The position numbers and the translations under genes were made by a program. A DNA stretch of 35,240 nucleotides from Nanobdellati archaeon (GTDB lineage Archaea > EX4484-52 > WAPT01): the NCBI GenBank assembly GCA_015520605.1, contig WAPT01000015.1, forward strand, positions 1 through 35,240. The letters run 5' to 3'. The notes under the pieces are model-generated. The model was given only the letters and a program-made list of their open reading frames with translations, did no database searches and had not been told where the DNA came from. How positions within the stretch are numbered: position 1 is the stretch's first letter; every line of letters starts with the position of its first letter. Positions 1-35,240 of this stretch are shown one piece after another.

Positions 1-212
1 AAGAGTGTCTGCATAAGGAAGACGAAATTCGAGAAACCGCAATCAGACTTGAAAGGGAGAAGAACGTTCCGGAATGGCTTGCGGTATATTTTGCATTTCA
101 AATGAATGGATTCCCTCAAGTAGCAATGATAATCAAAAGGCGACTGAGCAAAAAAGAAAGGAAAATTCTGAACAAGATAGACCCGACCCAACTAATTTCC
201 CCTACTCTTTAA
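1..212 (+). CDS. 3' end of a hypothetical protein (partial, enters from left edge)
   Basis: Frame 3 is open from base 3 to TAA at 210-212 (ECLHKEDEIRETAIRLEREKNVPEWLAVYFAF...ISPTL*), followed by a T-rich tract; absent from the ORF track because it has no start in the window. Confidence 0.6.
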   Translation, partial: ECLHKEDEIRETAIRLEREKNVPEWLAVYFAFQMNGFPQVAMIIKRRLSKKERKILNKIDPTQLISPTL

Positions 213-256
213 TTTTTATTTTTCATATTTTTCGGGAAATTTTTCCCAATAATGCA

Positions 257-288
257 GTATCTCAACATATTTAAATAGTTGAAGATAC
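257..288. promoter_or_regulatory. Imperfect inverted repeat centred on a TATA box upstream of the large surface-protein gene
   Basis: GTATC-TCAAC-a-TATTTAAATA-GTTGA-a-GATAC; the arms are complementary and the core is a palindromic TATA box. Confidence 0.45.
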
Positions 289-382
289 AATGAATGGTAA
301 AATTTTGTTGGTAGTGTGAGGTATCCTTATGGGCGAGCGGTGTGGAAGGTGTGAGGGTATTGAAAATAAAGAAAGAATTCTC

Positions 383-3300
383 ATGGCACATCAGATAGCG
401 GTCACTATCCTGCTCTTCCTAAGCGGTATGGTCTACTTCTCGTCATTGGTGTCCGGAGAAAACGTAGGGATCGTTCTCACGCCTGCAGCCGGTACTTCAT
501 GTTACAATTCCTCCTTTTATCAAGTTGCTAAAACAATATCCAATCTTTCTTCTTTTTACCTTGTGGAATTCAACTGTACCGATATGGCGCAACTTAAAGA
601 TCAACTATCCAACTTTTCTGAGGACACACCCATCTATATTGTCATTCAGCCATCGAACCTCACTCCGTCATTTTTGGAAAATATCTTCACAAACCTGTCC
701 TCAATCGATAACGACCCATTTCTAGACTTTCCTTACGGGGTCATAACCGCGGTTACCAACTCCACAGCAGTTGATTTTTTCACAAGGAATGTAACGGTTT
801 TTGACCCATCAAAACTCTATATTTCGTGTGTGCTGGAAAGCTGCACGCCCTTAGGTGGTTTCATACATTCTCTCTACACATCCTCTTCTTATGATGTATT
901 GAAGAATGCCACTGCACCGAAATTCACCATAAAAACTGTGTCTCAGGGTTTTCACTGGCTTGTGTTATGTTCCAACACCTCGGCGGGTAATGTTATCCCC
1001 ATGGCCAACGGAACGTCGGTTATCATCAATTCCACGGGTTGGTATGCGAGTGAAGGCGGAGTAATAAACCTAAAATCTTCGTTTTTTGCAGTACTTGCCT
1101 CCTATTCAGGAAGGTTCGCGGGAAACTCTTCCAGTCCTTACGACATTGGTGCAAACCCTTACACGGATTTTGCTTCTTCACCGCCCGTTGTTTTTACAGA
1201 GGAGGGCGCGGATTATGTTGGGCTCCACTCTTCAAAACTTGCGGGACTGGAAAGTATCTACAATTTGTTCTTCTCTGAATTATTCACAGGATCATCTTTT
1301 CTCGAATCTTCCAAACACTTCAGAAACTACATCATGCTTATGGGAAGAACCACGCAACCCACAGTCGATGTCAACTTCCTGAATTACTTGGCATCATCCC
1401 TTGTGATTGAGGGGAAGGATTTTGGAATTCCTGCGGAACATCTCAGAGACAGAAATTACGCCGTTTCTCTAGTCGAAAGGAGGCAGCTCAACTCCACAGT
1501 TCCTGTTGGTGAACCCATCTGGTGGAAGGACAGGATAGACGTGACGGTTCAGAATCGTGAGCGGTTGCTCTCTTGCGATGGTGGTGTCTGCAGGATAACG
1601 GCCTCTACGCCATTCACGTCTCCATGGATAGTTAATGCGACCCGTAACGGTAGTTCAGTAAACATCACCTTCCTGGCCGGAGCATTCGGTCGTTTCGTGC
1701 CGCAGAGCTCAACCATCAACATCATTGAAGCCAACTCAACGACAGATAATACAACTCTAAGAGCTTTCATTATGAGTTCGAACGAGACAACATACGATGT
1801 GGTGGGAAACACCCCCTTGGTGATTAAGGACTTCGTCGTTGGAAAAAATAACGATACGGTTTATTTTGCCGAGCTTTACTCACCAAACGAAACGCTGCAG
1901 ACCACCACACACGCGCTTGACCTCGTTTACACCACCGCCGGAATCTTCATGAAAACGAGCAGCACCGAATGCACAGGGAATCGAACGGAAGTGAAAATAA
2001 ACTTGGAAAATCCCACATCGAGTACAGTTGAGAATGTTACATTCAACTATACCCTACCCGAACTTTCAACATTTATGAACATCAGCGAGGGCTCTGCAAC
2101 ACTAACCAACAACACGCTTAACGTAGCTCTCGCAAGCTTGAATCCGGGAGAAAAAGTTCTAACCCTTATCTATGCATCAAATCTCAGCCTTCAGGACTAT
2201 GCTTTCTCGCGCACTTCACGTGTTTACAACAGGGGCGAGAATGTGTCATTCAATGCAAGTTTCAAAATTAATGCTGATCTGCTTCAACCCCTCAACTTCA
2301 CGATTAAAGCCATGGCAATATCCCCCAGCGGCACAATTTTCTGGAAGAACACAACCACTTACAGCTCATCGCGTTGGATTAACGTCAGCTATACCTTAAC
2401 AGTCAGTGAAAACCACCCTGACGGCAGAAATCTGCTGATGATAGAGATATATGATAATACTACAGGTTTACCACTTCTCAATTACTCATTCGAATTTAAC
2501 ACAACATCAAAACTCAAGCTTATTTCTGTGGGTGGTGTTGACAACTCGGTGACGTTCAATAAAACGAGCCATATCGCGAATCTTTCCAAGGGATGGTTTT
2601 TCAATATGACGGATAGTATATTTCTGACAGGAACCGTCAACAACTATAATGACGAGCCTCTTGCCGGGGTTGTGGTTAATGTATCTCTCATACGGGGAGA
2701 TAATGGCGCACTCATAGCGAGCACGAACACAACCACGACTTCGGGAGGCAGTTACAACGCCACCATTTCATGGCAAACAGATTATGCTGGAGAGGCTAGT
2801 CTAAAGATTTGCGCTTACGATAACTTCAATAATTCCGCATGCTACACAAGGAAAATTTACCTCACGACATTCATAGAGAACTCATCAGCGTCTTTCAACA
2901 TCACGCAATCGAATCACGGGCTTTATATTTTCAACGATGAGGACAAGATTTTTGTGATTGTTGATGTATGTGGAAGCAACAGAATGCCTGTTTATGGAGC
3001 TGATGTAAAACTCGAAGCTCCATCCGTAACGACTTCTGGAAGTGTTACGTCGGCCACGACTAACAGTGACGGAGAGGCAACACTTGTTCTCGTTCCGTGG
3101 AGCGAGAGTGGAACCTATACTCTAAATATAAGCGTTACAGACCCGCTTAACATCTCAAAAAAATATTACCATACGTTGACCTTCACAATTTTAGATATAA
3201 AAAGGTGGAAGTACAACGGAAATTCTCGAACAATAATTTACAAACAGGAACCATTAACGGCGTTTGTGGATCACGCCGTCGAACTTTACGGGAACGTTAC

Positions 3301-4612
3301 TTTGAATGGGGGTAACTCCGACTGGATAGTGTCCAGAATAATAAACCACATAAAGCTCATGGCAGGAGGCTCTGATGTGACGAGACTTTCTTCATGCAGA
3401 ATCGCGGATTATCCCTCATCTTCAGACCCGACTTTCAGAATAGAGTGTGTGCCTAAGGTAAAAGAAGAACATTGTCTGTACTTGAATGTTTCCGCGAATT
3501 ACGATGGGAGGATGATCTATGAGTACAATATTCCTTATTGTTTCAAGGTTAAAGATAACACAACAACTTCCAAGACCGCCCAGCAGTCATCGGAACAACG
3601 AAGTAATGGTATTATAAAAACATGTAAAAGCAATGATGAGTGTGATACCGGAGAGCACTGTTTCAATGGTTTTTGTGAACCTCTGAAATGCGGTGCTGAT
3701 GAGGTCATATATGATCATATTTGTGTCCGACCAAATGAACTTTACAAATTGGAACTTGTGGTTCCAAAACTTTTAATAAAAAGAAATTCAAAATCGACGT
3801 ACATCATTACCGTCAAAAACGAGGGCATGAAGCCGCTGAGATATGTGAGTATTCATATAGCTTCAAAGGCGCTGAATTTTAACGGATGGTATGTCTTCCA
3901 CGGATCAAATACTGTGTCTGTACTGAGCCCTCACGCATCCCACAACTTTACCGTTGAGTTCAGAGCATTACCGAGCATGAGTATAGGAGAGTACCCGCTC
4001 GTGATAAAAGCCATTTCAAAGGACGGAACCACCGCCACGGTGAGTACAAATCTAAAAGTTGTTCCAAATGAAGAGGATGTACAGAAACTCAAGCAGTCAT
4101 TCAAAACCATAAAAGCGAATTTAACCAAACTTCACGAGGATATCATCGAACTTTTGAAGAGCAGAAATACGACGGAGCTGAGAATCGCGAAGCTGAAAGT
4201 GGAGAAAGCGATGGAAATTTTCAATACATCCGTTCAACTGTTCCAGAAGGGAGACTACTTTTCAGCATACCGGAAAATGAAGGAAGTCACAAGACTCCTT
4301 GAAAGCGCAAACAACCTTTACATTAAGGAAAAGGGAGCTCACGAAAAGGCACAAAAATTTAAAAGAACGATAATCACGATATTTGCCATTCTTGGAATCG
4401 GAGCGGGGATCTTTTACTATTTATGGATCCCTCCGAAAGTGGAAGTGAGGCCGGTATATTCCTATAGTGGTAGTCGAGGACGCATCGAAGTTTTTGAAAA
4501 GATTGAGGACGCTGTGAGAAAATTCAAAGAGTCAATTAAAAAATGGATTTCCAAGAAAAAAGGAGAAAAATCACGGTATAATTATCACAGGAGGAGGAGG
4601 TGGAGATTTTGA
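383..4612 (+). CDS. Large secreted, membrane-anchored surface glycoprotein (degenerate peptidase C25/caspase-like N-domain, Ig-like repeats, Cys-rich motif, CARDB/NEW3-like domain, coiled coil, C-terminal TM)
   Basis: Start moved to ATG 383, which opens a hydrophobic signal sequence (MAHQIAVTILLFLSGMVYF); very many N-x-S/T sequons; CKSNDECDTGEHCFNGFC motif; TM IITIFAILGIGAGIFYYLW followed by a basic tail. Confidence 0.85.
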   Translation: MAHQIAVTILLFLSGMVYFSSLVSGENVGIVLTPAAGTSCYNSSFYQVAKTISNLSSFYLVEFNCTDMAQLKDQLSNFSEDTPIYIVIQPSNLTPSFLENIFTNLSSIDNDPFLDFPYGVITAVTNSTAVDFFTRNVTVFDPSKLYISCVLESCTPLGGFIHSLYTSSSYDVLKNATAPKFTIKTVSQGFHWLVLCSNTSAGNVIPMANGTSVIINSTGWYASEGGVINLKSSFFAVLASYSGRFAGNSSSPYDIGANPYTDFASSPPVVFTEEGADYVGLHSSKLAGLESIYNLFFSELFTGSSFLESSKHFRNYIMLMGRTTQPTVDVNFLNYLASSLVIEGKDFGIPAEHLRDRNYAVSLVERRQLNSTVPVGEPIWWKDRIDVTVQNRERLLSCDGGVCRITASTPFTSPWIVNATRNGSSVNITFLAGAFGRFVPQSSTINIIEANSTTDNTTLRAFIMSSNETTYDVVGNTPLVIKDFVVGKNNDTVYFAELYSPNETLQTTTHALDLVYTTAGIFMKTSSTECTGNRTEVKINLENPTSSTVENVTFNYTLPELSTFMNISEGSATLTNNTLNVALASLNPGEKVLTLIYASNLSLQDYAFSRTSRVYNRGENVSFNASFKINADLLQPLNFTIKAMAISPSGTIFWKNTTTYSSSRWINVSYTLTVSENHPDGRNLLMIEIYDNTTGLPLLNYSFEFNTTSKLKLISVGGVDNSVTFNKTSHIANLSKGWFFNMTDSIFLTGTVNNYNDEPLAGVVVNVSLIRGDNGALIASTNTTTTSGGSYNATISWQTDYAGEASLKICAYDNFNNSACYTRKIYLTTFIENSSASFNITQSNHGLYIFNDEDKIFVIVDVCGSNRMPVYGADVKLEAPSVTTSGSVTSATTNSDGEATLVLVPWSESGTYTLNISVTDPLNISKKYYHTLTFTILDIKRWKYNGNSRTIIYKQEPLTAFVDHAVELYGNVTLNGGNSDWIVSRIINHIKLMAGGSDVTRLSSCRIADYPSSSDPTFRIECVPKVKEEHCLYLNVSANYDGRMIYEYNIPYCFKVKDNTTTSKTAQQSSEQRSNGIIKTCKSNDECDTGEHCFNGFCEPLKCGADEVIYDHICVRPNELYKLELVVPKLLIKRNSKSTYIITVKNEGMKPLRYVSIHIASKALNFNGWYVFHGSNTVSVLSPHASHNFTVEFRALPSMSIGEYPLVIKAISKDGTTATVSTNLKVVPNEEDVQKLKQSFKTIKANLTKLHEDIIELLKSRNTTELRIAKLKVEKAMEIFNTSVQLFQKGDYFSAYRKMKEVTRLLESANNLYIKEKGAHEKAQKFKRTIITIFAILGIGAGIFYYLWIPPKVEVRPVYSYSGSRGRIEVFEKIEDAVRKFKESIKKWISKKKGEKSRYNYHRRRRWRF

Positions 4613-5556
4613 GAAATTCTGTTGTGCTGGCAATATTGCTCTTTTTTGCATGCGTCTTTTCAGCATGTTTTTTTGCAGTTAAAGCAAAGGTTGGGATGTT
4701 GGTTTACGCCCCGTTTCATTATGTCTATTTAATCAAAGAAAAACCGCTGGGGAATGAAGTCCTGTTACTGATTTTATCTTCCATAATGCTGGGCATGGCC
4801 CTAGGTATTTATGGTTATATTACAGTCAACAAAAAAAAGAACCCGGGTTTGCTTATACTCTTGGCGTCAATTTCTGCGATATTCTATCTATTTTTCTTTT
4901 CACGTTGCGTTGCCTTTTTTGTTTCCGCGGGGTGGTTTGTGATGCTTCTTTTTTTCTCGAAAAGTATTTCTTCCAATCTCGAAGCCTACAGGAAACCGAA
5001 ATATTTTTCCATAACATCGGGAGCCGTGAAGAGCACATTTACGATATTTTCCTTAATGACGTGTATTGGGATCTTTCTTTTTCTTCAGAACAACCCAAAT
5101 GTCACGAATTCCATGATTTCCGGGTTTTTTCAGTGCGTGTTTCAGCAATCAGGAACGTTTCAATCTCAAATACGGCAGGCACAGCTAAATTTCACCATGC
5201 AAACCCTTGATATGATAGAGAGCATTCTTCTGACCACATCACGATCCTACCTCACACCCGAATGTAGCAGACAACTTACTGAAATGTACAGAAACATAGA
5301 TAACGCGACACGCGAAGCCATACTCAGACGTCTCGAGGAAGAAAACGGAACCAGTACACAGCAGTATGTTAATTACGCAGTTCAACATCTTGGAATATAC
5401 CGAAAGCTAAGGACAGTATTTCCCCTAATCTTTGCACTTTCCATGCTCGCAATTATCGAAACCGTTAAAAGTCTGATAATCGCACCTATGGCGGGTATGG
5501 TCTTCCGGGGGCTGAATGGTTGTAAAAAATACGCAACGGATTCTAAAAAATCGTAA
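4600..5556 (+). CDS. Multi-pass membrane protein of unknown function, probably co-transcribed with the surface protein
   Basis: 318-aa ORF, GTG start overlapping the upstream gene end and preceded by GGAGGAGG; several hydrophobic segments plus a soluble loop. Confidence 0.75.
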   Translation: MEILRNSVVLAILLFFACVFSACFFAVKAKVGMLVYAPFHYVYLIKEKPLGNEVLLLILSSIMLGMALGIYGYITVNKKKNPGLLILLASISAIFYLFFFSRCVAFFVSAGWFVMLLFFSKSISSNLEAYRKPKYFSITSGAVKSTFTIFSLMTCIGIFLFLQNNPNVTNSMISGFFQCVFQQSGTFQSQIRQAQLNFTMQTLDMIESILLTTSRSYLTPECSRQLTEMYRNIDNATREAILRRLEEENGTSTQQYVNYAVQHLGIYRKLRTVFPLIFALSMLAIIETVKSLIIAPMAGMVFRGLNGCKKYATDSKKS

Positions 5557-5678
5557 AATAATAAATTGTGAGCCCACATGTGTCTCATTGATATCGTGCT
5601 TCATAATGAATTCTGCAAAACCATGGCGGACAATTGCCGGTAAACTATATGGGACGGGGATCGAACTCAACTAACTTT

Positions 5679-5698
5679 TTAATTTTTGCAAAAATTAA
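5679..5698. promoter_or_regulatory. Perfect 20-bp palindrome, candidate autoregulatory operator
   Basis: TTAATTTTTGCAAAAATTAA overlaps the TTTTTAA TATA-like element and ends 8 nt before the regulator ATG at 5707. Confidence 0.55.
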
Positions 5699-5706
5699 TG
5701 CAAGGT

Positions 5707-6084
5707 ATGAAACCTTTTTGCGAGATTGTGGTCATGAGGGTTCTTCCCGTCCTTAGAGCTTTACTCGCTCAGGAGCTCGAGAAAATGGGATACACACAGG
5801 TGGAAATCGCAAAGCTCCTGCACACGACCCAACCCGCAATATCTCAATACAGGAGAAGACTGAGGGGGAAAGCCGCTATGGAGCTTTTCGAAAAAAACGA
5901 GACTCTTCTGAACGAAGTTAAACGATCAGCATCCAATCTCGTGAGAAAAAGATCCGATTTTGCGGAGGAGATCTGCAGACTGTGCACATTTGTAAGGGAA
6001 AATAACATCCTGTGTGCGATCTGCCCTGAGCTCACTCGATCGGAGCGTGGTGATTGTGGCGGATGTGAATACTACAAACCTTAA
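5707..6084 (+). CDS. Archaeal HTH transcriptional regulator (COG2522-like) with Cys-rich C-terminus
   Basis: MKPFCEIVVMRVLPVLRALLAQEL..GYTQVEIAKLLHTTQPAISQY matches this family; C-terminal CRLC, CAIC, CGGC. Confidence 0.85.
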   Translation: MKPFCEIVVMRVLPVLRALLAQELEKMGYTQVEIAKLLHTTQPAISQYRRRLRGKAAMELFEKNETLLNEVKRSASNLVRKRSDFAEEICRLCTFVRENNILCAICPELTRSERGDCGGCEYYKP

Positions 6085-6125
6085 AAAATTACTCCCATAC
6101 ATGAAAAGGATAAGGTGAGTAAAAA

Positions 6126-7277
6126 ATGACCAAAAAGAAAAGGAAGGATAAGAATACAAAAAGGACATCTTCTGCAAGAGATAGATCGAAAGTTAAAACA
6201 AAAACATCCGTAGAGAGGGAAACATCAAAACATAAAAATAAAGGTTCAGCAAGGGAAGGAGCAGAGATCAATCTCTGGAAGACCCTCAGCGGGGTACTCG
6301 CAATTGCGCTACTATTCACCGTAGTCTGGGTGGTTTTCTATGCTTCATCACCAAACACCACATCATCCAGAACAACAACGACTCAGGAATCAGGTGCGCA
6401 GGGAGATCAACTAATATTCATATCTTCGTCGGCATGTCAGAAATGCAACACCTACACCTCAGATATGAAACATATAGCTTCGAGCATAGGAGCGAGATAT
6501 AGGAAAGTGGATTATATGTACCCCGTGAGCTATCCGGGGTTCATCCTGATAAGGAACGGCACGCTTTACTTGACTGGCTTCGAGGACAGGGAGCAACTCT
6601 ACAGGATAATATGCACCATAACAAACAGCACCAAGATCTGCGAAGAGTACAACAAAATCGTTGAGAACAATGTCAACAAGACCGACAAACCGATTGTGAA
6701 GTTTTTCGTAATGAGTTTCTGCCCGTTTGGTCAGCAGATGGAAAAAGTGATGTATCCAGTCTACAAGAAATTCAAAGGTCTTGTGACGTTTGATCCACAC
6801 TATGTTATTTACAGCAATTATGGAGGGAAGAACTACTGCTACGATAAGAATCAGCGCTACTGTTCAATGCACGGCAGAAATGAAGTAGTGGAAGATGTAA
6901 GGCAATTGTGTATAAAGAAATATTATGACAGCGACACATGGTGGAAGTATGTGATGTACGTGGACGAGAACTGTAGCATCAATAATATAAATACCTGCTG
7001 GAAGGACGCAGCAAAATATGCAGGAATCAACACGACCAAAGTTGAGGAGTGTGTGTCGAACGAGGCAGAACAGCTCTTGGAAGCGGAGTTGCAGCTTAAT
7101 CACAAGTACAACGTGAGGGGGTCGCCAACAGTCTTCATAAACGACGTGCTGTACAGGGGAGAGAGGACTCCACAGGCATTCCAGGATATGCTCTGTAAGA
7201 GTTTCACAAACACGCCGGCGCTCTGCAACACATCGGTAAATGCTTCAACAGCTTCAGCATCAGGGTCGTGCGGCTGA
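6126..7277 (+). CDS. Membrane-anchored extracellular thioredoxin-fold (DsbA/GILT-like) protein
   Basis: Basic N-terminus, one TM helix, CQKC domain, then FFVMSFCPFG, CSMHG.NE and VRGSPTVFIN (cis-Pro loop) motifs. Confidence 0.8.
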   Translation: MTKKKRKDKNTKRTSSARDRSKVKTKTSVERETSKHKNKGSAREGAEINLWKTLSGVLAIALLFTVVWVVFYASSPNTTSSRTTTTQESGAQGDQLIFISSSACQKCNTYTSDMKHIASSIGARYRKVDYMYPVSYPGFILIRNGTLYLTGFEDREQLYRIICTITNSTKICEEYNKIVENNVNKTDKPIVKFFVMSFCPFGQQMEKVMYPVYKKFKGLVTFDPHYVIYSNYGGKNYCYDKNQRYCSMHGRNEVVEDVRQLCIKKYYDSDTWWKYVMYVDENCSINNINTCWKDAAKYAGINTTKVEECVSNEAEQLLEAELQLNHKYNVRGSPTVFINDVLYRGERTPQAFQDMLCKSFTNTPALCNTSVNASTASASGSCG

Positions 7278-7296
7278 AACAAACCAACTTAAAGGG

Positions 7297-7330
7297 CTTT
7301 TCTTTTTACATTTTTTGTTTTAATTCTTTT
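7297..7330 (+). terminator. Oligo-T archaeal terminator-like tract
   Basis: Several T runs directly after the 7277 stop. Confidence 0.35.
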
Positions 7331-7332
7331 TG

Positions 7333-9390
7333 ATGAAGTTTAGATTCAGAGATGTAAACGAGTACTGCGAACACTTTCTTGAACTGGTGGAACTCGAGAG
7401 AAAGGCCGAAATGAAATTCCACATGGATGAAATCAAAAAGCTTTCTCCCGAGGAGAGAGAAAGGAAGGGCAGAGCCATAACCTATCTCCGTCTGAGGTAT
7501 GAGGGCACGTTTCTGCTCAAATTCGCGTATTCTTTCAGAAAGGTTGACAGCAGCAGACTTCCGGAAAACGAGATAAAGGTCGGAGATGTGGTTCTTGCGA
7601 GCAACATCAACCCTCTGAAAGACGGAAGGGAAGGAGTGGTGATAGAGAAGACTCCGTACTCTATAGTTGTGCTGTTTCAGGAAAGGCTACCAGCTGCGTG
7701 GAAAAAGACAAGGTTAAGACTTGACCTTTACTGCAACGACACCACATTCCAGAGGATGAAGGATGCGCTCAACCTTCTTAGAGAGGGGAGATCGGAGTTC
7801 AGCATTAGCCTCCTGTTGGGGATGAAAAAGAGAAAAGTAAGTCCTTATAGAAATCCGGAGGGTAAAGCGGACATCACCTTCTTTAACAGGAGGCTCAATC
7901 CGAGCCAGAAGGACGCTGTTTCAAGAGCTTTGGCGGAGGAGCAGCTTTTCCTCATTCACGGCCCGCCCGGGACGGGGAAGACAACAACATGTGTTGAGAT
8001 AATAAAGCAGCTGGTGGCAAGAGGCAAGAAAGTGCTTGTCTGCGCTGATTCCAATACAGCGGTCGATAATATAGTTGAGAAGCTCGCTGGCAAGGTTTAT
8101 GTTGTGAGGCTCGGTCATCCTGCAAGGATATCTAGAAAGCTCTACGAAACCACGCTGGATTTTAGGATCGCATCAAGCGAGGAAGGCGAGCTGATTGAAA
8201 AGCTGACGGAAAGGATGGAAGCCTTGAAGAAGAAAAGAAGCACACTCACACGACCCTCTCCAGCCATGAGGAGGGGCCTAACCAACGAGCAGATAATGAA
8301 ACTTGCACGAAAGTCGAGAGGCGCGAGAGGGGTGAGTAGCAAGAAGATAAAGGAAATGGCACTGTGGCTCACATATACCTCATCTTTGAGGGAGATGACA
8401 AAAAGGAGACAAAGTCTTATGGAACGGGCTGCAAAAAGAATTCTCAGTTCAGCCCAGGTTGTGTGCACCACGAATGCCGGAGCTTTTTCTGAGTTTCTCA
8501 GGGAAGATAGGTTTGATGTTGTGGTTATAGATGAGGCAACGCAGGCAACCGAGCCGTCATGCCTCATGCCGGTGATAAAAGCGCCAAAGGTCATAATGGC
8601 CGGAGACCATAAGCAACTTCCGCCAACCATTCTTAGCGAGGAAGCCAAGAAGAAGGGACTCGAGCTCACAATGTTCGAGAGGTTCATGAAGCTTTATGGA
8701 AAGACGAACTCCATAATGCTTGAGTACCAGTACAGGATGAATCCGCTGCTCGTTGAGTTCCCCAACAGGAAATTCTACAGCGGAAGGCTGGGGTCAGACA
8801 CCTCGGTGAACAATATAACGGTGCTCGACCTGATAAAAAAGGAACACCTCAAACTCACCGATAAGCTCGATTGCGCGTGCTATTCCACCACACCTCTCGT
8901 TTGGATCGACACCTCGAAGCTTTTAAAAAAATCTGAGCACAGACGCGCGGAGAGCACATCACTGGAAAATATCCTGGAAGCCAGTATTGTGCAGGAACTC
9001 GTAAACAGGCTTGTTTCTGCTGGCGTGGAGAGATCGGCGATAGGAATCATAACCCCTTACAAGGATCAGAAGGAGCTGTTGATCAAGATGTTGGCGGAGG
9101 GTGTGGAAGTCAACACCGTCGATGGCTTCCAAGGGAGGGAGAAAGAGATAATTATTCTCTCCCTCGTCAGAAGCAATGAAGAGAAGAAGATCGGCTTTCT
9201 CAAGGATGAGCGCAGACTCAATGTTGCGATAACCCGCGCAAGAAGAAAGCTGATAGTGGTGGCGGATGCTTCAACACTACACTCATACCCTCTCTACAGA
9301 GACTTCATAAGCTTTGTCAAGAGAAAGGGCAAGTTCATCCAACTGGAGGAAAAAGATATCAGCGGGATTTTCCAAGCTGAACCCTTCTAA
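7333..9390 (+). CDS. IGHMBP2/Upf1-like superfamily 1 helicase
   Basis: GPPGTGKT Walker A, DEATQ, GDHKQLPP, QYRM, VDGFQGREK and RLNVAITRARRKL motifs. Confidence 0.95.
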   Translation: MKFRFRDVNEYCEHFLELVELERKAEMKFHMDEIKKLSPEERERKGRAITYLRLRYEGTFLLKFAYSFRKVDSSRLPENEIKVGDVVLASNINPLKDGREGVVIEKTPYSIVVLFQERLPAAWKKTRLRLDLYCNDTTFQRMKDALNLLREGRSEFSISLLLGMKKRKVSPYRNPEGKADITFFNRRLNPSQKDAVSRALAEEQLFLIHGPPGTGKTTTCVEIIKQLVARGKKVLVCADSNTAVDNIVEKLAGKVYVVRLGHPARISRKLYETTLDFRIASSEEGELIEKLTERMEALKKKRSTLTRPSPAMRRGLTNEQIMKLARKSRGARGVSSKKIKEMALWLTYTSSLREMTKRRQSLMERAAKRILSSAQVVCTTNAGAFSEFLREDRFDVVVIDEATQATEPSCLMPVIKAPKVIMAGDHKQLPPTILSEEAKKKGLELTMFERFMKLYGKTNSIMLEYQYRMNPLLVEFPNRKFYSGRLGSDTSVNNITVLDLIKKEHLKLTDKLDCACYSTTPLVWIDTSKLLKKSEHRRAESTSLENILEASIVQELVNRLVSAGVERSAIGIITPYKDQKELLIKMLAEGVEVNTVDGFQGREKEIIILSLVRSNEEKKIGFLKDERRLNVAITRARRKLIVVADASTLHSYPLYRDFISFVKRKGKFIQLEEKDISGIFQAEPF

Positions 9391-9988
9391 TAGTCCCGCT
9401 TGGCTCTTCCTCCTCGAAGGCCTCAACCCTGAAGCGGTAGATCTTTGCGTCCTTTCTTTTCCAGCAGGAGGTATCCCACAGCCCGGCTTTCAGGCAGAGA
9501 TGGGAGAGGAAAGTTTCCTTATCTGGAAGCTGCTCCCATACCTGTGGGAGAAAGAGCCCTCTCGCATCGCCAACCTCAAGAATGAGACCGTCCACAAACG
9601 GCACTATTTTTTCTAGCAACTCATCTGGACTTGAGTATTCTATCCGTTCGGGGGGTGTCAGCACAGACACCTCAAATACAACTTTCTCAAGCTCATCTCT
9701 TCTAAGGGGTGGAAAGCGAGGATCCTCAAAAGCAGCAGAAATGGCAGAGCTTACAACCGCTTTGCATAACCCCTTTAGTGGATGAGGAATCCCTATGCAC
9801 CCTCTTAGCTCCTTTTCGGGATAAGTGTGAATGGTTACGAATGTTCCCATTTTTTTGGCAAGAACACCGGAAGCATTCCCGCACAGTTCATCCTCTAGCT
9901 CCACAAGCTTCTCCTCAAAGCTCAGTTCAACAGCCCTCCTCGCGAGTCTTACGAGCTCAGCGCCAACCTCATCGCTTACCACAGGCAT
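9359..9988 (-). CDS. AMMECR1-domain protein (AmmeMemoRadiSam protein A)
   Basis: GTFVT, LRGCIG, AAFEDPRF, EVSVLTPP, GLFLPQV and LCLKAG motifs. Confidence 0.95.
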   Translation of the reverse strand: MPVVSDEVGAELVRLARRAVELSFEEKLVELEDELCGNASGVLAKKMGTFVTIHTYPEKELRGCIGIPHPLKGLCKAVVSSAISAAFEDPRFPPLRRDELEKVVFEVSVLTPPERIEYSSPDELLEKIVPFVDGLILEVGDARGLFLPQVWEQLPDKETFLSHLCLKAGLWDTSCWKRKDAKIYRFRVEAFEEEEPSGTIRRVQLGKSR

Positions 9989-10040
9989 ACCTTTTTATTT
10001 TTCTTCCAAATTAATTAAAATGTCTTTCTTGTTACTTTCC

Positions 10041-10113
10041 GGGCCGGTGGTCTAGGGGTTATGACGCCGCGCTTACAACGCGGAGATCGGCGGTTCGAAT
10101 CCGCCCCGGCCCA
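10041..10113 (+). tRNA. tRNA-Val(TAC)
   Basis: Acceptor GGGCCGG/CCGGCCC, anticodon arm CCGCG-CT-TAC-AA-CGCGG, T arm GGCGG-TTCGAAT-CCGCC, discriminator A; CCA not encoded; TATA-like TTAATTAAAA at 10011-10020. Confidence 0.97.
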
Positions 10114-10173
10114 TATATATTAACTCTTAACTCTACACTATGTATTAGCAAGCATGTATGAGAGGATGGTCGG

Positions 10174-10722
10174 ATGGGCGCAGACTACATTTTATTGCTG
10201 TTTGCAAGCTCTCTCTGGCTAATTCTACCTGCTTACTTTGCAAATTCTTCCCCGGTTTACTTCACCTCCAAGCTCAAAAAGCTACACCCCATTGATTTTA
10301 ACAGGAAATTTATCGATGGAAGGCCGATTCTCGGGCGGGGGAAAACGTTTGAAGGAGCTTTCTTCGGGATCATAACCGGAACTGTGGTGGGCACAATTCA
10401 GACTCTGCTTCAGGAAAGATTTGCAAGTATTGCTGCGTTGCTTTATCCTATGAGTGTAAAGCTCGGCTTTATTCTTAGTCTTTCAGCCATCCTCGGAGAC
10501 ATAGCTGGTAGCTTTATTAAAAGGAGAGCCGGAATGGAGAGAGGAGCAAAATCGCCTCTCCTTGACTCGCTGGACTTTCTTATCCCCTCCCTTATTGTTG
10601 CAAGAGTTTTTGTTGGCGTTGGCTTTGAGGTGTGCATCTTTTTGCTTGTTATCACTCCGGTAATCCATCGTGCAATGAACGTTCTCGCTTACAGGTTGGG
10701 GATGAAGGATGTTCCATGGTAG
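10174..10722 (+). CDS. carS: CDP-archaeol synthase
   Basis: LPAYFANSSPV, PIDF..KFIDGRPILG.GKTFEG, GDIAGSFIKRR.G..RG...P.LD.LDF, C-terminal MKDVPW. Confidence 0.92.
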   Translation: MGADYILLLFASSLWLILPAYFANSSPVYFTSKLKKLHPIDFNRKFIDGRPILGRGKTFEGAFFGIITGTVVGTIQTLLQERFASIAALLYPMSVKLGFILSLSAILGDIAGSFIKRRAGMERGAKSPLLDSLDFLIPSLIVARVFVGVGFEVCIFLLVITPVIHRAMNVLAYRLGMKDVPW

Positions 10723-11203
10723 TGCACGCATTAGCGTGCAGGATGTTGTGTGGAGTAGCGTGATATTCGCAGCAGCTCTTACCGGGCTGTTTCTTTACGC
10801 TACGAAGAAGAGCATTATTTTTCTTGCCGTAATGGAGGCTGTCGCAGTTCTTTTCCTTTTCAGAATTAAGTCTGACAGGATAGCATTCATAATTTCTCGT
10901 GCTACTCACACCCTTATCACTATGGTAGCTTTTTTTAAGCATACAAGCATGTTAATTTGTGCAACATTCCCAATGACAACGCTTCTCCTTCTTAATAACC
11001 CTCTGTTGATTCTTACCGTTAAGAGTAAAAAAACAAGAATTAAAATCGTTATGAGAAGGGTATCCGGCGATTTTTTTCTTCTGAGCTTTCTTCTTTCTTC
11101 AGGTAGTGTGGCTGGAGTCATTGCAGCGCTCTACCTTTTTGTGAGCTTCTTTTTGTTCCTTTCAGATCTGGGAACACTCAGAAAAAATAAAATTAAGGGA
11201 TGA
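10709..11203 (+). CDS. Hypothetical membrane protein
   Basis: 164-aa hydrophobic ORF overlapping the carS end and filling the gap to the next gene. Confidence 0.55.
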   Translation: MFHGSARISVQDVVWSSVIFAAALTGLFLYATKKSIIFLAVMEAVAVLFLFRIKSDRIAFIISRATHTLITMVAFFKHTSMLICATFPMTTLLLLNNPLLILTVKSKKTRIKIVMRRVSGDFFLLSFLLSSGSVAGVIAALYLFVSFFLFLSDLGTLRKNKIKG

Positions 11204-11861
11204 TCTTCCTCCCAACTCTCTGGCAGTACCATCTGAGAATCCGTGGTAGTGGTGTTTTCCTACCAGCAATACCGCAATTACCTTTAGCTATTTTCTCAAG
11301 CACACTTTCTGCATCTTTTTTCGGAGAGTCAACGACAGTATAGGCGTTTCCCACTTCCTTCCAGTGGTGAGCATCGCTTCCCGCGATCATACTCATGTTG
11401 AGCTGCATCGCAAGAATTAACGCCTTCCAGTTTCCTATCGCGCTTCTTGAATTGAAAGCTTCCACACCATCAAACTCTCTTATGATGTGGAACAGCTTCC
11501 TTCCGCTGCAGGACTTCCAGTGGAACAGCCTTCCAAACGGGTGAGCGACAAAAGCATAACCTCCAGCACTCCTTACCTTTTTCAGGAGCCTTTGCGCCTT
11601 TATTCTCTTTGGAAAGCTCCTATCGATTCCATAAACAAGAACATCACCTTCCTCACACCGCACTTCCTGCCCTTTAATAAGCACCATCCCGTGTTTTCTT
11701 GCGATCCTTTCCGCTTCATCAAGACCTGCTGTTGTATTATGATCTGTTATTGCCACTCCATCAAGTCCTTTTGCTCTTGCTGCAAGCAGAATCTCCTTCA
11801 CGGAGCTTAAGCCGTCCTTGGAATGGAGAGTGTGTACGTGCATATCAACTGCGAGCTTCAT
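11193..11861 (-). CDS. PHP-domain metal-dependent phosphoesterase
   Basis: DMHVHT..S.DG, AITDHN, AHPF, GVEAFNSR and GSDAH motifs. Confidence 0.92.
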   Translation of the reverse strand: MKLAVDMHVHTLHSKDGLSSVKEILLAARAKGLDGVAITDHNTTAGLDEAERIARKHGMVLIKGQEVRCEEGDVLVYGIDRSFPKRIKAQRLLKKVRSAGGYAFVAHPFGRLFHWKSCSGRKLFHIIREFDGVEAFNSRSAIGNWKALILAMQLNMSMIAGSDAHHWKEVGNAYTVVDSPKKDAESVLEKIAKGNCGIAGRKTPLPRILRWYCQRVGRKIIP

Positions 11862-11914
11862 TCGAGAAAATTCTTGAAAAGGTTATAAAAATTTTGACAA
11901 CACTTCTCCCTTTC

Positions 11915-12907
11915 ATGCTTAAATCCACGGCAACTGGGGAAAAAGTAAGCAGAACGTTTGGTCGGGTGTTCTCAAGACTGCCATTATCCCCCATGCTCTA
12001 TACGCATCTATCTGTGGGTTTCGCGTTGCTAGCAACTCTTATCATCTTTCTGAAGGGGATGTATCTACTCGGATTTGTGTTCTTTCTCTTTGCGTTTTTG
12101 ATGGATCTGGTGGATGGAGCAGTAGCAAGAGCGAAAAACAAGGTTAGCACTTTCGGAGCGTTTGCTGACGGTGTGGCTGACAGGGTTGTGGAGACCATGT
12201 TCCTATTCTCCCTGGGTGGTATGTTGCTTAGAGAGTGGTTGGGAAACGAAGTCCTCTTTCTCATCATGGGTCTCATGGCAGCAGGAACCTACATGACATC
12301 CTTTGTTAAGGCCTATGCGGACCACCGCAGCGCTATAACCAAGGAAGAGGTTGAGGAGATACATGGCATACTTGAAAGAGGAGAGAGAAGCATCATGCTT
12401 GTACTTGCGATGGCTTTCGTTATTTTGAAGCGAGCGAATCTAGCCTTTTACCTCCTTGTTTTAACATTTATCCTTGCGTGCATTACGGTTTTGCAGCGCT
12501 ACATCTATGTATGGAGAAGAGCGAGAAAGAATCTCAAAGCACCACGGGATGGAGAATGCTCCGCTCCCCTAAAACAGGTGATTGTGGTCAGGAAGGACTT
12601 AAAAATGGGCAAAGGCAAGCTTGCAGCTCAGGTGGCCCACGCATCCCTTTCAGCCTTTTTGATCTCTGATGAAAAAAAACGGGAGGAATGGTTGGCATCC
12701 GGACAGAAAAAGATCGTGCTCAGAGCCGAGAATGAGGAGGAATTGATCAAACTCTGCAAAAAAGCGAGGAATGCCGGGCTTAAGCCTGTGCTCATCAGGG
12801 ATGCTGGTTTAACACAGCTTGAGGAAGGAACCATAACGGCACTCGCAGTGGGCCCAGATGCCGAGGAAAAGCTCAATAAGATTTTTAAAAGCTTAAAGCT
12901 ACTTTAA
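11915..12907 (+). CDS. CDP-alcohol phosphatidyltransferase read in one frame with peptidyl-tRNA hydrolase Pth2 (fusion as sequenced; possibly two genes joined by a 1-nt insertion)
   Basis: DLVDGAVAR..G...DGVADR motif and TM helices, then from about 12572 KQVIVVRKDLKMGKGKLAAQVAHAS..GQKKIVL..DAGLTQ...GTITALAVGP (Pth2); start moved to ATG 11915. Confidence 0.85.
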   Translation: MLKSTATGEKVSRTFGRVFSRLPLSPMLYTHLSVGFALLATLIIFLKGMYLLGFVFFLFAFLMDLVDGAVARAKNKVSTFGAFADGVADRVVETMFLFSLGGMLLREWLGNEVLFLIMGLMAAGTYMTSFVKAYADHRSAITKEEVEEIHGILERGERSIMLVLAMAFVILKRANLAFYLLVLTFILACITVLQRYIYVWRRARKNLKAPRDGECSAPLKQVIVVRKDLKMGKGKLAAQVAHASLSAFLISDEKKREEWLASGQKKIVLRAENEEELIKLCKKARNAGLKPVLIRDAGLTQLEEGTITALAVGPDAEEKLNKIFKSLKLL

Positions 12908-13240
12908 GTGATGGAGATGGTAGAAAATGAAGGAAAAAAAACAATGAAAAGAAAAGACACAACATCTTATCTATTGTTGATAGTGCTTATTGCGATCACA
13001 GCGGTTTTCTTTGTCGGATACCAAAGGATAACAAAGTACAGGATGCTGGAGGAAAAGTGTAAGGCAATAGAATCGAGTCCCGACCTTCTATATCCATGCA
13101 GGTGTGTTCCAAAGCTGAAGGATGTTGGTGTGAATGAAAGCGATGCCGTTTATAAGAAAACAGAGCCCATGTGCGTGTGTACCTGTGTGATTGATCCAGA
13201 GAAGAACATCACAACCACAATTGAGGTGCGGGTGGCTTAA
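12908..13240 (+). CDS. Small single-TM protein with Cys-rich C-terminal domain
   Basis: Abuts the upstream stop; TM YLLLIVLIAITAVFFVGY; C...PCRC...CVCTC. Confidence 0.7.
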   Translation: MMEMVENEGKKTMKRKDTTSYLLLIVLIAITAVFFVGYQRITKYRMLEEKCKAIESSPDLLYPCRCVPKLKDVGVNESDAVYKKTEPMCVCTCVIDPEKNITTTIEVRVA

Positions 13241-13280
13241 TTTCATTTTAAGATGGATGGTGCTACTACTGTTTCTTTCC

Positions 13281-14519
13281 CTACGTCTCTTTTTTCACAA
13301 CATGGTCTGGCAGGATGGTGTAGTTGATGATTTCTTTCAGGAAGGTGGTGGCATAGGTAGACTTCCTGAGCGCAAACCTCAGGATAAGCTTATTTTTACC
13401 TTTAAAAAATTCATCCCTCCCTATTTCAAGAATTTCAAAGTCGTGGACCTTTCCAAAAGCCTTTCTGTAACGTGTTGTGGTCGTTAGATGCTTCTCCTTC
13501 TTGAAGTAGAACATTTCAGGCTTTATTCCTTCTTCTTTAAGCAGCTCATCCAGCAAGTCGTGCCATCTCTCCCTTACGACGGGCCGGGAGTAATCATAAC
13601 CCACCACCGGTATCCTTAGCTTCTCATCAAAATAACCGGATTTCACAACCTTTTCAAGCAGCCTGTTGAAGAGATAGGACTGATAGGAATTTATGACGAA
13701 CCTCTGAAATTTCTTCGGCAGCGAGAGAAACGCCAGCTTGAAGTCATTAGTCTCTATTAACGTTTTCAGCATTATCCTTTCATGTTCATACTTTTTTGGT
13801 AAGATTTCAAGAGCCTCTCCATATCTTCTTTTTTCTATGAGCTCTCTGGCCAACCTCATCCTTTCGTCCATCTCCTTTTCTTTGAAGGCAGTAAGATAAA
13901 ACAGTACACCCCTTTCAAATTCCCTTAGAACTATGTATTTGCCAAAAAGGTGTGTTATCTCTCTCTTTGTGCCAAATCTCTGCTCACCGTAATAATTGGG
14001 AAAGTACCCTCCAGTAACATTAAAGTAGTCCTCTATAACTTCCCTTATCTCTTTTTCATCGTTCTCAATATTTCTTATCGTTATGGTGAACCGATTTCCC
14101 CACAATCCACCCAGAAAAACCTTGTTTCCGTAACGGATGGGTACAATCTTTATGTCCTTAAGATCTATATTCTCAACATCTTCCCTTTTGACCCTATACA
14201 GTCCGATGAGTTGAGATGTCAGCGCGTGTTTGTCTTTAAGCCCGGCAAAGGTTATTTTGTCCTCTTTTTTTATGCGTAGCTTCTTTCTCAGTTTTGACAC
14301 AGCTTCAAATGTGTCGTATCCTTTTTTTATGAGAACGCAGTGAAGGAACTTCCCCTCACTACTTTCATCGAATATGTAATCTCTATCAATCTCGAGCACC
14401 TCATGCCTGTGAGGCATTTCCTCAACAACAAAGTCCTCGTACTTGTATTTTATTATTCCTTCTATCCTTTTTCCCTTATATAGGGGCTCGAAATGCATGC
14501 ATTTGTCACCGAAAAGCAT
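13281..14519 (-). CDS. truD: tRNA pseudouridine(13) synthase TruD/Pus7
   Basis: EDFVVEE, AGLKDKHALTSQ (catalytic Asp), GNRFTITIR, NYYGEQRFG, QSYLFN and YATTFL.E motifs. Confidence 0.95.
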   Translation of the reverse strand: MLFGDKCMHFEPLYKGKRIEGIIKYKYEDFVVEEMPHRHEVLEIDRDYIFDESSEGKFLHCVLIKKGYDTFEAVSKLRKKLRIKKEDKITFAGLKDKHALTSQLIGLYRVKREDVENIDLKDIKIVPIRYGNKVFLGGLWGNRFTITIRNIENDEKEIREVIEDYFNVTGGYFPNYYGEQRFGTKREITHLFGKYIVLREFERGVLFYLTAFKEKEMDERMRLARELIEKRRYGEALEILPKKYEHERIMLKTLIETNDFKLAFLSLPKKFQRFVINSYQSYLFNRLLEKVVKSGYFDEKLRIPVVGYDYSRPVVRERWHDLLDELLKEEGIKPEMFYFKKEKHLTTTTRYRKAFGKVHDFEILEIGRDEFFKGKNKLILRFALRKSTYATTFLKEIINYTILPDHVVKKET

Positions 14520-14584
14520 ATATATTTTCTAAGCCCAAAATAGCGAAGGTGGCTTAACACAACTATCTCATGGTTTTATCTCCC

Positions 14585-15622
14585 TTACTGGGATGTGGCC
14601 GTGCCCCGCCCATCGTGGCGGGTCACGGTTTTCACTTCCTTACGAAGAATTTCTTTCAGTTTCTCGGTGGATTTCTCATCATTTACAGATGTTTCAACAC
14701 AGATTACATCCCTATACTTTTGGTGAAGATATTCCTTCGCACTTTCAATGACATCTCTCATCGCTATGTCTATTTTGTTGAGACAGCATATAGTTTTAAG
14801 GTGGGGAAATAAGCCCCTTAATCTCCCTAAGAGCTTGAGTTGTTTTTCCAGCTTGTAACCACAAGTCTCGCTAACGTCGATAATGTAGAGCATTATTGCG
14901 GGAAGAGTAGAGAGCGCGGTTATTGCTTTCTTTTCTATCTCTTTCATTCTTGAAGGATCCCTGTCAAGAATGCCAGGAGTATCTATGAGCTGAATTTCAT
15001 CGTTAAGGTATCCCACCATGAGCTTCTTGGTTGTGAATGGGTAGTCCGCTATCTCGGGCTTGGCCCCGCTAAGCTTCCGAAGCAGGCTACTTTTTCCGAC
15101 ATTGGGGTAGCCGGATATTATGACGGTGGGCATATCTTTTAGGGAGGGGAACTCCGAGGAAATCTTTTTTACCTCTATGAGCGTCTGGAAAGCGTCTCGC
15201 CTCTTTTTTATTACTGAGCTTACTCTACCGTAAAAGGATCTTCTCAGAGTTTTAATTTTCCTTACAGATTTTTCCTGTTTGATTTTTTTCTGGTATTCTA
15301 ACTCGAGCTCCCTAACTTTATTCGCTATCCAGCTGAGGGTGGCAAGAGCCTTTTTTACAGTCTCAAGCGGCATATAGATGGACAGCAACTTTCTATAAAA
15401 CTCAGGCACCTCATCCAGATTTGGAACGCTCTTTATTATTTCCTTTATATTATCCCTGATAACGTTACTCACCGTGCTTATCTTCTGAAGCTCTAGTAGC
15501 TTCTCCCTCATCACCCTATCCTTAATATGCGGATCAGCACTTATCTTACTCGCTCTTCTGAAGGCCCTGTCCACAAGTTCCTCATGCGTTGGAATATGCC
15601 TAATGGTCTTGAAGGGATTCAT
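14585..15622 (-). CDS. Nog1/GTPBP4-like GTP-binding protein (ribosome biogenesis)
   Basis: EELVDRAFRRA N-terminus, GYPNVGKSS, YPFTT, DTPGILDR and NKID motifs. Confidence 0.93.
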   Translation of the reverse strand: MNPFKTIRHIPTHEELVDRAFRRASKISADPHIKDRVMREKLLELQKISTVSNVIRDNIKEIIKSVPNLDEVPEFYRKLLSIYMPLETVKKALATLSWIANKVRELELEYQKKIKQEKSVRKIKTLRRSFYGRVSSVIKKRRDAFQTLIEVKKISSEFPSLKDMPTVIISGYPNVGKSSLLRKLSGAKPEIADYPFTTKKLMVGYLNDEIQLIDTPGILDRDPSRMKEIEKKAITALSTLPAIMLYIIDVSETCGYKLEKQLKLLGRLRGLFPHLKTICCLNKIDIAMRDVIESAKEYLHQKYRDVICVETSVNDEKSTEKLKEILRKEVKTVTRHDGRGTATSQ

Positions 15623-15676
15623 AGGCTAGATTTTTGCGTGGAACATTTAAAAGGTGATTTTACAGAATTTTTCACC

Positions 15677-15958
15677 ATGAAAAAAATAACCAGTGCGGAG
15701 GTTGAACACACAAAAAAGGTAATCGAAGTTCTTCGGGACCATCCTTACGGACTCTGGATAAGGGAAATTGCTAGGCGTAGCGGGCTGCATATGGAGCAGG
15801 TGAGAAGGGTTGTTTCCGCATATCCGGAGCTTTTTGAGGAGTATGCAGACTTCACCACTTATGGCATAAATCTCAAGATTATCAGGTTAAAAAGGAGGGT
15901 TTCAACAAAGAACCTCGAGAGGCTCTTGGAGATTCTCAAGCAGGAGAGGGAGAGCTAG
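15677..15958 (+). CDS. Small winged-helix DNA-binding protein
   Basis: Start moved to ATG 15677 (TTTAAA 26 nt upstream); VLRDHPYGLWIREIARRSGL helix-turn-helix. Confidence 0.75.
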   Translation: MKKITSAEVEHTKKVIEVLRDHPYGLWIREIARRSGLHMEQVRRVVSAYPELFEEYADFTTYGINLKIIRLKRRVSTKNLERLLEILKQERES

Positions 15959-15959
15959 C

Positions 15960-17063
15960 CTAAACATGTGCGAGCTTTTCATATTCTTCCTTAATTATCT
16001 TTTTGAGTTCTTCGAGCTCCACAGCATTAATTGGAATTGTGGCTCCTGCAGCAGGAACATGACCTCCTCCCTTACCGGAACCAACTCTTTTGACAATATT
16101 CCTTGCAAGCAGACACATGTTAACCTTCTTATCCTGTCTCCTGAAACTCAGGTGATAAGAACTGGCACCAACCCAAATCACAACGATGGTTCTGTCCGGA
16201 AACATGACTTTTGAGAAGTGGTTTGCCACCAGCGATTTTAGATTGTAGGGTGAGGAGGCATTGAGAATTATCAACTCTTCGTTCTCAAGCTTTCTCGCTT
16301 CCCTCTCCGCATCATTCATGATCTTGGTGAACTCCCTTTCCACATCTTCAACTTCCCTGGTGATCTCGCTCTGCAGGAACTGGTTCAATGTGTCGCACGA
16401 TGTGAGGATGTGCAGGGTTTTATCGACGAGCTCATAACTCTTTGCTCTGCAGAACTCAATGAGATTTGCGGCTTTCCTCACGTCTTCCATTTTTATTTTG
16501 AACTCCTCAAGAACGTCATCCATGAACTCCTTCCAGACGGTTTCTGCACAATCTCCGTAGATGCCTATTGCCGAAATCCATGCAAATTTCTTGATGGTTT
16601 TGTCAAGATATGAGATGAGATCGTACAGAAGTTTGGCCGCCGGATAGCTTGAGGCAAATTTTTCATCCACATGGTAAGCGCTGATGTAGGTTATGTTGCC
16701 ATCCTTTTTTTTCAGTTCACCCGTGGAGACATGATGGTCTATAACAAGCATTTCGTTGCATTTGGATGCTAGGAGCTTGAGAGTGCTGACATCAGACTCA
16801 ACGTTGAGGTCGAGAGTTATTATTCTGGAATAACCATCAAGCTCTGCTTTCCTTATCGTTTCGGGAGTTATGGCAACCTTCTCTCCCTGGTTTAGCGTGC
16901 TCAGCACAACATCCTTCACTCTTTTTTTTAGGAATCTTAGCAGAAGAGCAGCCGAGCTCACACCATCCGGATCCGGGTGATAGATCACGAGGATCTTTTC
17001 CCCAGCACCGATGTTCTCCACAAACTCCCTAAACGCCTCAACTTGGTATTTCGCAGGCTTCAT
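15960..17063 (-). CDS. DHH family phosphoesterase with DHHA1 domain (RecJ/NrnA-like)
   Basis: YHPDPDG, TLD, IDHH, IGIYGD, SFR and GGGHVPAAG motifs. Confidence 0.92.
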   Translation of the reverse strand: MKPAKYQVEAFREFVENIGAGEKILVIYHPDPDGVSSAALLLRFLKKRVKDVVLSTLNQGEKVAITPETIRKAELDGYSRIITLDLNVESDVSTLKLLASKCNEMLVIDHHVSTGELKKKDGNITYISAYHVDEKFASSYPAAKLLYDLISYLDKTIKKFAWISAIGIYGDCAETVWKEFMDDVLEEFKIKMEDVRKAANLIEFCRAKSYELVDKTLHILTSCDTLNQFLQSEITREVEDVEREFTKIMNDAEREARKLENEELIILNASSPYNLKSLVANHFSKVMFPDRTIVVIWVGASSYHLSFRRQDKKVNMCLLARNIVKRVGSGKGGGHVPAAGATIPINAVELEELKKIIKEEYEKLAHV

Positions 17064-17700
17064 AAGCCCTCACACATTCCAGGATCTTTCGTTTTGCGTT
17101 TCTCATTATTGCCCTTCCATGTCCCGGAAGCAGCATCTCGAATTCGAGGCTGAGAATCTTCTCAAGTGATTTGAGCATGTCTTCATCACTTCCGCCTATG
17201 AGATCAGTTCTGCCTATCGTATGGTGAAAAAGGGTATCGCCACTTATCAGTATTTTTTTGTCGGGCTCGTAAAGACAGATACTTCCTGGTGTGTGGCCCG
17301 GTGTGTGCACCACAACGAATTTATGGTTTGCTGTTTTTATCCTGTCTCCATCTTGAAGAAGAAAATCCACGCTGTCACGCTTTATCTCTCCTCCGAAAAA
17401 GTGGTAGTAAGTTGCTTCCTTGTTCTTTTTGAGAAGCTCAGCATCCTTAAAATGCATTCCGACAAGCGCCTTCTCGAATATGAAGTTCCCGCCCATATGG
17501 TCGAAGTGCAGGTGTGTGTTTATGATCCTTTCAATCTTGTTCGTATCTATTCCGGCCTTTTTCATAAGTTCCAAGAGCTGCCCGTGCAGAAGACCTGTGG
17601 TCGTGTCGATAACAAGTTCGTCATCCACCACATACACATTGCTATCCAGTTTTCCCATGTAGATCATCGTTATGCTATCCGTTATTTCCTCGACTCTCAT
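17038..17700 (-). CDS. MBL-fold metallo-hydrolase (glyoxalase II-like)
   Basis: THLHFDHMGG, HTPGHTPGS, SGDTLF, GRTDL and PGHG motifs. Confidence 0.93.
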   Translation of the reverse strand: MRVEEITDSITMIYMGKLDSNVYVVDDELVIDTTTGLLHGQLLELMKKAGIDTNKIERIINTHLHFDHMGGNFIFEKALVGMHFKDAELLKKNKEATYYHFFGGEIKRDSVDFLLQDGDRIKTANHKFVVVHTPGHTPGSICLYEPDKKILISGDTLFHHTIGRTDLIGGSDEDMLKSLEKILSLEFEMLLPGHGRAIMRNAKRKILECVRAYEACEIPS

Positions 17701-19077
17701 TCACTCACCATTCTTTTTTGCGTACTCTGTCAGCACTCTGAGCGCTTTCACAGCCCTTTCAGGAGTCGGGTATGCAGGTATGCCTTGCTTTTCAAAACTT
17801 CTTAGCAACACTCGTGTGTATTCTCCTCCAGCTGAACAAACTATAAGGGGTTTGTGCGTTTTTGCGTTTGCCTCGGCAAGAACATCCATTATTTCCGAAC
17901 TTAGTGGTGCTAATTGGAAAAGTGTAATTACGATAATCGAATCAACATTTTCATCATTCGAAACAATTTTAAGGGCTTTCCTGTACCTTTCAGCGGTAGC
18001 GTCTCCTATCAGATCCAGCGGATTATGTACAGAGGCGTAGGATGGAAGTATCTTGCTCAGCTCTTTTACGGTGGATTCTGAAAACTCCGCAAGCTTCAGA
18101 CCGTTTCTCACAACACAGTCCGCTGTTATGACTCCCATTCCACCTCCATTAGTTATGACAGCCACATTCTCACCTTTAGGATACTTACCGGTTGCAAGAG
18201 CCCGTGCATAGTCGAACATTTCCTGTATGTTTTCCGCCTCTATGGCATTACACTGCCTCAGAACCCCCCTAAAGACCTCGTAGCTTCCAGCCATACTTCC
18301 GGTGTGGGATGCCGCAGCCTTTTTGCCAGCTTCACATTTACCCGCCTTAAATATTATAACGGGTTTTTTCTTTGTAGCTTTTTTGAGAGCTTTCATGAAC
18401 TCCTGTCCGTTTTCCACCCCTTCAATATACGCAACTATTACTTCGGTATCCCTATCCCAAGCAAGAAACTCCAAAAGTTCGCTCTCTCTTACATCCACGC
18501 CATTACCGTAGCTCACAAATTTGTTCACGCCAACCCCTTCTTCCGCCATCCAGTCAAGGATGACAAGCCCGAACGCCCCGCTTTGAGATATAAAACTTAT
18601 CCTGCCGTCCTGCGGCTTCTTCATTTTGTAAGGAGGGATAAACAGAGTATCCACACCACTTGAAGGACAGTAGACTCCTATACAGTTCGGCCCTATAATT
18701 CTTGTTTTTCTGCCAGATCTTTCTATGAGCTTTTTGAGATCTTCCTCTCTTCTTATTCCCTCCCCCCCTATCTCCCTGTAGCCGGCTGTTATCACTATCA
18801 CAGCCTTAACACCTTTTTTTATGCAGTCTTCTATGGCTCTGTTCGCTATATCGGGTCTCACACAGACGATCGCTAGATCGACAACATCCTCAATTTGCAA
18901 CACCCTCTGATAGCACCTGTGACCGAGAATCTCGTCAGCGTTAGGATTGACAGGGTAAACTCTCCCTTTGAAACTGCTCAGAAGGTTTCTGAAAATGACA
19001 TGTCCTACCTTCTCCGGATCTCGGGATGCACCAATAACCGCTATGCTTCTTGGTTTGAAAACTGCCGTTAGACTCAT
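17701..19077 (-). CDS. acdA: ADP-forming acetate/acyl-CoA synthetase alpha subunit
   Basis: PRSIAVIGASR, GPNCIG, SQSGA, AAASHTGS (phospho-His), TNGGG.G and NPLDL.GDA; likely start ATG 19077. Confidence 0.93.
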   Translation of the reverse strand: MSLTAVFKPRSIAVIGASRDPEKVGHVIFRNLLSSFKGRVYPVNPNADEILGHRCYQRVLQIEDVVDLAIVCVRPDIANRAIEDCIKKGVKAVIVITAGYREIGGEGIRREEDLKKLIERSGRKTRIIGPNCIGVYCPSSGVDTLFIPPYKMKKPQDGRISFISQSGAFGLVILDWMAEEGVGVNKFVSYGNGVDVRESELLEFLAWDRDTEVIVAYIEGVENGQEFMKALKKATKKKPVIIFKAGKCEAGKKAAASHTGSMAGSYEVFRGVLRQCNAIEAENIQEMFDYARALATGKYPKGENVAVITNGGGMGVITADCVVRNGLKLAEFSESTVKELSKILPSYASVHNPLDLIGDATAERYRKALKIVSNDENVDSIIVITLFQLAPLSSEIMDVLAEANAKTHKPLIVCSAGGEYTRVLLRSFEKQGIPAYPTPERAVKALRVLTEYAKKNGE

Positions 19078-19158
19078 GCCTCGATTTTGTCGTAACATCT
19101 TTATATGGATTTCCATTCGATGGGATAAATTTCCCATAAATGAAGCAAAAAAATAAAA

Positions 19159-19590
19159 TCAGGAAGAACGAAGAACCGTGGCATAAACGAATATAGTCAC
19201 TATAGAGGCTCCGATAACTCCGTAAGCAATTGGTGCGTATTTCACCGGCGGCAATGCGAGGTTGAGCAACATTAGGGCAAGAATCGATAGCAGGATGATG
19301 AACGTTGCCCCCCTTGTGTAAATCATAAATCCAATCCAGATCGCGCTGCAGACTATTGCACTCAGCAGAAGATACATGAGAAAATCTACACCAACTGTCT
19401 GTGTTCCACCACTCATGCTTGCTGCGATGCCCACTATCACTCCAACCAACGAGCTCAGCGCTACTCCCAAAACGAGTAGAACACCCTCCTTCATCTCCAA
19501 ACTTTTCTCCCAACCCACATTTTCCTTCATTTTTGTCACCTCCACTCTGGGGCCGGGAGGGATTTTCACCCTCGTTATTCTCCGGCCCAT
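19159..19590 (-). CDS. Hypothetical four-TM membrane protein
   Basis: 143-aa ORF with four hydrophobic segments. Confidence 0.7.
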   Translation of the reverse strand: MGRRITRVKIPPGPRVEVTKMKENVGWEKSLEMKEGVLLVLGVALSSLVGVIVGIAASMSGGTQTVGVDFLMYLLLSAIVCSAIWIGFMIYTRGATFIILLSILALMLLNLALPPVKYAPIAYGVIGASIVTIFVYATVLRSS

Positions 19591-19788
19591 ACTGTTGAAT
19601 AAGAAAACGCTCTCATCCGTCCCGAAGCCAGAAAGAGAACTCTGCTCGTCTTTTTGTAATTCCCGTTTCGTGGTGAATATTTAAAAAGGTATTGGGAAGG
19701 AATGACGACAGCGTTCTTCAAATCAGAAAACCCTCTGTCCCGGCTTTTTTCCCAGAAACTGTGGACTGTCTCCCACCACACAATCTCC

Positions 19789-20193
19789 TTAAAACACAGA
19801 AATCCACACTTCTCTTTCCCTTCTCCTCGTGTCGAAATTTATCACGACTATCTGCTGCCATGTGCCAAGTAAAAGCTTTCCGTCCTTGAACGGCACTGCT
19901 ACACTCGGGCCTATTATACTCGCAAGGATGTGCGCAGCCCCGTTATCATCGTTCCACGTCTTGTGATGCTCGTAATCAAAATCGTACGGTACAAGCCTGC
20001 TGAGCACAGCCGGCAAGTCCTTCTGAAGGCCCGGCTCGAACTCAATCGTTGTGACAGCTCCTGTTGAACCCTTGGCGAAAACCACCACCACACCATCCTT
20101 TTTACCGCTCCTCTCAACCGTTTCCTGCACCTCTCTTGTTATGTCCGCCATCCCACCATATCCTTCAAGCTCAACCACTATCCTTTCCATCAT
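19789..20193 (-). CDS. yjbQ: YjbQ/UPF0047 family protein
   Basis: DIT..V, GSTGAVTTIEFEPGL..D, HH...DDNGAAH and LGTWQQI....FD motifs; start at 20193 or 20190. Confidence 0.92.
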   Translation of the reverse strand: MMERIVVELEGYGGMADITREVQETVERSGKKDGVVVVFAKGSTGAVTTIEFEPGLQKDLPAVLSRLVPYDFDYEHHKTWNDDNGAAHILASIIGPSVAVPFKDGKLLLGTWQQIVVINFDTRRREREVWISVF

Positions 20194-21139
20194 TTCTGCC
20201 CACCTCAATCGCTTTCTCAAGCACAGGGATTATGCTGACAACCCTGAGCTTTTTCCTCATTTTCTGCTGGATGGTGTCAGTAACAATTATCATGTCCGCA
20301 TGCTCCGCAACCTTTTCATAACCATTCCCCACAAAAAGACCGTGCGTTGCCGCACAGATTACAGCTTCACATCCAAGCTCTTCCTTCAGCATCCTTGCTG
20401 CCGATGCCATCGTTCCGCCTCCAGCTATCATATCATCAAGAACAAGCACGTTCTTTCCTTTCAGACTTCCTTTTTCATACACAACCTTGACCTCATATTC
20501 TCTCTTTGAAGCGCTGCATGTGCATTTGGTTACCTCAGCTCCGCAATGCTTGCAAACCTTCACCTTGCTAAAGCCAGCAAGATAATCAACACCTAGAGTT
20601 TCCAACCATCTGGACCCACCAAAATCCGGAGTAACTATCTCTACCTCCCCAAATTCATCTCGCGCAGCTTTTATAAGTTCGTGTACGGCTGTGACGTTTC
20701 TTACAGCTACTCCATTCCTTTTAATGAGCGTTTGCTCCCTCATAAAATGAGCATCGACCGTTATAATCTCCTTAACTCCAAGAGCGGATAGGAGGTCCAT
20801 TACAACCAGGCTCGATATAGCTTCACCATCCATGAACCTCTTGTCCTGCCTCGCGTAAGCATAATATGGTATGACACATCTGATGTCCCCGACACCATAA
20901 TCCGCGAGCGTGTGGCATGAAAGAAAAAGTTCCATCAATTTCCTGTCCTGCTCGGGATAGGGGGTCTGTACAACATAAACGCACTGCTGTTTACTTTTTG
21001 GAAGGTCTTTAACATCAAGCCTCACGTAAGTCTCACCATCCGGAAACGTTTTTGTTACGGAATGGATAATATCCCCTACCTTCCACCCTTTCTCCAGGTG
21101 TTTCGCTCCGCTCAAAAAGACAAAGCTCACAGCCACCAC
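20171..21139 (-). CDS. prs: Ribose-phosphate pyrophosphokinase with Cys-rich insertion
   Basis: FPDGETYVR, PYYAYARQDKRF, VDAH, PDFGG, LDDMIAGGGT, ATHGLF and TDTI motifs. Confidence 0.92.
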   Translation of the reverse strand: MVAVSFVFLSGAKHLEKGWKVGDIIHSVTKTFPDGETYVRLDVKDLPKSKQQCVYVVQTPYPEQDRKLMELFLSCHTLADYGVGDIRCVIPYYAYARQDKRFMDGEAISSLVVMDLLSALGVKEIITVDAHFMREQTLIKRNGVAVRNVTAVHELIKAARDEFGEVEIVTPDFGGSRWLETLGVDYLAGFSKVKVCKHCGAEVTKCTCSASKREYEVKVVYEKGSLKGKNVLVLDDMIAGGGTMASAARMLKEELGCEAVICAATHGLFVGNGYEKVAEHADMIIVTDTIQQKMRKKLRVVSIIPVLEKAIEVGRNDGKDSG

Positions 21140-21882
21140 CCCACCAGCTTTCCCCTGTTCCAGTCATCTATCACTCTTTTGGCCGCTCTTTTCGTATCGT
21201 ACTTGTTCCCCTTGCTTATGAAGTTCAGGCGCTTTGCGATTTCCTTCAGAGCCTCTTCCTCCTCTTCAAATTCAAAGCCATACACTTCTTTGAAGTTGTT
21301 ACCTTCAGCATTTTTTATTTTTTTGAGAAGTGTGAGAGCAGCGTTCTCCAAATCTTCAGCTGGAAAGAGTATGGGCCTCCACTCTTTCTCAGCCATTTCA
21401 GGGGGTATAACTCCGGGAGTATCGGAAAGCACTATATTTCTTGTTATCCTTATCCACTGCTTTCCCCTTGTATGTCCTGGCCTGGGAGCAACACTCGCTT
21501 TCTTTCTCCTTGCGAGCATGTTTATGAGGCTGCTCTTCCCGACGTTCGGGTAACCAAAAACACAGAGTCTTTTCTTCTCCTCAGTACCAAGATGTCTTTT
21601 CAAGCTCCACTTAAGGATGTTGAACCCGTAATACTTTGTTGCTGAAACATGAACAACATCAACGGCGTTGCTTTGTTCTTTCAGAACTTTCTTTGCCCTG
21701 TCCGCAAATTCCTTCGGCACAAGATCGACCTTGTTTATCACAATCCAGTACGGCTTGTTGAGTTTCTCCACAAACCTTTCCAATTTCCTACATCTCAACT
21801 CAGCGGGACATCTCGCATCTACAACCTCTATGCAAGCATCGCTATCAAGAATTTCCCTCTTAACCAGCCTTAAGAGATCCAT
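21127..21882 (-). CDS. Circularly permuted RbgA/YlqF-family ribosome biogenesis GTPase
   Basis: G4 (NKVDL) precedes G1 (GYPNVGKSS), then G.TRGKQW and DTPG; EVVDARCP N-terminus. Confidence 0.93.
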   Translation of the reverse strand: MDLLRLVKREILDSDACIEVVDARCPAELRCRKLERFVEKLNKPYWIVINKVDLVPKEFADRAKKVLKEQSNAVDVVHVSATKYYGFNILKWSLKRHLGTEEKKRLCVFGYPNVGKSSLINMLARRKKASVAPRPGHTRGKQWIRITRNIVLSDTPGVIPPEMAEKEWRPILFPAEDLENAALTLLKKIKNAEGNNFKEVYGFEFEEEEEALKEIAKRLNFISKGNKYDTKRAAKRVIDDWNRGKLVGWWL

Positions 21883-21919
21883 GTAAAACTCTTTAGAGAG
21901 GGAGAATTATAAAGATGCG

Positions 21920-21983
21920 CGCGGCTCATAAGCTACTCCTGAAATCATGACCGTCATTCTGGGACGGCTTAATCATCGCCGCG
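21920..21983 (-). ncRNA. Box C/D 2'-O-methylation guide sRNA
   Basis: Minus strand: CGCGGC-g-[C ATGATTA]-AGCCGTCCCAGA-[D' ATGA]-CGGTC-[C' ATGATTT]-CAGGAGTAGCTT-[D ATGA]-GCCGCG; 6-bp terminal stem, two 12-nt guides complementary to conserved 23S rRNA motifs, TATA elements upstream at 22004-22022. Confidence 0.85.
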
Positions 21984-22030
21984 GTTATAACATTCGGTCA
22001 GCATTTTTAAATAGTTATAAACTTCATCCC

Positions 22031-22927
22031 ATGCCCGATCATAATGATAAAACAGTGGTAAAACGATTGGAAGAAGTAAAGAACTATATCTCATCCCCGC
22101 AGGGCAGAGAGGTAGTGCAGGCGTACAACAAGCTTGTTGAGTCTCTAACTTCCATCCCATCGAGTGAGGCACGGGGGTCGCTGGCGCTGGCCATTGCCAA
22201 TAACCTTTATTGTGAGGTGGTTGGAAATATAACAGAAGAGCGTCCAGAACTTGTGTGCACGGGAGTTATAATGTTGGACAAGAAGTTAGAAAGTGCAGGA
22301 TACGAAAGCTTGGTTAATGTGCCTGAAGATGTTAAAGAAAAAATAACAGAAGCAGCCTCATCGTTCTTGGACGAATTGTATAAGATTCTGAGGAACGAAC
22401 AAAACCACGATGTAAGTATGAGCGATACTCAAGTCCACAGCCGCGCGAGCGGAAGAATGAGATTTAGAGACGTACAAGCCAGATATCTTCTTTACGCTTT
22501 GGCGGAACTTCCACCTGAGGATATCAAAAGGATAGAGGTGGAGATGGAGGGGAGAATGGAGAACTCTCACTATAACTTACTTTCCAGACTTTCCCGAAAT
22601 AATATTGTAAGGGTCGTGGACTATGGAACAGAGAGGAAAACCGTCTTGACAGACGATGGTGAAGCGCTCCTTGAAGAATGGTACAAAAGGATGAAAAGGA
22701 AAGGAGTGGTACACAGAGTTGTTGATAATCTTTCAAAGCTGAATGAGGATGCGGTACACACACTCATTTCAAAACTGCGAGAGTTGGAACGCAGGATAGA
22801 AACGGCGAGCGAAATTCAGGCTTGGCATAAAAAAGAAGCAATCACCAAGAACGATGAGTACGGATCGAATAGAGATGAAATCAAACCCATCTACAAGAAA
22901 GAAAAGATTGGAACACGGAATATTTGA
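22031..22927 (+). CDS. Hypothetical protein with C-terminal winged-helix-like segment
   Basis: Start moved to ATG 22031 (after a TATA box and clear of the sRNA); LLSRLSRNNIV......RKTVLTDDGEALL resembles a MarR-type wing. Confidence 0.7.
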   Translation: MPDHNDKTVVKRLEEVKNYISSPQGREVVQAYNKLVESLTSIPSSEARGSLALAIANNLYCEVVGNITEERPELVCTGVIMLDKKLESAGYESLVNVPEDVKEKITEAASSFLDELYKILRNEQNHDVSMSDTQVHSRASGRMRFRDVQARYLLYALAELPPEDIKRIEVEMEGRMENSHYNLLSRLSRNNIVRVVDYGTERKTVLTDDGEALLEEWYKRMKRKGVVHRVVDNLSKLNEDAVHTLISKLRELERRIETASEIQAWHKKEAITKNDEYGSNRDEIKPIYKKEKIGTRNI

Positions 22928-23355
22928 TAATCGAAACCCCGACCGGGGATAAGTATCTACCTTTACTGCAACTGGATGTTTTTGATTCACGAAAGAATCG
23001 ACTTGTCAACAGATTTTCCGTGGAGTTTATTTTTTTGCAGGTTCTAGAAGAATTGGAAAGAGAGAATGGCAAAGAGATTAAAAGAAAGATTCTTTTTGGT
23101 TTAGTTTCTCGCGGTGCTGTGGTTGAAAACGAGGACGGGAGCGTGAGCATAGATGAAATCTATCGATCTCTTCTTCACAGAGCCAAGAAGGATCCGATGG
23201 GACATGATTTTGAAAATGTAAGCGAAATAGAAACGTTAGAGATAGGCGCGGTTCTCAGGTGGATAGACGGAGTTGGCGAGATAATCGTGCCGCCACCCTC
23301 GATCTTTGCGAGACTTGTACGAAATTACGAAAAACTTTACTTGCAGGAACTTTAA
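22924..23355 (+). CDS. Hypothetical protein (possible winged helix)
   Basis: TTG start overlapping the upstream TGA; ILFGLVSRGAVVENEDGSVSI; T-rich tract after the stop. Confidence 0.6.
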   Translation: MIIETPTGDKYLPLLQLDVFDSRKNRLVNRFSVEFIFLQVLEELERENGKEIKRKILFGLVSRGAVVENEDGSVSIDEIYRSLLHRAKKDPMGHDFENVSEIETLEIGAVLRWIDGVGEIIVPPPSIFARLVRNYEKLYLQEL

Positions 23356-23392
23356 TTTTTCATTCTCTACTCTCTATCTGTTCTTTATTATC

Positions 23393-24115
23393 TCATTCAT
23401 TCATCCTTTTTGATTTCAGGTCCACCATTTTTCTACCCAACATCAATTTAGCTTCAGGATCTTTTTCTAAGTTGAACAAGTTCCTGAGGTAATGGATAAC
23501 ATAATAAAGATACACATCCTGGGGAGGAGCACCCTCAACACTTTTGATGAGGTCTCTTGCTCTCTCCACAAATTCAACACCCTTCTGACCTAAATACACG
23601 TGTTCATTATCCTTTTCTAGCAAGCCCAGTTTAAACATTTCTTCAGCAAGCATATGTTCCAATCTTTTCCTCTCTTTTGTGTACTTTTTCATAACGTTCG
23701 ACATCCTGCCATGAATATCTGCGCTGAAATGATTGCATAATTCCGTTTCTTCAACATAATCTCTGAGCCTTCTGACTTTGCAAACTCTCTCTATGAACTT
23801 TTCATAAGTTGGAATACGAACATGATCCACACGAGATACGGTATCCAGAACCAGAAACTCAGGGGCGTAGGTATACTTTGCATTCTCAAACCAATCATTC
23901 AAATATTTTAGCACAGGTAGCTCAACATCATCATCAACGTAAATACCGATCGCACTCCGTGGCATCACAGCCCTTTTTTCAGAATGGCGGAGATCACGTT
24001 CTCCTTCTTTACCCTCACCTCTCCAGTAAAGACGCGTCATTCTCACAAGCTCAAGCTCGTCGCTCCTCTCCCCACACCAATATTTTAACGTTTTCTCAAC
24101 AACATCGCTCTTCAT
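23393..24115 (-). CDS. Hypothetical protein (possible winged helix), downstream of the radical SAM gene
   Basis: ATG 24115 preceded by GAGGGG (alternative start 24130); EEMFKLGLLEKDNEHVYLGQKG. Confidence 0.7.
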   Translation of the reverse strand: MKSDVVEKTLKYWCGERSDELELVRMTRLYWRGEGKEGERDLRHSEKRAVMPRSAIGIYVDDDVELPVLKYLNDWFENAKYTYAPEFLVLDTVSRVDHVRIPTYEKFIERVCKVRRLRDYVEETELCNHFSADIHGRMSNVMKKYTKERKRLEHMLAEEMFKLGLLEKDNEHVYLGQKGVEFVERARDLIKSVEGAPPQDVYLYYVIHYLRNLFNLEKDPEAKLMLGRKMVDLKSKRMNE

Positions 24116-25214
24116 TCCCCTCAACCTCATAAAGCGGATCAACTTGCATTATGAACCTGTCATCTGCTGGAAGTTCCCACACAAGCTCAACTTTGTATCC
24201 GTGGTGTGCAGCCTTATACCCCAGCTTCTCGGATGTTTCAACAACCCCCATGTTATTATTCACATAGAAGTTCCTTGGAGAGGCTCTCAAAACTCTCATT
24301 AACTCATCCTTAAGCTGTTCAAGCTCCTGCCCTTCCTTGGGGTAGATATATGCCTTAAGCAGCCAACCCTCGTCACTCACCCTCTCGTAAGACCTTTTCA
24401 TACTCTCCGCCCGTAACTTAAACCTGTTGCGTAGCTGAAAATATTCTTTAACGTAGCTCTCACAGAAGTGCGCGCTTAGGTTTGTGGTATAAGCGGCTAT
24501 GTACTTTATCATCTTCCTGCCAAGCTCATAACTACCTTTGACCGTGTTAAACTCATCAAAGTTTAGCTCATAACCCCTTGCCATGATTTCATCCGCCGTC
24601 AGCTCTGAAGCTTCAAACTCGTTTAGGTTTATGAACTTTGCTCCAATGTCTTCAAGGTAGTGAACCATCTCCTTAATATAGTCCTCTTTATCGGGTATGC
24701 ACGGGATCTCAACCCCAACATCAAAAGAATACTCAACCGCTATCTTCACAAGAGGCCAGTTCCGCTTATTCTCCATATCGAGGTGGAAGCGCAGTTCATC
24801 AAGGCCAGCATCCTCAAGCTTGCTTAGAGCATCACGGAACTTCTCCTCGTTCAGTATACCATAGGTGTAAAGATGGATGTGAAAGCTCCGCCCAAACGTA
24901 TCCTTCAAGAGCTTTATGTAGTGCAGGGTTCTCTCCAATCTCACTAAGGGATCCCCTCCAGTAACACCAACACCCCTGGATTGGCAGAGTTCCACTTCTC
25001 TTATGATGTCTTCACCGCTCTTTACATGGATCTCGTTTATCACAGTTATGTCTTTGTTCTTTCTGTAAGAGGAGAGAGGACAGTAGAAACAGTTAACTGG
25101 ACAGATGCCGGTAACAAAAAGCACGGATTTCAGACCCTTTATGCACAACTCGCACCCCTTTGGCAGTATACCGACATATTTCGAGCCGGCTAAGCTCGTC
25201 TTTACTTTTCTCAT
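24096..25214 (-). CDS. Archaeal radical SAM protein (COG2108-like)
   Basis: LPKGCELCIKGLKSVLFVTGICPVNCFYCPLS (CxxxCxxC), TGGDPL, HIHLYT, GLDELRFH; start moved to ATG 25214. Confidence 0.92.
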   Translation of the reverse strand: MRKVKTSLAGSKYVGILPKGCELCIKGLKSVLFVTGICPVNCFYCPLSSYRKNKDITVINEIHVKSGEDIIREVELCQSRGVGVTGGDPLVRLERTLHYIKLLKDTFGRSFHIHLYTYGILNEEKFRDALSKLEDAGLDELRFHLDMENKRNWPLVKIAVEYSFDVGVEIPCIPDKEDYIKEMVHYLEDIGAKFINLNEFEASELTADEIMARGYELNFDEFNTVKGSYELGRKMIKYIAAYTTNLSAHFCESYVKEYFQLRNRFKLRAESMKRSYERVSDEGWLLKAYIYPKEGQELEQLKDELMRVLRASPRNFYVNNNMGVVETSEKLGYKAAHHGYKVELVWELPADDRFIMQVDPLYEVEGNEERCC

Positions 25215-25310
25215 GAAAAAATTTGTTTTTGAATGAAATTTAAAAAACTGCCGAACAGAAACAAGCATATTACTGTGTGTTAGCATGACTTGAACCAAAA
25301 TAGAAAAATC

Positions 25311-25480
25311 GGGCTCGGACGGTGGGGGACGCGCACCCTCTCGCCACACCGGTTTAGGACCGGAGACCTTTGTCCCCCACCCTCCGATGTAAAGCAACAT
25401 CGCCCTTTCGGTCGACCATCGATGCCCTCTTTAGCACCGGGTCTCATCCCAAGTTATGCCCTGCCCAACCCTGGTGCCAT
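25311..25480 (-). ncRNA. Unidentified structured non-coding RNA, about 170 nt
   Basis: 62% GC (106/170 by hand count) between AT-rich flanks; long helices; G-U pairs and a GAAA tetraloop favour the minus strand; TTAAATA about 25 nt upstream (25506-25512) and a T-tract immediately downstream. Confidence 0.75.
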
Positions 25481-25589
25481 CTACCTAATCAAATGGTTCC
25501 GGAAGTATTTAAGTTTTCCGGTCTCTCAACATATAAGTCTCAGAATACAAGTCCAAAAATTGCGTAATTTTTTGAGAAATCCAACAGTT

Positions 25590-26201
25590 TTAATCAAAAT
25601 CGGGAGCAAGTTCATTCTCAAAAGCTTCCGTAAACCTCTTAAGCTTTCTATCGTTTTCCTCCATCCTGGTGTTCAACATTTCCACCACGAACCCGATATA
25701 GTCTTCACTTACGCTGATCTTATTATTTATCCCTACAGGCACGGCAACGTAATCCGTGGCTATAACTTCCACAAACGGAAAAGGAGTAACTCTGAACATC
25801 CCACTCCTCTTGAATCCCAACCTTATGCACAGATTTATCAGCTTTTCTGCAGCTTCAAGATCTCTGCACCCTATATGAAGTATGAAAGACTCAAATTTGA
25901 GCCAGAGCACGGAGTTTGGGAAAGCCCTACTCTCGAGAACGTTTCTTATATTTTCGGTAATTTCCTCCACTTTCACCTTTCTGTGCCACTTAGCAACGAA
26001 TTTATGATCCTTTTTCTTTCCTTTGAGAGGAACATGTGAAAGGCTTATCCTGCCGCTGCATGATGATGTGGTGAAGAAATTCCGCGTTTTGTTTATGATG
26101 TCGAGGAGAGGTATAACTTTTTTATCCACTTCTCCATTTTCCATCGCTCTTTTCAAAGCATTCAGACTTCTCTCTTTATGCCCGTCAAAATCAGCACTCA
26201 T
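25590..26201 (-). CDS. taw3: tRNA wybutosine-pathway methyltransferase Taw3/TYW3
   Basis: GEVDKKVIPLLDIIN, TTSSCSGRI, KWH, ILH and GFKRSG motifs. Confidence 0.93.
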   Translation of the reverse strand: MSADFDGHKERSLNALKRAMENGEVDKKVIPLLDIINKTRNFFTTSSCSGRISLSHVPLKGKKKDHKFVAKWHRKVKVEEITENIRNVLESRAFPNSVLWLKFESFILHIGCRDLEAAEKLINLCIRLGFKRSGMFRVTPFPFVEVIATDYVAVPVGINNKISVSEDYIGFVVEMLNTRMEENDRKLKRFTEAFENELAPDFD

Positions 26202-26213
26202 AATGAATCGCCC

Positions 26214-26867
26214 TTAACCTTCCAAAACGATACGGTAGTCTGCAGCCACGATTCTGTCTCCAAAAACAAAAACAGGATTCAGATCCATCTCATAGATATG
26301 TTTCTTCTCAACAAATTTTGCAACTTTGAGAATAAAAGAAGCGAGTTTCTCTTTATTTACTGGAGGGATGTTTCTGAAACCGCCAAGAAGTTTATTGAAT
26401 TGTTTGGTCTCTGTTAACATTTCAATGGCATCCTTTTTTCTTATCGGCAGTACCCTCACCGAAAAAACTTTGAACACCTCGGCAAGCACACCTCCTAGCC
26501 CAAAGAGAATGACCCTTCCGAACAGCTCATCCGTTTTTGCCCCAACTATGAATTCGAGTCCCTTCTCCATTTTTTCCACAGCTACGCCTTTCAACTGATG
26601 TCCTTTCTCCTCCAATTCTTTCATAAGATTTCTGAAAGTTATCACGAGCTCCTCATCGCAGTTTATGTGAGTAACAACTCCGCCAACATCAGTTTTGTGT
26701 GTTGCACCCTCCGCTACGGCTTTTATCACAACGGGATATCCTATTTTTCGTGCAACTTCCAGCGCTTCACTCTCACTCTTCACCAGCTCGCCTTCGCATA
26801 CAGGTATGTTGTGTTTCTTTACAAGCTCCCTGCTCGTCCAGTAATCAAGTGCTCTCACACACACCAC
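26214..26867 (-). CDS. acdB: ADP-forming acetate/acyl-CoA synthetase beta subunit (ATP-grasp)
   Basis: IGYPVVIK, HKTDVGGV, FGLGGVLAEV, LLGGFRN, EMDLNPV and AADYRI motifs. Confidence 0.92.
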   Translation of the reverse strand: MVCVRALDYWTSRELVKKHNIPVCEGELVKSESEALEVARKIGYPVVIKAVAEGATHKTDVGGVVTHINCDEELVITFRNLMKELEEKGHQLKGVAVEKMEKGLEFIVGAKTDELFGRVILFGLGGVLAEVFKVFSVRVLPIRKKDAIEMLTETKQFNKLLGGFRNIPPVNKEKLASFILKVAKFVEKKHIYEMDLNPVFVFGDRIVAADYRIVLEG

Positions 26868-26889
26868 CCTTAAAGTGCGTGGAACAAAA

Positions 26890-27132
26890 TTACCTTATTG
26901 TTTTCTTCAGCCTGTAAGTTCTTATAAGTCCGGAGTAGTTTCTCACCTCCTCCACAACGTCGGATAAGTAGCTTTGTATGTACCTGTGAACCGTGCTTTT
27001 TGGAATTCCTGTCAGTCTCGCTATTTCCATTATCCACAACCCGTCGGGATGTTTTCTCAACACCTCAACAATCTTTTCTATCTTTCTCGGATCTGGCCCT
27101 GGTGGCCTGGGCATAGGAAACACCTTTCCCAT
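26890..27132 (-). CDS. Small winged-helix DNA-binding protein
   Basis: VLRKHPDGLWIMEIARLTGIPKSTVHRYI helix-turn-helix. Confidence 0.85.
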   Translation of the reverse strand: MGKVFPMPRPPGPDPRKIEKIVEVLRKHPDGLWIMEIARLTGIPKSTVHRYIQSYLSDVVEEVRNYSGLIRTYRLKKTIR

Positions 27133-27160
27133 TATGGGAAAAGCATCTATTTATATTCTT

Positions 27161-27577
27161 TCATTCTCTTTCTCTTTCATTTTCATTCTTTCTATTTTGT
27201 TTTTCTATAGCCTTCATTTTGTAAAAGATCTCTAGAGCTTCCTCAGCACTATTCGCTTTCATCTCACCAAAAACATGGGGGTGTCTTCTCTCAACCTTGG
27301 AAATTATCTCCGCAAGGACATCATTTATCGTGAATTTCTTTCCTTCCCTGCAGACCTGAGCGATCATAACCACCAGGAAAAGAACATCGCCCAGCTCCTC
27401 CTTTATATTATCCCAATCCTTCCTGTTTATTCCTTCCTCGAGCTCCTCAACTTCCTCCTTAAGGAAACGCATCCAATCCTCAATTTTTTGTTCTCTGTCC
27501 CAGGGACATCCTTCCTCGCTCCTTAACTTCTCAACCATCTTAACGAGCTTGGAGAAAGCATTATCGATATTCTCCAT
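27161..27577 (-). CDS. mazG: MazG-family nucleotide pyrophosphohydrolase (single domain)
   Basis: LRSEEGCPWDREQ, EE..EL, EELGDVLF and KVERRHPHVFG motifs. Confidence 0.93.
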   Translation of the reverse strand: MENIDNAFSKLVKMVEKLRSEEGCPWDREQKIEDWMRFLKEEVEELEEGINRKDWDNIKEELGDVLFLVVMIAQVCREGKKFTINDVLAEIISKVERRHPHVFGEMKANSAEEALEIFYKMKAIEKQNRKNENERERE

Positions 27578-27629
27578 GTAATTAAGCTGCCATAGTAATA
27601 TTAAAAATTTTCCTGCGGAGTTTTAAGCT

Positions 27630-27851
27630 ATGCGCGTGAAAATAATCTGGGACGCAGAAAGCTTGGAAGGTAATGATAAAGAACTTGAGTTTGAAGGTAA
27701 AAAGGCAAAGATTGAGGATATTCTGAGAAATGCAGGCATAAATCCCGTGACGGTACTCGTCAAAATCAACGATAAAATCGTGCCCACAGAAGAGGAAGTG
27801 GAAGGGGATGTGGTGGAGCTTCACATCATTCCTGTGGTGAGCGGTGGGTGA
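27630..27851 (+). CDS. Ubiquitin-like MoaD/ThiS/SAMP family protein
   Basis: 73 aa, beta-grasp pattern, ends IIPVVSGG*. Confidence 0.9.
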   Translation: MRVKIIWDAESLEGNDKELEFEGKKAKIEDILRNAGINPVTVLVKINDKIVPTEEEVEGDVVELHIIPVVSGG

Positions 27852-27884
27852 TATTATTAAATTTTCCACCCGAACCTTCCATCC

Positions 27885-28817
27885 ATGGCGGAAAAAGTTT
27901 ATGATGTTGCGGTTATTGGTGGTGGCCCGGCAGGTATGACTGCAACACTTTTTTGTGCAAGATATAACTTGCGTGTGGCGCTCGTGTTCTCAAAGCTTGG
28001 TGGAGCGATGGCTGAAGCGCACATCATCGAGAATTACCCTGGCTTCAAAAGCATAGGCGGTATGGAGCTTGCTGAAAAAATGTTCGAACAGGTAGCTTCC
28101 TACAGCAATGTTGAAGTCGTAATGGACGAGGTCATAGATGCAAGAAAGGATGGGGAGTTGTTTGTGTTAACAATCCGTGAGAGGGAGATAAAAAGCAGGG
28201 CATTAATCCTCGCGGTGGGGATGCAGAGAAGGAAGCTGAGCGTTAAGGGTGAGGAGGAATTCTTGGGGAGAGGTGTTTCATACTGCGCAACCTGCGATGG
28301 CATGTTTTTCAGGGATAAGGTGGTTGCAGTTATCGGAGGTGGTGACGCAGCCTTCGATGCCATTCTCTTCCTTTCCAACATAGCGAGAAAGGTCTACCTG
28401 ATTCACAGAAGGGAGGAGTTCAGGGCAGAGGAAATTAAGGTGGAAGCTGCAAAGAAGCTAAACAACGTTGAGTTTATTCTAAACAGTGTAGTTGAGGAGC
28501 TGGATGGAAAGGATAAGCTGGAGAGGATCAAGGTGAAAAATATTAAGACGAATGAGGAAAAGTGGTTGGACGTTGATGGACTCTTCATAGAGATAGGTTC
28601 GGTACCATCAGCTGTTCTTGCACAGAAACTCGGTGTTGAACTTGACGAGCATGGATTCATAAAGGTCAATAGTGATATGAGCACGAATGTGGGGGGTGTG
28701 TTTGCAGCAGGCGACATAACCACAGCTTCAGCAAACGTGAGACAGGTGGCAACTGCCGTTGGGGAAGGTGCTATAGCTGGTGTGAGTGCTTACCTTTACC
28801 TCAAAAAGAAAAGGTAG
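27885..28817 (+). CDS. trxB: Thioredoxin-disulfide reductase
   Basis: GGGPAG, IENYPG, GVSYCATCDG, GGGDAA, HRREEFR and GVFAAGD motifs. Confidence 0.96.
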   Translation: MAEKVYDVAVIGGGPAGMTATLFCARYNLRVALVFSKLGGAMAEAHIIENYPGFKSIGGMELAEKMFEQVASYSNVEVVMDEVIDARKDGELFVLTIREREIKSRALILAVGMQRRKLSVKGEEEFLGRGVSYCATCDGMFFRDKVVAVIGGGDAAFDAILFLSNIARKVYLIHRREEFRAEEIKVEAAKKLNNVEFILNSVVEELDGKDKLERIKVKNIKTNEEKWLDVDGLFIEIGSVPSAVLAQKLGVELDEHGFIKVNSDMSTNVGGVFAAGDITTASANVRQVATAVGEGAIAGVSAYLYLKKKR

Positions 28818-28824
28818 CCCGCTT

Positions 28825-29559
28825 ATGAAAACGTTTGTCCTAGTTTTGAGGGACGAGGAGGAAAGAAAAAATATAACATCTATAATCAAGTCCATTGGCT
28901 TTGAGGAGGAAGAGGACACGCCAGATTTTGTTGTCTGTGTGGGTGGCGATGGCACAGTTCTTGTGGCTGAGAGATTGTACCCTTCTATCCCGAAGCTCTG
29001 TTTCAGCAAGCACACTTCCTGCAGAACATGTTACTTCCATGCCGAAAAGATGACGGAAGTCCTAAGAAAAGTCAAGGAGGGTTCTTACGAGATAGTGGAG
29101 AAGATGAAACTCGAGGCAGAATTCAATGAGAAAACAAAGAGAGCCCTCAATGAAGTGCAACTGCACAACAAAAAGCCAACTCACGCAATAAGGTTCAGCG
29201 TGAAAATAGAGCAGCGTAACCATGCACATCTCTCCAGCAAGCTTGGAGATATCATGGTCTTTGAGAATGTGGTGGGAGACGGTATCATAATTTCCACACC
29301 GTTCGGATCAACAGCTTATTATTATTCAGCTGGCGGAGACCTGTTTGATGAGGGAATAGGGGTGGCGTTCAACAATCCCCACAACTGCAGAATTAGACCG
29401 TTTGTGGTCGGCGAGGATTCAGCTATCTCGGTCACACTCGAGCGAGGGGAGGGCTTGTTGATAGCTGACAACGATGAGAACTGGATAGAGATAAAGGAAG
29501 GGGAGAGATTTACCGTAAAGAAAAGCGGGGAAAAAGCGAAGTTTATTGTGGTGAGGTGA
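28825..29559 (+). CDS. nadK: NAD(+) kinase
   Basis: GGDGT, ALNE and GDGIIISTPFGSTAY..SAGG motifs; start moved to ATG 28825. Confidence 0.9.
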   Translation: MKTFVLVLRDEEERKNITSIIKSIGFEEEEDTPDFVVCVGGDGTVLVAERLYPSIPKLCFSKHTSCRTCYFHAEKMTEVLRKVKEGSYEIVEKMKLEAEFNEKTKRALNEVQLHNKKPTHAIRFSVKIEQRNHAHLSSKLGDIMVFENVVGDGIIISTPFGSTAYYYSAGGDLFDEGIGVAFNNPHNCRIRPFVVGEDSAISVTLERGEGLLIADNDENWIEIKEGERFTVKKSGEKAKFIVVR

Positions 29560-30746
29560 AAAGAATGGAAAAGGAAAAGGTTTTTGAACTGCACAGTCTC
29601 GGCAAGATAGAAGTGGTGTCGAGAGTGGTTCTTGACAGCAGGGATAAACTGGCTGCAGCGTACACACCCGGAGTCGCGGAGGTTTCTAAAGCGATAAAGG
29701 AAAATCCCGTGCTGGCTTACGATTACACCAGAAAGTGGAACCTCGTTACTGTGGTAAGTGACGGTTCAGCGGTACTCGGACTTGGAAACATTGGAGCTTG
29801 CGCTGCCATACCCGTCATGGAGGGAAAGGCCGTACTTTTCAAGGAGCTTGCCGGTGTGGACGCTTTTCCAATCTGTATCGACACGCAGGATGATGAGAAA
29901 GTTGTGGAGGTTGTGAGAGCAATAGCACCTGTTTTTGGAGGCATAAACCTTGAGGATATAGCCGCACCGCGGTGTTTTGTGATAGAGGAAAGACTGAAGA
30001 AGCTGCTTGATATCCCTATTTTCCATGATGATCAGCACGGCACTGCAATTGTGGTTCTTGCAGCTCTCACGAACGCTCTGAAGCTCGTGGGTAAGGGAAA
30101 GGAAGTGAGGGTGGTGATTTGCGGGGCCGGTGCAGCCGGAACGGCCATAGCAAAGCTTTTACTAAATTTTGGCTTTAGGAACATAGTTGTGTGTGATAGC
30201 AAAGGTGTGATTCATCAAGGAAGGGAAGACCTTAACTTTGCGAAGAGGGAGCTTGCTGAAATAACAAATCCTGAAGGAATGGAAGGTACGCTTGCAGACG
30301 CGATGAAGGGTGCGGATGTTTTCATAGGAGTCTCAGCCCCTAATATAGTCACAAGGGAGATGGTGGAATCCATGAATGATAACGCTATTGTTTTTACAAT
30401 GGCAAATCCTGTGCCTGAGATAATGCCGGATGAGGCAAAAAAGGGCGGTGCAAGCATCGTAGGTACTGGAAGAAGCGATTTTCCAAACCAGATAAACAAC
30501 GCTCTCGCTTTTCCCGGGGTCTTCAGGGGAGCTCTTGATGTTAGAGCTAAAGAGATCAACGAGGAAATGAAAATAGCGGCGGCAATGGCCATAGCCCGCT
30601 ACACAGAAGAAACGGGGTTAAGCGAGAACAGAGTTGTGCCGGAGGTCCTTGATAGAGCTCTGCACCAAGCTGTAGCGAGAGAGGTCAGCAGAGTAGCGAT
30701 AAGAACAGGAGCCGCAAGAATAAAGCCAGAAGAAGGGGAAAACTAA
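29556..30746 (+). CDS. Malic enzyme (NAD(P)-dependent, short MaeB-N-type)
   Basis: AYTPGVA, DGSAVLGLGNIG, MEGKAVLFK, NLEDI, FHDDQHGT, GAGAAG and TGRSDFPNQINN motifs. Confidence 0.95.
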   Translation: MKRMEKEKVFELHSLGKIEVVSRVVLDSRDKLAAAYTPGVAEVSKAIKENPVLAYDYTRKWNLVTVVSDGSAVLGLGNIGACAAIPVMEGKAVLFKELAGVDAFPICIDTQDDEKVVEVVRAIAPVFGGINLEDIAAPRCFVIEERLKKLLDIPIFHDDQHGTAIVVLAALTNALKLVGKGKEVRVVICGAGAAGTAIAKLLLNFGFRNIVVCDSKGVIHQGREDLNFAKRELAEITNPEGMEGTLADAMKGADVFIGVSAPNIVTREMVESMNDNAIVFTMANPVPEIMPDEAKKGGASIVGTGRSDFPNQINNALAFPGVFRGALDVRAKEINEEMKIAAAMAIARYTEETGLSENRVVPEVLDRALHQAVAREVSRVAIRTGAARIKPEEGEN

Positions 30747-30749
30747 GGT

Positions 30750-31049
30750 CTATGCTGTCATTTCTGCAGCCTCCTCTTGTTCCTGCCTCTCTGATATGCT
30801 TATGTGCTTAATTATCACGACATCTCCTATGGCCTTTATCATGGAATATGGAACTATAATGCCTTTCTTGCCGCCAAGTTCCATTTCAAGATAAGAGCCC
30901 CGCGCTATGCTTATCACGATGGACCTTACCCTGAACTTGCTCATATCGAGCTCAATATCCTCAACCTTCCCGCAGTACATCCCTCTATCGGTAAACACAT
31001 CCTTCCCTCTTATGGATTTTGTGTCAAGCACATTTACTGACATCAGCAT
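30750..31049 (-). CDS. PRC-barrel domain protein (CdpB-like archaeal cell-division family)
   Basis: GKDVFTDRGMYCGKVEDIELD and IIVPYSMIKAIGDVVII; start 31049 or 31043. Confidence 0.85.
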   Translation of the reverse strand: MLMSVNVLDTKSIRGKDVFTDRGMYCGKVEDIELDMSKFRVRSIVISIARGSYLEMELGGKKGIIVPYSMIKAIGDVVIIKHISISERQEQEEAAEMTA

Positions 31050-31148
31050 TCACCCTTAAAGAGTTGTCCAAGGTTTGGATGATATTGAGATTTAAAAAAT
31101 TTAAATAGTTATGTAAGATGATGATATTGGCTTGCCTGTGTAGGCTTT

Positions 31149-31272
31149 GTCGGGGTCGCCTAGCCTGGTAGGGCGCGGGCCTGCTAAGCCCGTGGCCGTA
31201 AGGCCGCGCGGGTTCAAACGCCTTCACCACCTTTATTGGGTGGTGTGGCTGGAAGTCCCGCCCCCGACGCCA
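31149..31272 (+). tRNA. tRNA-Ser(GCT) with a 37-nt intron at position 59/60 (31219-31255); CCA encoded
   Basis: Acceptor GTCGGGG/CCCCGAC, anticodon GCT at 31183-31185, long variable arm GGCC-GTAA-GGCC, T-loop TTCAAA^T restored on intron removal. Confidence 0.93.
31219..31255 (+). other. Archaeal tRNA intron with bulge-helix-bulge motif
   Basis: Central helix UUCA/UGGA, bulges AA^C and AG^U, flanked by the T-stem and GCC/GGC; internal hairpin CACCACC/GGUGGUG. Confidence 0.9.
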
Positions 31273-31492
31273 ATTTCTTGATTTTTCTTCCATATGATTA
31301 TTTTGAGTAGTTGTGTTGTCATGGTTACTTTTTTTGAAATGTATTCTCATAAATAGAAATTTTTATTAAGCATCTTAGTGAGCAGTTAATACTACCTAGT
31401 GTTCGCCCAAGCTTCTACCTTCGATTTAATTTATTTAGGTCTAAGAAACTTTTCAGAGTCTCTCTAAGCAAAAAACTTGGAGGTGGTGAAAA

Positions 31493-32741
31493 ATGATAAG
31501 AGTAAATGTAGGGGCAGTCGTTCGAGGAGGATCCTCTCAAGGCGGGAAAAGAGGCTGCAAGTCAAGCACTTGATGGAATTAAAGGAAAACCTTCTCTCTC
31601 CTTGGTGTTTTGCTCCGCAAAATACGATCCCAAAAAGCTACTGGAGGGTATAAGAGGTGTAATAAAGGGTCCATTAATAGGCTGTACGACTGCCGGTGAG
31701 ATTACAAATGGCGGTGTTGCTACGGGTTCTGTGGCAATCATGTGCATAGAGAGCGATAAAATAAAGGTAGGTGTTGGTGTGGGTGAGAACATTAGTAGGA
31801 ACGCAAGAGAGGCAGGACAGAAGGTTATGATCTCTGCGATGAAGAATCTAGGGGAGGATATCAGAACAGCGTCTCAAATTTTCATAAAGACACCTTCAGG
31901 AAGGTTCGCGGCACTTACAGAATATTCAGCAATAATACTCCCTGACGCACTCAGTGGTGGTGGTGCGGATATTGTGAGGGGAGTAATGGATGTTGTGGGT
32001 ACAACTTTCCCGACTGTAGGAGGCTCTCCCGGAGATGACCTGAAAATGGAGAAAACATACGAAATGTCCAACGATGATGTGTATAGCGATGCCGTGGTTG
32101 GTGCTATTCTCAAGTCCGAGTTCGCGACGGGTTTCGGAGTAAGACACGGGTGGCAGCCAGCCAGTGAGCCATTTATAGTGACGAAATCCAAGGGCGGAAC
32201 GATATACGAAATCAACGGAGAGCCCGCGATCAAAATCTACGAAAAATTCTTCAAAAGGGAAATTAAGGAGAGAGAGCTTGGAAAAGAATTCACGATTTAC
32301 TCTCTTGGAATTCCAGAAATTGAAGGGGGTTACAGACTCAGATGGCCTATAATAAGGAACCCTGACGGTAGTATCGTCTGTGCTGCAGAGGTTCCAGAGG
32401 GTAGCGTTGTCAGAATTATGAGGGGTGATGAAAAAGCGATGATAGAGGCTGCAAGAGAGGCCGCGGAAGAGGCGGTTCAGAGGGCGGGAGAGCCTGAAGA
32501 AATTGTAGCGTGTATTGTGTTTAACTGCATCTCGAGAAAAGAATACCTGAAAGATAAAGCCAGCAAAGAGGTAGAAGCCATCAAGAAAATAGTTGGTAAG
32601 GACACCCCCATAATAGGTTTTGAGACCTACGGAGAGATAGCACCGACGGCTGGAGGACCTCTAGGGTTCCACAATCAGACAATAGTAGTCTATGTAATTT
32701 CAAAATCGACACTTGGAGAGCTAGTGGCAAGAACCCTCTAA
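31493..32741 (+). CDS. FIST (FIST-N + FIST-C) sensor protein, with a +1 frameshift at G run 31511-31514 as sequenced
   Basis: GGAGGTG SD then ATG 31493; removing one G gives MIRVNVGQSFEEDPLKAGKEAASQAL...LVFCS; IGCTTAGEI, GGSPGDD, HGWQP, CISR, GFETYGEI and HNQT motifs. Confidence 0.85.
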
Positions 32742-32753
32742 GGTGCAGAGACC

Positions 32754-33017
32754 ATGATGGAAAAGGTAATCGAAAACATTCTTTTGAATTTTTCAAAAAT
32801 TTGTGGAACAACTCTGGTAGAGAAGCTCGCTAACAAGGCGGTGGAGGAAAGTGGGGTCAGCATAAAAATAGAGAACATGAAGATCGGAGGAGAGCTCACT
32901 AAAAAAGATGCAGAAAAACTTATCTCGACCATGAAAGAGGTGTTTGCAAGTGTTTTTGGAATGCCAGTAACAACAAGTATATTCCAGAAAGCGATGAGCA
33001 ATGTTGGCTCGCACTAG
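32754..33017 (+). CDS. Small alpha-helical hypothetical protein co-transcribed with FIST
   Basis: 87 aa, starts 12 nt after the FIST stop with AAGGTG upstream. Confidence 0.7.
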   Translation: MMEKVIENILLNFSKICGTTLVEKLANKAVEESGVSIKIENMKIGGELTKKDAEKLISTMKEVFASVFGMPVTTSIFQKAMSNVGSH

Positions 33018-33049
33018 TCTCACAGTTCAAAGAGAGCGTCAGCGAGCTC

Positions 33050-34060
33050 TCAATCGACTCTGAACCTCAGAAAAGCAGCAATACCTCCAAGTCTCTCAAA
33101 CATCCTGCCAGCATCATGACTTGTGTGGATCACAACAATCTTTCCTCCTCCTTCTTTAACCTTTTTCATAATCTTTTCAGTATCCTCATTTCCAAGGAAA
33201 CTTTCAACTATGAGAAGCTTCTCAACGGCCATCATTTCTGCAGCTCTATTTACATCTTCCTTACCATAGGTCACGAGATGACTCTCCTTTCTAATCTCCG
33301 CTAACAACTGCTCCACAATTCTCGTCTCTTCTGAAATCTTAATTCCACCTATAATCTTATCGAGGTAACCTCTTTTTATGACCTCATTGATCCCAGTTAC
33401 ACCGGTAACTGAGCAACTCTCCACAATGGCCTTCTTCTTTAGCTCATCGGGAAGCGTAGCATAAAGCTCATCCTTTCTGAATCCTGGTCCCGCTATTATG
33501 ATCCCATCAACATTTCTTGTGTTTTCCTCAATAACCTTTCTTACTTCAGCAATAAACCTCTTGCTTTCCTCATCCTTGCTTTCATAACTCTTTCCTCCCC
33601 CTCTTTTTCTTATTGTGGTGATCAGCTTCCAGTCAAGTTCTGTTGCAATAGCAACGTCTGCTTCTCTCTCATCAATTACACAGATAAACACCCTTAGCCC
33701 TTTGTAGCGTGAAGCTTCCTTCAGTTTTATTATGTCAGCTTCCCTCCATTCTTCCTTCCAAAGGTCTATAATATCCCCTTCCTTAATACGGAAGGAGTGA
33801 TAACCTCTCGTGACATATTCCGGAGCTTCCACGATCGGACCAAGAAGTTTTAGAACGGTACCTTCCATCTCCACCCTTTCAACTTTTATTTTCAAGTATG
33901 CTGGCTTTTTTTCCTTCACACCCTCAATCTGCACGCTTCTCAGGTCCTTCTTCCCGACGATGTCTCCTGCCTTTATCACATCCTTTAATGTGAGAAGATC
34001 CTCGTAGTGTTGAATTTTCAACCTCGTCCTGTCCTTGAGATCGAGCTTTATTATCTGCAT
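33050..34060 (-). CDS. pelA: mRNA surveillance / ribosome rescue protein pelota (aDom34)
   Basis: EDLLTL..VI..GD, YHSF, IAGPGF.K, GINEVIKRG, VTYG and LGGIAAFLRF motifs; start moved to ATG 34060. Confidence 0.93.
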   Translation of the reverse strand: MQIIKLDLKDRTRLKIQHYEDLLTLKDVIKAGDIVGKKDLRSVQIEGVKEKKPAYLKIKVERVEMEGTVLKLLGPIVEAPEYVTRGYHSFRIKEGDIIDLWKEEWREADIIKLKEASRYKGLRVFICVIDEREADVAIATELDWKLITTIRKRGGGKSYESKDEESKRFIAEVRKVIEENTRNVDGIIIAGPGFRKDELYATLPDELKKKAIVESCSVTGVTGINEVIKRGYLDKIIGGIKISEETRIVEQLLAEIRKESHLVTYGKEDVNRAAEMMAVEKLLIVESFLGNEDTEKIMKKVKEGGGKIVVIHTSHDAGRMFERLGGIAAFLRFRVD

Positions 34061-34131
34061 GATTGTGTTTTTTCGCCAAAATTTTAAATACAAGGAAAAC
34101 CAAACCTCAAATTGAACGGGGGTGGCTGTCA

Positions 34132-35240
34132 ATGGAAAATTTCGTTAAGGTGTTCTTGGTTGCTGTGCTCATACTTCTGGTGGGAGTAGCGATGTCCATC
34201 CGAATCTTCAAAATACCAGGAATCGGAGAGCATGATAACATCACCATCTACTCCGTTTCAATACCTTCCTTCGGCGAAATAGGAGAAACATCCAGAACAA
34301 TCATGCTGGGGAATGTTAATGTTGGGGATACCGCAGGTACGGATATTGTGGTGAATGCATCAAACGTGGTAGTAAAGAACGGATTGTTCTCCAGCAACTC
34401 CCAGAGCTTTGTGGTGAACGGTAAAAACATAACCAGAATAATTATTGAGGGAGATGTGGCAGAGACGAACATGTATGGAGATCTCATAATCAGGGTGAAC
34501 GGAAAAGATGTCTATCATGCTAAAACCTCGCCCAAAAAAATAAAAATTGTGGTAAATGATGTCAACCCCACCCACAACGAAATTGAGATAAGCTGCGAGA
34601 GTTCTGGTCTGAAATTCTGGGCCCCAACAACCTACGTTTTCTCATACCTGAAGATCTACAAGGTCGATTACACATACAGGGAATACACTAAAGGCTTTGT
34701 TGTTTATCCATATGAGATCGATGGTTTTAAGAAAGGGGAGATCGTTTTCAATGTGGATGAGGCAATAAAAAACGAAGACCTCTGCATTGATATAAACAAC
34801 GTGAATGTTTACTGTGCCAGACCGCAGGAGAGCCCCCTCCCTTACAAAATCGATTTCGACAAAGCAAGCGTGAATCTCGCTGCCGGAGAAAACACGCTGA
34901 GAATTTACAGCGGAAGGAACTCAGCTTACAAACTGAGTGATGTGAGAATCAGCATATACTACTATGGGGCAACACAGAAGAGCTACAGGAGTTATGAGTT
35001 TAATATGGATGAGCGATTACTTGAGATGATGAGGGAGGAAAACAGGAGTCTCGTTGTTGTAGGGAGGGTCGGCACGTTGAACGCAAGGGGTGTGCTCGAG
35101 ATCAGATTAAACGGAAGGGATGACTGCGCTCTGGAGTTTCCCATCAGAACCGATTATGAAACCTTCACTCAGAAAATAAAGCTGAGTTGCATAAAACCCG
35201 GTACGAACATTTTGAGTGTGGCAACAACGGGGAGTTTTGA
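34132..35240 (+). CDS. Secreted/membrane-anchored beta-rich surface protein (partial, runs off right edge)
   Basis: ATG 34132 with hydrophobic N-terminus MENFVKVFLVAVLILLVGVAM; frame open to the window end; SSGLKFWAPTTY segment; absent from the ORF track because it has no stop. Confidence 0.8.
   Translation, partial: MENFVKVFLVAVLILLVGVAMSIRIFKIPGIGEHDNITIYSVSIPSFGEIGETSRTIMLGNVNVGDTAGTDIVVNASNVVVKNGLFSSNSQSFVVNGKNITRIIIEGDVAETNMYGDLIIRVNGKDVYHAKTSPKKIKIVVNDVNPTHNEIEISCESSGLKFWAPTTYVFSYLKIYKVDYTYREYTKGFVVYPYEIDGFKKGEIVFNVDEAIKNEDLCIDINNVNVYCARPQESPLPYKIDFDKASVNLAAGENTLRIYSGRNSAYKLSDVRISIYYYGATQKSYRSYEFNMDERLLEMMREENRSLVVVGRVGTLNARGVLEIRLNGRDDCALEFPIRTDYETFTQKIKLSCIKPGTNILSVATTGSF

Follow-up and report, generated by a model that had tools for sequence, protein, structure and literature searches.

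A previously uncatalogued family of predicted small structured RNAs with a shared 3' module in a DPANN phylum

Within the window (the whole 35,240-nt stretch of DNA that was analysed) a GC-rich island is found between the TYW3/Taw3 and radical SAM genes, at the coordinates where a structured RNA had been predicted on the minus strand. Its GC content is 55–60% versus ~30% in the flanks. The features that we assign to this locus are given below in RNA order, after the promoter and the whole gene; RNA of this type is referred to as S1.

25506..25513, minus strand: TATA box CTTAAATA (TTTAAATA in the relative G001), ~26 nt 5' of the first base of AUGGC
25304..25480, minus strand: whole S1 sRNA gene, ~177 nt, running from AUGGC through the U run, both ends predicted
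25453..25480, minus strand: 5' segment, RNA nt 1–28, either the 5' strand of the hairpin first proposed or free once the kink-turn (K-turn) hairpin forms
25408..25452, minus strand: putative K-turn hairpin, RNA nt 29–73, from a pattern scan, a constrained fold and homologues
25388..25407, minus strand: variable linker, RNA nt 74–93, including an ACA at nt 91–93, strongly different in G001
25315..25387, minus strand: shared 3' module, with basal helix UCGGA-G-GGUGGGGGAC / GUCCCCCACC-G-UCCGA around an asymmetric internal loop (covariance model R3, 74.7 bits)
25350..25362, minus strand: apical hairpin within the module, the CCGG-UCCUA-CCGG region, RNA nt 119–131, from folds and homologues
25304..25314, minus strand: single-stranded tail G-CCCGA and U run, from a tail census of 44 modules

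We found that the minus strand of the island folds with an energy of -77.0 kcal/mol (z = -2.64) and that the plus strand, with z = -2.59, scores much the same. Since both strands score alike, folding energy alone cannot pick the strand. Strand and gene status rest on conservation: the TATA box and the U run are kept in both relatives, G001 and G002, while the flanks diverge. The TATA box is present in all three genomes of the genus with the consensus (C/T)TTAAATA, and the intergenic bases around it vary. TATA-like boxes, read by eye, also stand 23–30 nt before the 5' domains of other family members. The sRNA is 94% identical in G002 and 84% identical in G001, with unalignable downstream spacers, and a covariance model of the full-length RNA (R1) scores 195–216 bits in the three genomes. 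A contig of public DNA run X2 showed no differences from the sRNA, and in contigs from runs X3–X5 five of the six listed variants at paired positions retain pairing.

These observations agree with the original prediction on several points. A promoter and terminator belonging to the RNA itself had been proposed, and the TATA box ~26 nt upstream and the terminal U run, kept genus-wide, are their predicted counterparts. The helices that had been named are likewise present in the sequence, namely GGCACC-A-GGGUU/GACCC-GGUGCU, the 15-bp helix around CCGG-UCCUAAA-CCGG, and the alternative pairing GAGACC/GGUCUC. Taken together, sequence conservation makes it very probable that 25480–25304 (minus strand) is an independent, non-coding structured RNA gene of a new family.

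Stop codons interrupt the longest internal ORF (55 aa) in both relatives and the copy of the sRNA in one relative carries a 1-nt deletion, which argues that the RNA is non-coding. A leaderless mRNA or dual-function RNA, in which a very short ORF is translated from the AUG and the structured rest serves as 3' UTR, was also considered. The S1 5' regions inspected do start on an AUG, or a few bases from one, that opens a short frame (8 codons here, 9–16 in other genera, and 30–31 in the paralogue that this genome also carries). In the paralogue an SD-like GAGGU is present, an indel of 3 nt keeps the frame, and three changes in the last ten codons fall on third positions. However, the S1 peptides have no common sequence, the frame in this genus stops at a UAA created within the conserved AACUUGG motif, and within the genus the 8-codon frame changes only once, non-synonymously (Gly to Asp). 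RNA motifs, not codons, are what is conserved, and we consider translation of this RNA highly unlikely. A tmRNA-like arrangement (short ORF plus tRNA-like end) was ruled out because the ORFs are not conserved.

The sRNA and the radical SAM gene share a strand; the RNA stands 90 nt upstream and ends in a hairpin and U run, and the two are adjacent in each of the three genomes of the genus. Such an arrangement would fit a cis leader (a riboswitch or attenuator) of the radical SAM gene that ends in a regulated terminator. However, in the three genomes a separate TATA box stands ~25 nt ahead of the ATG of the radical SAM gene, and the spacer in G001 is unrelated. S1 orthologues of other genera precede or converge on other genes: the downstream gene encodes a GNAT acetyltransferase in G018, the neighbours are unrelated in G008 and G010, and in G007 a Na/Ca-exchanger gene stands between the sRNA and the radical SAM gene. 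Radical SAM orthologues are found in 33 of 42 genomes, with direct RNA adjacency only in this genus, and no such RNA lies upstream at the 27 orthologue loci outside it; GC-rich patches at five of these 27 loci look coding, and there are no tRNAs there. The same 3' module is also predicted to terminate many unrelated transcripts. The cis-leader reading is already largely refuted and we give it next to no credence. It had further been suggested that the RNA is a partner or substrate of the radical SAM enzyme. With the linkage lost outside the genus, the enzyme present in 33 genomes and its gene equipped with its own TATA box, this suggestion finds no support.

We then compared the locus with known RNA families. 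With Rfam 15, the whole window yielded only a tRNA elsewhere, and the region itself gave nothing at E = 1 and, at E <= 10, a best match to mir-9193 (14.7 bits, E = 9.2, where the gathering score is 55). Nothing relevant came from five loci of the genus, and 15 loci of other members gave only neighbouring tRNAs. Thus the covariance-model check found no significant family for the locus, and no Rfam 15 family matches its homologues either, in line with the new ncRNA class that had been suggested. No SRP RNA, RNase P RNA or tRNA model matches the locus, for which a lack of their hallmarks had been noted. RNase P RNA was briefly a candidate; this genome encodes Rpp29 and Rpp30 and has no RNase P RNA match, and models RF00373 and RF02357 do not match at the locus. 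Both G001 (133.6 bits) and G002 (124.5 bits) have a classical RNase P RNA besides this RNA, and the candidate was therefore rejected. SRP RNA was rejected as well: the genome's RF01857 match lies on contig C1 (147.1 bits) and is by eye unlike this RNA. Full-text literature searches on small or non-coding RNAs of Nanoarchaeum and DPANN, K-turns and L7Ae brought up no account of such an RNA.

Searches with the full RNA pointed to an orphan restricted to the genus. BLASTN found matches only inside the genus, and model R1 matched in only 3 of 42 genomes. A scan of 185,579 species genomes with 18-mers returned only G001, G002 and chance matches in GC-rich bacteria, and a 20-mer scan of JGI metagenomes returned two matches, both by chance in coding regions. 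This view was overturned by a model of the 3' module only, by a degenerate tail pattern and by model R3. The pattern, TCCGAGCCCRANTTT, occurs at 20 sites in 14 of 42 genomes, and its reversed control at none. R3 was searched against 61 genomes. It gave 42 matches at E <= 3.2e-6 in 22 of the 42 genomes of the DPANN phylum, while the 19 archaea of other phyla gave four matches, all with E > 0.01 and so at chance level. As judged from sequence and predicted structure, this is a previously uncatalogued sRNA family, absent from Rfam, with members in about half of the examined genomes of the phylum, whose archaea are tiny and live at hydrothermal vents.

Of the eight families of the phylum, at least four contain members. 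Most copies are preceded by a distinct 5' domain and by a promoter-like TATA box of their own; S1, to which the RNA described here belongs, is the most widespread subfamily, with RNAs of 155–177 nt. Since DPANN genomes are tiny, it is unlikely that two to four paralogous structured-RNA genes would be kept without use.

The 3' half of the sRNA is the recurrent part: a hairpin of ~86 nt followed by a single-stranded tail. Across the family this module measures ~77–90 nt (63–65 nt in the paralogue of this genus) and is predicted to be a rod-like hairpin whose basal helix covaries and which bears a small apical hairpin and, on its 3' side, a long unpaired segment. The homologous apical hairpins have 4–5 bp of other sequence (CCGA/UCGG in genera g7 and g9, CGGA/UCCG in g11 and g6), and the architecture recurs in single-sequence folds of the 24 modules, among 44, that were folded. 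In an alignment of all 44 modules (A7), which is biased towards pairing because it was fitted to the model's own structure with sequences found by that model, the basal helix is 86.3% paired and has 36 cells changed on both sides versus 13.1 +/- 5.4 after shuffling. None of 500 shuffles reached this value and slid controls gave at most 24 cells. Base pair 2 of the helix, for example, switches between U-A (23) and C-G (13). An alignment of the first 19 modules (A5) showed no both-side changes, because the exact 3' search pattern had fixed the 3' strand. Covarying homologues of the locus were thus found.

The tail that follows the helix is conserved better than the helix itself. A census of the 44 modules gave N-CCA in 37 and N-CCG in seven. 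The family consensus (C/U)CCAAGUUU reads N-CCA, continued as N-CCA-AG, and this genus has N-CCG-A; the U run comes next in both. The bases past CCA (AGUUU) are conserved as well. U is found at -1 in at least 32 of the 44 modules, and in this genus the first module pair is A.G. The conserved family has a covarying helix and an almost invariant single-stranded tail and matches no curated family, and its model gives annotators a handle on ~44 intergenic islands that were, so far as seen, without annotation. A candidate long-range helix between a 5' segment and the tail (AAACUUGG/CCAAGUUU) fits g11 and its letters also occur in g6, where the segment can instead pair locally; g1, g7 and g9 have no consistent partner.

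The distribution of the module bears on whether it works as RNA at all. It might be a selfish or structural repeat at the level of DNA or terminator (a REP/MITE-type element or terminator cassette), with the K-turn nearby by accident and the RNA having no dedicated function. There are one to four strong copies per genome, each ended by a U run, and some stand directly after protein genes, such as an M24 peptidase gene in g6 and an uncharacterised gene in g11, without a 5' domain of their own. However, copies occupy orthologous positions across genera and have diverged with pairing kept, whereas copies that had moved recently should be nearly identical. There are no terminal inverted repeats with target duplications, most copies have a TATA-like box and a conserved 5' domain, and a tail more conserved than its helix does not suit a repeat. 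We regard this explanation as quite unlikely. A module that follows protein genes in some places and sRNA domains in others is placed as expected of a 3' processing or termination module, and we think it about as likely as not that it is a shared protein-binding or processing handle.

Whether the module resembles a tRNA acceptor end is a narrower question. N-CCA and U(-1) recur at the frequencies given above, this genus has CCG and a first pair A.G, and 16 of the 22 tRNA genes of this genome have, as we read them, N-CCA directly 3'. The module has no T-loop or cloverleaf, neither ARAGORN nor the Rfam tRNA model makes a call, the helix exceeds the 12 bp of an acceptor/T stack, and tRNA mimicry gives no account of the conserved AGUUU after CCA. 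A specifically tRNA-acceptor-like module seems rather doubtful, if worth keeping in view.

The 5' half of the sRNA can fold in two ways. The original prediction saw a 5' hairpin and no clear K-turn. We found that GAGACC has an alternative partner to the 5' GGGUU in a GGUC located 25 nt downstream, and that this alternative pairing forms a canonical K-turn, UUGG|GAU|GA|G|ACC ... GGU|C|GA|CCGA. Its canonical (C) stem is formed by nt 29–32/70–73, followed by the bulge G33 A34 U35 and by G36 A37 opposite G68 A69; the non-canonical (NC) stem comprises nt 38–41/64–67, and a distal helix (42–47/56–61) carries the loop 48–55. Constrained to this structure the RNA folds at -75.2 kcal/mol, which is 1.8 kcal/mol dearer than the MFE of -77.0, and in G001 the K-turn fold is itself the MFE. 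The three sequences of the genus alone do not discriminate: 98.4% of cells pair in the hairpin fold and 90.5% in the K-turn fold, and neither exceeds shuffles. Nt 1–28 are nearly invariant among these sequences, varying only at 17 (G/A) and 28 (C/U).

The homologues are more informative. A K-turn stands at the homologous site in 14 of 14 S1 RNAs from five genera (four besides this one), with the GA/GA and the 3-nt bulge invariant and the stems varying, and a letter pattern of this kind is expected at ~0.1 occurrences per shuffled sequence. It also occurs in all three paralogue copies, one of which has lost a C-stem base pair from both strands. All 14 have the canonical stem proximal and the bulge on the 5' strand, which is the box C/D or U4 orientation. 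The genome encodes L7Ae, Nop5, Cbf5, Nop10 and an LSM protein. This suggests that the RNA probably contains a genuine L7Ae-type K-turn, and the earlier statement to the contrary gives way to it. A second K-turn between the 3'-hairpin loop and the tail of the paralogue was judged to be chance because it depends on G.U pairs with the U run.

The original prediction, which allowed for a divergent H/ACA guide, described a domain closed by GGGC/GCCC that holds a GAAA-capped stem followed by ACA. The last site reads ACA here, CCA in G002 and GAU in G001, and contigs from two public runs have GCA, so that the ACA is not conserved even among close relatives. A possible linker hairpin (75–80/85–90) has only 77.8% of its cells paired. 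The GGGC and GCCC segments are present; as a closing helix they are not confirmed, since G002 has GAGC, which would put an A.C mismatch in the helix.

An RNA-modification guide could nevertheless take the form of a divergent H/ACA RNA, with the internal loop of the 3' hairpin as pocket, or of an unusual box C/D type. Cbf5 (TruB_N, 85.1 bits), Nop10 (Nop10p, 70.4 bits), Nop5 and L7Ae are all encoded, the H/ACA partners being necessary but not sufficient, and no H/ACA RNA is otherwise known in the genome. Archaeal H/ACA RNAs, as in Pyrococcus RNPs, carry an upper-stem K-turn or K-loop whose non-canonical G.A stem faces the pocket. None of the 14 S1 RNAs has this orientation; theirs is the opposite one. 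An ANA box follows the module in 0 of 44 cases (the tails are CCCGA or (C/U)CCAAG), ACA is absent at the hinge in other genera, and the loop–tail distance is ~35 nt and not ~15. The H/ACA version is rejected, and with it the original suggestion. Box C/D sRNAs have a C box RUGAUGA, a D box CUGA, a guide of 10–12 nt, C'/D' boxes and a length of ~50–70 nt. One K-turn strand is the canonical C box AUGAUGA in g9 and the other is the D box CUGA in g11; this genus has AUGAGAC and UCGA. However, the K-turn hairpin is closed, with loops of 3–10 nt (a paired 22-nt insert in this genus) that place no single-stranded guide between the C-like strand and the D-like one, a second C'/D' pair is missing, and the RNAs are 155–177 nt long. 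The unpaired segments are not conserved between genera, whereas rRNA targets would be. The H/ACA RNA of Nanoarchaeum equitans is similar in layout at ~159 nt (PMC3491384). On balance a modification guide of either type appears very unlikely.

Trans-acting regulation by base pairing would make a different use of the same parts. The 3' hairpin and AAGUUUU tail would then be a SmAP/Lsm-binding module, and the linker or the 3'-side loop would pair with mRNAs. An LSM protein is encoded, all members end in a hairpin, an A/G-rich tail and a U run, and structured ends flank an A-rich unpaired linker. A divergent wHTH regulator gene beside S1 in 11 genomes of four genera would fit a conditionally expressed regulator; it is, however, missing from this genome and from G002. 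No module is found in the wHTH neighbourhood of three g6 genomes or of family f3, in which a small membrane-protein gene takes the divergent position. The unpaired segments are unconserved between genera, and Sm binding leaves the invariant UCCGAG-CCC and the size of the module unexplained. When the RNA and its paralogue were compared with the genome by short-word BLAST, only 11–14-mers at chance level turned up, the best at 13–14 nt, with no convincing complementary target; a double 13-mer match on contig C13 is a coding motif that recurs. Nothing meaningful in the genome matched the complement of the tail, with one 9-mer beside a tRNA gene and a count at chance expectation. We judge regulation of this kind to be unlikely. 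Since the single-stranded sequence of S1 is poorly conserved family-wide, no target can be proposed.

Our data are best explained by an L7Ae-bound small RNP with a common 3' handle that may be tRNA-acceptor-like, a reading that we hold tentatively and place a little below even. L7Ae, which the genome encodes, would bind the K-turn and tip the balance from the competing 5' hairpin to the K-turn fold. The common handle of the family would be the shared 3' module: transcription would end at its U run and every member would gain an identical protected or processed 3' end. The most likely route would be that the helix, U(-1) and N-CCA are read as a tRNA acceptor end by tRNA-end enzymes, for which RNase P, tRNase Z and the CCA-adding enzyme are candidates, or alternatively that another dedicated protein recognises them. 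The variable 5' domains would assign each member its specific task.

If the K-turn binds L7Ae, these RNAs would form a third kind of L7Ae small RNP besides box C/D and H/ACA. If tRNA-end enzymes read the module, it would be a general archaeal device of RNA maturation, which to our knowledge has so far been seen only as isolated 't-elements'. More speculative still, and in our view doubtful, is an RNA class without described counterpart, in which a specific 5' domain, for S1 one with an L7Ae K-turn, is fused to a shared, tRNA-sized, acceptor-mimicking 3' domain with U(-1), a helix and an encoded N-CCA in several genes per genome. Were this true, the tRNA-end machinery would mature or mark a set of non-tRNA transcripts, including some mRNA 3' ends, and archaea would have a parallel to the MALAT1/mascRNA module. 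In a bolder version the module would recruit another protein, giving a new RNP class beside the C/D and H/ACA RNPs.

Several known systems resemble parts of this RNA. Bacterial Hfq-dependent sRNAs share a common 3' terminator/U-tail module, and here too one 3' module recurs over many sRNAs with variable 5' parts in a genome that encodes an Sm-like protein. The present module is far larger, its base and tail are conserved in sequence, and no target pairing was found.

The U4 snRNA 5' stem-loop is an L7Ae/Snu13-type K-turn site. Like it and the box C/D K-turns, the S1 K-turn has a 3-nt bulge followed by tandem G.A/A.G pairs, with the bulged strand 5' and the canonical stem proximal; g11, g6 and g9 also have a short non-canonical stem with a small loop, C-box-like in g9 and D-box-like in g11. 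Unlike these RNAs, S1 RNA has no guides between the strands, no C'/D' and a large conserved 3' domain at its 155–177 nt, and in this genus the 3b-3n pair is a Watson-Crick G-C and the D-like strand is UCGA. K-turns have been linked with L7Ae-family and Nop-domain proteins (PMC11213020).

L7Ae-bound K-turns have also been reported in archaeal mRNA leaders (PMC5539422, PMC6298567). The S1 K-turn resembles the leaders described there in being a K-turn hairpin outside the classical guide RNAs, and differs in belonging to a stand-alone ncRNA, not to the region before the start codon of a protein gene. It may fold only on L7Ae binding, given that a hairpin competes with it.

The single H/ACA RNA of N. 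equitans has two hairpins in ~159 nt, with a TATA box of its own and a T stretch (PMC3491384). S1 RNA is similar in size, in its two hairpin domains, in its K-turn, in its TATA box and T stretch, in single or low copy number and in belonging to a tiny archaeon with genes for Cbf5 and Nop10. Unlike archaeal H/ACA RNAs it has no ACA or ANA after either hairpin, its K-turn is reversed, its second hairpin lacks a K-turn and the loop-tail geometry is wrong.

Compared with tRNAs and t-elements, the module lacks a T-loop and cloverleaf, has a longer helix, conserves bases beyond CCA and has CCG in this genus. Like a tRNA-like t-element, it combines a helix with a discriminator-like base, CCA and U(-1), and it lies 3' of an sRNA domain or mRNA, where it could define the end of the transcript.

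The DNA at window positions 25480-25304 on the minus strand has a GC content of 55-60%, compared with ~30% in the surrounding intergenic DNA. The source genome (G000) is an 863 kb, 44% GC, 90.7% complete DPANN ('Nanobdellati') MAG from hydrothermal-vent samples. The locus is arranged as follows.

25590-26201: TYW3/Taw3 gene, flanking the target RNA
25480-25304, minus strand: target RNA, ~177 nt
25214 (real start): radical SAM gene, flanking the target RNA on the other side
23393-24142, minus strand: 249-aa open reading frame, no Pfam hit at E <= 0.001 and no NCBIfam hit
22924-23355, plus strand: 143-aa open reading frame, no Pfam hit at E <= 0.001
21947-22927, plus strand: 326-aa open reading frame, no Pfam hit at E <= 0.001

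The minus strand of the island folds at -77.0 kcal/mol (z = -2.64). Since the plus strand gives a similar value (z = -2.59), folding energy alone is little proof of a gene, and comparison across genomes carries more weight. We found the target RNA in both other genomes of the genus, G002 and G001, at 94% and 84% identity. Its TATA box ((C/T)TTAAATA), ~26 nt 5' of a conserved AUGGC, and the U run that closes it are kept in these genomes, and in G001 the sequence separating it from the following gene cannot be aligned. The gene is thus conserved. A 55-codon frame within the RNA is broken in both relatives and the G001 copy has a 1-nt deletion, so this RNA is non-coding. The radical SAM gene is preceded by a TATA-like box of its own, ~25 nt from its ATG, and the two are therefore separate transcription units.

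Rfam 15 gave no match to the target RNA at gathering thresholds and nothing meaningful in the island region at E <= 10, nor did it match the relatives' loci or 15 loci of remoter family members. The SRP RNA of G000 sits elsewhere in the genome. RNase P RNA was not found in the G000 assembly, yet Rpp29 and Rpp30 are encoded (C24:27248-27499 and C18:14928-15518); with the genome only 90.7% complete, an assembly gap is most likely. A reduced RNase P RNA is ruled out as the identity of the target RNA, as G001 and G002 each carry it together with a classical RNase P RNA.

Full-length searches (BLASTN, the covariance model R1 and further sequence scans) found the target RNA only in its genus. A model of its 3' module only (R2) gave weak matches in another family that end in a nearly identical tail. 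The pattern TCCGAGCCCRANTTT was found at 20 sites in 14 of the 42 genomes of the phylum, and its reversed control at none. Nineteen modules found with it were used to build model R3, which was run over 61 genomes. Of the 42 genomes of the phylum, 22 contained R3 hits at E <= 3.2e-6, 42 in all. Strong hits, one to four copies per genome, fell in families f1, f6 and f7 and in genus g9 of f2; families f3, f4, f5 and f8 gave no or weak hits, and 19 archaea of other phyla gave four, all at E > 0.01. We conclude that the target RNA is not an orphan but a member of a wider family. The original prediction of a new ncRNA class holds, and the family is larger than it foresaw.

The module is 77-90 nt long (63-65 in a paralogue within the genus, 110 in one weak, insert-bearing hit). 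Single-sequence folds of 24 modules have a common architecture: a long basal helix, a small apical hairpin (4-5 bp), a long stretch on the 3' side that is unpaired and, after the helix, a single-stranded tail. This tail is (C/U)CCAAGUUU in 33 of 44 modules; the six copies from this genus have CCCGAUUUU, and five modules have other variants. In a 44-module alignment fitted to R3, with sequences also found by R3, 86.3% of basal-helix cells were paired versus 39.7-65.2% in slid controls. Changes on both sides were seen in 36 cells, a number reached by none of 500 shuffles (13.1 +/- 5.4), and in at most 24 cells of slid controls. Base pair 2 is U-A in 23 copies and C-G in 13. The 19 seed modules show no covariation in this helix because the search pattern fixed their 3' strand. 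The full alignment shows a covarying module helix and a conserved tail.

Most modules come with a TATA-like box and with a distinct 5' domain 70-90 nt long. By eye we grouped them into S1, which includes the target RNA; S2, with a UGUGACCCACACA 5' domain and adjoining a tRNA gene in genus g6; a third type, S3; an a-type, directly 3' of a protein gene or AT-rich DNA and lacking a structured 5' domain; and the paralogue of this genus, a type of its own. Several members adjoin tRNA genes (L200, L210, L211 and L213 in g6; L207; L208): S2 follows a tRNA gene with encoded CCA at a distance of ~60-100 nt, and S3 is divergent from a tRNA gene with an intron. At the a-type loci (L151 and L153-L155 in g6; L157, L158, L159 and L165 in g11; L203, L188 and L189 in g13) CCAGAA follows the U run in each of the three genera, extending the conserved block. 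Either the RNA itself or a signal at the DNA level thus reaches past the presumed terminator.

All helices listed in the original prediction were found in the target sequence, and its structured RNA is real; the fold, however, was partly misread. Nucleotides 29-73 can form a kink-turn, UUGG-GAU-GA-G-ACC...GGU-C-GA-CCGA, with a distal helix at 42-47/56-61. This competes with the predicted 5' hairpin because GACCC pairs with either GGGUU (nt 10-14) or GGUC (nt 64-67). The kink-turn fold is the MFE in G001 and only 1.8 kcal/mol above it in G000. The two folds are statistically inseparable on the three genus sequences, and a shuffled sequence contains the letter pattern ~0.1 times by chance; it is therefore the homologues that support the kink-turn. 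S1 RNAs are marked by AACUUGG upstream of a kink-turn hairpin, and a pattern scan placed the kink-turn at the homologous position in 14 of 14 S1 RNAs: the target RNA (3 genomes), g11 (3), g6 (4), g7 (1) and g9 (3). The GA/GA core is invariant and the bulge is GAU in 12, AAU in 1 and GAG in 1, and the stems vary (UUGG/CCGA, GGG/CCC, AGGG/CCCU, UUAGGG/CCCUAA, GGGG/CCCC); the strand reads AUGAUGA in g9 and the partner strand CUGA in g11. The kink-turn motif is thus conserved.

By BLASTN, each genome of the genus has a second locus that shares the last 43 nt of the target RNA.

C12 (a G000 contig outside the window), ~14370-14630 (locus L031 ~971-1233), minus strand: paralogue, ~255 nt

Alignment showed that the two share a GGGAUGA motif, CGACCG downstream and the entire 3' hairpin with its tail. 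The kink-turn hairpin of the paralogue is unambiguous (AUCCCGG-GAU-GA-C-UCCACAU...GUGUGGA-C-GA-CCGGGAU), and in G001 one C-stem base pair is gone from both strands. An SD-like GAGGU and an AUG open a 30-31 codon frame, open in all three genomes, whose stop codon lies immediately 5' of this hairpin. The last ten codons of this frame (...MYIIPGCSTE) carry three third-position changes, and the frame also has a 3-nt indel. The paralogue could be an mRNA for a small protein whose 3' part is structured; alternatively, what looks like codons could be just a conserved 5' hairpin.

A wHTH regulator (173-182 aa, 35-37% identity between genera) is encoded divergently from the S1 module, 250-350 nt away, in 11 genomes: G001, four g6 genomes, three from g11 and three from g13, which together span four genera. 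Coding regions are:

L003:1831-2361 (G001)
L167:1790-2326 (G018)
L216:2642-3190 (G007)
L217:1503-2024 (genome G029)

Its conserved C-terminal domain (G.GM.G.T.II...H) has no Pfam name. The regulator is absent from G000 and G002, where it was lost; in family f3 its divergent neighbour is a gene for a small membrane protein, with no module at that place. By eye, the three g13 copies beside this gene seem to have a K-loop in place of the kink-turn. The ATP-grasp, TYW3 and radical SAM genes form one old neighbourhood in this genus (g1) and g6. In g6, a Na/Ca exchanger separates S1 from the radical SAM gene; g11 carries a GNAT gene instead, and in g7 and g9 the surroundings of S1 are wholly different. 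With radical SAM orthologues in 33 of the 42 genomes, nothing ties the RNA specifically to the enzyme, and the proposal that the RNA is its partner or substrate was rejected.

G000 encodes Cbf5, Nop10, Nop5 and L7Ae, so guide RNAs are expected. The N. equitans H/ACA RNA resembles the target RNA superficially (PMC3491384). The proposal of a divergent H/ACA guide was rejected: the 'ACA' is A/C/G-CA or GAU inside the genus, none of the 44 copies has ANA 3' of the module, and the second hairpin lacks a K-turn. The S1 kink-turn is oriented as in C/D RNAs or U4, which differs from the orientation in H/ACA RNAs. A box C/D sRNA was rejected too, as the RNA lacks both an unpaired guide and a C'/D' motif.

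G000 encodes L7Ae and an LSM protein. L7Ae would bind the K-turn and select the kink-turn fold, and the 3' module would be a handle shared by all members. The main rival explanation is that the family would consist of Sm-dependent trans-acting sRNAs; no target for the RNA was found in G000. A 13-nt match at two adjacent, probably paralogous genes on contig C13 of G000 (~233-245 and ~1542-1554) arises by chance from their repeated coding motif TGCTTTGCATAACTTGGGACTATGAAGA.

In one specific reading of the shared handle, the module helix with U(-1) and N-CCA is predicted to be read as a tRNA acceptor end, which would explain why the module stands behind both sRNA domains and protein genes. U is present at -1 in at least 32 of 44 modules and N-CCA in 37 of 44; by our own reading of the tRNA output, 16 of 22 G000 tRNA genes are followed by N-CCA. 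Unlike a tRNA, however, the module has no T-loop or cloverleaf, its helix exceeds an acceptor/T stack in length, conservation continues past the CCA, and the modules of this genus have CCG and an A.G first pair.
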